Under the pieces are notes generated by a model. It was not told the DNA's origin, ran no database searches, and saw only the letters and a list, made by a program, of their open reading frames with translations. The position numbers and the translations under genes are program-made. A stretch of DNA of 63,838 nt, counting the filler, from Atractiella rhizophila (taxonomy: Eukaryota), in NCBI GenBank assembly GCA_021432655.1. It is 12 parts of 12 records of this genome, joined end to end, with 100 filler letters (N's around TTAATTAATTAA, not from the genome) between each part and the next. Parts side by side here need not be neighbours in the genome. Positions count along the whole stretch, not along the records: positions 45,282 to 50,765 come from MU272367.1; 11 more parts are not named here. One strand, given 5' to 3'. Below are positions 1 through 63,838 of this stretch, piece after piece. Each line of letters opens with the position of its first letter. Position 1 is the stretch's first letter.

Positions 1-45
1 TACGCCTGGGATTTTATCCTTACTTTCCCTAACGAATATAAGTCG

Positions 46-1239
46 CTATGGAAGGCGGACCGCTGGACGCCAGTTCGATTCGCCTTCTTCTTCAACCGGT
101 ATGATCTCATGTGCTAAGTAGGTAGAAGGCTTATGTGAGGGACTTGAAGCTACTGGAGTCTCCTGGTCTTTGTCCAAGCGATGTATCTCGGCTGGTCCGA
201 AATCAACCCAAAGACGTGCGCCAAGATTCACATTCTCGAACCTATTGCGACCACCATTCTCTTTCGTTCGTTCCCTTCTCACAACCCATGTCCGCGGAAA
301 GTGACACAGGTGAATGCTTACAGTGAATTGCAACTTCCTGCTTGGTGCGAGGGTGTGGGTAGTGTGGAACCGTCGGAAATGGATTGCTTGGTTCTTTGCA
401 ACATTTGCAATCTGTGGTACTGCTCTTCAGATCTGGGCATTTGCGCCGAACAAAGCATTGCCTTTGTAAGTTTTCAAGAATTATGAAAGAAACGATAACG
501 GCTCCATAGACTGTCAGGGTTGAAGGGATGCATCACTGCGAGCGGAGGCCAGAGGTCATCTATTTCTTTCTCAACTTGACGCAGCCAAACTGATGCTCCT
601 TACAGCCATGTTTGGGTTTATTGGTTTGTGCTTCAACCGTATCGTATAGTCAGATTGATGGGGCAACTGTAGGGTCCCACTTCTGCTCTATGACGCGACA
701 GCTACGGCATTTATGCTCATGTAAGTCAAATTTAGCATCTTCCTAATTGCTGGTTGTACTAGTTGCTGAATCTCAGTACAGGACACCAATCATTCAGGGA
801 CCTGATCCAACTCGTTCGCGGCTTCTCTCAATCTTCTTACGCGATGGCATCCTCTACTTCATCATCGTATCTCTCTGCAACCTGATCAACGTGATATACT
901 TCTTGTACTGCCCTTCCCGTCTTTCCAAGCCGACCATGTGAACTGACCGCCAACCTGCACAACAGCATCCCTGGACGACCTGACCGAACGTTGAACGGGC
1001 CGCTTACTATAACATTCACCACAATGATGGCTTCTCGCATTGTTCTCCACCTTAGAACTGTGGCTCCCAATCCAAACTCGCAGGAAGGAGGCGGCAAGAG
1101 ACATGGTGAAGGCGGTGGATGCGGGAATGCAGCTCCAAACTTTCGAACACCTGATATGGAGGGGTGGTTGCGTGTCAGTTATCCAGGTGTGATGGTCAAT
1201 GTTGAGACACTCGAAAATGCGGAAAAGAGGTCCGTCTAG
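46..1239 (+). CDS. Multi-exon basidiomycete membrane protein (DUF6533-like, 7TM-type), 5' partial
   Basis: Exon translations WKADRWTPVRFAFFFNR (46-98), IFLRDGILYFIIVSLCNLINV and TTMMASRIVLHLR match the W..W...FFxNR, RDGILYF and SRxxLxLR motifs of this family. GT-AG introns lie between the blocks. Confidence 0.65.
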
Positions 1240-1403
1240 CGCTCACTCTTGCACGTTGACCCGAGATCTCTGATGGAAGAGATAGGGATGAGATTACGAA
1301 GGATTCGGTTCAAGGCTGAAGAGAGGAAAGTTTGTTGGACTGCAGCGAGCATCGTCTGTTGATATCGTCATGTAGTATGTGCGAACTGAATGTTCTGAAC
1401 GTT

Positions 1404-1589
1404 NNNNNNNNNNNNNNNNNNNNNNNNNNNNNNNNNNNNNNNNNNNNNNNNNNNNNNNNNNNNNNNNNNNNNNNNNNNNNNNNNNNNNNNNNNNNNNNNN
1501 NNNNNNNNNNNNNNNNNNNNNNNNNNNNNNNNNNNNNNNNNNNNNNNNNNNNNNNNNNNNNNNNNNNNNNNNNNNNNNNNNNNNNNNNN
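1404..1589. other. Within-scaffold assembly gap (186 N)
   Basis: Run of N with no linker sequence. Confidence 0.95.
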
Positions 1590-1741
1590 GCCGTTGTTAT
1601 ATCTGCGTTTTAGAGTGAGGGGCATCAATGGCCATTGGATGTATCAATCGTTTGTCATTCAAATCGGCTGCTAATGTCCTGAAGAAATAAGGATAGAGAA
1701 GATAGCCGGCTACATTTGATGTCACGTGTATGCTTGTGCTG

Positions 1742-1809
1742 TGACGTCATTACTCCCCTGTCGTCAATTTCGTCAGTGCATCTGAGGTTGGACACTGCAG
1801 ATATAAAAG
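1742..1809 (+). promoter_or_regulatory. Candidate stress promoter: CRE (TGACGTCA), STRE-like CCCCT and TATA box
   Basis: Perfect TGACGTCA at 1742-1749, CCCCT at ~1755 and TATAAAAG at 1802-1809, about 95 bp upstream of ATG 1902. Confidence 0.5.
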
Positions 1810-1901
1810 CGCATACCTGCAAGGGCCTTCCTTCATCAAACCCAATCATTTCAAGTAACACGAAGCCCAAGCACTCAAGCTCAACTCATTGAACAATCAG
1901 C

Positions 1902-2379
1902 ATGTCGAACACTCTTCCCTCCACTGGCAACGAATTCCCTTACCTTGAGCAACCGAATGCTGGAGACCTTCCAACAGAGGCGCAAGCAAACAGCAAAGCG
2001 TGAGTCTGCTCTTGTCCTTCCATCCAAGCTATGGTTGAGAAAGGCTGGACGCAGTTCTTTCGGATCAGTGAAAGAGTTCGGCGGTTATTTAGCTGGGAAC
2101 AAAGACATGGAGGACCGTGGGCGTGTGCAGAAAGAAGCTGGAAGGGTTTGTACTCCCCCACCTCTGCGTGTTCGTTGTCGTCTTAAAGATTTGGGTTGAT
2201 TTTTGCAGGCTGAATATCACAATCCCAATGAAATCGTCCCATCAGGAGCCGAAACGAAAGAGATGGGCTATACCGCGGTCGATAAGGCTGAAGAGCTGAA
2301 GGATGATGCGAGACAGAAGGCGGGAGGAGCAATTGATTCAGTAAAGGATGCGTTAGGTGGAGGAGAGAGGCAGGTCTAA
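1902..2379 (+). CDS. Small CsbD/LEA-like hydrophilin, 119 aa, 3 exons
   Basis: Exons 1902-1999, 2055-2145 and 2209-2379 splice in frame: MSNTLPSTG...SFGSVKEFGGYLAGNKDMEDRGRVQKEAGRAEY...AVDKAEELKDDARQKAGGAIDSVKDALGGGERQV*. CsbD-like and LEA-like repeats are present. The ORF track misses this gene. Confidence 0.7.
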
Positions 2380-2550
2380 GTAGGGAATAGGGGCCTTGTT
2401 CTTGAACAAAGTAAATAGCCAAACAATGTATCATTATTCGCCATGTATTCAAGCTGTAGACTAATCAGCTCGCCTTTGGAATGACGATGACCGTTGTCAC
2501 TGCAACACGTGCATATTACATTTCTATTTCCACATATGGTACGGAGCTCG

Positions 2551-3893
2551 CTACAAACGCAGCAACTTCTCACCCTCACTACTCGCCAAGCCTAAGTCCT
2601 CCCACTCCACTTTCTCTGTCTCCCTCATCTCCTTCAACGCTTGACTAACCTTCTTCTTTTCCTCCTCATTTAATGCCTCCTCATTTCCCTCTCCCTCACT
2701 TCCCACAATCATTAAAATGGCCTTCAAAGCATTCTCGCGATAAATCGCATCCACACCTTCTGAATCGCCATCAGGACCGGTAGGTATCGAGGTGGAAGGA
2801 GAGAGGGAGGAAAGCAAGTCGTGTAGTGGAGAAGGCGGTTTCCGAAGATTCTGAACGAGGGTGGCAGTGGAGGTGGACTGTGTGAGAAGGGTGATTAGGA
2901 GCCATGAGGTGCGACGGCGCATTACAAGTGAGGGATCTAACACGACGTTTTCGTTCTTAATCGCAATACCAGTTGTGAGAAGTGGAGAACGAACCTGTTA
3001 ACCCTCGATGGAGTATTTCGACTCCTTCAGAGTCCAACCACTGCGTAGCGGTCTTCTCGTTGTGCTTCAGGCATCCGGAAATACAGTAGATAGCCTTCGA
3101 ACGCGTCTCAGCTGATGGATTGTCGAGGACGATCGAGTTGAGTAGCGGTAATGGGTTTTGCGCTAGGAACTACGAAATGATCAATCATTAGAAAATTCTC
3201 ATAGCGAACAAAGGAGGACCTACGTGATTTTGCGACTTCTCGTTGTTCTGAATGGCCGTACCACAGATCCAGAGAGCGTTGAATTTGTCGAGGTCATCTT
3301 TTGCTTGTAGAAATTCAATGAGAACAGGCCATAATTTCATGTTCTCAAGATCTGTAAAAGACAATCAGCCGGATTCGTTACCAACTATTGAGTTGTATAC
3401 CATTTGCATTGTCCAGATCTGCCACCAGCTGTGAAAATCAATCAGCGTCCATTTTTTGGAATATCAAACGCTTGAAAGGGCGCAATTGATTTTTCATCTA
3501 CGCTCAGACAGAACTTGCATGCTCTCTGTCGGAAAGCTTATAAAGGACGCATTGCGCTTTTATTCTTGCATAATCGTTCACTGGATCGTAAATGAATTAC
3601 AAATTTTTGACTTCGCCACTCCCGTTTTGCCTCCATAGAGCAAAAGAAGAGCGTACCATCTCAAGGCTCTCCCAAGTCACCTCTCGCTCACTAGCTGGTT
3701 CTCCTTCATCCAAACTCCTCTTGAGTACCTTGAAGCACCGCATGATCTTCTCTGCATCACTTTCCCCCATAATATGCTTCAGCATCTCAGGATTCAAATC
3801 AGGTCTCTTCCCAGCCTGAATTTCTGCATTGAGGGCTGGTAAAGAGTTTGGCGGCGCGTTAGCAAGTCCCCATTGCAAAAGTTGTTGCTCCAT
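2551..3893 (-). CDS. FES1: Hsp70 nucleotide-exchange factor Fes1/HspBP1
   Basis: N-terminal LLQWGLAN and GESDAE motifs. Spliced exons give LDNANDLENMKLWPV, ALWICGTAIQNNEKSQ and RSKAIYCISGCLKHN (ARM repeats). Confidence 0.9.
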
Positions 3894-4913
3894 GTCTGCG
3901 AGTTTAGACTAGTCGTTTGCAAGCAAAACCGATGACAACAGCCCTTTAATAGAGCGCACAGTGGTGAAAATTCTCGATTCTCGAAGAGGCGGGAACAGGC
4001 GAGAAAGCGATCAGTTGGCCATATTTGTGGTTCTTCCCTATCACTTCAAGTTGCAATAGGACTTTTGACGGGATGGTTATGTATTAGTGAGCGCTTCTAT
4101 TATATCAATTTTCTTTAAGTCCCTCATTTAATATTATATTCTAAATTTAACTAAACAACGTTACCTAGCTGAAAGAGGATTAGTGCTGAATTGATGAATG
4201 CTGGGAAGGAGATGCCTGACTTTCTCGGATGGAGGTGCTTTAATCACTCCATTAAATCTTTGCAAGACGTTCTTGTTGAGAGAATAATGTCTGTGAATGG
4301 GAGATTCCAGCCACCTTTCCAGCCTTTGTCCCACTTCAATTACCTTTTGCTTAGGTAACTGGAGTTCAGGCTCAGCTGAGCTCAACGGCATCCAGCGGTC
4401 TTGATGTTTCCAAGCATATTCAAGCTTACTCAAGTCCTCCCAAGTTGTTCTTGTAGCTATTTCCCTGCTCGACACGGACATATGTTTCTAGCTCCTCGAT
4501 TGTTAGAGCTCTCCGCGCCGAGTGCCTTGCTGCTGACAAGCTGTCCGGCTAGAATACTGGCCTACTCAGGTTCGTTGCTCCCGCCGAGGGACGAAACGAA
4601 AGACTGAATGTTACAGACCAGTTACAATTCTTGACCTTCAGACATTCAAATGTACATTCCTCTTGAATTTTGGTGGGTACAAGCCGTGGCTTCAGCTTGC
4701 TAGTTGTCTCGGAATTACATTGCTGAGAAAGACGCCCATGATATTCTAATGCTTTCTCGGCGTTTTGACTTTTGACTTTCACCAGCGGTACCTTATGACG
4801 GCTCGCTCCACCCCTTAGATGAGATGCCGCGATGAAGGGAGATATCTATAAAATGAGATATTTCAACGTTAGATGTTCCATTGCCCACTTCCATATCAAA
4901 GTCAACTTTCAAG

Positions 4914-5631
4914 ATGTCAGTCAACCAGAAAGCCCTTGTCACGCCTTCTATGAAAGGAGGGTTTGTGATTCAAGTGACAGATGTGCCAACTCCTTCTAAA
5001 GGGGAGGTTTTGATAAAGGTTTTGGTTGTGGGATTGAACCCAATGGAATACAAGATGCACGATCGAGCCTTCTGCGTTCCTTCTTTTCCCACTGTGCTCG
5101 GATGCGACATTGCTGGGACTGTCGAAGCTGTCGGAGAGGGTGTAGAGGAATTCAAAGAAGGGGATCGAGTGTACGTCAGTTTCTCTCAACGTATGAGAAG
5201 AGGAGAACTGAACAGAGCATCTCACAGCATGGCTGGAATCGTCGGCGGCGGCTTTCAGCAATACTTGGCTCTGTCAAGCGAAATTGTCTTTCCCGTTCGT
5301 TCCTTCCATGCAACATCAAGTACAGGTCCCTCACTTCTGATTTTACAGGTACCTGACAACATGAGCTTCGAGGAAGCAGCCACGCTCCCGGTATGCTTCG
5401 GTACAGCAGTAATAGGATTAATGGACGAAACCCCCATCGGCTTGGGCCTCAACCCAACTTTCGCGACGGATCAACCCTGCAAGGGCAAATCCGCTCTCGT
5501 CATTGGTGGAAGCAGCAGCGTCGGCCAATACTGTTCGTCTTCATCTCTATCCTTTCCACAAAAAAGCTTTATCTTTTCGACGAACAGGCATTCAAACGCT
5601 AAAGTTCCTCGGTTTCGAAACAATTGTGACA
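4914..5631 (+). CDS. Medium-chain dehydrogenase/reductase (enoyl-reductase-like, GroES fold), 3' truncated by fragment end
   Basis: Motifs GLNPME, VLGCDIAGTVEAVG, FEEAATLP and Rossmann IGGSSSVGQY. TATAAA lies at ~4848. Confidence 0.85.
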
Positions 5632-5731
5632 NNNNNNNNNNNNNNNNNNNNNNNNNNNNNNNNNNNNNNNNNNNNTTAATTAATTAANNNNNNNNNNNNN
5701 NNNNNNNNNNNNNNNNNNNNNNNNNNNNNNN
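5632..5731. other. Artificial scaffold linker N44-TTAATTAATTAA-N44 (first of 11; others start at 11340, 17027, 22705, 28360, 33971, 39578, 45182, 50766, 56349, 61928)
   Basis: Identical 100-bp blocks with stops in all six frames. Genes break at them, and the intervening fragment lengths decrease monotonically. Confidence 0.97.
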
Positions 5732-6096
5732 GAAATATACTTGTGTTCCGTTCATCGTTCAAACCGTTTCGAGTCTCCTCTCCATTTCATTTCATTCCAT
5801 CTCTTTCAAGTTCTTTCTGTAGCCCCATCGATTCAGGATGATTATACGCGGATACTACTTGATACTTGAGTTATAGTACTAACGGTCCAGACATTGGACG
5901 ATGATTGATTTGTCCTCATTTCTTTTTCTCGTTTTGATGATTGTATGAATTGATATGTGAATTGATCCCACATAGCTCCAACGCTCAACGCTCCAACGCG
6001 TCGTCATGCATCATGATGATTGTTTGTTCCAGGTTGTTCACTTCCTTGTTATGATCCAGCGAGGGAAAGGAACGGAACAACAATTGTACAACCAAC

Positions 6097-8566
6097 ATGA
6101 CTTCCATTTCGCCGCCCAGTAGCTCTACTTCCAACACGCCTAGCAGGCCCACAAGCCGTGCTTCACATTTATCTGAAACCTCTGAAAACCCTGCAGCTGA
6201 GCGAGAGTGGACTGCAAAGGAGACGCAAGGTCGTTGTTATCACGCAGGGGCGGAGACCTTTCTAGGGACATTCTTCCCTGCGTATCTGAACAACGAGGAG
6301 CTTGATGAGGAGACATTAATGAATGAATGGTGGCCTAGGATGCAGAAAGGGCCGTTGATCAGAGTGGAAAAGGATATGTATGCAGATATTGTGAGTTGTT
6401 GTTCAAGCCAGAGCTCGAAGTCTGATGGGTGCCTTGCTGTAGGCGGCTTTCATGAACTTCCTTTTCGAGGGTACAGAATTGGAGTTCTTAGACGTCCATT
6501 CACACGAAGATGCTAAGGAGTATGACGGCCGCAAATCGACCAATAAACCTGATTTCATGGCTGTTACGAGGGTCGATGGAAAGACGTGCTGCAGACGCTT
6601 GGCGAGAGAGAAGGGGGATGCAATGTGTTGGGATCACTGTCGATTGGTCGCAGACGCGAAGTTCAAGAACGACGATCCTTATGGCGACAACAACCGGAAC
6701 GACGGCATCAAGCGCACCATGGGTCACGTTCTGCACTACCTGTTGGACGTCACACAGGTTCAGCACCGTACCTCATCCTATCTCATCCTTTTCTTACATG
6801 GAGGAGCGAGAATTGTCCGCTGGAGCCCTAGAGAGCTGATTTATACCGACCTGTTTCCGTTCGAGGACAAAGCAGAGTTCCTCAGGTTCTCTCGGTTCGT
6901 CCATTGCTATGGACTACATGGTATGGACCGCGGTATCGACAAGAATTTCACCAAGCCGACAGAAGAGGATGCGAAGGCGGCGGCGAAATGCTTTTTGGAG
7001 AAGAAATGGATGATCAACGAAGCTGGCTTCGAGAGATCCCAACAGCGGCAGACCCCTGGCAAGTCAAGATTCCCGAATCCTCCCCATCGCGTCACACCAC
7101 CGAGACCAGCCTCTTACCTTTGATTATTTCCCAACCATCAAACGAAAAGGACGGTTTCGAAGACACTGCACCCCCCGTTCACTTGTCACCCGAACATCCT
7201 CGTGCCTCTCAAGATAGAACAATGATCGTTGGACGCGTTGGTGGATATCGCTCGTCACTTTGGGGAAGGAATCCAAAGTATTTCTTGGGATGGGACAAGA
7301 ACGATCCGACATCCATGTACTTCGTCAAGGCTAGTTGGCCTTCTATTGGCGAAGGTCGAGCAGTAGAGTCGACGGTCTACGAGGAGCTTAGGGGTTCCAA
7401 GCATGTTCAACAAATGATTTGTGGTGGACATCCCGAAGGCCCTGAGTACACTACCATAAACGTTCCTGATTGGCAACAGTCGAAGAAGGAACAGTTACCA
7501 GGGCAGGACAACAGATCCGAAGCAGCATACCCGAGCCAGAGACTACACCTTCTCGTTCTGCCCTTCGTTCGCCCTCTGTCTAGCCTGCAGGATGGTTACG
7601 AGCTGCTGGTAGGGATTTATGGAGGACTCCATGGTTTCTTTGTCCCTATACTGAGCTTCACCCTCTCATCTCGTGCTCTATCCAGGCCTTTTGGAGACAT
7701 ACCAGGCGGGGTACCTCCATCGCGACATCAGCGACAGGAATGTGGCTTTAACGTTTCCAGGGGCAGAGGAGCCGACGACACCGAAAGAACAGTCCAAACG
7801 CAAACAGCCCGCAGAACGAGGTCCTGTAAAAGGAATATTGCAGGATTTCGATTTCGCCGTTAAATGCTCGGTAGAGAGAAAGCTTGGAACAAGTCGGGTG
7901 GTGGGTATTGATTTCCCAAAAGTGGCAGAACTCATATGACTGAAGGGAACCTATGTCTTTATGGCGTCACAACTCGTCGATACGGAATCACACTGTCACA
8001 GACTCATTCACGACATCGACTCCTTCTATCATATCTTAGCGATCAACACATATTTTCACCTCCACAAGGATCCACGTTGGAAACCAGAAGAGACCCTTGC
8101 AGGGTACTCTGGCACTTCCGCGGCTTCAGTGAAGAACGCCGAGATATTTGGCGTTAGGCCGAAGTTTCAACGCAAAGAGGTTCGCAACATTCACATTCTG
8201 GGACCTCTTATCTTGCTGTTTCGCCACTTTCTAAAGGCCCATTATAGCAATGAAGATGAAGATGACGACGCCGAACGGAGTTCGTCGTATAAGCAGGGGC
8301 AACCTATTAAGAAAATATGCTGACACCTCAAGATCTTGGATGGATTGAAGCATTGGTTCGAGGGTGAAGCTGGAACGAAATTTATGGATGACATATCGTT
8401 CGAAGGCGAGGAAAATTGCGTGCTTAAATTTCTCATAGACGTCCTACAGCTGCTAATCCAACGATGGGGAGATGATCTGAAAAAGATGAAAGTGGTGAGG
8501 AAGAATTGTGTGGTGGCCTACTTTCAGCTTCGCGCGGAGGCAAATGGTGGATTAATGAGCAGTTAG
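6097..8566 (+). pseudogene. Fungal-type protein kinase (FunK1/Pkinase_fungal), disrupted
   Basis: Motifs NKPDF, YFVKASW, YLHRDISDRNV, GILQDFDFA, GTYVFMASQL and HDIDSFY. Apparent frameshift at the T5 run 6992-6996 and in-frame TGA at 8321-8323, with the ORF continuing to 8566. Confidence 0.75.
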
Positions 8567-9189
8567 AGGCTCATTTTATGACACCGGCCCTCGCGCTCGT
8601 TGGGCTGGGATCATCAAAGGATGAAGTGAAAGTGTGAGCGGCGCGGGGGAAGGGACAGAAACAAGAAAGACCCTCTGAATGGCGTGATAATATCAAGCAA
8701 CTAGCCTGAGTACCGCGTTCAAGGCAAATCAAATCCAACCCCAACATAATTATCTCACTTTGGCTGTACAGCTAGTCTTGATGATATCTTCTTCATTTCT
8801 TCTGTTGCATGCAGGCTCAGCAAACGTGAAGTGGGAATCAACAAGCGATCGCGTCCTCTCCATCCCTTCGAACTTCTGACGGCATTCGACCCAGGAGCCA
8901 ATCCAGCAGCACTCCGAAACCCCATTATGCGCTTCATGGCTTTACGATTTGTGGCAAAGGACTGCGAAAGAGCAAGAGAAGATTGTCAGGAAAACGCGGA
9001 ATCGTTCCTACCAACTAGGCGTGCGACCCTTTCTCCAGACATTCTTCCCTCGGCTTTTCTGAACTTAAAAGAAGAGGCGGAGGAAGAAGAGGACGAGGTT
9101 GGCAACGACAAGTGGAGGGAAAAGAAAGAGAAAACTGCGAACGAAAGTTCGCTGGGATGCATTCTATTGTGAGTGGTTGTTTCATCTCG

Positions 9190-9600
9190 GGTTTGATTTC
9201 ATGGTAGTGCCACAGACGGAGTTCCTTTTCAAAGTAACAGAATTGGGGTCCCAGAGAGGTGATTTATACCGACCGTGCCCCGTTCCAGAATGAAGACGAG
9301 TTCCGTATGTTCTGCCACTTCGTTCGTTTCTATTGTCTGCCCTCTACAGACCGTGGTCTGAAGACGCAGGCGATAGCTGGCATGAGACGTCGATCTCAAG
9401 TCGGTGATCTCCACACATGCCTATGTTGGGACACTTCATCTTGCATTTTCTCGAATTTCTGAAGCCTTGCTATATGAAACCAGAGGAGCAACGACATTGT
9501 GCCACAGTTTGAACGAAGCCCATTTGCAATGTGTGCTTCGAGCTTGGCATTTTGGATGGATTAGAGGATTGGTTCGCTGATGACGCTAGGACGAGTACAG
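9190..9600 (+). pseudogene. Internally deleted, decayed paralog of the upstream FunK1 kinase
   Basis: 9251-9357 (agagaggtgatttataccgacc...gaccgtggt) parallels 6830-6934 (agagagctgatttataccgacc...gaccgcggt). 9548-9595 (ttttggatggattagaggattggttcg) parallels 8334-8380 (tcttggatggattgaagcattggttcg). Confidence 0.7.
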
Positions 9601-10126
9601 AGAAGGCCATGACTGTGGATCGAAGCACGACGAAAGGAAGCAGTAAACTAGTTCCAGTTGACGCGAATCTTCCCTCTCATTACCCTTCACTACCTCTGTT
9701 TTGTCAAACTCTTTGTGGCACCTATAATGTTCATCTTCCTCCTTCTGTCAACAGACGGCCAGTTGAAGACACACTGAAGTTGTACTCCCTATTCTGACAG
9801 CTTTGGAGAGTCACTTTCATTAAAGCTCTACTTCCTGCAGGTCTCTGTAGCTCCTCATACTTGAGCATAATGTGATGATGCTTCGTTATACTAGTCGCGG
9901 TCCAGATTGTTGCATGACGCGGCGTCGATTTGATCGTCAACTCCTCCGGCCAGAAGCAGATGAAGTGCCTGCGAATTACTTAAGCCATTGTCAAGCCGAG
10001 GCCTGAGGAAACTGGAGAATTCTGACTTGCAAAGGGAGGCGATATGCATTGACATTTTGATGGCTTTTCATACAAGGTCGACTATACAGAACAACGGGAG
10101 GTCAAGTACTATTAACTTAGTCAAGG

Positions 10127-11339
10127 TTAGTCAAGGTCCATGGCTAAATCATCGACTCCCAGTCTACCAGCCAGATTCCCAACAGGACCAGCAGCGCCAG
10201 CCTGACTCTTTAGACTCTCCAACAGATTTTTCAGCATCCCGACGTCGACATCCAATTCCTCTCCTTCCCCTTTCACAAGATTTGCAAATTCAGCTTCCAT
10301 CGCTTCTTCATCATCCGAGTCTTCGTCAGCGACCGCTCGCTGCTTGCCTTTCGCAATTGGTGCTTGGAAAAACTTATGTTTCGAAGACTTGACAGCGTTA
10401 GAAGGCCGTGATTCGAATGCTTTCCTCTGTTTCGCCAACTCGGCATCCATAGCGTCCATGAGCTTTTCGAAATTATCTAGCTCCTGATTTCTTTGCTCCA
10501 TTGGTGGAAACTTGTCCTTTACGTCCTTCGCCTTCGTCTTCGATGGGTGATAGGGCATTTCCTTTCCTTCCTCCTTTTCAATGTTTTTGAGCAGCGCATC
10601 CAAAACCTTCATTGACTGCTCATTCAAGAGAGGATGGTCTTTCGGCAAGATATCGGGGAATGCGGACGACTCTGACGGTTTGTTGGAGGTCGATGCGTTG
10701 GGAAGATTCGGTAGGAGATCGATGGGTGGCGGCTCCGTACGCGTTCTCTCTACATGTGCGATCATCTCTTCGTCTGTCGGGAGCTCTGATTTCTTCACTC
10801 TCACTTTCTCCTTATCCTTATCCTTGCCCTTCGCCCGCGATTTTGGGTCAGGAGGGACAAACGCACCCCTTCCCCTTCGCTCGGACAAAATGCCTTCCCA
10901 CTGCGCTTCTCCGATTCCAAGTGCCTCCTTCGCGAAACTCAAAAACTCTTCCATCTCATCACCATCTGCAGCAAACATGTTGTCTTCGTCATCCGAGTCC
11001 GAATCATCTGACACAACACCATCATAGCTCTCTTTCGTCAAAACAGGAGGTTGGGAAGGCCCCGTAACGGAACGACTTGTCTGAGGAGAAGAAGATGATT
11101 TGTTCGGCAGTGTAGGTTTTCGCCCCCATTCAGACGATGGGAGGGGTTCGATGAGTTTATCCTGTGCGGCTCGAAACTCTTCCGCAGTTGGACCTTTCAC
11201 TTCTTCCTCGTCTTCATCTTCCTCGTCCGATTCTTCCTCTCTATTCCTTTGTCAGTAACAATAATAGGAAAAAGAGAATAGTCTGACTCTTTGAAACGTG
11301 CACCTTCCCAGTCGCCTTTCCCTTCCTCAACAAAGCCAC
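10127..11339 (-). CDS. Ecdysoneless/hSGT1 family protein, C-terminal part (5' beyond fragment)
   Basis: The C-terminus DVDVGMLKNLLESLKSQAGAAGPVGNLAGRLG is the Ecd/SGT1 signature, preceded by acidic SDDSDSDDED and LMDAMDAEL segments. Confidence 0.8.
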
Positions 11340-11439
11340 NNNNNNNNNNNNNNNNNNNNNNNNNNNNNNNNNNNNNNNNNNNNTTAATTAATTAANNNNN
11401 NNNNNNNNNNNNNNNNNNNNNNNNNNNNNNNNNNNNNNN

Positions 11440-12442
11440 ATACGCTCAGACGGAAGGCGAAGTCTACGAGTCACTGAAAAAGAACGGAGTACCGCATGTC
11501 CCGAAGCTGGTTGCCCATGGTGATGTTCCGGGGCAGTTAGTTGCAAGTTGCTTTTGGTCCTGGGGGGAAATCACTCCGCCACTATCGTTTAGTTTTAGAC
11601 AAGGTTGTCCGTCCGCTATGGGAGTTTCCATCCACGAAATGTCTAGTTCAGGCCCTTGCTGACACCCTCGAAGGTATGAAGTTTTCTGACAGATGTAATT
11701 CTCATCTAATGAATGTGTACAGCTCATGAGCCTTCGATTCTTCCACAGGCACACCTTTGATTCTTCATCGAGGCATCTCAGGGGGGAATATCCTGTTTGG
11801 CGACAAGGGGGAAGGTTTTCTAGGTGATTGGGAATTGGCTAAGGGGGGAGGGGATTCATCTGACGCGAATGAGCGAACCGTAGGTGTCGATCTTGGATGT
11901 GAATGTGGCTGTTGACCCTTGAACAGGGAACAGAGGAATTCATGACGCTGCGTCTCCTTGAGAGCATGGTGCATGATTCGCCTATAAGACATGAAGTGCA
12001 AGACAACATGGAGTCGTTCGTCTCTGTCCTCTTGTGGATCTCCGCCTCCTATGCGCCGAGCAACATGACTCCCGACCAACGCGGACAATTCCTCTCAAAC
12101 TTTGATAGAGTGCCGCTCGACAAACTTGCAGCATCCATGGATGCAAGAAGAGTCGTGATCGGGTCACAACAGGCTATTAGTGGTCACAAACTCACTGCTA
12201 CGCCAGCGTTTGAGGAGCTTTTCGAAAAAGCGATGACCGTCTTGCGACAATCCATTCTTGGATGGAGTAGAGAGGAAAAAAGGAAGGAGAAGCGGATCAT
12301 CAGGTTAGAATTAGAAAAGCCATTTACAGAGGCGGATGTAGAGGCGACTGCGATTCGAGAGGAAAAAAAGACGCGAGGAAGGATGCTGACACACAAGTAC
12401 TTGCGCGAGATACTGGAGAGTTCACTTATGTCAGGAGACTGA
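11440..12442 (+). CDS. Second FunK1-type kinase, C-lobe; probable pseudokinase (HRG instead of HRD)
   Basis: Motifs VPKLVAHGDV, HYRLVL, ILHRGISGGNIL (11766-11774 cat cga ggc), GDWELA, GTEEFM and DNMESFVSVLLW. 5' truncated by linker. Confidence 0.75.
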
Positions 12443-12811
12443 GGAAAGGAGGAGGATGCGGCCTACGATTACGAGGCTAAGCGTCCTGGCCAGAGAATGC
12501 GAAAGAGGAAGGGAGAGGAGTTGCCGTCATCTACTCAAACTTCTAAGAAGTCGAGAGGGTCTGGGAGTGGGATGAAGCGGAGTTCAGCCCACGTGTCATT
12601 TCCACATTTATTTACGGTCACATTATCTTTATTCCATTTCAACAAAAAGTGGATGGCTCTCAACTTGCCTGTGGCGCTTTATTTTGAGGCAGCTTTGCCT
12701 GCCTCTCCGGCAGTCAGGGAAACACTGAACGTTATTTCCTTATTTCCCTTTACTGGTAAAGCAGGGCAGTGGCATACTTTACTAGGCCTTCCTTACCTCT
12801 AAAAGCCATCC

Positions 12812-13245
12812 GTTCTTGGCATGAGTCATAAAACGCACTTTTAAGCGTTCATACCTCCCTCAGCAGGCACATTGAAACGAAATGAATTACATCATCTTAC
12901 TGCATATGCTTGCGCCTTTCTGAAGCCATGAGGAAATTTTTATTCTGAAGAGGATAAAAAAATGCATTTCATACTGGACTCGAACCCTCACAACAGTCAC
13001 AGTATGGTTCAAGGGGCCATGCCCCTTGCGAGTGGGTTGGGGGGCCTGAGGGACGAAGGCCATTGACACACTTGTCTATTCCTCTCAGTTCTTGGCATGA
13101 GTCATAAAACGCACTTTTTGAGCCCTCATACCTCTCTCACCAGCCACATTGATACTGTATATATTTGCGCCTTTCTGAAAGTGCAAGGAAATTTTATTTT
13201 AAAGTCATGAAAAAAAGTGTTCCCTCCTAGATTTGAACCACGGTA
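12812..13245 (+). repeat. Diverged head-to-tail tandem repeat (period 276 bp), Helitron-like non-autonomous units
   Basis: gttcttggcatgagtcataaaacgcactttt occurs at 12812 and 13088, with similarity continuing ~160 bp. Unit 1 ends with hairpin CAAGGGGC-cat-GCCCCTTG (13010-13028), a GGCCT..AGGCC stem and CTTG (13071-13074), immediately followed by TCTATT starting unit 2. Confidence 0.55.
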
Positions 13246-13249
13246 ACAG

Positions 13250-13776
13250 GAGGGTGACAGCAAGAAACGGCGGTGCAGACGGACGGGTTAGACGGTGAAC
13301 ACGGGTCAGAACACGAATGTTCAACAAAATGTTCCTTTATTCCGTCCAGCACCACCAGAATATGTCATTTATGCCATATTTTAGCCGCTAACTGCTAATG
13401 CTGGCAAGCCTAGGCTTGTGATTTGTTTGAGCCAGCCATAGACAGCACACATAAGGTTAGGTTGGTTGTACTGACTCAGAAGCCCCTTTCTGTCTGTTTT
13501 CAGCCATGCAAAGGAATGTTACAAAATATGAAATTATGGAAAGCTTGCAGCAAAACAAGCAAAAAACGGTAAAAACATGTTTAAAACTTGAAATTCATAT
13601 TACAACCGTTGTTCCCCGTCTCACCCGTCATGGAATGCAAGAGACTGACGGACGGGTGTTACCCGTCCGTTTATACTGTCAGTCTTCAAAAAATTAAAGT
13701 TGTCACGGTGACGGGACGGGCGGCCAAAAATGCTGTCCGTCCCGGACCCGCTTGACGGCAACAGTGCAAAGCCCTA
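13250..13776. mobile_element. Non-autonomous hAT-like element (MITE), left end uncertain
   Basis: The right end reads TAGGGCTTTGCAC on the minus strand. GACGG/CCGTC motifs are dense near both ends, with a 10-bp stem hairpin at 13648-13670. No coding capacity and no TSD found. Confidence 0.5.
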
Positions 13777-15039
13777 TTCACGGGTGTGAGAGCGGAATAA
13801 AATTGTGGCCTGATGGCTTGGCTGAGTTGAAAATGAGGGTAAATGTAAATGAGGTTTTAAAAGCAGCTTGCCATCCCCATAATTGTTCCCAAACTAACTT
13901 TGTGTTGTCGTTCATTGTTTCTCCTGATTGTTCACTTGCTCCTTATTCTTGCGTTTCGCTTTGGTACCACTTTACTCTTTCAAATCCCTCATGAGTACAT
14001 AAAGTGTGTAAATTGCAGAGAAATATTATTCACATCCTGCAAGGCAACAGGTTATAACACAACGCATGGGCTCATTTTCATCGCGATCCACTGCACTACA
14101 ACTTTACTAGGAACCATCTTGGTCACAATAAGCGAAAATTCCAAGATAGCCGCTCCATCACATCCTTCACACCCCAAAATCGCATTTTTGGACTTCTTAA
14201 GGTCAAACCTGGTCTGATCTGAACACTTTTATTGCCATTGGATTCACCATAGGCTATTCTTCTATCCTACAACAGATCACCTTGATCAGAGAAGTCAAAT
14301 TTTCGAAATTTCCCACCATCCCATCATCATCACATCAGCCCCTATCTCCGCTCCATCACATAGCAGATGCACTTGAGGGATTGGAGGGGAGATGTGATGT
14401 CAAATCTGTGATGTCTTCCTTATCTATTAGATAGTTGAGTCAGATATGCTGGGAAATGCAGAGGAGAGGGACAATGCACAAGAGGAAGAGAATGGGGAAA
14501 TGGAAAGGAGAAAGGAGGAACAGGAAGAAGGAGCAGAGGAATCGGAGTCAGATAGAATAAACGGTAAACAATACTGAGATGCTAAAGAAGTGACAGGAAA
14601 GCAGAGGATGACAGAAAACACACCCTTGCACTCGGAGTCAGCGGTCCAACAATTACATTATAATATAATGTTGTGTAATTTAAGCAAACATAATGAGCTC
14701 CTTGGGGCTTATAATTTAATCAAGATTACTTTGTCCATCGTGCGTTTTGCCATCATTGTAATTGCATCAGATTATAAGCATTATTATGCCCAAATTACGC
14801 TACTGTCTACATTCCTCTGGGATCCCAACTCCCTGTATCTGTTGTAAGACTGCGAAAATGATGTGAGGTTTAAGTTGAGAGGAAACAAGGATATCATTAC
14901 TTCATATTTATCCCAGACTTTAGCATGGTTTATATATCTGAGAAAGGTGTGGCAAACAAATTCTAGAAAGTACATGGATGCATAAGAAATCAGTAAGCAA
15001 GAAGAAGCGAGAAGAAAATAGAATCTCCTCGAATATGCA

Positions 15040-15302
15040 ACAGTATCATCCAAGCATCTCGGCATTCACATCTCAGAGATAAGGTGTCGTGCCCATGAAA
15101 AGAGCTGTTCAACCCCTGTAGAGGTTTTGGGGATAGCGAGGAGGTTTCCCGTTTGCGACAGTCGGGAAGAGATGGTGGTTTTCCTGTGCTGGAACATGAG
15201 GTTGCAATTCAATCCAACGAGAAATATACCTTCCACCATTGAAGAGCAGATTGCTTGGTTCCTACTAGTAGCTGGGCAGTTCTGATCGATATTCAGGCTC
15301 AA
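15040..15302 (-). pseudogene. Decayed hAT transposase C-terminal dimerisation domain; element debris probably extends ~14100-15600
   Basis: LLAIPKTSTGVEQLFSWARHLISEM* resembles the hAT consensus LAIPxTSxxVERLFS. CCATCACAT/GATGTGATG repeats at 14155-14415 look like subterminal repeats. Confidence 0.7.
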
Positions 15303-15757
15303 GGTCTGGTGTAATGGGCGCAGTGGAGTTTGGGAGAGGTGCTAGGCTCGGGACAAACTCCCACTGATGCCTGAAAAAATCTTGGAAAAGCATCCACGGT
15401 ATTGCCATGGGCCATGTGCTGGATTTGAAAACATAGCATCAAAATTGAGAAGGGGTTCTGTAAAATCTGTAGATCACACACCCAGTTCGTTGGACTCTTT
15501 TGTTGGACTCTTTCTACACACAGATAATGTTCGTGGGGATTTCTCTTCTTCAAAAGTTGACCCTGCATAGAGATATAAGCCAGGATACACTCACGAACAA
15601 TTTCACCACTCTTTTGCACCAGAGCCTTACCGGTAGACTTAGCTCGTTGAAATTACTGTAGCTTGGAAGTCAGGAGTGTACTGTACCTTTTTCCCTCTTT
15701 GTGCTCATACTTTTATCGAGTGGCACTAGTGGGTTGACATTTATGGCAGGCTTTCTG

Positions 15758-16923
15758 ATGGCGTCGATTCAATCGCTCCCTGTTGAGCTGCTACTCAAGA
15801 TATTCGAAATACTTGCCGTGCACTGGATCGAAGAACGACGAGATTACACGCGCGATAGTCATCTGCCATCTATCTGGTTGACCACTCGTTCGAACAGCCA
15901 AATCCTACCTTGCTCGTTGGTGTGCAAACAATGGAGCGAGCTCTCCTTACCCTATGTCCATTGTTTTACTTAGACTTTCTACTGCGAATATGGATGGGAT
16001 TCTTTCGTTCGTACATCAGTCGCCCACGCGGCGAGCCAACATTAAGCACCTGTTGGTTAACTTTCCAAAATCGTCGTAAGAATCGGAAGACGTAAATTGG
16101 ACAGCGCTTTGGGATGTTTTCAGCGAAGTCTTAAAGTCCGTAGGAGATATCGATCGAGCGCGCGCCATTCCTCGTCCCTGCCAACAAGGTTCTCGCTTAC
16201 GACCGTGGTAAACTGCAAGCTCGCGGTGTTCTGTCGACTTTAAGTAAATTGACTTGACTACATGCAGCACATGTTGCAGCGTTTTGGTGTCGAGGAGCTT
16301 TCCCTAATGTCGAGCAATCGAGATTCTTGCGGTTCAATAACTTTGCCCGCTATGTTATTTGTTTCGCGTTCACTTGGCTATGCGACATTAAAGCCTACGC
16401 TTTCTGGTGTCCTCTGGAGAGATTTTACAACGATCCTCAATTCCTTGTTGCTCTCTTCGACCAATTCTTTTTCATCTATCAGAGATAGAACTTTATCGCA
16501 CACCGCAATAATCCTGAAGGCTTTTTGGAACGCCTTGGACGTGGGAGCTGTCCTTAAACGGAGGCAGAGGGTATGTTGTAAATCCTTTATGCTCTTTCTC
16601 ACGGTGTTTGCGTCTAGACTGCTGCAAGGAGAATCGAGTACCTTGACAGCCTTTCGAGCAGCAAGATCGCCAGGAACAAACGGGAAGGCATCACTCGAGT
16701 CATTGCTATGACGGACGCAACCTCAGATGACGAAAAGCAGCTTGACGGTCGGCTTGTTCAAAAGCTTCTACGTTGGCGGGGTGAACCATTTGAAAGATTC
16801 GTGCGACTTGTGTCACAAAAGGAAATGGAGCGGCAGCTTGGGGCAAAAACTCGTGACCCTCCTCGTCATGATCCCACTGATTCGACTCTGCGGCTTTACT
16901 CTGACTTACGAAAGCTTCCTTGA
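15758..16923 (+). pseudogene. F-box protein, frameshifted
   Basis: MASIQSLPVELLLKIFEIL...CSLVCKQWSELSLP is an F-box motif. The reading frame shifts near 15965 and again near 16085. Confidence 0.65.
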
Positions 16924-17126
16924 TGTGTCCCTTGTTGGATTTTGCAGTCTAGTTTCGTGCCACTCAGTGGCAAAGTCCTTTAGTTTTCTGGAATGTTCTA
17001 CTATTTTCTAGTTGTCACTGCTGTAANNNNNNNNNNNNNNNNNNNNNNNNNNNNNNNNNNNNNNNNNNNNTTAATTAATTAANNNNNNNNNNNNNNNNNN
17101 NNNNNNNNNNNNNNNNNNNNNNNNNN

Positions 17127-17325
17127 GTAATCCCACTGTCACTTCCCCTTCTAGTTCTCTTACATGTTTCATCTGCTCTCCTCTACGCTCTGTGGCAGTG
17201 TTATTCCGCTTGTATATATAGATCAGAGAGTAGTAGAGGTGACCTCAGAGTATTCTCTTAGGTTTATCTCCACTACAGGTTAGTCTTCATGTCATATCAT
17301 GCACTTAGGTTTATCTCCACTACAG
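17127..17325. mobile_element. Possible solo LTR remnant at fragment start
   Basis: Begins (t)GTAAT at the fragment edge, has an internal TATATATA and ends ...CTACA. A 22-bp direct repeat cttaggtttatctccactacag occurs at 17257 and 17304. It abuts a truncated ORF. Confidence 0.35.
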
Positions 17326-17334
17326 ACGCATCGC

Positions 17335-18362
17335 CTATCGGCGACCGCACATAGTGTCAGCCCTAACAAAGTGCTCAACTTTAGCATCTCCGGCAACAAC
17401 CGCTTTGAATGCTTCCAAAGTTTCAGAAACCAATCGATGGAGGTTGATTGACTGCTGGCAAAAAGCAGCTATGCGAGGGTACTCGGATGTCGAAAACTGA
17501 TAGATGAGGTTGTGAAACTCTTTGCGTTCTTCACAGAGCTTCTCTCGCTGCTCTCGTACTCTCTTGACTTTATATTGAAAAGTGTTAACTCGAACGACTG
17601 CATCTTGGATCTTCTCTTCCAATTAGACATGGCAGAGATACCGATTTTGGACCTTGGTTGAGAAATGCGTCTTCTTCTCTGCTCGACGAAGCAGGTCGAT
17701 GAAATCGAGCGACGAAGGGATCTGGTTGTAAGCAAAACACCATGGCAAGTTACCCTGCTTCTTCCGTCCTATGCAATTCATATGGAAAAGGTGGAGCTCG
17801 CCACCTTGGTTCAGACGGACATCAATCCTGAAGGGATAGCGACCCTGCTGGTACTTGGTCCAGGGAAAGCGAGTTCCAGGATGTTCCCCGTCGAAACTTG
17901 GATAGAGGTACCCGGAACATCTTGTTTTCGTGGGGAATGTGAGGGTGTTGGCAGGAGAGATAGGTATCCAAGGATTAGGGGAACACAAACGCATAATAAT
18001 CTCTGGAAGTAGGTCATGAGCAACGATCTGCTTGCCGAAGGCAGCTTTGCAATTGTTACTCCGCTGATGTTGTCCTAAGAAGGCTGTCCCTTTCGTAACT
18101 TTCGCCAGTCATCTGTAGTTATTGCAAGGTTGCTTTGGAAGGTGCGGTGGCAGCTCGTCCCATGAGGAGTTATCCGTGTTTCTTCCGGGAGCTGAATGGT
18201 TTTGGAACAGAAGACCTGATTGCTGACCAGCTGATTGACGATTGCCAATAAGCACTCATCCTTCAAATAATGGTTGTCATAATTCTGTGGCTTCACTTTT
18301 AAAACAGATCTGACAAGTAACCTAGTGAAATTCAGATGTGTTAGGGATATGGAATAAGTCAA
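17335..18362 (-). pseudogene. Broken Cys/His-containing coiled-coil ORF, possibly the N-terminal part of a basidiomycete transposase-like family
   Basis: Adjacent in-frame ORFs 17623-17994 and 17335-17622 are separated by a single stop (RCSGY..FPW..FHMNC..WC; YPRIAAF). The region is flanked by the LTR-like remnant and the hAT. Confidence 0.3.
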
Positions 18363-18386
18363 ATTAGCAAGAATATACCTTGTCGA

Positions 18387-21300
18387 TAGGGATGGACAGC
18401 GAACCCGAAGCGCACTTACGCCACCGATTCCGATGCAAGAACGAAGCCGATCGAAGCTTCTCGTTCTCTTCGGTTTACGATTCGACTACGATACGACTCC
18501 CAACACCATATCGAACGCCCTCCCATCCAATTTTACGATTCGGTACGATGTACGATTCAGAATGTAGCTTCGGACAATGAGAATCAAAGGTGCGCACTCC
18601 AATATTCTTTTGTTCACTTCCAAACTTGTTCCTACTTGTTCTAAAGTGTAGATTGCAGGCCACCTAGCTATATAAACGGGTCCTTGAGCCCTCTCTCCAA
18701 TTATAAGGCATTCCCCCGTTATCAACTACAGTCCCACCACTCCACCAATTATCAATGTCTGCATTGGGGAAGAGGGTTAGATCATCTGTTGACCTTGCGA
18801 AGAGGAACAATGAGGATGGCACGGCAATTAGCGAGTCGAAGAGGAGGAAGAATGAAGAATCTGAGTGGGTGCTCCCTTATGTTTCCTTTCCCGATGTCAC
18901 TAATCAGCCTCCGAGTAGACACATGAAGATACCTGGATACGATGCATTGAAGATTCTGCATGCTGCATCTTATACATTGAGGATTGACCGCAACATTGTC
19001 AGTGTTCCTTTTTTCCCCTTGTCAGCAGTCGAATTAGCTTAACTCTTCGACACAGCCGGATGGCACCGCATGTCTCGCTACCATTTGTCAAGGCCTCATG
19101 GGTCAAGTGTCATCACTTTTGGAGGACAATGACGAGCCGCTTCACCATGCCTTCTCCGGTTGGATCCCCAGTCTAGCCGATATAGGACGAAGACAGGGTC
19201 TCATTGCCTTCCGAGTCCTGTGGGTTGCGCTCATCAACATCGATGAACATTCCATCCCAGTCTATCTGCTGAATGCACGTAAGGCATCAATTTGCGCCGC
19301 TGCAATTCGGATTCATGCTGTACTTGCTCAACATGCCCTCGTCGCCGAAATTGGTGAGGATGATCTCGACGGCACTTATGACCCTCTGTTGGACAATAGC
19401 GGGTCAGCAAGAGATGATGAGCCAGATCCGATTGCAGTGGACATTGATGGGGAGGAGTTAGCAAAATCTCTTGAGCGGAATAAGAAGATGGACCCAAAGT
19501 CTAAAGGAAGACGAACAAGAACTTTGGTTTGTATTTTCTTTCTCCTTCAATCATTGTTTGTATTGACTTATGTGAGCAGACTGCTGCCAACAATACGACG
19601 GCGACCTCGACGTTGAATCCCTCTTTGAGAGAAGTTGTCAACCTTGATGATGAAGAACCGAAAAGCCGTGTATGTGTTGTACAGCCTTTCTCCACACATT
19701 CTCCAACTGATTGACCTGTGTACAGCTACCTTCAAAGAAACGCAACCCGGTCTGGCTCTTCTACAAAGAGATCCCCAAGGCTCTGGCGCATAATGATGTT
19801 CAACATGGACATAAGAATGGAACGACGTACCTTGGATGCAACTTCTGTCGTTGGACCGGCCGCATTACCAAATCCAGCAACGGCAAGCTCACCCATCTCG
19901 AGGATCACCTTATCAATGCTCCGACCCACTTTAAACAAACTCGAACCCTCTTCAAAACGATGAAGACGAAAATCATGAATGGGATTCCCATCTCAGAGGA
20001 AGAGAGGGAGATGGCAACACAGGGTTTGCCGGTGTGTATAGTTCCAACTTGTATTACATTGTATCCTAATAATTCTATAGATATCTGATGTTATAGCTGA
20101 AGGGGCGAAGAAACAAAAAGATATGGTGGATCATGTAAACACCATGCGTGCACGCTTTGGCGAACAGGTATGTCTTCACTGTACTGTGCCTATGCAACTC
20201 TGCTCTGACACTTTTGTCTCTGCAGAGTTTCGATCAAATGAAGTTCGAAAATCTTTTGACAGAGTTCTTTGTTGCAACCGATCAGCCCTTCCTGCTCACT
20301 GAGAACCCTCAGTTCCGTAACCTTCTTGAATATCTTCAGTATACCTATCCTACTTTAAAACCTAGACAAGACTCTGGCCCCAACCTTGAGGAAGAAGCTG
20401 CTTGGAATACAGATGATGAGGGGGGCACGAGCGAAGGAGAGGAGGCTGAAGCCGAGGTCGACCTAAAGAAGATCAAGATACCAAAGAGGAAGGCGTTGAG
20501 GGGCAAGGTGATGAAGAAAGGGGATACTCTGTTGGAAGAACTCAAGAAGGAACTGCAGGTTTGCTATTTGATTGACAGTTAAACATCAATTGCTAACAAT
20601 TCTTCTATGAATAGGGAGTAGATACCACGATTCATCTTGCACTTGATGCGTGGACCTCCGAAAATGGCTTCTCCTTCCTTTGCACTACTGGAACCTACAT
20701 TGATCGTAATTGGGAAGTGAATGAGGTCGTTCTTGATTTTGCAGAGCTTCCAGGATCTCACACTGGGGAGAATATGGCTGAAGCTGTGTGGAGATGCATC
20801 GAGTTCTTTGGAATTGCAAGCAAGGTGACTAGATTTCTTTTGATTTGTCTTCATGCTTCCTTCTCATACATTGTGGATGTAGATCGGCTGCATTACCTCT
20901 GACAATGCATCTAATAACGACACAATGATGACCTCTCTTGCTCGCAAGTTCACTTCAAAAGGAATCCCCTTCGATGCTAAGGAACGCCGGATTCGCTGCT
21001 TCCCCCATATCATCCATCTTTCTGCCCTCGCCCTCCTTGATTCCCTCGGCATCTGGACCAAGTCAGAACAAGATGACAAAAAGAAGAAAAGGAGGACAAA
21101 CTATCAAGACTGTGTTACAGAGAAGCTTGGTGGTGTTTATGAAGACGGAAGGGCAGAGTTGGATTACCATGATGAGGAGGTGGACAGGTTGAAAGGTGCA
21201 ATCCCTAAAGTAGGTCACTCCGTCACTTCTAGTGCAACATACCTGCTGAGCCAATGATGTTCCTACTGCAGCTGCGTGCATTCATCCGAGGTATCCGTAG

Positions 21301-22704
21301 CTCTTCTAATCGGCGTGGCAACTGGTTAGAGGAGCTAGAGAAAGCATTAGCAGAGATTCAGAGTATGTCTAACATGTCCTTGAGAATGCTTATTCTTGAT
21401 GTTCGGACTCGATGGAGTTCCACCCATGAGATGCTCAATCTTGCTGACTCCTGCCGACATGCTATTGAACGCTATTCGGATCACTACGAGATCGGCGAGG
21501 ACGAAAGGTTATCTGAGGAGGATTGGGAGGGGATAAGAACTGTCTGTAATTGGCTGAAAGCTTTCCGAGATGCGACCCTTCAAATGTCAACAACATCGAT
21601 CCCCTGTCTCTCCTCAACCCTCCGTCAGTACCATGGCTTGCTCAAGCACCTGAAGAAGGCAATCAAGGAGTTTTCGCCCAACATCTCAAAGGGTTATCGG
21701 AGCGGACTTGTCGACGCCTACACAAAGCTTGCAGAGTACCACTACCGTTCTGATGACTCTCCATATTATATCTATGCTGCTCGTATGTCATCCCATTGCA
21801 CTTTACATGTATGATCAAGGCTGAAACCTAATTAGTTCTTGATCCTCGGCTTGGACCCAAGTTCTTCGAACGCTCAATTTTCAGTCAACCGGAGAAAGCT
21901 GTGATAGAAAAGCATAAAGAAAATCTGATTCAACTATTCAAGGACAGATACTTTCCAAAGTATGGCAATGGATCCACAACCGAACTGATGCCCACCTCCA
22001 CTGGCAATGACTCTTACCTCGATAAAGCCTTCAATGATGTTGACAGTGACAGTGACGATGACGATGTGCAACTAGCTGATGACACGATGACCGAACTTGA
22101 GGCAATGCGTGAGGTCAATTACTACATGACCCATTATCAGCTTCCTAATAGCACGGATATCTTTGAGTGGTACAAAGATCAAGCAAAGACGCAGCTCCCT
22201 GCTTGGTCCCGCATGGCACAAGATATCCTCTCTATTCCAGGTATATACTTTTACTACTCTTTGTGGCAATTGTATTGACTTTTCAATTTGCTATCAGGAT
22301 GTGCTGTTGGAGTCGAACGCATCTTTTCTGGTGCTCGCGACACCATTGGGATCAGACGACACCGTTTGAAGCCTTCATCAATCCGTGTCCTCATCCTTAC
22401 GAAAGCGAAGCTCAGGCTGGATCGGAACAGGGAAAGGAAGAGATTATTGAGAAAGTTGCGGGAGTTGCAGAGAAGCAAAACTGGGAAGGCGGCAAAATAA
22501 TGGATTAGTCTTGATATTTCAGTGGAATACAAGTCAAACTGTCCCGTACCTGTCGAACGACCCCGCCGGAAGTCGTATCGGTGGTCATACCGAACGGACT
22601 GGATATTGGTTTACGATAGACGATACGATTCGAGTACGATACAAAGAACACCGGCGAACGAAAGTACCCTTTCCGGGTCCGATACGCTTCGATAGCCATC
22701 CCTA
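18387..22704 (+). mobile_element. Full-length hAT DNA transposon (4318 bp)
   Basis: Left TIR TAGGGATGGACAGCGAA at 18387; right end reverse complement TAGGGATGGCTATCGAA ending at 22704 (14/17 identical, Ac-like TAGGGATG). TACGAT repeats cluster at both subtermini. The element encloses a transposase. Confidence 0.9.
18755..22500 (+). CDS. hAT transposase with BED zinc finger, 11 exons, ~1061 aa
   Basis: Ten GT-AG introns (starts 18998, 19527, 19670, 20032, 20168, 20559, 20825, 21210, 21783, 22241) give an open frame. Motifs: NPVWLFY..CNFC..HLEDH, LDAWTS, TSDNASNN, RCFPHIIHL, TRWSSTHEML, LLDPR, SIPGCAVGVERIFS. Confidence 0.9.
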
Positions 22705-23767
22705 NNNNNNNNNNNNNNNNNNNNNNNNNNNNNNNNNNNNNNNNNNNNTTAATTAATTAANNNNNNNNNNNNNNNNNNNNNNNNNNNNNNNNNNNNNNNN
22801 NNNNCTTCTGATTCTTGCACAGTTAACAACCCTGATTTTACGCCTAGGCAGCACCTACGTTGACTATCGGATCACATCTTCTCCGAGGGAAAGTCGTGAA
22901 CCTTCAAAAACCGTTTGCGCTTCTTAAAAAGCAGAAAATCGAGGACGACAAGCCAGCTCTAGAAGTCGTCTGCCTCATCGAGAAGAAAATTTTGTTCAGT
23001 AGACGACCCGAGCCTATCGCGCCAAACACCTAATAGTATTGAGCCTAGGACGCTAACGGATTGTCAAGACTGTTGAGCATCAAATTTCAGAAGAGAGTGG
23101 AACTCATGTCGTGAGTGATGTGTTGTACAGGAACTAACATCACGTAGAGGAGGATTTGACAATGAGGCTCTTCCATGTTATTCATCGGGCTGTTGTTAAC
23201 TAAAGAACGGAACGCGAGTGGAAGTAAAATGCTTGCCAATATTAATATTCAACGTTGTAACATCCCTACCAATAACGAGTTTATGTGGCAATATCGATAT
23301 GGATCAAGACTATACCGACGTGAATGGAATCAGGAAATGGTGCAACGTTAAGATGGTCGTATGATCTTTGGTATGTTTTATGAATGCCTAGGAGCCCTTA
23401 TCACTCTGCTTTGCTGGAATATGCTAATATTTTGCAGTTCGGTTGGTGAAGCTTTCCGACTAGACCACTAAATCAACATTATAACTTTATTGACCCCACA
23501 ACGCACAAACAGCCACAACGCGTGAATTTTACGCCATCCGTAAAAGAAAAATACTTAGCATCGTCCTATTATACTTCCCGTCGGCCTCGCTAGTCTCTTA
23601 TATTCAGGGCAGACGGGTTTGAGTGAGCTAGAAGTCTCAAGGCGTTACATTGTTGTGAGTTATCCTTCACCCGCCTACCTTAGGCGGTAGACGAGACACT
23701 GAGATATTTTCCAGCATTCAGGGCTCCAGGAGCTTCTGCCGTCAATAAATAAAAGAAAAAACCTAGT

Positions 23768-24631
23768 ATGGCACCGCACACTCCCAAAACATGGATCAGG
23801 ATATGGTTCTTCGTCTCCTCCCTCCTTGTCATCTGGTTCGTTTCCAATCACAGTTTCAGATTTCATTCCCTATGAAATGCGGTATTGTGTCGTTAAGGCA
23901 CGCTGTGGGAACAGGGACTTCTGTTATTGCTTTCTTCGGCCACATTCGATGGAAGGAGGGGCACTCAACTTCCTCTGGCGGCCGTACATCCTATACGCAG
24001 AAGTAGACTACGTCTACGGTTGGAAAGCCTACGAAGAGTACGCAATCCCTACTCCGTTTCTCTCCTTGCGCCGTGGGCACAATAGTGATCCTAATAGAAC
24101 GGTGTAGGAAGGACGGCTTCACAAACGCTCAGTCCTCATTGAATGTCATTGAGACCATCCTTAACTTCGCTTACCTCTACCTATCTTCTTCTCCACTCCC
24201 AGAAACCCGAGCCAAAGCCCTATTAATCGGATTCACAAGCGTGGTGATGACCGAGTCTAAGACCATCCTGTATTGGCTTCAAGAGTGTGCGTCTCCATCC
24301 ATATGTTTCCATGCCTTCTACGTTCAGTCTTACTGCGCTCCTCAAATATTCCCATACAGTTGCTGATGTGAGATTCTAGACTTCTGCAACTACTGTTGCG
24401 TCGGCCAAAACACCCTCTTCCGCCTCATAGTCCTCTGGATAATCCCCAACGGTTCATCTCCTTCCCTTCCTCGCACCGCCTGCAGTGCTGACTTTTTCTC
24501 TCAATCGCATAGGTCTCTGGCTCATCTTTCCCGCCATCATCGCATACCAATTCGGCAACGAGATCCTAGAGAGTCTCAGTGCGACTGGTGCTGTGACGAC
24601 GTCATCAAAGAAGAAGGAAAAGAAAGAGTAG
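23768..24631 (+). CDS. EXPERA/EBP-like small membrane protein
   Basis: Spliced motifs YAEVDYVYG, DGFTNAQSSLNVIE, MTESKTILYWLQE and LWIIPNGLWLIFP, with a Lys-rich C-terminus (KKKEKKE*). Confidence 0.7.
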
Positions 24632-25124
24632 TCGTTGTTTTTTATTGGTTGAGGGCAGGATAATCGGCTTGATAGGGAAGGCTGAGCTACATGCTTTCAA
24701 CGTTGATAGATGATGTAATGCACGTTTGTATTTTGAAGGTATCTATGTTTTGGATATGCACACAACCAGAGACAAGCAACGAGGAACACTGCGCAACAGC
24801 ATCACCACTTCCACCGTTTTACATAGTCAACTCCCAAGACGTCGGGAAGGATCTGCACAAGAAGCTATAAACAAGAAACACGAAGTTCCACCGATTCGGT
24901 TGCTGTCAACGCAACTAAGGGTCACACCAGCGTGGTTGGAGGTACCATGTGCCTCCAGATACTGAATCGAATGAGACCGTTCGAAGTTGATCAACAAACG
25001 ACGACCTGTTGCACGCTCACACCCCTTCCATGTCCCCTTCCCATCCCTACCGAAACGCTCGTCGTCCGTGCATGATTCTCCTTCTCTGCCCTCCATTCGT
25101 TCTCCTTCTTCCTCTCCGAGCTCA

Positions 25125-26685
25125 TCATGGTTTGCTCTGTTCTTCCTTGGAGTGTTCCCTCGACATTGGCAAGGGGGACAAAGATTTCGACTGGTGTGTC
25201 CTCTTCCGTGCACGATCTTGTGCGAATGTCTGTTTGCACGACCAAAGTCCCAGTTAGCTCAGTGCGAAGTAGGAAGAAGGGGTGAGAAGAGAGAGACGTA
25301 CGTAGACTGCGCTGCCAGCTAAGATGAAGCCAATTCCCATGCCCCTTCCACTCGTGACTACTTCTCCAAACAGGATGGCGCCTAAGAAGGTCTGGAGGAC
25401 ACCACGGACGGCGGATGAGATCATGTGTGTGGTTGGGGAGGTGACTTGAATGGAAAGGAAGCCGGCGAGGCAGATGAGGAATCCAAAGATTCCGGTTATG
25501 AGTGAACCCGTGACGAAAGTGTGGAGTGTGGATGACGAGATTTCGAAGTCGTATTCTGAAGAGGAGGGGGAGAGACCGAGGATGGAGAGTACGATGGGTC
25601 CCTCACCCGCTAACAGCATGGTTGGGAGGAGGAGGACAGCGGATAATAGGTTGTTGTAATATGCCATCTCACTTGCTGAATTCCCCACCTTCCCCAAACT
25701 CGTCTTCACCACGATGGCATGAATGCTCGTTGTGAAACTGCTAAAGACTCCAAATGCCAATCCGACGCCTGAAGTCGACAGGACTTCGGATGAGACTCCG
25801 AGCCCGAATCCAAGACAGACGATGACGACGCCGATGAGGGAGAGAGCGGTTGGTGTGGTGCGAAGGATGAGGGAGGACAGAAGGGATGTGAGGGGGAGGA
25901 TGAGGCCGCGGGCTATTTGGTAGAATGAGGCATCGACGTATTCTATCGACAGATGGTAGTAAGCTGTTCTGCCTCCACAACAAAAAGATGGAAGAAGAAG
26001 AGACGCACGGAGACAATAGGTATTGAATATCAACCCGACCACATTCACACTCACCAAAGGTGCCAGAGCTCTCGCCACGGCGACATCAAAGGTCGGAATG
26101 GAAAAGAATCCCAGAAAAGCGGCGATGTGGAAGAGCGAGACGGCGATGATGAATTGGACGAATAGGAAGAAGAGGGGGGCAGGGATGGAAGTAAGGACCC
26201 ATTTGTTGGCGAACACCATCTGCACAATCCAATTACTTCGTGCCGGTCATGAATAACAGAATGAGGAAACGCACGATTAATGCTGCAACGAGGTAAAAGA
26301 TGACCGTCCCTGCAACCACGAGCCTGGAGTGCTCCTCTTTCCCTGCTCTCTGGCAAGCATTGCTTGCTCTCTCTTTCTCATCGATAATGCTCACCCTTCC
26401 CCTTGGGCTTGAAATGGGTGAAACCACAGGAGATCTACTCTCCAATGGTGCGCTTCCAAAGTCCCTATAGCTAGCAAACTCGCTGCTTGGGGCATGTGGC
26501 ATCAACTCGAGACGAGTCGCAGAACGAGAGGGATGGTGGTGCGTCGACATTGGGCCAAGGTTTAAGGGGCGTAGGGGAGGTAACGGCCTTCCCGACGTGG
26601 GCGAAAAGAGGCGAGCCTCTGCTGAGGACGCGTTGGAGGGACCGAGGGCGGTGTTGAGTGTTATCGAGGGGAGGTTCCTGGACAT
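25125..26685 (-). CDS. Nucleotide-sugar transporter (GDP-fucose transporter/SLC35C-like, TPT family)
   Basis: Motifs MVFANKWVL, YVDASFYQIARGLILP, MAYYNNLLS and QVTSPTTHMISSAVRGVLQT; about 10 TM segments. Confidence 0.85.
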
Positions 26686-27106
26686 GGTATCTTGGATTTT
26701 GTCGGTTTTTCGATATTCCTGTGAGTTGGCTGCTGGGGAAGATGAAGTGTAACGAGTGTTGGAAAAGAGTGTGAGGGTATATTTACAAGCTATATTGAGA
26801 AATGATGGTCGTGTAATGAAATCGCTTTCAGCGGCAGCGGATCCGCAGGTGAAACTGGGTGAAACAACACGACGACCATAATATTACCTTCTTTTGCCAG
26901 CCACCCCCAATATCCTACTTAGTCTCTCGTTCTACCAATCTCAGTCAATCTTACAGTCAATCCCACCAGAATTCCACTCAGCAGAAGCGAGAAGAGGAAC
27001 AAAGCAACAAGTCATTCGCTGGCTCGAGCCCGCTTCATCCACCCCCAACTCTTCTCAGTGGGATCAGCAGCGGGAATATTAGGAGGATCACAAGAAAGCA
27101 ATAAAA

Positions 27107-28359
27107 ATGTGCTGCTCAGACGCAAAATGGCAGCGTGAAGAAGTGCCCGACCACAAGGTTCGTCCTGTCCCTCTAATTATCAGGGCGGCTCGGAGGTGAT
27201 GATGCGTGCAACTTAGTTCGACTTCATCGACGTCCGGGACTTTCGTTCGAAAGCATTCGGGACACGCTTACAGTGCGTTCACCTCCCCACCTCATAACGC
27301 TCAACGCACACTGCGTAGTCTGAGGGAGAAGACGAATGGCTCATTTTGTATAATAGGTATCTTTGGGTCTACATCCTCGTCATCAAATCATTCGTCGTAT
27401 ACGCCTCCGACGCCTACACCGCCATCCTCCTCCTCGCCTCCAACACCTGGAGCGGTTCCATCATTGCCAAAGGTGGGGACTCGTCCATCGTCCAAGTGCC
27501 TTTCAAAATCGGAAAATGGATCTTCTTCGGTTGCATCATCCTCTCTTTCTTGCTGCTCTTGTGGGAAGGACGCAAGGCTCGAGCGATCATCAAGAGCAGA
27601 GACATCAGTTATGCGTTCACAAATGTGATGGCCAACAACTATTATAGTTTGAAGAGCTACGATTATTTCTGCTTCTTCTGTCAGATCAACAATTCTACTA
27701 AAAAGAAGGACGACTTTGCTTTCTTCGTCTTCTTCACTTTCAAAGGTGCGTATATCTTCCCTTCTGCGCCCCCATGCTCATACCTCTCGATGGAACAGGA
27801 TGGAAACGTCTAGTTTTCGCCGACGCACCTCGTCAAGTAATCAACGGTCTCACACTCTATTCCTTCGCGGTAGCGAACAATTTCACGACAGATGTGGAGA
27901 AGTATATCGAAGACCAGGACGGAAAGACTTCGTTTTTGAAAGCGACGGTATTGATCACCATGCTTTTCACCGTCGTCGTCTTCATCGGTTCCGCCCTCCT
28001 CCTCCTCCTCGCTGCGATTTTTTACGTTCCCCTCCTCTGCTACATTCGCGGTAACCTGAAGGAATATTGTTGCCACAAGGTCGACAAAAGGTTCGTGATT
28101 CCTCTGTCGAGCAAGCATGAAACTGATGTAAAATGTCAATGGTGGATAGAATCGCTGAACTGATGAAGCGCAAGGCTCGCAAACGATTGGCTAAAGAAGC
28201 AGCCCTGGCCAAGAAAGAAGCCGCCGGTGACTTCTCCCACCTTAAAGACAAAAACGGCAACCTCCGAGCGGCTCCACTCCCCCAACCCACCCTGCCAAAC
28301 ATCGGGTTGGACGACGAGGATTTGGTGTACGACGACTCGAAGAGCGAATTCGGGGGATC
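27107..28359 (+). CDS. Kch1/Prm6-type low-affinity K+ transporter (vacuolar membrane protein family), 3' truncated
   Basis: Motifs MCCSDAKWQREEVPDHKFDFID, VYASDAYTA, FVFFTFKGWKRLVFADAPRQVINGLTL and LKEYCCHKVDKR. Confidence 0.85.
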
Positions 28360-28459
28360 NNNNNNNNNNNNNNNNNNNNNNNNNNNNNNNNNNNNNNNNN
28401 NNNTTAATTAATTAANNNNNNNNNNNNNNNNNNNNNNNNNNNNNNNNNNNNNNNNNNNN

Positions 28460-29062
28460 CGCCACGTTGGCCATGGGTACCTTCGAGATCTGGCGTTTCT
28501 TGAGCGCCACAGGATCCATCGATAGCCGAGGACGAATGGAACAGGTCTGTTACCCTCCTTTCCTTTCAGTCGACGATGCTGACGTCGGAAACTTTGATAG
28601 GTATATTCTACCAACATCTTCTATCGTCGTCTGTTCCTCTCCGCGCTCCCTGCATTCGCCTATTTTCTACCAATCCAGCCCCCACTCCCTCCCGGTCCAA
28701 ACACCCTCCTCTCGCGTCTCCTTTCCAATCTCTCGTACCAACACGCCGCTCTGACCACCGAACTCAAATCATACGATCTCCAAAGATCCGTGCTTTATGC
28801 CATGCCCGAATACGGACAGAGGGTCGCTAACGGATGGAGGGAGGAAGAGCGGGAGAGGGAGGAGGCGAAGAGCGATGAGGAGGTGTTGGAAGGGTTGAAG
28901 AGGTTGGAGCTGCATGACAAGAGGAGAGAGAATGGAGGAGAGGCCGCTGGTGAGGAAGGAAAGGAGAGAACGTCGGTTAGAAAACACGTAGAGACGTTGT
29001 GGGACGATGCTCTGGCACGGCTGAGACGTCCAGATCCTCCCGCTGAACCGTCATCAAACTGA
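28460..29062 (+). CDS. 3' end of an unidentified spliced gene
   Basis: Coding-like exons ending ...VETLWDDALARLRRPDPPAEPSSN*. No recognisable motif. Confidence 0.4.
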
Positions 29063-29449
29063 TGGCGTCCTAAACAGTCCCTTATATAATCCTTACAGAC
29101 TGCAGAGCAGGAGGCGAAGAATTATTGGTACATATCTTTTATTCTTTCAGTCACAAGCAAGCACAAACTACTTCTACATTCTTCTTCACTCTTTCTTCTT
29201 CACTTCCACCTGAGGCACTGAGGGACAACAACAACCTCCGACGAATTCAAAACCGATTCAACAGCCAAACCAAGTGAGGAACTCAAAAGCACGACGTAGA
29301 TAAAACAATACTCGAAGAACAAAACTCTCAGTCAACAATTTCCAAGTGACGAAACATTGAGGTTCATGTTATCTTCCCAGCCTCGATCTTCTGTCATCAG
29401 CGTGAGTTGAGAAACCTGTCCACCAGCTGTGAATGGAAGAATGCACACC

Positions 29450-31033
29450 TTATTTGGCCGCCTTCCGACCTGCTACCCAAATCCTCACGTAATCGGCGAG
29501 GGAGACCATGCACACAGTCCTCCAAACTCCAAGGGCCATTCTCGGGGTCACACCTCTGAAGAGACCCTTAATCCCATTCTCTCCATAGACGTAAGCTCTT
29601 TAGCCCCAAAGCGTCAATTAGAATGGGAATGGGAAAGGTGTGGGACGTACAGAGTATTGAACATGTTCAACTTGGCTGGTCTCTTTTCGCTCCTGCTCTT
29701 GCTCAAAGACTGCATCTCGATCCTCACCACCTCAATCGGGTGATTCCAGCATCCCAGCACACCTCCGATGCTCGAACTCAAGACCTTATCACCAGCAGAG
29801 AGGGCGTCGGTCGCCTTCTTCCGCTTGAAACGGCGGATCATGTCCTCCGCGAGACGAGCGAAACCCATCCTGCAGCCCAGCCAAAACATCAACTTCAGCG
29901 ACAGGTAGAGGAGAGGAGAGGAGAGGGGGAGGCGAACCGAGACCCCCAATTTGTCGCCTGACGAACTGCGACTGCGTTTACGCCGCGGTTCACACCTTTG
30001 ATACCATCTCGTCTGTATACATCGAGGAAGGTGGCCCATGCGGATGGTGTCTTTGCCGCGCTGGCAGCGCCTTGTGCGATCGCTTTCTCGCGCGTGATGG
30101 CGATGGTTTTGAAATTCGTACCTACATCGTACAACCCATCCATGAGTAAGATCTCTTGGTCTCGGAGAGGAAAGGGAAGGGGACGAACAGAACCCCATGC
30201 TCAGATATGCTTGAGCGACACCACCGCTTATGCCGCCTAACATACCTGCAGTGCCTGTGCAACGTACATTGTTCATGAGCAGGCAGATGAGAGCGAAAAG
30301 AGGGAACGGACCAGGTGATGCGCCGAAGGAGCTTTGTGATATGTGCTCTACTTCTGCAGCTGTGAAAAGAAGGGCAGCTCCGCTTGTCGCTGATTCGATC
30401 CATGCCTGTATCACATCACATCCATCAGCACCACTTCCTTTCCCTCCTGCAAAACAACGTGAAGACGTACCCATGGAATGAGACCCTGTCGCCCGCGTCG
30501 TCCGCCTTCATCAGTGTTCATTGACAGGGGTTGGGAAGAGGGACGAACCTGGTAGAGCCCAAACACGCCTCCCCGACTCCAGACTGTTGCTGCTGCTTGT
30601 GAGAGCGATTGTGTCCTAGTCACGCAGTCAGTTAGGTCCGTCAAACGGAGGAGTAAGGAGGCCCACCGGTTGGCTGCCATTTGCGTCTTCATCACTTCGA
30701 ATGGCTGCCCTAATGTCGACACTTCGAAGAGTGATACTGCTGCTCCCTACACAATCATGCATCACCACGTCTATTCCAATAATACGGCCAGATAACACAA
30801 ATAGGGGAATAACATGTCAACATCGATGAGCATTCCTCCTTTCGCAAACAAACACCATTTCCCAATGATCCAGGGGCACGAAGACTCACGACTGCAATAT
30901 TACTAAAGGTCACTTTCTTCTTCACAGGCTCGACGAGCGCCTTCTCTACCTTCTTCACCTCCTGTTTGACCGGCTCAATCACTGCCGCTCCGACGTCTTC
31001 ATGGGGTCTATTGACGTTAGCGAGAGCGACCAT
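29450..31033 (-). CDS. YHM2: Mitochondrial citrate/oxoglutarate carrier
   Basis: Motifs [54 protein letters not shown] and [15 protein letters not shown]. Confidence 0.9.
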
Positions 31034-31474
31034 GTTCTCTTCACTCCAGAAAGCCGAATCCCAAATCGTGCACTTGGACCCAAAGATGTTGCGAGCCACC
31101 TTGATGAGTACTCTGACACGTCCCCAACAGGACAAGACGGTAATGAAGAATGTATTGAAGGGAGTGCTCCAATCTTGATGGAGATCGACGAAGATGAAGT
31201 CGTCTGATAGAATGGTCCTTCTTAAGCGCCGGAAATGTCAGGGAAGTGGGGAAGCATGAATAATGAAAGAGGGGACTTTCTCCTCCTTGTTGCCGTGCGC
31301 TTTCACCTTGAACGGCCCATTGAGATGATCAATTGACAATCGCGGGGCGTCCTTCCTATTGTTGAACCAGCGTTCGTACCCAAAACAGACCCTGAAGATC
31401 GCAGCAGGAGTAGCATTAGCTCATGCACTAGCTGACTGTCCCAGCACAGAGGCTAGGCTAGCAAGTCCAATGGA

Positions 31475-33970
31475 ATGGCTGAGCAAACAATTCCTCAGGC
31501 TGGGGAGATGGAACAGAAGTTATTACGTACATCGATCTCTGATACACAATCACCGGGTAGTGTCACCGCATTGCCCAAACAGCTCCAACTGGCAGAAAGG
31601 AGCAGTGCTGGAGAACGACTTCGATGCCATCGCGACCTTCAATACACCTCTCAAGACGAGAATCGACCTCCTACAACGCACCAGACCCCGAAGTTTCGCA
31701 CACGCAGCGGTATGGCGACTTCACCACCATCGACTGGATCCAGGACACGCTCGCGGAACGTGAGAGGCGGATGAGAGAGAAGATGCGGATGGAAGAGCTC
31801 CAGTACGATGCGGAGGAAGGCGGATTGTGGCACAAGCTCAAAGAAGTCAGTTGGAGAGCTGTTCTCGCTGGACAGAGCTGGTTCGTCTTTGGGCTCGTCG
31901 GTGAGTGAGAACAGCCACGTTGTTCTCTTGAGGATTGGTTTGGAGATTACTTCGCTACTACGGAGAGCCTGTCTCTTTGCCATTGTGCATCAAAGAATCT
32001 TGTGTAATAATCTTGAGCTCGCTGGGTGCCTTCCAAATCCACAAGTGTTATAACAGACGGAGATAGGTGTCAGCATAGCTAATTGTCCCTTCGATGCAGG
32101 TGCTTCGATAGGGCTACTATTCTCCATCCTTTCAATCACGACAACATGGCTGTCAGACCTCAAGAACGGTTACTGTAAGACAGGTCAGTACACTGCGCGC
32201 CACTCTCTAGGAACACCATTGAATAACTCTGGGTAATAGGCTGGTGGCTGAACCGCAAGTTTTGCTGCTGGGAAATCGAAGCGACCGGTATTGTCGGCGG
32301 TGGAGGCGCAGAAGCCGGATGTCAAGACTGGAATTCCTGGGACTGGCCCATCGGGTTCGGATTATTGTGCTACCTCTGTTTTGCCGTAAGTCTCTTGCAA
32401 ATCCCCTAATTCACTCCATACTAAAGAGCAACGAAGGTCCTTTTTGCGTTCACCGCCGCATTTCTCGTTCGCTCCTTCTCGCCATATTCTGCAGGTAGTG
32501 GAATATCGGAAATCAAGTGTATATTGGCTGGATTCGTCATTCAGGGCTATTTGGGAATATGGGTACTCGTAATCAAGAGTCTTACTTTGGTTCGTCCAAA
32601 CCATCTCTCCTTCCTGCTGCCTATTGAGAGGGAAGATAGCCATTTACTATTGCTAGCGGCCTGTCTGTGGGCAAGGAAGGACCGAGCGTACATGTCGCAG
32701 CCACCATCGGCAATGTAGTCGCAAAAAGATTCAAACGCTTTAGCAGGAGCCAAGGTTAATCTTTCGTCGAACGCCGATCTGTTGCTAATTCGCTTGAACT
32801 TGAAACAGCGAAGATGCGGGAAGTGATAACTGCTGCCTCTGCCGCTGGAGTAGCTGTTGCCTTTGGTTCACCGATCGGAGGAGTGTTGTTTGCTCTGGAG
32901 GTGCGTACGCTTCCTCGTAGCCATCGAGGATTCTGATCCATGCCGCTTGGAACTGTGGAATAGGAAATGACTGTCCATTTTCCCATTAAGACGATGTGGA
33001 GGAGTTTCTTTTGTGCCCTTGTAGCCACATTCACTCTCTCAGTAAGTTCGCCCCTCCCCTCCTGAGACGAACTCATCCGTGGATTCGGTTGGTTGTAGGC
33101 GTTGAATCCTTTTCGTACCGGAAAGCTCGTACTCTTCGAAGTGACCTACGACCGCTCGTGGCATTTTTTCGAGATCGGCTTCTTCATCCTCATTGGCGTT
33201 TTCGGCGTGAGCGCTTTCCCATCCCTTAGAAGAGTAAACAGAACGCCGATGACAGGGTTTGTATGGCGCGTTCGTCATCAAATATAACATGCAAGTCGTT
33301 GCCTTCCGCAAAAAGCATCTGGCGAATCACGCCCTCCTCGAAGTCGTCATCCTGGCCGGTATCACCGCTCTCATCAGTTATTCCAACAAATTTTTGCGGA
33401 TCGATATGACGGAAAGCTTGGAGATTTTGTTTCGAGAATGCGAAGGAGGAGGTGACTACGATGGTTTGTGCCAGTACGTCGACTTCCGCTCCCTCCTACA
33501 CCTCTTCCTCTAAGGAGGATCTAGAACGTGGGCTCAATGGCGTATGGTCAACTCTCTTCTTTTGGCTACGGTCCTTCGAACTATTCTCGTCATCGTCAGT
33601 TATGGTTGTAAGGTACCTTGCGGAATATTCATTCCCAGTATGGCTATTGGGGCATCGTTCGGACGGATGGTGGGAATCCTCGTCAAAGCTCTCTATCGGT
33701 AAGAATGGCGCTTGGCGGGATTGATTTTTGATGGTGCTACAGTGCAAATCCGCAATGGGCAATGTTCTCCGCTTGTGATCCTGACGCTCCTTGCATCACG
33801 CCAGGAACATACGCTTTCCTCGGAGCGGCAGCTGCTCTTGGGTCAGTTAAACCAATACTTCCCGTCGTGTTCCATTGAATCAGGTCGTATAGTGGAGTAA
33901 TGAGGATCACGGTGTCGGTTGTCGTCATCATGTTCGAGCTGACAGGGGCTTTGACCTACATTCTTCCCAC
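31475..33970 (+). CDS. CLC chloride channel/Cl-H+ exchanger (Gef1/ClC-3-like), 3' truncated
   Basis: Motifs [41 protein letters not shown] and [10 protein letters not shown]. Confidence 0.92.
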
Positions 33971-34485
33971 NNNNNNNNNNNNNNNNNNNNNNNNNNNNNN
34001 NNNNNNNNNNNNNNTTAATTAATTAANNNNNNNNNNNNNNNNNNNNNNNNNNNNNNNNNNNNNNNNNNNNAGAGATGGGCTGATTAGATGTGTGGTGTTC
34101 TGCTCCGCCTCTCTTTTCTCCCTTCTCTTGATAGTGAGATAACCTGCATGGGGCGACGTGCAACAATTTAACCGAATGTAACAATGAGAGCATGAATTAT
34201 TGTATCAGCACAAACGTGAGCATCCAGCCGTCACACATATCACAGATTTTCGACCTTGTGCAAATTGCACAATTACATCTGTAGAGTCCAATTCATTTGC
34301 GCTAGTGGCACACCAGCACAGTGTTTTTGCTTTGTAGATACGTACCATCGTGGATACCCTCGCATACAAGTTTCCGTGCTTGAACAGTAGCATCAGCATC
34401 GTCCAGCGGAGTAGTCAGCGAGAGTGGAGGTTCAAACGACGAAGCTGAAGAGCTGGACCACTCCTTGTTTTGATTATGAATGATG

Positions 34486-34547
34486 TGGAGCTGGCGCACC
34501 TCCCGCAATGGAGCTGGCGCGCGTCCCGCAGTATATAGTGGTATAAA
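34486..34547 (+). promoter_or_regulatory. 23-bp tandem GC-rich repeat followed by the TATA box of the SDR gene
   Basis: tggagctggcgcacctcccgcaa / tggagctggcgcgcgtcccgcag (34486-34531), then TATAAA at 34542. Confidence 0.45.
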
Positions 34548-34618
34548 TTAGACTGGATTGCTCTCCTGGGAATAATCAGAAGAGCACCAGATAGCGTTTG
34601 GGGTCATCAAACAACAAC

Positions 34619-35582
34619 ATGGCCACTCTAGCAGGAGAAACAGTCGTGATAATTGGAGGTACGCAGTCGTGTGATGAGAATTCTTACTGGCGAAAATCTG
34701 AAGTAATCTCAGCATCTGCTGGAATCGGTTACAGCTTAGCCATCATTTCGATTCTGAACCAAGCTTCGAAGGTGATAATCGCCTCCTCTAACGCTCAACG
34801 TCTCGATGCTGCTGCAAAACAACTCGCAAAAGACTTGAGGGACCGAAACGTGGATCCAGGCAACCGCATCGTAACCAAGGTCCTAGATATTACCCAGCAG
34901 CAAAATGTGAATCGCTTCTTTGAGGAAATTGGACAGATCGATCATCTAGTGATCACGGCTCAGCGTGAATCACTTGATCTGCTCAAGCCCTTGAAGGAAA
35001 TGGATTTGTCAAAAATCAAGAGCAAGGGTACGGCCTTTTTCACCGTAGGAAGATGGTGCTTCATTTTAGAGACTAGATCCTTTCCACTTGGGGTTCTTCT
35101 CCGTTGGATATGCGATTCAGGCAGCAAAAATCAAACCACAAGGCTCTATCACCCTCTCAGCTGGTCCGTAACCTGTCTCCTCTCCCTATACGGCTCTCGC
35201 TGAACTGCTGCCAGGCTCCGTTTTGGTGAAGCCTGGTCCTAATTGGACTATCCTGGGCGCGATGGCGGGATGCATAGATGGATGGACGAGAGGCAAGAGA
35301 GGATTCCGCTCGGTTTGAAGCTGACTGTGCTGTACAGCGCTCGCGGTCGAGCTAGCACCGATTCGGGTCAACGTCATATCTCCTGGCATGGTCAAAACCC
35401 AGTGGTGGGACGGTATACCGGAGGTGGATAGAAACGAAATGTTCAAGAAGATGTCTGAGAAGTTATTGGTCAGACACGTTGCTGAGCCGATGGAAGTCGC
35501 GGAGGCGTACTTGTTTGTTTTGAAATGCAAGTATGTGACCGGGACGAGAATTGAGGTCGATGGTGGCTACAGGCTCGTGTAG
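34619..35582 (+). CDS. Short-chain dehydrogenase/reductase
   Basis: Motifs VVIIGASAGIG (spliced), IDHLVITA, LAVELAPIRVNVISPGMVKT and YVTGTRIEVDGG. Confidence 0.88.
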
Positions 35583-36270
35583 TTGCCTTTGGAATTGGAA
35601 TGAAGGTGCTCTTGTGCAGAATCTCAGGCTAACTGCCAAACTTGAGCGCAGCAAGAGAAACTCGACTGAAAAGTCATGGTGTATGAGATAGTTTGACTCA
35701 AAATGAAAGGACTACTTTTACAACCGTGAAATTTGTTATAATCACATTTGTGTACTGATGAACGCAACGCTCGACAGAAGGAGTTCGTTCATGCACAAAA
35801 TACTGGAGCAAACACATTTTCTGACTGTGTTGCGATCCAGGTCAAGCCTGACAAAGGTCAAGACAACTTCCACCGCTGGCTTCAACTTGAATAATACTTT
35901 GTCATAGGTTATACCAAACCATGCGAAAGTCGAAGGTCAAATATTGTTGTCTACTGAATCGACGACATAAATCGCTGGAGACGGACGGGCAACGCAGACG
36001 CTGCAAGTTACAGATCCGAGAGGCACTCCTTGGCTGTAGAATGTTGAGTTGACACTCCTCAGCTCTTTTTACAACAAGCGATAACCAGATAACCAGGTGT
36101 ATTGTGTATTCCATTCCATTCCGGTTATGATTTGTAAACGCCGATCCGGCATTTCACGCCTTCACGCCTCCCGAGTCTCATATAATTTCTACTTTCCAGC
36201 AACTTCCCATTCAGCTCAGCATCAACATAAGTATAGCCCGCATACAAGCATAGTAGATATACCAGCAGCG

Positions 36271-39074
36271 ATGCTCTCCTCCCTCCTCACCGGCGGCCCA
36301 GACTGTGGCCCCTCCAACCCACTCAGCCAGCTCACCAAGTCCTTCCCCTCCACCAGCACCTCCTCCTTCCAGCCGCCGCCCAACGCCTCCTCACGTGCTT
36401 TCTCGCCCTCTACCTCCCGCGCCACGTTTTCAGGTGTGAACAGTCAGAATGGACAGGCTCCAGCCTGGGCGAGCGACTTCATGGCGTTCCGAACTGGAAC
36501 TGGGGATGTAGGCGGCATGGGTCAGGGAATGGAAGGCAGTGTGGCTGGCGCAGGATGGGGAGCGGACTTTTTGAATAAGAGTAGGAGCGCTACGCCTTTG
36601 GCGCAGATGAATATGAATGTGAACGTGAATGCTCTCCAAGAGAGGAGCGCGACGCCTGTCAGTTCGACTTCGTCTGCGGCACATGCTGTGGCACCCATGA
36701 GGTATGCTGCTCCTTTTCAGGCTCAGATGCAGCCTGTTGGAATGATGGGAATGGGAATGGGAATGGGAGGTGTGGATTGGGAGATGGAGAGGGAGAGGGA
36801 GATGATGTTCGTTCAGCAGCAACAACATGAGGTGCTGCAACACCAACAGCAACAACAATTTGAGCTTCAAAGATTAGAAGAACAACATAGAGGTCCGTAT
36901 CCCTCCTTCCTTTCTCGCTCCCTTCCACATTCCCTGTGGAACTGGCTTCGCACTTCAAATTGCTCCTTAAATGTGTACTGATAAAGGCGAAACAGCCGAG
37001 CAGTCCTGGACCTCCGCCTTCGCTGCCATCTCCCAACCGTCCATTACCACCTCTGCTCCAATTCAAGACAACCGTCCCTCAACACCAACCGACCTATCCG
37101 CGACTGCTCGTCTCCTCCTCGAAACCGTCTCGCGCTCCGAATCCCACCTTGCATCCACCTCCACCTCCGAATCCTCCCTCTTCTCCACTGTCGCTGATGG
37201 GAGGGAGGAAGGGTTGAGGGCGGAGAGGGAAGAGAAGTTTCGGAAGAGCGAGTTCTTTGAGATGATGCGTGGTTTGAGGGATGGGGAGTTGGAGGTCAGA
37301 GGGGAGAACGTCGTTCCCGTCTCTTCCTCTTCCTCGTCTGCTTTGGAGAATCAGACCGGAGTGAACGTGAAGGCGGGATGGAAGACCGTGTCCTTTGCTC
37401 CCGCCCCGTTGTCCGAACAAAGAATGGGCGGAGGGATGGACGAGGGAGGAGAAAGGGAAGGGACGGGAGGTGGACATGGAAGTTGCGGAAGTGACGGAAG
37501 CGATGGCGCGTTCGACGATCGAGGGTATGGAAGAAATGAACGCCTCCTTCGAAGAAGACTACCACGACCGACTCGAAGCTGAAGCCTGGCGATCCTTCCA
37601 AGGAGACGGCGGCTCGCTCTCCCAGTACATGGAACGCGTTCCCGGGTCGTCCTCGAAGTGGGAAGAGTCTTTGGATCTGGGCGAAGGAGAGCAGGACGAG
37701 GAGTGGGACCCGGCAACGATCGTTGGCGCTCCGTTTCCCTATGTCGATTTGAGCGCGAGGAAGGAGGTGGGGAAGGGACAGGTTGGTGGGTTGGCGTGGA
37801 GGGAGGGGACGCAGGAGTGGGAGTGGGAGAGGTTGATGGAGTCTCAGAAGGAAATGGAGATGGGGAGGACGATTGGTGAGGAGTTGGAGGGGTTGAAGGA
37901 GGTGGATGAGGTGCAGATTCCGACGAGCACGAGGACTCATGATGCCCATTCGGCACATCATTTCGTCGATTTCGCTCCTTCGCTCCTTCATCCACAGCAA
38001 GCAGTGAAAGAGGCGGAAGTGGAGGTGAACGACTCGAATGCTTGGTTGGAGCGCGGGTTGAGGTTGCAGGAAAACGAGAGGGAGGGAGGCGCCATTGAAG
38101 CGCTGGAGGAGGCGGTCAGGCTCGATCCCAACAACAAAGAGTGAGCTTTTCTTCTTGTTCTCGCCCGGTATGCCTCCTGACCAAGAGCATTTTGTGGATG
38201 AACAGTGCTTGGCTCGCCCTCGCCGTGTCATTGACCAACGAAAGTCAAAGGACGAGAGCGTACGACTGCATCGAGCGCTGGATCCTCCTTTCTACTCAAT
38301 CTAACCCAGCTTACAAACAGCTGCCTATTTTCACGAAAGGGGAAGGGACGACATTGAAACATGCTTTTGATGCTCTGGTCCACTACCTTATTCAGATGGT
38401 AAACCATGGAGCGGGACAAGGAGTAATTGACCCTGAGCTTCAAATCGTACTTGGAGTCTTGTTCAATAGCAACGATGAATACGAGAAGGCAGGTGATTGC
38501 TTTGAGGCTGCCTTAAGTGTTCGCGGAGACGTATGTTTTTCGAATACCTCAGTATGATGATGGATGCTCACTTATGACTGGGATAACATTAGGATCCCGT
38601 CTTGTATAACCGCATTGGAGCGACACTTGCCAATCGTGGGAAAGCAGAGGACGCATCACATTACTACTTCCGAGCCATTGAGCTCCGACCATCCTACGCT
38701 CGTGCGCGATATAACGTTGCCATCTGCGCGCTCAACCTTAACGTGAGTTTTCTCTCCTCCCCTGCCCTGAGCGATAGAGCGATGGAGCTGAAGGACGGGG
38801 TTGGTGTTGTATAGCAAGCACAAGAAGCCGGAAGACAACTTGTGGAGGCGTTGAGGATGCAGATGGAGGAAGGAGAGAACGGTGCGGCAGGAGGCGTCAC
38901 AAGCGACTTGTTATGGGACACGCTGAGCACTTGCGCCATGGTGTACGTTTTCTGCCTTTCTCGCCGACGAAGACTGATGTTGGTGATGACGTCGAAAGTC
39001 TGAACAGGCCGGACCTGCGAGAGTTGACGGAAAAGAGGGACCTAACTGGATGGGAGAGGGAGTATGGCTTCTAA
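36271..39074 (+). CDS. PEX5: Peroxisomal targeting signal receptor Pex5 with Pex7-binding segment (Pex5L/Pex5b type)
   Basis: N-terminal DCGPSNPL, WxxxF motifs (WASDF, WGADF, WTSAF), KFRKSEFFEMMRGLRDGEL, and TPRs (LQENERE, AWLALAVSLTNE, LGVLFN, YNRIGATLAN). Apparent 1-nt frameshift near 37420-37455. Confidence 0.88.
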
Positions 39075-39677
39075 TGCCCCGGCTAGATCCCTCCTTCTCC
39101 TCCTCCCCTATTTTCTTCCGATTCATCTGGCGCGACCTGAAAAAGCACGACGACCCGCTCAGAACACCATTCACAATTTACTGTCACCTCGCTTTTTCCT
39201 TCCCTATGGGCTTCTTCCAACGCTTCTATGGGAAGCATAAGAGTGTTTCCGCAGCGAGAAGGGTGTGAGAAAGATGTTGGATCGTCTTCTGTAGGCTCGG
39301 GAGAAAACTGAGAGAGAGATAGCGTTTTGTGAATGTATCCTTTTGTTGTCGCTCCTACCAATCAGCATTAATGAACTTTCCAACAATGGATGTAAGATTG
39401 CCTACGAGATGCACGGTCGTGAGATTTTCGTCGTTCTGGATCGGAAAGGATGTAGTAAGCTTCAATGATGGATGAGGCGAGGAGGGAGCTGGATGTGGAT
39501 TTGTCAGGATGATGTTGCAGCATTAATCGATGGTATGATCTGCGTATTTCTGCTTCTGAGCAATCATTAGGCAGTTCNNNNNNNNNNNNNNNNNNNNNNN
39601 NNNNNNNNNNNNNNNNNNNNNTTAATTAATTAANNNNNNNNNNNNNNNNNNNNNNNNNNNNNNNNNNNNNNNNNNNN

Positions 39678-41158
39678 CTCGTGGGAAGGCTCGGATTTTT
39701 TGGGAAATTACTTCGGGGGGGAAAGAGGGGGAGTTTTCTTCTTGAGAATCCAAATCGACCAAATTTATGGTTTGGTCATCGGGGACGAGAGATTGGATAG
39801 ATGTATCAGGGGGATTCGAGGTTGAGGTGCTTGTTGAGGTGGAGGAGGCGGAAACGGTTAGCCACTCGTGAGCGACGAAGTTTGTGTCTGTGTCTTCAGC
39901 GACGAGAAGTTGGTCATGTGCAGATGGCGGCATCGGGGTTGAGAAGGTGTTAGAGGGTGCAGAAAAGGTGGGACAGTCTGGCTCCTCCAGAAAAGGGTGA
40001 TCGACGAAATTCAAGCTGTTGCCCCCAGAGGCAAGAAATTGGTCAGGTGCAGAAGCGAGAGTTGAAGTTGAGTCAAAGTTAGACAACGCGGAAGAGTAGG
40101 GTAACTGTTGAGGAAGAATGAAAGCAGTGATTTCTTCTGTTTTAGAGTTAGTCATTCCTCTGTGGATCAGTAGTCAGATAGTATTTACCAAATGAGCCAA
40201 TGGACAGAATTTGGGTCAAAATCTGGCTCATTATTGTGTTGTATCGCTCCGCATCTAAATGTACTCAGACCACTTAAAACAAGAAGAGAAAGCTCACCCT
40301 GAATGCGAAGCTGGGAGAGTTCAATGACAATGGGATCCCAAGGGGGATTTGAATGTTCCATATTTGAGAGGTGTGCAAGGCTTGAGGTGTCGTATGCGCT
40401 ATGGTGGAGTAAAAATTCTTGTTCTGATCAGGTTCTGGAGCGTTTTGCGGTCTCTGCTCAGTACGATGATACCTGTTGGACAGAAATTTTTCCTCCAACG
40501 TGAAAAGCGCGATAGTGTGGCGGTCTCTATCCCCCTTGTTTGCGACATCGGCATCTGCGACGGTGTTGCCATGTTGTCTGTGATATCGCGGAGGGACCAA
40601 AGCGGCATGCTCTGATGGATCTGATTCATTGGATGCTTGCGATGGGCCTTTGTCTATGAGAAACCGTCCACTGTCGTCTTTTTTGACGAGAGCTGGTCTC
40701 ATGATTCAGTACTCCGTCTTGATAGGATGGACGTGGGATGACTTGCGGTCCCTTTGATTTCTTCTCCTCAGCCAGTCCCAAAATGTTGAGGGCGGCTCTG
40801 CAGAACCACATTTCAAAAATTTGGGATGTTGTGTCACCATTTGGCGTCCCAAAGATCCAACAGAGAATCCAGAGCAATCAGACATATATGTGTCAGAGTC
40901 GAACAACCTGAATTTTCGGATATATGGCATCCGCTCAGGCTCAAGCCGGTCAGCGAGAACACGACGCATTGCGTGGCGCTCATGTGTGGCTAGAGACCGG
41001 AAACAAGAAGATATCGGAGGGGTGTGTGGAACCGTGATAGGGTCTACGAGAAAGGTATCATAAGATCCCTTCAATGTCTCTCGAAGAAGCGGGACTTCAT
41101 CCATCGGGATATCAAGGAGCCAGCTGGGACGGGAGGGAGAGGAGTTCCTGTCTAGCAT
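39678..41158 (-). pseudogene. Unidentified ORF(s) with an in-frame TGA
   Basis: ORFs 40706-41158 and 40274-40702 are in the same frame, separated by one TGA. A low-complexity ORF follows (39678-40155). No family recognised. Confidence 0.3.
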
Positions 41159-41735
41159 GTCGAGATAACGAATTCGAGAGAAATAGTATTAGTGACGATC
41201 CACCTTTATAAGTGCTCGGGAGACGAACGCATTGCGTTTGCGAGGCTATTTCAAAGTCAACCAGGTGAACAAACCAGTTCGGACCGCGATCAGTGAACTA
41301 GTGATAATATACTTTGTGGGCAATACCAGGGAATACGGAACTATAAAGTTTGACGCGTTGAGGCGTTGGCCGCAGCTCCAGGCTCGTCCAAAGCTCCAGC
41401 ATGATCCCAGCATCTTCTGCTGAAGAGCTGTCGTGAGCAGAATTTGCAATGGGCAGGCGAAATGTAACCTCACCTTCCTTTGAGACAATTTGGCATCAAG
41501 TCACTCCGACTCGTCAAATCCCTCACATTGCTTCACATTTGACACGATGATCAGACATGGATGGACATGGATCTTTATCCAACAGCTGCAACTTGAATGC
41601 GAGATGAGTAGATGGTTTGCAGTCATCCTTGATCCCGACCTAACAACAGAATATTGATATACTTACAAACTACTCAGAATTCCTCACACCTGACGACTCC
41701 ATGACATTCCAGCTCATTGCCCTTGGAGGTAAAAA

Positions 41736-42986
41736 TTAAGAAAAGGTTATGGAGTGACACTTTGCCCCTCCATTATCTGCACATCCCAAAACGGTTCCAT
41801 CAGACTTCGCCAACAAGCCTGGCCAGGAGCTCTGAACTCCAGAAACCGTCACTTTGTTCCCCCAAGCTCCCGTTGCGACAGGTCCGCCAGTGACGATCTT
41901 CATATTGGCGCCCTGAACCCAGTTGTGTAGAGAGGTGTCTTCATCCGTCATGAAAGAGACGACAAGAGAGTTATCAGGTTTCTGGACGATTTGTGGCGCT
42001 CCAGCTGCACACTGGTATCAAATTCGAACAAAAGCTTGGTAAAAACGTAAGCATACCATTGTTGTTTGTCCCAGTTGGACGGTATACTTGGCTGCGAACT
42101 CCCCAGGTCTTTCCATCATCGGCAGACACAACGCTCTTGATAGTGAATGTGCCCGTTCCCTCAGTGGTTTCGAAGACGCACATGAGCTTTTCAGCGCCAT
42201 CATTGAACTCTGACACCACAAACAGGTCACGTTGATGTTCAGAGTATGGGGAAGGCGAAAGAAGACAAACTCGCGACTCCCGGCATTCCGTCCCTCCCTG
42301 TGGTGGAACCTCCAGCAACGGTGACAGGTCCAGACCAGGAAGATCCTCCGTTCGTGCTCGTCTTGACGAGGATGTCCTGATCATTGGCGTTATTCTCTGA
42401 GGCGTAGTAGACCTGGATGGAACCGTCGTTGGCAACTCTGCCAAAAGGTTCCTGAAAGCGCTTTATCAGTAAAGGCATCATTTAAATGTAAACGACAGAC
42501 CCAAAGCCCATTCACTCCTGACGCAGCGCGTTCGGCGACATGCGACACAAAGCTCCAAGTCTTGCCTCCATCCGTGGATCTGCAAGCGGTGATTCGATAG
42601 TAGCTGTACGCTCCGTTTACTTTATCGTTGTTCCTGAAAGTGGCGAGGATGCTGCCATCCCTCAACTGGACGAGGTGGGGATTATCGAGGTCGTTGGTTT
42701 GAGAAGCGATAGTTCCCCAAGTCACGAATGAGCTCCCTCCATTTGTCGACTTTGTGACGGTCAGGATGTGAGTGTCCCCTTGAAAATAGGTGAACACGGC
42801 AAGGATGGAGCCGTCGCTCAAGGTGGTAAGACGGGGATAGGTGCCACCTCCTGCTGGGTTGAGGTTGATGGCTGCAGCGTTAACGTGAGGCACGAGAGCG
42901 GCGCGTTTGACGAGGTGGCTAGGCGTCACCGTGGAGACGGCAACAGAACAAAGAGAAGCGAAAGTGAGCAGGTTCTTGAACAACAT
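41736..42986 (-). CDS. Secreted GH93 exo-alpha-1,5-L-arabinanase (BNR/Asp-box beta-propeller)
   Basis: Signal peptide; GTYPRL; Asp-boxes STNGGSSF, STDGGKTW, STNGGSSW and SADDGKTW; GLWEPF, RDGMPGVA, CVFET and GAPQI. Confidence 0.85.
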
Positions 42987-44312
42987 TGTTATACAGACTG
43001 AGAGTGTGATAAAGTGACCATCGCCATCCAACATTCAACCTCCCTTTTATGTTGTCATTTACGTCTCTATCAGAGATAGTGGCGCATGTATCGCTGTTGG
43101 CATCCTTAACGACTGCCCCGTCCTGCTGCTCATGGTCGCCGCGTGCTTCACTCTAGCGCGTAGGCATTCGCCCTTCAACTGGTGTCTACCTCCACCCAAC
43201 GGTTGTACGCCTGCAGCCTTTAGAGGTCATGTCAAACACCAAGGCCTCTCATGACCAGACCAAACAAGCGAACTGGCCATGTTGCCAAGTGGAGGTGACG
43301 GCTATACGTTAACAGGGCAACGAGTACACCGTGCCTCGTTGCTACTCTACTTAGTGCATCGAGAACGCTCTACTGTCATGTAGACATGTGTGCCAGAGCC
43401 ATCCTTTGGTTTCTTTTAAAAAGGAACACGCTTTTGACAGTGTTGAGATGGGAGAGCTCGACTTGTAAATGGCCCACCAGATATCTCCCAAGGTGGATAA
43501 CGTTGATCCATCACTGATTCGTCGACCAGCCACCCGCTCCCAGTCCCCGCTACCCCACTCGAGTTGGGCAAGTGCAAAAAGGTCTCATCGATTTGCTCAT
43601 CGATATTAGAGCCTTTACTGACTGTATGATTCTCATACTGCTAAGAAATTGAGCGCAAATCATCAACTTGAGTAGACCAGACCCAGACGTGACAAAGGCG
43701 TAGTCAGTCATGACGCGGTAGTACGGACGCTCGGCTCGGACAACTAGATGACATACCGGCCACCAACCTCCCCGCACCTCCCGGGTAGCTTAAAGCAACA
43801 CAACGTCAAACGGAGAAGGTGCAACCACCACTTCGAACTTCACAACATTCGGACTGCTTCGAGGACGTAAGTAGGCGCAAAATTGGGTCAGCCTTTCGCT
43901 ATTACCTTTCTGGTTGTTATTTGTTGGCATTCGTTGGGGTTTCGTCATCACGGTGGGCACTTGTTCACCAAGTTTCCTGCTCTTGCTAGTGGTCATAGCA
44001 CCGTTGAACAGCATGGTCAGAATGTTTGTCTTAATCAAGCAGAGACTTCCGCGCCTTGCTCCTGGGCACATTATTGCAAGTTTCGACTGAGAAGAAGCCG
44101 GGTCGCCGAAAGTAGTAGTTCGTTAAAGAGACTAGCTATGAGGTTAATTCTATTCTTCGAGTATCGTATATTATTCCTAGCAGAAGCCCCTTCCTACGTT
44201 TAAGTCATCATTTTCTGGCCAGTTTAAGGACAACTTGAATGGAGTGGATTGACGAAAGACATCACCTTTGAACATGTAGACTAATATCTACTTTCTGTAG
44301 GATCTGCAGAAT

Positions 44313-45181
44313 ATGACTACCCTGGACACTTTGACGTATACGAGTTTGGACGAAATTCCAAGAGTGCACCATTCTTCTTCTTCTACCGAGCCCAACAGCT
44401 TATGTTATTTAGATATGTGAGCAACTGAACAAGGAGTTCAAAGAAGGGACGACGCTGCCTATCCCTCACAGGAAGAAGCAGCTTCGTTCTGTTGCTTACA
44501 TGTTCCAAGATAATCAGGAGCTATTTTGCGAAGCGCTCGCTAAAGATGTCCGTCAACTTTCCTTTCTCCAGCTTGACGAAGTATCTGAATGTTTCTACGT
44601 GCCTTGCAGCAAGAGAGACCGGCATTTGAAACTGTTGTTCACGAGATTCATTTCGTCATCAAGGAAATTCATACGGCCTTGACCAATCTTGACAAGTGGA
44701 CGGCAGGAAAGAAAGTCAAAACTGAATTTCCGTGGAACTTTGCGAACCCCAAAGTTCACCGAGAACCCAAAGGACGTGTTTTGATCATCGGGGCGTGGAA
44801 CTGTGAGCTTTTTTCTCTTTCAATATTGCCTGTGACTAAAGAATACGATAGATCCCATTTGTTAGTCTATTGCTCTCTAAACGTATATCACCGTTGATGA
44901 TAAACATAAGCTCTTTTGGTTGGACCACTCATTGGCGCCATCGCTGCTGGATGCACCGTGGCATTAAAGCCTTCCGAGAACTCGCCTCACACCGCAGCTC
45001 TGCTTGGAAAGCTTCTCTTTCGTTATCTCTACGACCCTCAAACCGTCAAGGTCATAAATGGCGCCGTGGACGAAACAACCGCTTTGCTCAATGTAGAAGG
45101 TGGGTGGGATCATATCACCTACACTGGGAGCACGAATGTAGGGAGGATTATCGCCTCCAGCGCTGCGAAGAACTTGACGCC
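44313..45181 (+). CDS. Aldehyde dehydrogenase family 3 (fatty aldehyde DH, Hfd1-like), 3' truncated
   Basis: Motifs REPKGRVLIIGAWN, GAIAAGCTVALKPSE and DHITYTGSTNVGRIIA. Confidence 0.9.
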
Positions 45182-45815
45182 NNNNNNNNNNNNNNNNNNN
45201 NNNNNNNNNNNNNNNNNNNNNNNNNTTAATTAATTAANNNNNNNNNNNNNNNNNNNNNNNNNNNNNNNNNNNNNNNNNNNNTCGGCCTTCACAGTGGGTG
45301 CTGCACCAAAATTAGCCAATTATGGCAAAATTTGGCAAATATGGCAAATTTTGACGAACACGTTTTTGACAGGGCTTGACGTGTCGTTGGTGATTCGATT
45401 TTCGGCTTGTGGATGGTCGGCCGCTAGTTTCAGATTGGTGGAATGGAGGTTCTTCTTTAGGGGAGCGGCCGACGGAGTGTGAGCAGAATGGCGCGAGTGA
45501 ATTGAACGGTGTATAGGTGAAACAGTACTGGCGAACACTGTTCAATGGCCAGTTAGAAGTACGTAACTTAAATGCGCACGATATTACCGTTGAAAGGAAA
45601 GGGATTGAATTGCGATAGGGAGCGCTGCAAGCCTTCGACAGCGATGGTGTTCGAGAGCTACGACATGAAAGAGTCATTGGGGTCTCACACGCTCACTTAA
45701 AAGGGGCGCCTCATCAAACTTTTCTGCTCCAAAATTTTCAAACTTAGCTTCGCTCTAACAATAGCGACGACAGCTACCTGCACAACCAACCACAATCTCT
45801 CACTTTTGAAGCAAA

Positions 45816-47114
45816 ATGAGAATAAGAGTGGTGAGCAGTTCGCTCTCTAGGAACCAAGCCTGTCTCAAATGTATGTCATCCCATCTTGTTGGCTGTTGGC
45901 GCTAAACAATCGTGGCAGGTCGCAGTCGAAAGGTTGGTTGAGGCTTTAACTTGAACGCAGCAGTCCTCACGAAACTCCAGGTACGATGCTCAGCAGAGCG
46001 GCCTGCCTGTAACGCTTGCAGGAGTAAGTTAACCCCACTATACATTTAATCGCTGAGTTCCCCTTCAGGGAGCGCTAATGCTCGACGAGAAGACCCCTCT
46101 CTAGTTCGATGCATGTATATCAGCCCTCCTCCTTGGGGCGACAAGGAACAGGAATCTGAGGAGGGAGATCCCATTGTTGCTGACGGGTGTACTGAAGGTC
46201 CGTCATTCCATTTGTATCTGGCATCGCTGATTAACTGGGTTCCAGATGGTGATAAGAATGAGCGCTATTCTTTTAGAAAGACGGGCGGCAACCTTGCGGG
46301 CACTTTACGAGAATCGCCAGAGACAGTTTCAATTCGCTCGTTTTCGAAAGCTAAGCTGGCAAAGCCAACTAAGGCGAACAGTGTCCTAAAGAACACTCAG
46401 AAACGGAAACGGAAACCAAAAGCAACTGAGTCGGAGACGAATCATGACGCTCATTCGGATGCAGAAGGCGATACGGGCGATGATTTCACGTCACCACCGT
46501 CTCTTCTGTCCATGAACTTCTTCGCAACACACAGCTCTGCTCCATCCAGCGGTTTCTTTCCCTCTCCTCTCACGAGCGCCGCATTTTCTCCTCTTTCAAT
46601 TCAGACAACCTATCCCCCACATGCCTATTCGGCTAACGAGTATTCGAATGTGCAAGGAAAGGCAGCCAATAAACTCCAAACAGTCGCGAACCAGGTCGAG
46701 TACTGTGCTCCAGTGGTTCACGATTATGCATCATTCCCAGACCTCCATCGAGCCGCCTCTCCAGCACTGCCTTCTTCCGGAAATCTGGCCTTATTTCGCG
46801 GAAATGGGAGCTATCCCGTCACTCCAGGCGTAGATGTTCAGGCTCAAATGCAGCTTCAATGCCTCTGCCTCCGGCCTATCGAACAGCCCATTGACATTTC
46901 GCCACTACCTCCTGCAATGTCTCTACCAACACCGGGACTTTATCTTCCCCCTCTGACGATCCAAGCGACTACAAGCGCTTATATGCCAGTATCTCAAACC
47001 TCTCATATATCTCACATTCACGCTCTCCCGCATCAAACTCCGCATCAGCTCTCAGTTGCTCCTGCCCCTACTTCCCAAACTTTCGTGCCCGTTAATTACC
47101 AAGGTCCCGTCTAG
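45816..47114 (+). CDS. Zn(II)2Cys6 binuclear-cluster transcription factor
   Basis: Exons splice to MRIRVVSSSLSRNQACLKCRSRKVRCSAERPACNACRRSANARREDPSLVRCMY, with all six Cys present. An NLS-like KRKRKPK and an S/P/Q-rich tail follow. Confidence 0.85.
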
Positions 47115-47426
47115 CTAGCGGAATCCAGTCCGCTCCCTATCACGGAGCAGATAGAGCAGTTTACAAGTTTTCTTTTCGACAGCATATTCCCTTCTGAGTT
47201 GTTGAATGAGTGAAATTAGAGCGCTTAATATCTCAGACATTAGGTCGGCAGCATTGTAAACGTTAACAAAAATAAAGGTAAATGGGGGAAAGTAGATGTT
47301 GACCGCAGAGATTTCAGGGGATGGAGAGGTCACTAGGAGGACGTTAGATCCGGAAATCGTGCAGACGAGGCGGAAAAAATGGCGCATATCGGCAGCCCCG
47401 TCGATTTCCAACACCAACATTTGCAA
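47115..47426 (-). pseudogene. Possible non-LTR retrotransposon AP-endonuclease remnant
   Basis: ISAVNIY..FTFIFVNVYNA resembles the xNVYN strand of LINE APE domains. Weak evidence. Confidence 0.3.
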
Positions 47427-47869
47427 GAACTTGATTTGACCGAAAATTTGCTATTGTCTCTTGATTTCACTTAACCTTTATTTCATATACGTATGTAGGC
47501 AGATCTCCCTTATTCTTCATTCCTCTCTTTCTCTTTCTGATACATAACGAAATCAATTACGTTTGCGCAGGTGTCTCCCCACCAACACCAATACCCTGCC
47601 CCCGACTCTCACCTCTCCAACTCCAAAGGGGGATAGGTGCACCTCACAAGATTATGGGGAACGGGAACGTCAATGGGGAGGAGTCGGATAGCACCCAGTC
47701 ATGGATTTTCAGATCTCTAAGCGGAACCGCCGTCAGATGATATTTCACACAACGCCTTAAACACTTTCATGCATAGAGAAGAAAGATGAGGATGAGGGGC
47801 AATTGGTTTTTCTCAGGTTGTTTACATTACGGTCTTTTTACCTTTTTACAGATGCATAACCCCCTTTTT

Positions 47870-48240
47870 ATTCGACTTGCAACTACCGCAGAATGAGAGA
47901 CATGGCCCACCTTTTCCTCCAATGCGAGCAACATGACGAGGAGCGGAGGAAACTAAGGACAAGGTTGCGTAATAACGCAGTCCGGTTCAATTCACTGGGT
48001 GATTTCCTGAGCGAACTGGTTTTGGGGGTTTATTTCGCCATCAAACCCACACCTCATCAATGTTACTCTCTGGAGACTCTAACTCCTATGTGCCCTTCTC
48101 TAAACATTGACCCTTCTTCTCATTGCACCAAATTTTGATATCTAGAAATACACTTGGGAACAAGAACACCAAAACCTCTTCTTCCTATCGCCTTGTGGGC
48201 ATACCCCCACGCGCCAAAAAGAATTAACGAAGCAACTAAC
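47870..48240 (+). mobile_element. 5'-truncated LINE (Tad1-like) 3' end
   Basis: STCNYRRMRDMAHLFLQCEQHDEERRKLR resembles the C-terminal H-x3/4-C zinc motif of LINE ORF2. It is followed by a GTGGG..CCCAC stem and an A-rich tail. Confidence 0.5.
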
Positions 48241-48294
48241 CCTATAATCGACTATGATCTAAGCTCTACCCACTGTGCACAAGCTCAGCGTCTT

Positions 48295-50765
48295 CTACTC
48301 ATCAATCTTGTCCTGTAAACTTAACGCTGCATCCCGCATCCCTGCCCAGCGCCTTTGAGTGTACTTCGTCGTTCTTGCTTCGGCTACTGCAGTTAACTTC
48401 TCCAGGGATTTTGCGTTCCAACCGTCATGTCGGTAGATTTCGTGATCTAAGTTGCCTTTGCTGAGCTCTTTTAAGACCGTGCTACTCGCTAATGTAACTA
48501 TGCCCATAGCCGGACGAAAAAGAGGTTCGCCATCGACTTCGCGACTACGACCGTAGTACGGAGGCGCGAGGAGCGTTGCATGGTACAGGTCGCGGCTCCT
48601 CCAACCGTGCACCGAACCACCAGGCGTTGTGAGCACAAGCTGGACAGAATTTGTCAGTCGTGGGCACTCGGGGGCTTCGTACTCACATCAAACGCTGGAA
48701 AGAACATTGAATTCGCCAAAGGGCATGTCTCGCACTCTTCATTGAATGCATTGTGGCTGTATGTAAAGTTGCGATCAGTTATGTCGACGTGAGATGGTCC
48801 CACGTAGGCGCTAGCACAGTACTGGGTGACGGGGAGAAATTGGAGATTTGCTTTCAAGGGATGTTCCAGGTTGGACATGCTCCAGTCGTAATAGATTTCC
48901 GGAACAACCTTTTCCATCAAAGTCAGGAGGCGGCATCCGATTACTGAATTCGTTTGAACAACTGCGGATGTATAAACGGTTGACGTACCACTGTTGCTAT
49001 CTGCCAGCTCGAGCTTACATCTATCTCTTCTGTCCCCTTCCACGCGCTTAGATTCTATGAGGTCTTCATCGTCGATATTTTCACGAGGCCTCTAGGAGAT
49101 AGGAACCTTACTCCACTAGATCCGCAGCACTGAACCGACTCACCTTGCCTAGTCCGCTGATCTTTGGCGCAAAAGGTCCAATGCTCCTCCGTACCTGAGC
49201 TGCGCGTTGGCCAGAAAATCCGCTCATGCGCCCTCGAGAGGTATTGGCTCGGGCTTTATGCCGAACTATGGGAGCAAGTAGGTCTAGAGTCGACAATATT
49301 GCATCTATCGCATCCCAATCCATGTCGTCATCGAGAATGTTGAAATGTTCGCTGGCGATCTGTACATTTGAGTCAGGTTATTTGTGATGCGAATGATTGC
49401 AAGAACAAAAATACTAAAGCTTCCAAAGGTAATCTATCGCCATTTTCTGGAATCCAATCTGGATCAGCCATAGGATGATTGTTCTTCACCAGCCAATCTT
49501 GGTCTAGGATATAAACTGATTCTGGTTCATCGGAGCTGGGTTCTATGATCTCCAAGTCGCATAGTTCGAGCACCATTCGCAGACTCTCATCTGCATCTTT
49601 CCTCTTGCGGAATTTCGGGTTCCGTATCGGGGAAGGTGGAAGGCCGACTTCCCCAGATGGATCTATGAAATGGCTCAGCTACATACACCGGCAAAACAAA
49701 GTAGGGAACAGACCACGAAGAAAAAAGAGTTTGTTATCCGTTTCTTTCTCCTTTTTGGCATCGCGGACCCGATTCAGTCGTATGATACGAATCGAAGCAC
49801 GTGCAGCAGCTCGCTCGATTTTCTTGTGGACCTCCCTTTCGCTGATGACCTTAGCTATCCATTTGGCCGCGAAGGGGAAAGTTGTGCAGAATTTTATTTT
49901 CTGATTGGGCTCGACCCGGAGGAGGTCACCGTAAACCTTTTTTGACACTGACTGTCTGCTCGTTTGATACCAGAAGTAACGGATGGAAACGGAAACTAAC
50001 ATAGTCAATAGAGACTTTTAGCAACGTCGGAATGATATTCGACACGAACAAATGCTCCTGGGCGAGGCATTGTAGCGTCATTCCTGTTTAAATTGGATAT
50101 AGTTCGTCCCTGCAACATGAACGAAGGACTACGCACCAGTGACTCCGGGCGCAAATAGTTTCTCATCCTTCACCTCAAGTGAGAGTAGAAGAAAGAAAAG
50201 AAGTGGATAGTGGATGTCCTTTGAGAATGCTCCCTTCGTGCCGGATGCGGTGACCCCTATTATTTCGAGGGCGTCATGTCGTAGCTCCACAAACGTCACT
50301 ATCCTCTCCACCGTCTCCCTATCATCAGATTGTCACATATGTCATTTCGCATCTATGAGAGTGGGAAAAAAACCGACTTGGTAGAGCCTCTGGATAGTGT
50401 GGCCAACAGCCTATAATAACGGCCCTCAAGGTTCCCGATCCCATTAGGTCGGGCGTTCAACATAGACTCGGACGTGCTCAGCAATTCATCCCATCTTTCC
50501 TTTTTTGCATGGCCCTTGGCCTGTTACGATCCTATTCATGTGACAATTGAGTTGGAATGAATCGAAGACTCCCCTCATTAATATGTTTTGCCCAGAGTTT
50601 CTCCGCCATGTAGATCTTGTTGATTATGAAGAGGTGGCAAATGCGAATCACTCCACAATGAGAAATGATGCCCTGGAACCTTGCAGGGCTGGGTTAGTGT
50701 TGAGATAGGGAAGGCTTAGAGCAGTTAGTGCGGCTGTAGTGCAAATGTTACAGCTGGTTCTCCTT
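48295..50765 (-). CDS. TET/JBP-like 2-oxoglutarate/Fe(II) dioxygenase, multi-exon, 5' end uncertain or beyond fragment
   Basis: Spliced product: RGRMSGFSGQR...YVGPSHVDITDRNFT (HxD at 48783-48791)...MFFPAFD|LVLTTPGGSVHGWRSRDLYHATL (distal His at 48580-48582)...RPAMGIV. Intron 48640-48686 has GTGAGT, CTGAC and CAG signals. Confidence 0.7.
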
Positions 50766-50865
50766 NNNNNNNNNNNNNNNNNNNNNNNNNNNNNNNNNNN
50801 NNNNNNNNNTTAATTAATTAANNNNNNNNNNNNNNNNNNNNNNNNNNNNNNNNNNNNNNNNNNNN

Positions 50866-53120
50866 CCGCCTTCTTTTGCTATGGTGGAGTTGAGTGTGAG
50901 CGGGAGGGTGGTCGTGGTTGGGATCTTGAGGTTGGAGTGTGCCCAGAGGTCGACGGAGACGTTAGTGGGCGAAATAGAGTCGTGTACCTGCATTCGTTCA
51001 TCCATTCATTCGTATCAGTCCACCTCTTCCTGGCGAATAAGGGGACACAACTCACGGCGGCGACGATCAACTTCCCTCCAGCATCACTCACACTCTTTCC
51101 CTGTTCCCAAACAAACTTCCACTCCCTCCCCTCATCCGTATACCCAAACCCCCCACACCCTCCATTATCCACCTTCATCCCATCATACTCGAACCAAAAG
51201 CTCTCCACACCATCCGGTACCTTCGCCGCGAAGTTATACCGATAAGCAGAATGATTAGCAGCGGCCATGACCACTCCCGTGATCGTACTAGGGCTCGCAG
51301 CCGTAGTGGACGAAGCCTGTTGAGCGCTTTGTCCCGGAGAAGTCCAATGCATAGTGACCTGAGCCGGGGTCGCATCCAAGACTCGAAATCCGACGTTCAT
51401 CGTTAACTGTCCGTCATCGATGGCCCATAGGACGGGATCGACTTTGTGTTGGGTGGGCTCGTAAATGTCGCTGAGGGTGACGGTGGAGGGAACGGTGTCG
51501 ATGAAACGCTCGAGGAGAGGGCGACAAATGCTGTTGAATGCATAGGCGCTCTCTGCCATTCGTGTGACAGTCACGTTCCCGTCGGCGGAGAAGACGCGGG
51601 CGTCGGAATTTAGGGTGTTGTTTAAGTCTGTGATGAGGGGGTTGATTGAAGTGCCGGAAAGGTATTCTGTTAAGCTGTTCCACGAAGGTAAGATAAGGAA
51701 TATATGAGGAGAGGGAGACTTACACGGCCGGGTCCATCGTCGCTCGTGTGCGATCAAACATCAATATCCCTCCGGTGGTATTATCGATATTTGGAAAGTC
51801 AACATTCCTCACTCCTCCCTATTCCCATTTCCATCATCAACATTACTTTTTCCATCACATGTGAAATCGTTTCAACGCACCATCGAATGACCACAAGCGG
51901 TCAACGAAATCATCTCCTCTTGAGTGAATCCCATGGTAGCGAAGCGATTGGTATGAGTCTCCAACGACTCTTGCGCTTGTGGTACACCGCTAGGACCCGC
52001 GACGTAAGAGTCTATTCGTCCAGAGCGGTAAGAGAGGTAAGGGCCGGAGCAGGAGACAGTTGAGAAGACGACGGCCATAGCTATTAGGTCGGACACTGAT
52101 GCGTACGTCGGCTCCTGTTAGCTTTGATTTTGAAAGAACCATGTGGAGGATGCTCACTTGAGTAGTAGGGGTTGGAGGCTGTTCGGTACTCCTCCAAGGA
52201 GGCTGTTTGACCTGGTCCGACATTCTGCAGGATAGAAAGGAGGTCAGCATTCTCTGATCAGGATGGTATAAGGTAGACAGAAGTGAAGGAGCAATGTGAA
52301 GGCAATCAATAGCACGGTACGGACGCAGAGTTGGCCAAGAGATTCAAACAATCAATTGCCTAAGCTGTGCTTGACAGACGAACCGAAGCCTTTACCTTGT
52401 GACAAGTACCTGGGCAAGCTCATTCTGTCACAAGCACAAGTAGGGTCACGAAAGGAGAGACGGCATCCATCACACTACTGCATCACGGCATTTAGGATCT
52501 TGCGCGATGGCACAGCGATGATGTGCCGAATTGCCTTCGTCTCGCAACCCAGGCAACACAGAACATTCTCTGCTGGATACTCAGGGGCCGGATTACTCTG
52601 CTTTACTCAGAAAGAGAAAATTTCGCAAGTGATCCAAAAAAGAAAAAGTTTGTAGATAGTGCCGTTTGCGCGGGAGAGGTGGGCACGGAATCAAGTCGCT
52701 CGAAATAGGTGGTCCCTCTTCCTCTCTTGCGATGCTCCAATGGGCGAAGCAGCATTGTGAGAAGCAAAAGAAGTCACAGAAGAAAACAAAAAAGCGAGAG
52801 AAAGACATGGGAAAACATACCTCTGGACGATCGAGTTCGAAAGCGATGGAATAATCCAATCCTCCTTCTCCTGTCTGACTATTGTGAGTAGCGATATCAT
52901 GAAACGCGACCCTCATCCACTCCGCCGCGATGGGAGAGACGGTCCTGATGCCTATACACTTCTCGACCTTGTTGGCGAGCGTGAAGCCTCCCTGGGTTAT
53001 GCCTTCGAAGAGGAGGGTTTCGAGACGGGTGTACCCTGGCGAGGGGAAGGGTATGCATGAGGCGTTCTGGGAGGAGGCGGTGGGGAGAAGGGCGTAGAGG
53101 GAGAGGAGAAGGGGTAACAT
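50866..53120 (-). CDS. Secreted heme peroxidase (hybrid-B/WSC-associated type), 3' truncated
   Basis: Signal peptide; distal AAEWMRVAFHDIATHN; GGLDYSIAFE, SDLIAMA, GRID and GFTQEEMISLTACGHS (proximal His). Confidence 0.85.
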
Positions 53121-53326
53121 TAGATTAAGAAGTAATAATCAGATCAGAGAGTGAGATTGACGATTCGCGTTTCGCCGTTTTCAAAGTTGCTGAACTCCTG
53201 ACGCTGATGATGTCGATAATGTTGATAATGCAAGTTGATGCGTCTAAAGATACTTGATGCCGACTGCCCCTTTCTCTGCTTTTCAGACAAGACAACAGCA
53301 ACACTCTCTATCCATCTCACTGAAAA

Positions 53327-55672
53327 ATGCCAGCAGCAGCCGTGCGTGTCTTGCCCATCCATAACTCACCAAAGCAGGCACTCACCCAAGCATGCGGCGG
53401 CAGATACGAAGAAAGCTAGTGATAGTCGGCGACGGAGCATGTGGGAAGACCTCTCTCCTTAGTGTGTTTGCCATGGGCGAATTCCCTTCGGTACGTCACC
53501 CTTCCTCTGCTCCTCTCGTTGGTCTGGCGTGGTGTAAGGAGGACGAGAGCTGACGTTTCTCTTTCGATTTGCTCGATATTCCTCCATCCCTCGCCTGGTA
53601 CGACCACGCGTGGCGCGGTGCCTTGTCGGTGACATTGACGTCCACGGTATTTTCGACACTTCCAATATTGCCCCTCTCCTCAAATATCTCAATATCAAAT
53701 CGCCTACACCTTCTTCTACCCCACGTCTCTCCATTCCTCACATTGCATTGACGGATATGTCGGATGTGGAATGACACTGGGATGCTGCTGGGTGGATGGG
53801 GTGGATTGGATTTGTGGAATGGTGGAATGGTAGGAATACGAGCCTACGATCTTTGAAAACTACGTGGCAGAGATTAGGTTAGATGGGAAAGCGGTACAGC
53901 TAGCATTGTGGGATACAGCGTGCGTCTCCTCTTCCTTCTTACATTTCCATTACATCGTTTGTTGGTTGAGTCGGACTCTGCATCTTCGCCTCCGCCTCTG
54001 GATGGGAGGACATCCACCGGCTCAGTCCAGCCGCAGGTTAACTAGTATGGTATTTGTGAATTGAAACTGTAAGATGAGAAATTTTACAGTGCGCAGAGCG
54101 CAGAGAGAGCGGGAACGATGTCGCGCCCGGGATCGATACGTAATCTCGCATAATATTTGGTGCGGATTGTGATGTTTGTTTCTCTCTCGTTGTCACCATA
54201 CCTTTCTTCCTCACTCTCTCCTATCCTATGAAAAGAGAAGAAGAGAAGGGATATGTCTGTCATGCCGTCATTTGTCTTTTCTTCCACCCATTCCATTTCC
54301 GCAGACTGGTGTTGAAACAGGGAGGGCTGGCATTTGTTGTGCTCCCGAACCTCCATCTGTCCATGAGGGGATGGGACTCGGTGGTGAAAACAGAAAGAGA
54401 CGACATCATTTTCTTTCGCAATAATCATTGTGTCGGTTGAGACTTCACTCATTTTCGTTGCGCTCTTCCTCTCCTCTCATGTCCATCCTTCGTCTATCTC
54501 CTTGTCCTGATGCAATCCCTGAGCTTGTCTCCAAACATTGTCAGTTGTCAGGAAGGTGTGGGCGGATAGTTGTAACTAGGGTCAGTTGGGAAGAAGGGAC
54601 GAGCGCACGATTGTTTACTTGCCCACGTCTTCATATTCTGTCCCTTGATACAGGATTCGTACACTTCATTGATACGATGTGAGGGGCCGCATGATGAGCA
54701 GGGCGGAGTGATTGCCCCAGCGCTTCCATTGACCACTGCTCCAAGTTTGTTCGATTGTTGCTAGACGTTGCTTTTTCTTTCGAGTTTTTATCTTGTCGGT
54801 TGCCTACTGCAGCATTTCGTACGGCGAGCTGTAGGACCATCAGTCAAACGCTTTTTCTCCACCGGCTCCGAATCAAAAAAATCACGAGTCGTCCTTCTGG
54901 TCGAGGTACGAACTAATGTGATGTGGTGTTGAAGGAGCAATTGTGGACTGGAAGAAGCATTGTTTATCGGTTGATAGCCTTTCCTCCACCTTGTTTACGA
55001 GCCATATCTTTTCTGGGCAATGAGGCGGCATTGCTTAGCGGAACCGCGGTTTTCATAACCCATCCCTTAAACCTCTGATCATTTTGTGATATTCCATGAG
55101 CTGACTACTTCTTCCAGAGGTCAGGAAGAATATGAGGTGTGTACTTCCTGCATCTAATCTCATGGACGATGTCTGATGACGAATAATAGCGACTGCGACC
55201 GCTGTCCTATTCCAAATCGCATGTTATCCTCATCGCCTTCTCCATCGATACCCACGATTCGCTCGACAACGTACAGACAAAATGGATCGAAGAAGTCCGA
55301 TCTATTTGCGGCGAAGAAATACCCGTCCTCCTCGTCGGTTGCAAAATGGATCTTCGTAAAGGAGGGCCCAATGAGGTCTCAAAGGCTCAGGTCCGTCGTG
55401 CTCCAGCTTCATAAAAGTTAGGGAGGTAGGCTGACAGTTTGGGATAGGGTGAACAGATCGCGCTTCAGATTGGTGCTAGGACCTACCTCGAATGCTCCGC
55501 GCTGAAGAATGAAGGTGTAGATGACGTTTTCGAGGCTGCGACCAGAGCTGCGATGCTGGTGAGGACACATGGAGGGACCGGAAGCGGGGATTACAAGGGG
55601 TCTAAGAAGTCGAAAGGGAGCGATGGAAGAGAGAAGAGGCGGAAGGACAACTCGTGCTGCGTCCTCGCTTAG
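53327..55672 (+). CDS. RHO2: Rho-family GTPase Rho2
   Basis: Motifs [66 protein letters not shown] and ECSA, with C-terminal CCVLA* (CAAX). Confidence 0.92.
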
Positions 55673-56188
55673 AATCCCTCTCGCTGTCCTCCCCCCTGTG
55701 CCCCCGCTCCCGCGCTGCTCAGCTCTCGAATGTCCTGTTGTCATGCAATGCGATGGAAGGATGGATGGTCGATTTCTCTTTGTGTGTTTCTATTGACATG
55801 CGCTTTCTCCATTCCTCTTGATTCCCACTTCACCGACAGACACTAGATCATCTCAACACTCGTACTCATCTCTCATTCCGTAATCGCTTTCATCCGTACC
55901 TTACGTATACTTTATATTTTGTGACATCTTTCCGTCCGAGTCGCTGTCTTCTTTTTATTGTTTTCATTCCATCAAAAATAGTAAATCTTGATACACCGCG
56001 AGAGAAACACAATGCGATTAGGCATCTCTAGCATGTGGTTGAGGGTTTGGCACAACGCTTGTTGTCCGACTACATATAGGGGAGGAATCGATCAGTCACG
56101 TGACACTGACACTGACACAAGTCATTTGTTGTTTTCCAACGTCCATCAACCCTTCACAGCAGAACTCCTCTTCAAGCATTTGTCTGTC

Positions 56189-56348
56189 ATGAGTGAGCTC
56201 CAAGATTTCCTCAAGAAATTATCCGAATCCCAAACGACTATTCTCGCCAGTATGGAGGCAATGAGGGCAACAATGGAGTGCCATTCCCAGGACATTAGGG
56301 AGCTCATGACCATGAAAGAAGACATCAAGATTATCAAGGAAGATGTCA
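56189..56348 (+). CDS. Start of a coiled-coil protein, truncated by fragment end
   Basis: MSELQDFLKKLSESQ...MKEDIKIIKEDV shows a heptad pattern. Confidence 0.35.
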
Positions 56349-56448
56349 NNNNNNNNNNNNNNNNNNNNNNNNNNNNNNNNNNNNNNNNNNNNTTAATTAA
56401 TTAANNNNNNNNNNNNNNNNNNNNNNNNNNNNNNNNNNNNNNNNNNNN

Positions 56449-58096
56449 TAAAGAGAGACGTACTCTAGGGCATGTCCTAGTATCCAACAAGAATCCATAC
56501 ACCGTCCCATCGCCCCCACAGTAAGAACAAAGCCAGCCTCCCAAGCTTGGGTCGCCCGCTCTGACGACACGCGCACCAGGAGGAGGGCCATATGACGGCG
56601 TGATCCTTGGGTACGGCTGCTGGTGGAGGGCAGGGGAGCCATATCCTGGATATCCCGGTTGGGGATGAGGGTGCTGAGGCGGACGCTGATGTTGGGCTTG
56701 GGAGGACGCTGGTGAGTGGAAGGAGGGCAGAGGGCGTTGCAGGACGTAGCCTGGAGGCGGGGCGGAGCTGTGATTGTAGGGTCGGGAGTAGTGATCCCAA
56801 CACTTTTTCGCCATCGAATCTCAGTGACAATGATAACCTTGGAGGACTAAGAACTCACTCGTCGACATGGGTTGTTCGGATCATATGCCTTGTATCTGTC
56901 CCCAAAAGAAATGTCAGAAAGAAGCAGCAGGATGGAGAGTGAAGATTGACCCGGTATTGTTACATTTGTCGCAGTGGTAGGAAGCCGGGTGGATGAGGAT
57001 GTTGCCATTGTGTAAGAGGGGACGACCAGGGATAGGAGTTGTGGCTGTTCCAAGGAAACTGTCAGCGTGGTTTCTTCTATATGCGTGGATACGCTCAAAG
57101 AACTCTGAAGCAGTAGGAGGCACAGTTTCCTTTCTGTTTCACACATAAAGTCTCAAATTCAGTGGATGCCTCCATGCTCGTTCTCATTGTTTTCTTTTAT
57201 GCAGCTATCTTCGTCCAACAAGTCCATAACGGTCACAACTGCTTGGGTCACGGTTTATCGAGCCCTCAAACGACTTGGGAACATTATGATTGCACGTGGA
57301 TCGAAGAATCTCCAGGAGGAAATAATAGTGTCCCTCCCTCCATTCTATCCTTGTTTTTCTCTGCGAATATAAGTTCTTAGACATTATGGATATTTAAGTT
57401 GATTATTGCGTTCCTGCGCACAGGCACGCCGAAGACCGAACGAAGCAGGATGGATGCATCGCAAGAAGGCATGAATAAGAATGAACAAGGAAATAGAGAT
57501 TGAGAATCTTCAGCTTGCCTCTTAGAGAGGACTTCGACAAGCTCAATGCATAACCGCAGCAGGGCAGAGTAAACGTTGAATCAATAAATATTTTGAGAAG
57601 GCGGAGAAGAAAGAAGAAAATACGAAGAATCCGTCGGGTCGAATATCAAGAGACAAAGGAGTTGGAAGCAAGCCGAGCTCACAAGGCTGATAAGCATTCC
57701 CGCCACCTCCCCCTGTGACATTCCCGCCGCTCCCACTTTGTCTAGACTGGGACTGAGACTGAGGAGCGGTTGAAGGAGGGGCGAATCGAACGGCGTCGTT
57801 GCGGAAGGGATGGGAGGGACCGGCTTCGAGGATTGTGTCTTCTGGACGGAGAGTGTAGGCCGGCTGTGGTCCAGACAGTCAGCAGAAAATCACGCAACCA
57901 CCCAGATATCATCATAGTATGTTTGACAGAAATTCTAGAGATAATCATCTCTGCAGCAACATTCATGTTGAGTGAACAAAGACATGTCGATGCTGGAGAG
58001 GAGGCACAACTTCCAAATACTTACTGGTGGCTCGTCGTTGTCTGGCTCCGCGTTGAGAGTATCCGAGCGGCGTGGTGGTAGCGCTGGTGCAGACAT
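56449..58096 (-). CDS. HUA1: Hua1-like proline-rich zinc-finger protein, 3' truncated
   Basis: Motifs DEPPPAYT (spliced), PIPGRPLLHNG, CDKCNNTGYKAYDPNNPCRKCW and VVRAGDPSLGGWLCSYCGGDG. Confidence 0.8.
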
Positions 58097-58343
58097 TTGG
58101 TGGAATCGAGTGATAAAGGTCGGTGGGAGTTGGTCGAGAACTTAAGTTCTGGAGTTGATAGTCCGATCAAGAATAAGAATCAGACCAAGAGTCATGCATC
58201 CCAACACTTTCTGAATATCCGAACAACCAACGCGAACCACGCCTGCTTCCTTTGACAGCTTATCACTATATCCCCTTCTAAAGCATCATACTAGACTGTT
58301 GCTCGTACAAGAAAATACTGAGATAGGAAGAACTTAGGGAGAA

Positions 58344-61216
58344 ATGGGAGATACAGATGCTGGTAAGTCTTCATTATTTCACGCACCTCGATCCTTCGAA
58401 CACGCTCAAAACATCGCATGCGATCATGATATATGCGCTCAGAACTGGAAGCGATGCTCAAAGCGTATTGTCACAAACGAGCCAATGGCGCTCGCGAACA
58501 TGCGTCCGCTTCCCATCCCCAAGCCATTAGATTGCTTACATCTACCTCTCTTTGCTCCATCATCGACCTGATGTTGGATCACAGTGCCTGGAATCGCTTC
58601 CTTCCTCCCGCCGCCGCTTGTGAACCCGATCCAACCCACCCGACCTAACAAACGCAGGCCTTCTCGCTCAGATTCTCCTCAGCCTTCTACCTCTCAAAAC
58701 CCGCCCTCGACCTCTCAAAATGTATCACCCAAAGATACCTCATCGTACGCGGTAAAGAGCGCAAATGGGATCAAGCGCGCACGTCTCTCACCATCCGCGC
58801 CGTCAGCCTCAACCTCTCACCCCATTCCCACTCCTGGAAACTCACAGCAGAACTTGCCAGTTAAGCATGGCCATGCTCCGTCTCGTGAAGATGTGACTAT
58901 GATTGTGGATGCGGATGCGGAGGGGCCGTTGGAAGAGACGTATCGGATCGTATACGACGAGAAAGAGAAGATCTATCGAATCCATATCTTCGCTACGGAT
59001 GCCAACGAATCGCATTGGCCGAGCAAGCAGGATGGCCCATTGGAAAACATTACTCGACCCAAACAGAAGAAGTACGAAATGTGGTTGAAGAAGATTGGTG
59101 AGTCCGTGGCAAAGCTGCTCGAGCTTGACATGAGTGCGTTCCTCCTTTGCCATCCGTGCGAGTAGTGATACTCATCGCGCTGCCTCGCTTTATTCTTGTT
59201 TGGTCTGATCGGTTGTGTTGGAACAAATGTTGGAATGGAAAGATCGGAAGAAGTACGCGCTCGCGGCCCTTCCTCCCGGATACAACCTCTTCACCAAAGC
59301 TCGAAGGAAGAATGGGGACCCGACGGATCCCACTAGAGTTCGATCTGACGCCTACCTATACGGTCGCCCCAATGTGATCTACAGATCCCCCAACGAGTTC
59401 GTTGCCCACGCTCACTGGCTCCTCCAACCACTCTCCGCCTCCAAAGTCTGTGAATGCATATATTGCGGCCCCAAGGTTGGACATCGGGAGTCGCAGAAGG
59501 TGGTCAACCGGGAGGTGTTGGGGATCAAGGATCCAGAGCGTAAGAGCGGATCGAAGTTGGGTAAGATGGCTACTCAGCTGGGGAGGGATGGAAAGCTGCT
59601 AGCAGTGCCCGATCAGAGCATCGTGGAAAAGTCAAAGACTTTTCAGGAGGGAAGGATGGCCCCGAACCTCTCGAAGAGCTTGTCGAAGGATCGAGAGAAG
59701 GACTTGAAGGTGGCAGAAGGATTGTTTAGGGAATTGGAGCTCGTTTGGGTCAGGTTGGAGGAGCGGATCGGGAGCAAGAACAAGGGTGCAGATCGCGCAG
59801 AGGAACTCGCCATCACTCATTGGCCCGCCGTAGTGTTTAAGAAAACGAGCAAGTTGAAGGGTTCGGCAGGGGTTTGGATTTCGGAATATTCGGTACGCCT
59901 CCTCGCAGCAGACAACGATTTGGTAGTCCAAGAAGACAGCTTGATACCTTGGTCTGTCCTCTCGCTCTCCATCTCGCACTTGGTTGGTGGCTGACGTGTT
60001 GAACGGATTCAACAGGTTGGCCCATCCTCCGAATAATAAATTATTTGAGTTGGAGCTGAGGACGCCTAAGGGTATTGCTGCGATTTGGGATGAGGAGCAG
60101 CGGCAGGGTGTAAGGTCGTCTACCAAAGATTTAGGCGACGTATATACCGCAGTGACACCCTACGCGCTCGCACTACAAAGTCCGTCCTTCCATTCGATTT
60201 CTCCGTTCAAAGCACTAGCACAAGAGCTGACGTGGACTGTAGCCGGAGCCCACCTCATTAGCTACTTCTTGATGTTCGACAGGTGAGTAAACCTCATACT
60301 CCTTTCTGGTCTGCTTCTACCATCTCAAGGCTCTTTAGGTACAAGCTCAGCAGACACGATATCGTGTCCAGCTCGGCTCCGACTTCAGAGCAGAAGGGGG
60401 AGATAGACAAGGCACTCAAGTTTCAATACTACCAAGGCTTGTTCTGGGGGTGCGTCTTCCTTCCTATGACTCGCAAGGCCACATATTAAGAATGACGGCG
60501 TGAACTGACGGAACAGAGCAGAGAAGATCTGGAGCGGCGAGCTTGTCCGTTTGCTGGCGAGAGAAGAAGATCTCCCTCTGGAGTTCTCGGCCCACATGCG
60601 CCCTGGATCCTTCAAGTCCTTCTTCCTCAAGGTCCATTGCTTCTTCGTCGAAGCAGAGTCCTCAGCCCGAGTCGCAGGCGAGCTCTTTGGTCTTCGAAAG
60701 ATTACCTCGTCCGCCTCGACTCCATCCACCGTAGCGGACATCCTTCCGCCCAAAGGATACTTTTTCCAACCGCTCTCCCCACCCGGCGGACAACACATTT
60801 TCGACATCGAGTACCTCGCCGGAAGGTTCTACAGTCCCTCTCCTTCATTCTCAGTGGAGGAGATTGAATCCTCCTTACCCCCAACAGGAAACGATGGAGG
60901 TAGAGCTGGTCAACTCTCACGGGTTGCTACATTAGCAGGATTTCATCCTGGCACTAGCTTGTTCATGAAATCCAGCTCCTGGTTACAGCCCAGGAGACAG
61001 CATGTCGTGGAGGCTGAGAAAAAGGCTCAGGCAGAGATGCTCGAGTATATTAAGACGCCGATAGAAGACGATACGCAGGTGGATGCTGTGGTCGATGACA
61101 TGCAAGTCTCAGTACGTTCTTCCTTCGATAGAACATTGGTGGAGGTGGGGGCTCATTGTTTTGGCGCATGCATAGGATCAGGAAATCATCATGCTTCCCA
61201 CACCTTGAAGACCTGA
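58344..61216 (+). CDS. Cryptic loci regulator 2 (Clr2)-like heterochromatin silencing protein
   Basis: Clr2 N-domain LAALPPGYNLF..RSDAYLYG..YRSPNEFVAHAHWL..CECIYC; FRELELVW; C-domain YYQGLFWGAEKIWSGELVRL. Confidence 0.8.
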
Positions 61217-62476
61217 ACTCTGTTCCCAAATTGCTGGCTCTCTACGTCCAGCCTTACGTACCGTTTCCACGTTTCATTGTCAACTTGTCAACCTTGCCTC
61301 AATGAGTGATTGGATTCATTCAAAACCATAGCTGCTTTTTCATCGCAATAATCAGTTTGTAGTTCATTTCATGATTGCTTCCGCGACAATGTACATCTTG
61401 GCCTCCTCCCTCATTGAAACTACCCAAAGCTCTTCGTATTACGGCCCTTGGGAAACTATGAGGGTGCAGCGACAGGAATTGGTGCTCCATCTGTCATCTT
61501 CTGTTTCTTCCATGCATGTGCTCTAGCAAGGAAGGAAGAACCGATGCTGCTCGACTCTGCGGCATCGTCGGGGAAAGTAGCCACAAATTCTGGTCCAGCC
61601 AAAATGGTCGCTTAGATCATATCAAGGGGTGTAGAATGCACTGACCTTCAGACATCTGACCATTCTCATCCTTTTTATACCGCCGGACAGTATATGGCAT
61701 CTTTGCCTCCACTTTGGCCAATGAATCTGTGTCTCCATGCTGCTGTTCAAGCGCTTTCCACACGTTCAGAATTGCCGTTCTCTACTCCCATCGCGCAGAT
61801 GGTCAGTGTAACACCATGTGCAAAGAATGGATAGGACGTACTGATTGAGACATTGCCTTGCTCTTGAACTCTGCATAGGCCCTCTCCAGCACCTTCCTAG
61901 CTCTCTCCACCCCGTCCCTCCTCGCTTNNNNNNNNNNNNNNNNNNNNNNNNNNNNNNNNNNNNNNNNNNNNTTAATTAATTAANNNNNNNNNNNNNNNNN
62001 NNNNNNNNNNNNNNNNNNNNNNNNNNNTGAGAAGTTGAGGTCGTGGAAGAAATGGACGTGTGCCGTACACCAGAGGAACTGCACATACAGTCACCTGACG
62101 AGACAGGTACTTAAACGAAGATGAAGTGTACAGCTACCAGTCCAATTAGGTCTCACCGCACTAGTGTATACTGTTAGGGCTCTGGGTTCAGTGAGTTGTC
62201 TTCTGTGACATCAGCAAAAGATTATGAGAGTTTTTGAGAGCTTCTTCGTCACGAAAAAACTAGTTGAGAAAGAATGAAAACACAATACGACTGTGATCGC
62301 CAGTTGCTTGTAGTAGCTATGGATGTACCACGCAATCACACATTCATACATTCTCCGTGATATTTGATAAGAGGCTGAGATGCTGAAAAATCGTGATGGT
62401 CTTGGGTCATCTTAGCTATTTTTAAGAAGAAAGATTCAAGAGCAAGAAGCTTGATTGTTGTATTTTACACTAGCTT

Positions 62477-63338
62477 TCAGCACCCTTCCTCCAAGTCGTC
62501 TAACGGCGCCGGGCTGGGCAACGCTTCAATCCGATTAATGTACGAAAATGATTGCGAATAGGACTGAAGGTGCTGATGCCAGGTTCCCTGGTATATGTTA
62601 CGAACCATTTCAGCCAATGTCTGGCCGGTATATTGGAGTTGCATTTCTCTCACTGCCAAAGAAGTTCGTTTGTAGAATGCATTGCTCTAATTTGCTCATC
62701 AGACGCAAAACAACTCTCGCCATAACAAACTCAAGTGGACATACCAATTCTAACAAAACTCTGTTGTCAAAAAAGCGGTATTGTTTGTAGTCGTCCAAGT
62801 CGAACTGTTGGTTCAACGGAAGCGCCTTCATAAAGGCTCGATAGGTGATCTTCATGCCCCGATCGTCATTGTTATGGTAGAAGCAGAGATGAAGCCGGAC
62901 AGCTTCCTCCCATGAGTTCTTCTCGGCCAATCGCAATCTGGACAGTATTAACAACCGAAATCTTTGAAGAGCAGCCTACTGAATATATAGTCGACAAACG
63001 CCGAGAAGAAGTTGCACCTCATATTTATCGGCAATCACAAGAAGATCCAGAATCAAGTCGATCGGTGCAGAATCTCCTCTCAAGAGAAAGTTATCTTTGC
63101 CATAACACACCTCCAGAAGGCAAGTGAGGACCTGACTAGTCTCCTCCAGCTTGACTGTAGGAGTCTCGTTATTGTTGGTTGGCATCTTCACCATTCCAAA
63201 GAAGACGGATGAGTGCACTTGAAGTATGCATTTCTGGATGCCAAAGGCCACTTCGTCTTTGGAAATGAGGATGAGATCTGTGTCATCGAGGTTCGGAAAC
63301 TCAGGTGAAAATTGGAGATCTTTTGACATTGCGACCAT
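62477..63338 (-). CDS. BTB/POZ domain protein
   Basis: DTDLILISKDEVAFGIQKCILQVHSSVFFGM..LEETSQVLTCLLEVCY..IADKYEV. Confidence 0.85.
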
Positions 63339-63838
63339 GCAGCGAAGTGTCTGGCCCGCTCAATGGCTTATAAGCAAGTTGCGGCAATGGCGGGGACGAC
63401 GCGACACGAGCGACACAGTCGACTTTTCTTTCTACCACATCTACGCGATATTATGACATTGGAACTCTTCCTTTCATCTCTTGCATCCTCTATGATAGGT
63501 CCCTTCATTCACCATACAGCTTCAATGGTACCTCATGCCGTCCGAGTCGAAAACTATGGCCAGAGTCTGGCCAGGGTGGAGTTGCCGTCAGAGCTTGTAT
63601 CAAAGAATCAGTGAACTCATTCAACACTACCTCGGAGGACAAAGTAGTGACCGATCAAGGGCGAATGAGCAACGGAAATAACCTGTCGAGCGGAGCGTGC
63701 GGTAGAGCGCAAGCATCACTATACCACGTACGACTCCTGCAGATGGACGTATAATGAGACGGCGGACGACTACTGTAAGATAAAATGGTCGCCCTGTCAT
63801 GACCTTTGGTGCTTTTCGCACGGCCGCATGAAGAGGGG

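Follow-up and report, generated by a model that had tools for sequence, protein, structure and literature searches.

The window, the whole stretch of 63,838 nucleotides of Atractiella rhizophila DNA analysed here, is a chain of ~5.5-kb scaffolds joined by N44-TTAATTAATTAA-N44 linkers. One of these scaffolds (positions 45282-50765, 5,484 bases), on which no Rfam family was found, carries on its minus strand a real, spliced and transcribed gene of A. rhizophila (Table 1). This nine-exon gene belongs to a dispersed Atractiella family, and its product probably combines an unassigned N-terminal module (~280 aa) with a strongly diverged Fe(II)/2-oxoglutarate dioxygenase domain of the TET/JBP type (~300 aa).

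Gene structure and transcription

The locus was compared with contigs from runs X1 (DNA), X3, X5 and X7 (labelled metatranscriptomic RNA, root); X3, whose type is unrecorded, was read as cDNA because every listed X3 piece ends at exon borders. For the exact copy of the locus, all eight introns are spliced out in X3, two in X7 and one in X5, versus none in the DNA run X1. X7 also skips the paralog form of one further intron (intron 4), and X3 and X7 contigs of a diverged paralog are spliced at the same places. The joined exons form a single open frame that ends with a stop codon at 48297-48295.

The original prediction had proposed that two minus-strand ORFs (48654-49091 and 48295-48687) are joined through one canonical 47-nt intron. 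Both ORFs are present, and the intron (intron 8, minus-strand sequence GTGAGT...GTCCAG) is genuine: it is skipped in X3 and in one X7 contig (shorter side of 110 letters), at 48639 X5 shows a loose end that continues with the letters after 48687, and none of the X1 DNA contigs skips it. The RNA-supported joints give eight introns instead of one, and the upstream ORF is interrupted by the in-frame intron 7, the equivalent of which is skipped by a diverged paralog contig and missing from the paralog models P0001 and P0002. A second intron within the last exon (48475-48537), as in the model of P0001, which has HG in place of V506-V526, was ruled out for the exact copy, as both RNA contigs read through (X3 records 8, from the exact copy, and 9, from the paralog, are colinear across this stretch).

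At the other end of the gene lies a candidate upstream first exon, MAEKLWAKHINE. The 53 nt following it (50521-50573) start with GG and not GT, and no RNA joint was seen there among the contigs. Given this candidate, we treat the M at 50463, which is the deposited start, as a putative start.

Table 1. Features of the gene on scaffold 45282-50765, in positions of the window; numbers in brackets after run names are contig depths.
Feature	Position	Strand	Remarks
Coding region, 9 exons, 585 aa + stop	48295..50463	-	exons joined at RNA-supported joints
Exons 1-5	50378-50463, 50137-50318, 50001-50083, 49714-49951, 49415-49662	-	
Exons 6-9	49144-49359, 48989-49091, 48687-48943, 48295-48639	-	
N-terminal module, exons 1-5, residues 1-279	49415..50463	-	no Pfam or NCBIfam family
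TET/JBP-like oxygenase half (putative), exons 6-9, residues 280-585	48295..49359	-	Atlas neighbours of P0001 and motif order
Candidate upstream first exon	50574..50609	-	resembles start of paralog P0004
Intron 1, 59 nt, GTCGGT..TAG	50319..50377	-	skipped: X3 (92.7), cut +1
Intron 2, 53 nt, GTGCGT..CAG	50084..50136	-	skipped: X3 (92.7), X7 (7.3), cut +1
Intron 3, 49 nt, GTTAGT..CAG	49952..50000	-	skipped: X3 (65.2)
Intron 4, 51 nt, GTCTGT..TAG	49663..49713	-	skipped: X3 (22.8); equivalent skipped by paralog contigs in X3 (54.4) and X7 (3.6)
Intron 5, 55 nt, GTATTT..CAG	49360..49414	-	skipped: X3 (22.8; paralog contig 54.4)
Intron 6, 52 nt, GTGAGT..TAG	49092..49143	-	skipped: X3 (30.1) and paralog contig
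Intron 7, 45 nt, in frame, GTACGT..CAG	48944..48988	-	skipped: X3 (30.1), X5 (2)
Intron 8, 47 nt, GTGAGT..CAG	48640..48686	-	skipped: X3 (89.6), X7
GRMSGFSGQR, residues 322-331	49204..49233	-	counterpart of PU-type G-x-M-x3-G-[WF]-R, one residue longer
H437-V-D439-I-T-D442, proposed Fe(II) ligands His and Asp	48774..48791	-	P-x-H-x-D-x-x-D; H437-V-D439 (SHVD) encoded at 48791-48783
W484-RSRDLY-H491-AT, proposed distal Fe(II) ligand His	48574..48603	-	H491 (LYHAT) encoded at 48582-48580
R502-S-R504, candidate 2-oxoglutarate-binding Arg	48541..48549	-	11 or 13 residues past H491
21 codons V506-V526	48475..48537	-	missing from paralog model P0001; kept in RNA contigs

The A. rhizophila gene model deposited for the scaffold (P0006, 292 aa) is identical to the spliced model over residues 1-278 (278/278), then reads into intron 5 and stops at 49376, where its C-terminal end ...LEALVFLFLQSFASQIT maps. 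Since P0006 ends within this intron, the oxygenase-like half is left without annotation on the scaffold, and the gene had rightly been called hidden.

A decaying repeat copy, in which the open frame and the transcription would be functionless leftovers, might look similar in some respects: repeats give rise to scaffolds such as this one of 5.5 kb, the candidate first exon lacks a canonical donor, and the deposited paralog models are all partial. Yet missed short introns account for the partial models, 585 codons run over nine exons without stop or frameshift, the eight introns are all canonical and spliced, and the candidate catalytic residues are conserved among paralogs. The CpG observed/expected ratio of the gene is 1.01, versus 0.76-0.92 across the 12 scaffold pieces, and thus gives no sign of methylation-driven decay. 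We consider a pseudogene highly improbable.

The gene family and its N-terminal module

By sequence search, the family is an orphan, small and dispersed, and matched only in Atractiella: phmmer against 1.84 billion representatives returned four relatives, all from Atractiella, and no TET protein among the matches. It occupies at least five loci on five scaffolds of 5.5-194 kb (P0001; P0002; P0003 with P0005; P0004; and P0006, the present locus), and the fusion architecture is also found in P0002 and P0004, and in P0005 together with P0003. In the DNA run, 38 contigs fall on the gene, in identity classes of 20, 1, 9 and 8, and the depth of exact-copy contigs (404-506) compared with diverged ones (117-132) is to be taken as a hint only. 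Conservation among paralogs is uneven, with 88-95% identity in the oxygenase-like core versus 63-87% in the N-terminal module; core residues 396-505 are identical to P0001 at 97 of 110 positions and to P0003 at 105 of 110.

The several hundred unassignable residues that had been noticed in front of the oxygenase-like domain are real and correspond to the N-terminal module, which has relatives in Atractiella only. This module is probably all-helical. Its comparison with TPR-like proteins in the ESM Atlas gave feature scores of 0.86-0.88 and TM values of 0.43-0.44 by query over residues 3-305, below the Atlas bar (model pLDDT of 0.38; four of the ten best family-bearing matches agree), and no Pfam TPR match was found in P0001 or P0002 at E up to 10. 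The weak likeness to TPR-like helical repeat proteins concerns the N-terminal module only and is no more than a lead.

The oxygenase-like half

All four motifs read from the genomic sequence by the original prediction recur in the 585-aa spliced model: the HxD (SHVD) as H437-V-D439, the distal His (LYHAT) as H491, the downstream Arg as R502 and R504, and the upstream GxM..G.R segment as G322-R-M-S-G-F-S-G-Q-R331. At the sequence level the protein has the His-x-Asp ... His pattern of an Fe(II)-binding facial triad, with 52 residues from D439 to H491 and an Arg shortly past the distal His. H437, D439, D442, H491 and R504 are conserved in all paralogs that cover them (three of three for the first three, two of two for H491 and R504), and R502 in one of two; in the upstream segment, M324, G326 and G329 are found in all four covering paralogs and R331 in three.

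Judged from such sequence-level data, the oxygenase-like half is most likely related to the TET/JBP enzymes, which is the best lead that we have for it. Among the ESM Atlas neighbours of P0001, the paralog spanning this half, 23 of 30 clusters carry PF12851 (Tet_JBP), and the top match reaches a score of 0.95 with 210 of 256 features in common, a score that roughly one shuffled protein in 100 attains; all ten best family-bearing matches agree, as they also do for a third of shuffled proteins. We further compared the protein with the PU-, AG- and PE-type fungal TET domains of Table S1 in PMC12730594, by eye, unscored and with the hypothesis already known, and found seven or eight motifs that agree in order and are similarly spaced, at an identity within the motif blocks of only ~20-35%. 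The pairs, with the present protein first and the PU-type second, are IASEHF and IAIMEF, ILSTL and FISTFL, GRMSGFSGQR and GGKMWGIGWR, PSHVDITD and PPHKDHND, MFFPAF and FVFPSF, and WRSRDLYHATL and WQANKYRHCTL; those with the AG-type are PGGSVHGWRSRDLYH and PSGSVALFSGYFVLH, and VVPEIYY..EHP and VVHPQLY..QHP.

The Tet_JBP profile, comparison with which had been proposed as a check, gave no match, nor did any other Pfam family, in the eight exon ORFs (E up to 1) or in P0001 and P0002 (E up to 10, where the HMMER filters remove most rows above E ~0.1). PHROG and NCBIfam offered no usable match, the rows phrog_36753 (E 0.4), eIF-2B_rel (0.16) and AAC_3_IV (0.099) being dismissed as chance-level. PDB chains searched by phmmer and with the family profile returned only a Fab (E 0.99) and PA3352 (E 1.8), and the AlphaFold2 models are mostly helical and of very low confidence (pLDDT 35.6 with 8 alignment rows, 34.0 with one sequence); a double-stranded beta-helix was not seen in them. 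Sought as a source of reference TET sequences, PF12851 had no match in sets of 5, 401 and 401 prokaryote genomes, nor in 14 controls, and tblastn against 50,697 phage records gave a single row (E 10), dismissed as chance. A search of viral contigs with the P0003 core also hit one locus, L001, with 12 of 20 residues shared around PGGSVHGW, in a phage ORF for a weak VanY-like peptidase (E 0.0023); no relatives of its protein were found in the genome contigs. VanY-like peptidases show the motif register S-x-H-x-x-G-x-A-x-D. As the PGGSVHGW stretch lacks this register, the likeness was dismissed as a chance match.

The ease with which a short motif of this kind finds a match by chance (60% over 20 residues) could suggest that the likeness to TET is accidental too, and that the protein has some other fold and is no oxygenase but a lineage-specific orphan, perhaps carried as cargo by a mobile element that has escaped recognition. 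Nothing significant was found by sequence outside Atractiella, models at pLDDT ~35 gave no fold, and the motif comparison was post hoc. It would then be surprising, though, to see an Atlas score that so few shuffled proteins reach, to have seven or eight motifs in correct order and spacing, and to find the strongest conservation exactly at the proposed catalytic core and ligands, and we hold this explanation to be improbable.

Comparably improbable, in our view, is a jelly-roll 2-oxoglutarate/Fe(II) oxygenase that does not act on nucleic-acid bases, perhaps a small-molecule or protein hydroxylase with a generic HxD...H...R. The triad and Arg are indeed common across the superfamily, Tet and AlkB enzymes included (PMC11040006), and in CcTet of Coprinopsis cinerea the flipped base is held by Phe391 and Arg393, 6 and 8 residues past Arg385 (Tyr1902 and His1904 in hTet2; PMC11040006), for which no clear counterpart is seen at the same distances from R502 or R504, where the paralogs vary. 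The absence of a Tet_JBP profile match fits with this as well, but other oxygenase Pfam families lack a match too, the Atlas neighbours are specifically PF12851, and the G-x-M..G..R, F-x-F-P and W-x6-H-x-T motifs match those of fungal transposon-borne TETs. The proposal of a TET/JBP-family dioxygenase is supported by the Atlas neighbours, the colinear motifs and the conserved triad and Arg, and not by the Pfam profile.

As a TET/JBP-type enzyme, the protein would hold Fe(II) through H437, D439 and H491, and 2-oxoglutarate through R504 or R502, and, like its relatives in fungi, would oxidise DNA bases at a methyl group. The substrate would most likely be 5-methylcytosine, with 6mA or thymine as possibilities, and the N-terminal module may serve in targeting or partner binding.

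Possible mobile-element context and comparison with known systems

No transposase family was found among the ORFs of the scaffold, in line with the earlier remark that no KDZ or Plavaka transposase lies beside the gene. The description of a transposon-rich fragment could apply only to positions 45282-50765. The absence of a transposase concerns the scaffold only, since its 5,484 bases compare with the 7-21 kb spanned by fungal TET-carrying elements (Kojima 2025, PMC12730594). There are likewise no direct or inverted repeats of at least 18 nt within the scaffold, and element ends may fall outside it. The suggested role as a TE-associated anti-silencing factor keeps one basis, the multi-copy state (dispersed copies are also a trait of TET+ elements), and lacks a transposase, TIR and TSD on the 5.5-kb scaffold. 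The gene may be transposon-borne or part of a host gene family.

A more specific scenario, which we regard as rather doubtful, is that of a new Atractiellomycete-specific 5-methylpyrimidine/TET-type subfamily, permanently joined to a helical (TPR-like) targeting module of its own and recently multiplied, as cargo of a yet unrecognised mobile element or as a self-standing, expanding host gene. The recent multiplication would be hinted at by exact-copy contigs at ~3-4 times the depth of diverged paralogs. In this scenario, substrate or product may depart from the conversion of 5mC to 5hmC, as the residues around the flipped base are unlike those in CcTet and TET2.

If the TET/JBP-type reading is true, such enzymes would reach within Pucciniomycotina beyond the rusts to the Atractiellomycetes, and whole fungal clades of TET/JBP would be escaping both the Pfam model and simple sequence searches. 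A truncated public gene model would be put right, and the natural fusion of oxygenase and module could reveal how enzymes of this kind are targeted. The known picture of basidiomycete TET/JBP genes as expanded and often repeat-linked would remain unchanged, and a known fungal theme would be extended. Expanded TET/JBP genes have already been published for Basidiomycota, Pucciniomycotina among them (Kojima 2025, PMC12730594); the text and supplement file 1 of that catalogue yielded no mention of Atractiella, and our literature search found nothing that pairs Atractiella with TET/JBP.

Among known systems, the nearest Atlas clusters (ranks 1 and 2, score 0.95) are phage 5-methylpyrimidine dioxygenases of PF12851 (260-300 aa), although the present family has no Pfam or PHROG match. 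CcTet, an AG-type enzyme with solved structures that oxidises 5mC and 6mA (PMC11040006), resembles the present protein in the spacing of its His-x-Asp ... His (48 residues from Asp328 to His376, versus 52) and in an Arg soon after the distal His. The 2-oxoglutarate-binding Arg385 of CcTet follows His376 by 9 residues (PMC11040006), versus 11 or 13 in the present protein, and no long N-terminal addition is described for CcTet. Its AG-type relatives share, by eye, P-x-G-S-V-x9-H and V-V-x-P-x-x-Y with the present protein.

The PU-type TET/JBP dioxygenases of rust fungi (Pucciniomycetes), which are encoded on DNA transposons (PMC12730594), come from the same subphylum as the present gene (Pucciniomycotina), and both are multi-copy. 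They are not linked to it by sequence search; the present protein adds the 280-aa N-terminal module and its gene eight introns, the distance from HxD to F-x-F-P is ~10 residues shorter, and no transposase lies beside the gene on its scaffold. Still, the PU-type PPHKDHND has the same P-x-H-x-D-x-x-D pattern, the W-to-H spacing of 7 in WQANKYRHCT is equal to that of the present protein, and by eye both share one order of motifs, running from I-A-x3-F and an S-T-x-L helix through G-x-M..G..R, P-x-H-x-D-x-x-D and F-x-F-P to W-x6-H-x-T-L and Arg.

Splicing and transcription of the gene

The two ORFs, the 47-nt GT..AG stretch and the motifs all lie where the original prediction had placed them. We compared four public sequencing runs with 48250-50700. 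Contigs of run X3 (61% of the sampled words, run type not on record) skip eight stretches with ends CT..AC on the plus strand, and therefore GT..AG introns of a minus-strand gene; as every listed X3 piece ends at an exon border, we read this run as cDNA. These joints are borne by contigs with zero differences from the window, so transcripts arise from this copy or from an identical one. A diverged paralog with splice positions equal to those of the gene accounts for four extra X3 joints (skips of 48, 73, 61 and 59 with 3, 21, 6 and 8 letters between). Three joints, including the 47-nt one (shorter side 110 letters), are present in X7, a root metatranscriptome from a separate study, and X5 contains the 45-nt joint plus a loose end compatible with the 47-nt one. 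None of the gene's intron joints was found in the DNA run X1. The joints that X1 does contain, one from 49094 to 49167 (78 letters between) and one from 50253 to 50368, reflect differences between paralogs. The splicing of the 47-nt intron, assumed in the original prediction, is thus borne out by the RNA. The joined exons form a 585-codon open frame, with an ATG at 50463 and a stop at 48297-48295; with its eight introns, the gene is not a retrocopy.

Coordinates of the introns (all skipped in X3) and of other features in the window
Feature	Position	Strand	Remark
Intron	48640-48686	-	47 nt
Intron	48944-48988	-	45 nt
Intron	49092-49143	-	52 nt
Intron	49360-49414	-	55 nt
Intron	49663-49713	-	51 nt
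Intron	49952-50000	-	49 nt
Intron	50084-50136	-	53 nt
Intron	50319-50377	-	59 nt
Piece carrying the gene	45282-50765		5,484 bases
Open frame, Ser- and Pro-rich	46050-47114	+	354 codons
ORF containing ...HLFLQCEQHDEERRKLRTRL...	47860-48138	+	points toward gene's 3' end
hAT-family dimerisation domain	21832-22275	+	PF05699, E 1.3e-4
Clr2 transcription-silencing domain	59209-59991	+	PF16761, E 5.6e-17
Linkers, eleven	5632-5731, 11340-11439, ... 61928-62027		N44-TTAATTAATTAA-N44

When the N-terminal portion of the paralog protein P0004 served as word-index query, it retrieved P0006 (BT69DRAFT_86782), the deposited 292-aa Atractiella rhizophila model of the same locus, which lies on a 5,484-base contig, as long as the gene's piece, and is identical to the window exons at 278/278 residues. 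It reads into the 55-nt intron and ends there, at 49376, hence the public model lacks the entire oxygenase-like half, and "hidden", as the gene had been called, is a fair word. The true N-terminus is uncertain: the upstream codons 50609-50574 (MAEKLWAKHINE) look like the start of P0004, the 53 nt needing removal after them open with GG instead of GT, and no RNA joint was found at this point in the public runs compared with 48250-50700.

Genomic surroundings and copy number

The window (1-63838) is a chain of twelve pieces, most of about 5.5 kb and descending in size, and not one locus; the pieces are joined by linkers, and features on separate pieces are not genomic neighbours. The remaining pieces harbour typical fungal genes (Fes1, KCH, TPT, SDR, Clr2, BTB, F-box, and one hAT dimerisation domain), Tet_JBP was not found on them (136 ORFs of at least 100 aa scanned), and their gene content is uninformative on the neighbourhood of the gene. 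The hAT domain is a DNA-transposon relic present in the assembly, without linkage to the gene, and Clr2 is a heterochromatin factor, by position unrelated to it.

On the gene's own piece, no ORF matched a transposase family, in agreement with what had been noticed originally, and no repeats of at least 18 nt were found. The short ORF pointing toward the gene is reminiscent of the C-terminal Cys/His tail found in ORF2 proteins of non-LTR retrotransposons; it has no Pfam support, its sole row being GP88 at E 0.11. The 354-codon frame matches no Pfam family and may be a real gene or low-complexity read-through. Five X1 DNA contigs match only right of 50664-50666, and one X7 RNA contig from 50671, all of them carrying unrelated sequence left of 50664-50671, so that a different repeat seems to begin there and to abut the upstream region, some 55 nt ahead of the candidate start codon. 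TET-carrying elements span 7-21 kb in the 2025 catalogue (PMC12730594), far longer than the gene's scaffold.

P0001, a paralog model spanning the entire C-terminal half and spliced at the 47-nt intron, was used as phmmer query and retrieved 4 proteins at E <=0.001 among 1,835,955,588 representatives; word-index searches returned the identical set plus P0006, all named Atractiella rhizophila. The family contigs measure 5.5, 16.7, 111, 134 and 194 kb, and P0003 and P0005, which lie on one contig, resemble two halves of a single gene. The family comprises at least five loci. In X1, 38 contigs cover the gene (identity classes 20/1/9/8), with depths of 404-506 for window-identical contigs versus 117-132 for diverged ones; depth is not equal to copy number, and these values only hint at three or four instances of the gene copy, a number that would also account for the short scaffold. 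The gene may be transposon cargo or belong to an expanding host family.

Protein families and proposed kinship with TET domains

Residues 1-279 match no family in Pfam or NCBIfam and have no relatives outside Atractiella by word-index search, in line with the uncharacterised N-terminal module proposed for this gene. Its ESM Atlas search gave sub-threshold TPR-like leads (score 0.88, TM 0.43, model pLDDT 0.38) on which 4 of the 10 best family-bearing matches agree, and we would guess at a helical repeat for targeting or partner binding.

The proposed TET/JBP identity stood in part. No family match was found in Pfam, Tet_JBP included, nor in PHROG or NCBIfam; no PDB chain matched by sequence or by family profile, and the exhaustive phmmer search with P0001 reached no TET protein. 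Two AlphaFold2 models had pLDDT 35.6 and 34.0. Speaking for the identity are motif order, residue spacing close to that of CcTet, conservation among paralogs and the ESM Atlas neighbours of P0001, 23/30 of which are PF12851 Tet_JBP clusters, the other seven being unnamed (the best among these a Basidiomycota cluster). The top match scored 0.95, with 210/256 features in common; by the Atlas calibration, about one shuffled protein in 100 attains this score, and true family matches usually have at least 170 features in common. The proposed core (396-505) is the best-conserved part among paralogs (97/110, 105/110 and 68/83 identical; N-terminal module 168/243 in P0002 and 170/270 in P0004). H437, D439, D442, H491 and R504 are invariant wherever covered; P0003 carries His in place of R502, and P0002 Cys in place of R331. 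Membership by Pfam thus fails, while the catalytic residues and motifs of the family are found.

We consider it rather likely that the gene encodes a true and probably active TET/JBP-type oxygenase, its activity being predicted. The smaller share of probability falls jointly to a 2OG oxygenase of a different kind, an orphan protein of unrelated fold or a decaying copy; CpG observed/expected, 1.01 in the gene versus 0.76-0.92 in the twelve pieces, reveals no trace of methylation-driven decay and argues weakly against the last.

In a Pucciniomycotina survey, TET-carrying elements are reported in rusts only (Kojima 2025, PMC12730594), and "Atractiell" is absent from its text and supplement file 1. 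In the library searched, we found no paper joining "Atractiell" with "TET JBP"; the supplements of Iyer 2014 might list other Pucciniomycotina relatives. We regard the protein as a probable, novel and highly divergent member of the TET/JBP type, and its gene model is corrected here.

Knowing the hypothesis, we compared the spliced model by eye with the TET domains predicted by Kojima 2025 (PMC12730594, Table S1), and the order of the motif blocks is identical. With PU-type domains, IAIMEF corresponds to IASEHF (280-285) in the gene, FISTFL to ILSTL, GGKMWGIGWR to GRMSGFSGQR (322-331, one residue more in the gene), PPHKDHND to PSHVDITD (435-442), FVFPSF to MFFPAF (465-470), and WQANKYRHCTL to WRSRDLYHATL (484-494), with a W to H spacing of 7 in each. 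AG-type domains have PSGSVALFSGYFVLH for the gene's PGGSVHGWRSRDLYH, of equal length, and VVHPQLY..QHP for VVPEIYY..EHP; the PE-type NFFISDYGI..WQTRMFHGTSLA parallels MFFPAFDLV..WRSRDLYHATLLA, and FSRLGL of a Table S1 domain corresponds to YGRSRE. The spacer from Arg to the HxD His is similar, 105 residues in the gene versus 94 in the compared domain. Within-block identity is about 20-35%, and this comparison, which is not a statistic, is suggestive of TET/JBP kinship. An ORF of the viral-contig locus L001 (2659-3648, +), itself with a weak VanY-like match, has 12/20 residues in common with the family's PGGSVHGW..HAT stretch, which we judged a chance match.

In CcTet of Coprinopsis cinerea (PMC11040006), Asp328 and His376 are 48 residues apart, versus 52 between D439 and H491 in the gene, and the cofactor Arg385 lies at His +9, versus +11 and +13 for the gene's Arg. 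The predicted enzyme would share its mode of action with CcTet and with the PU, AG and PE TETs that transposons carry.
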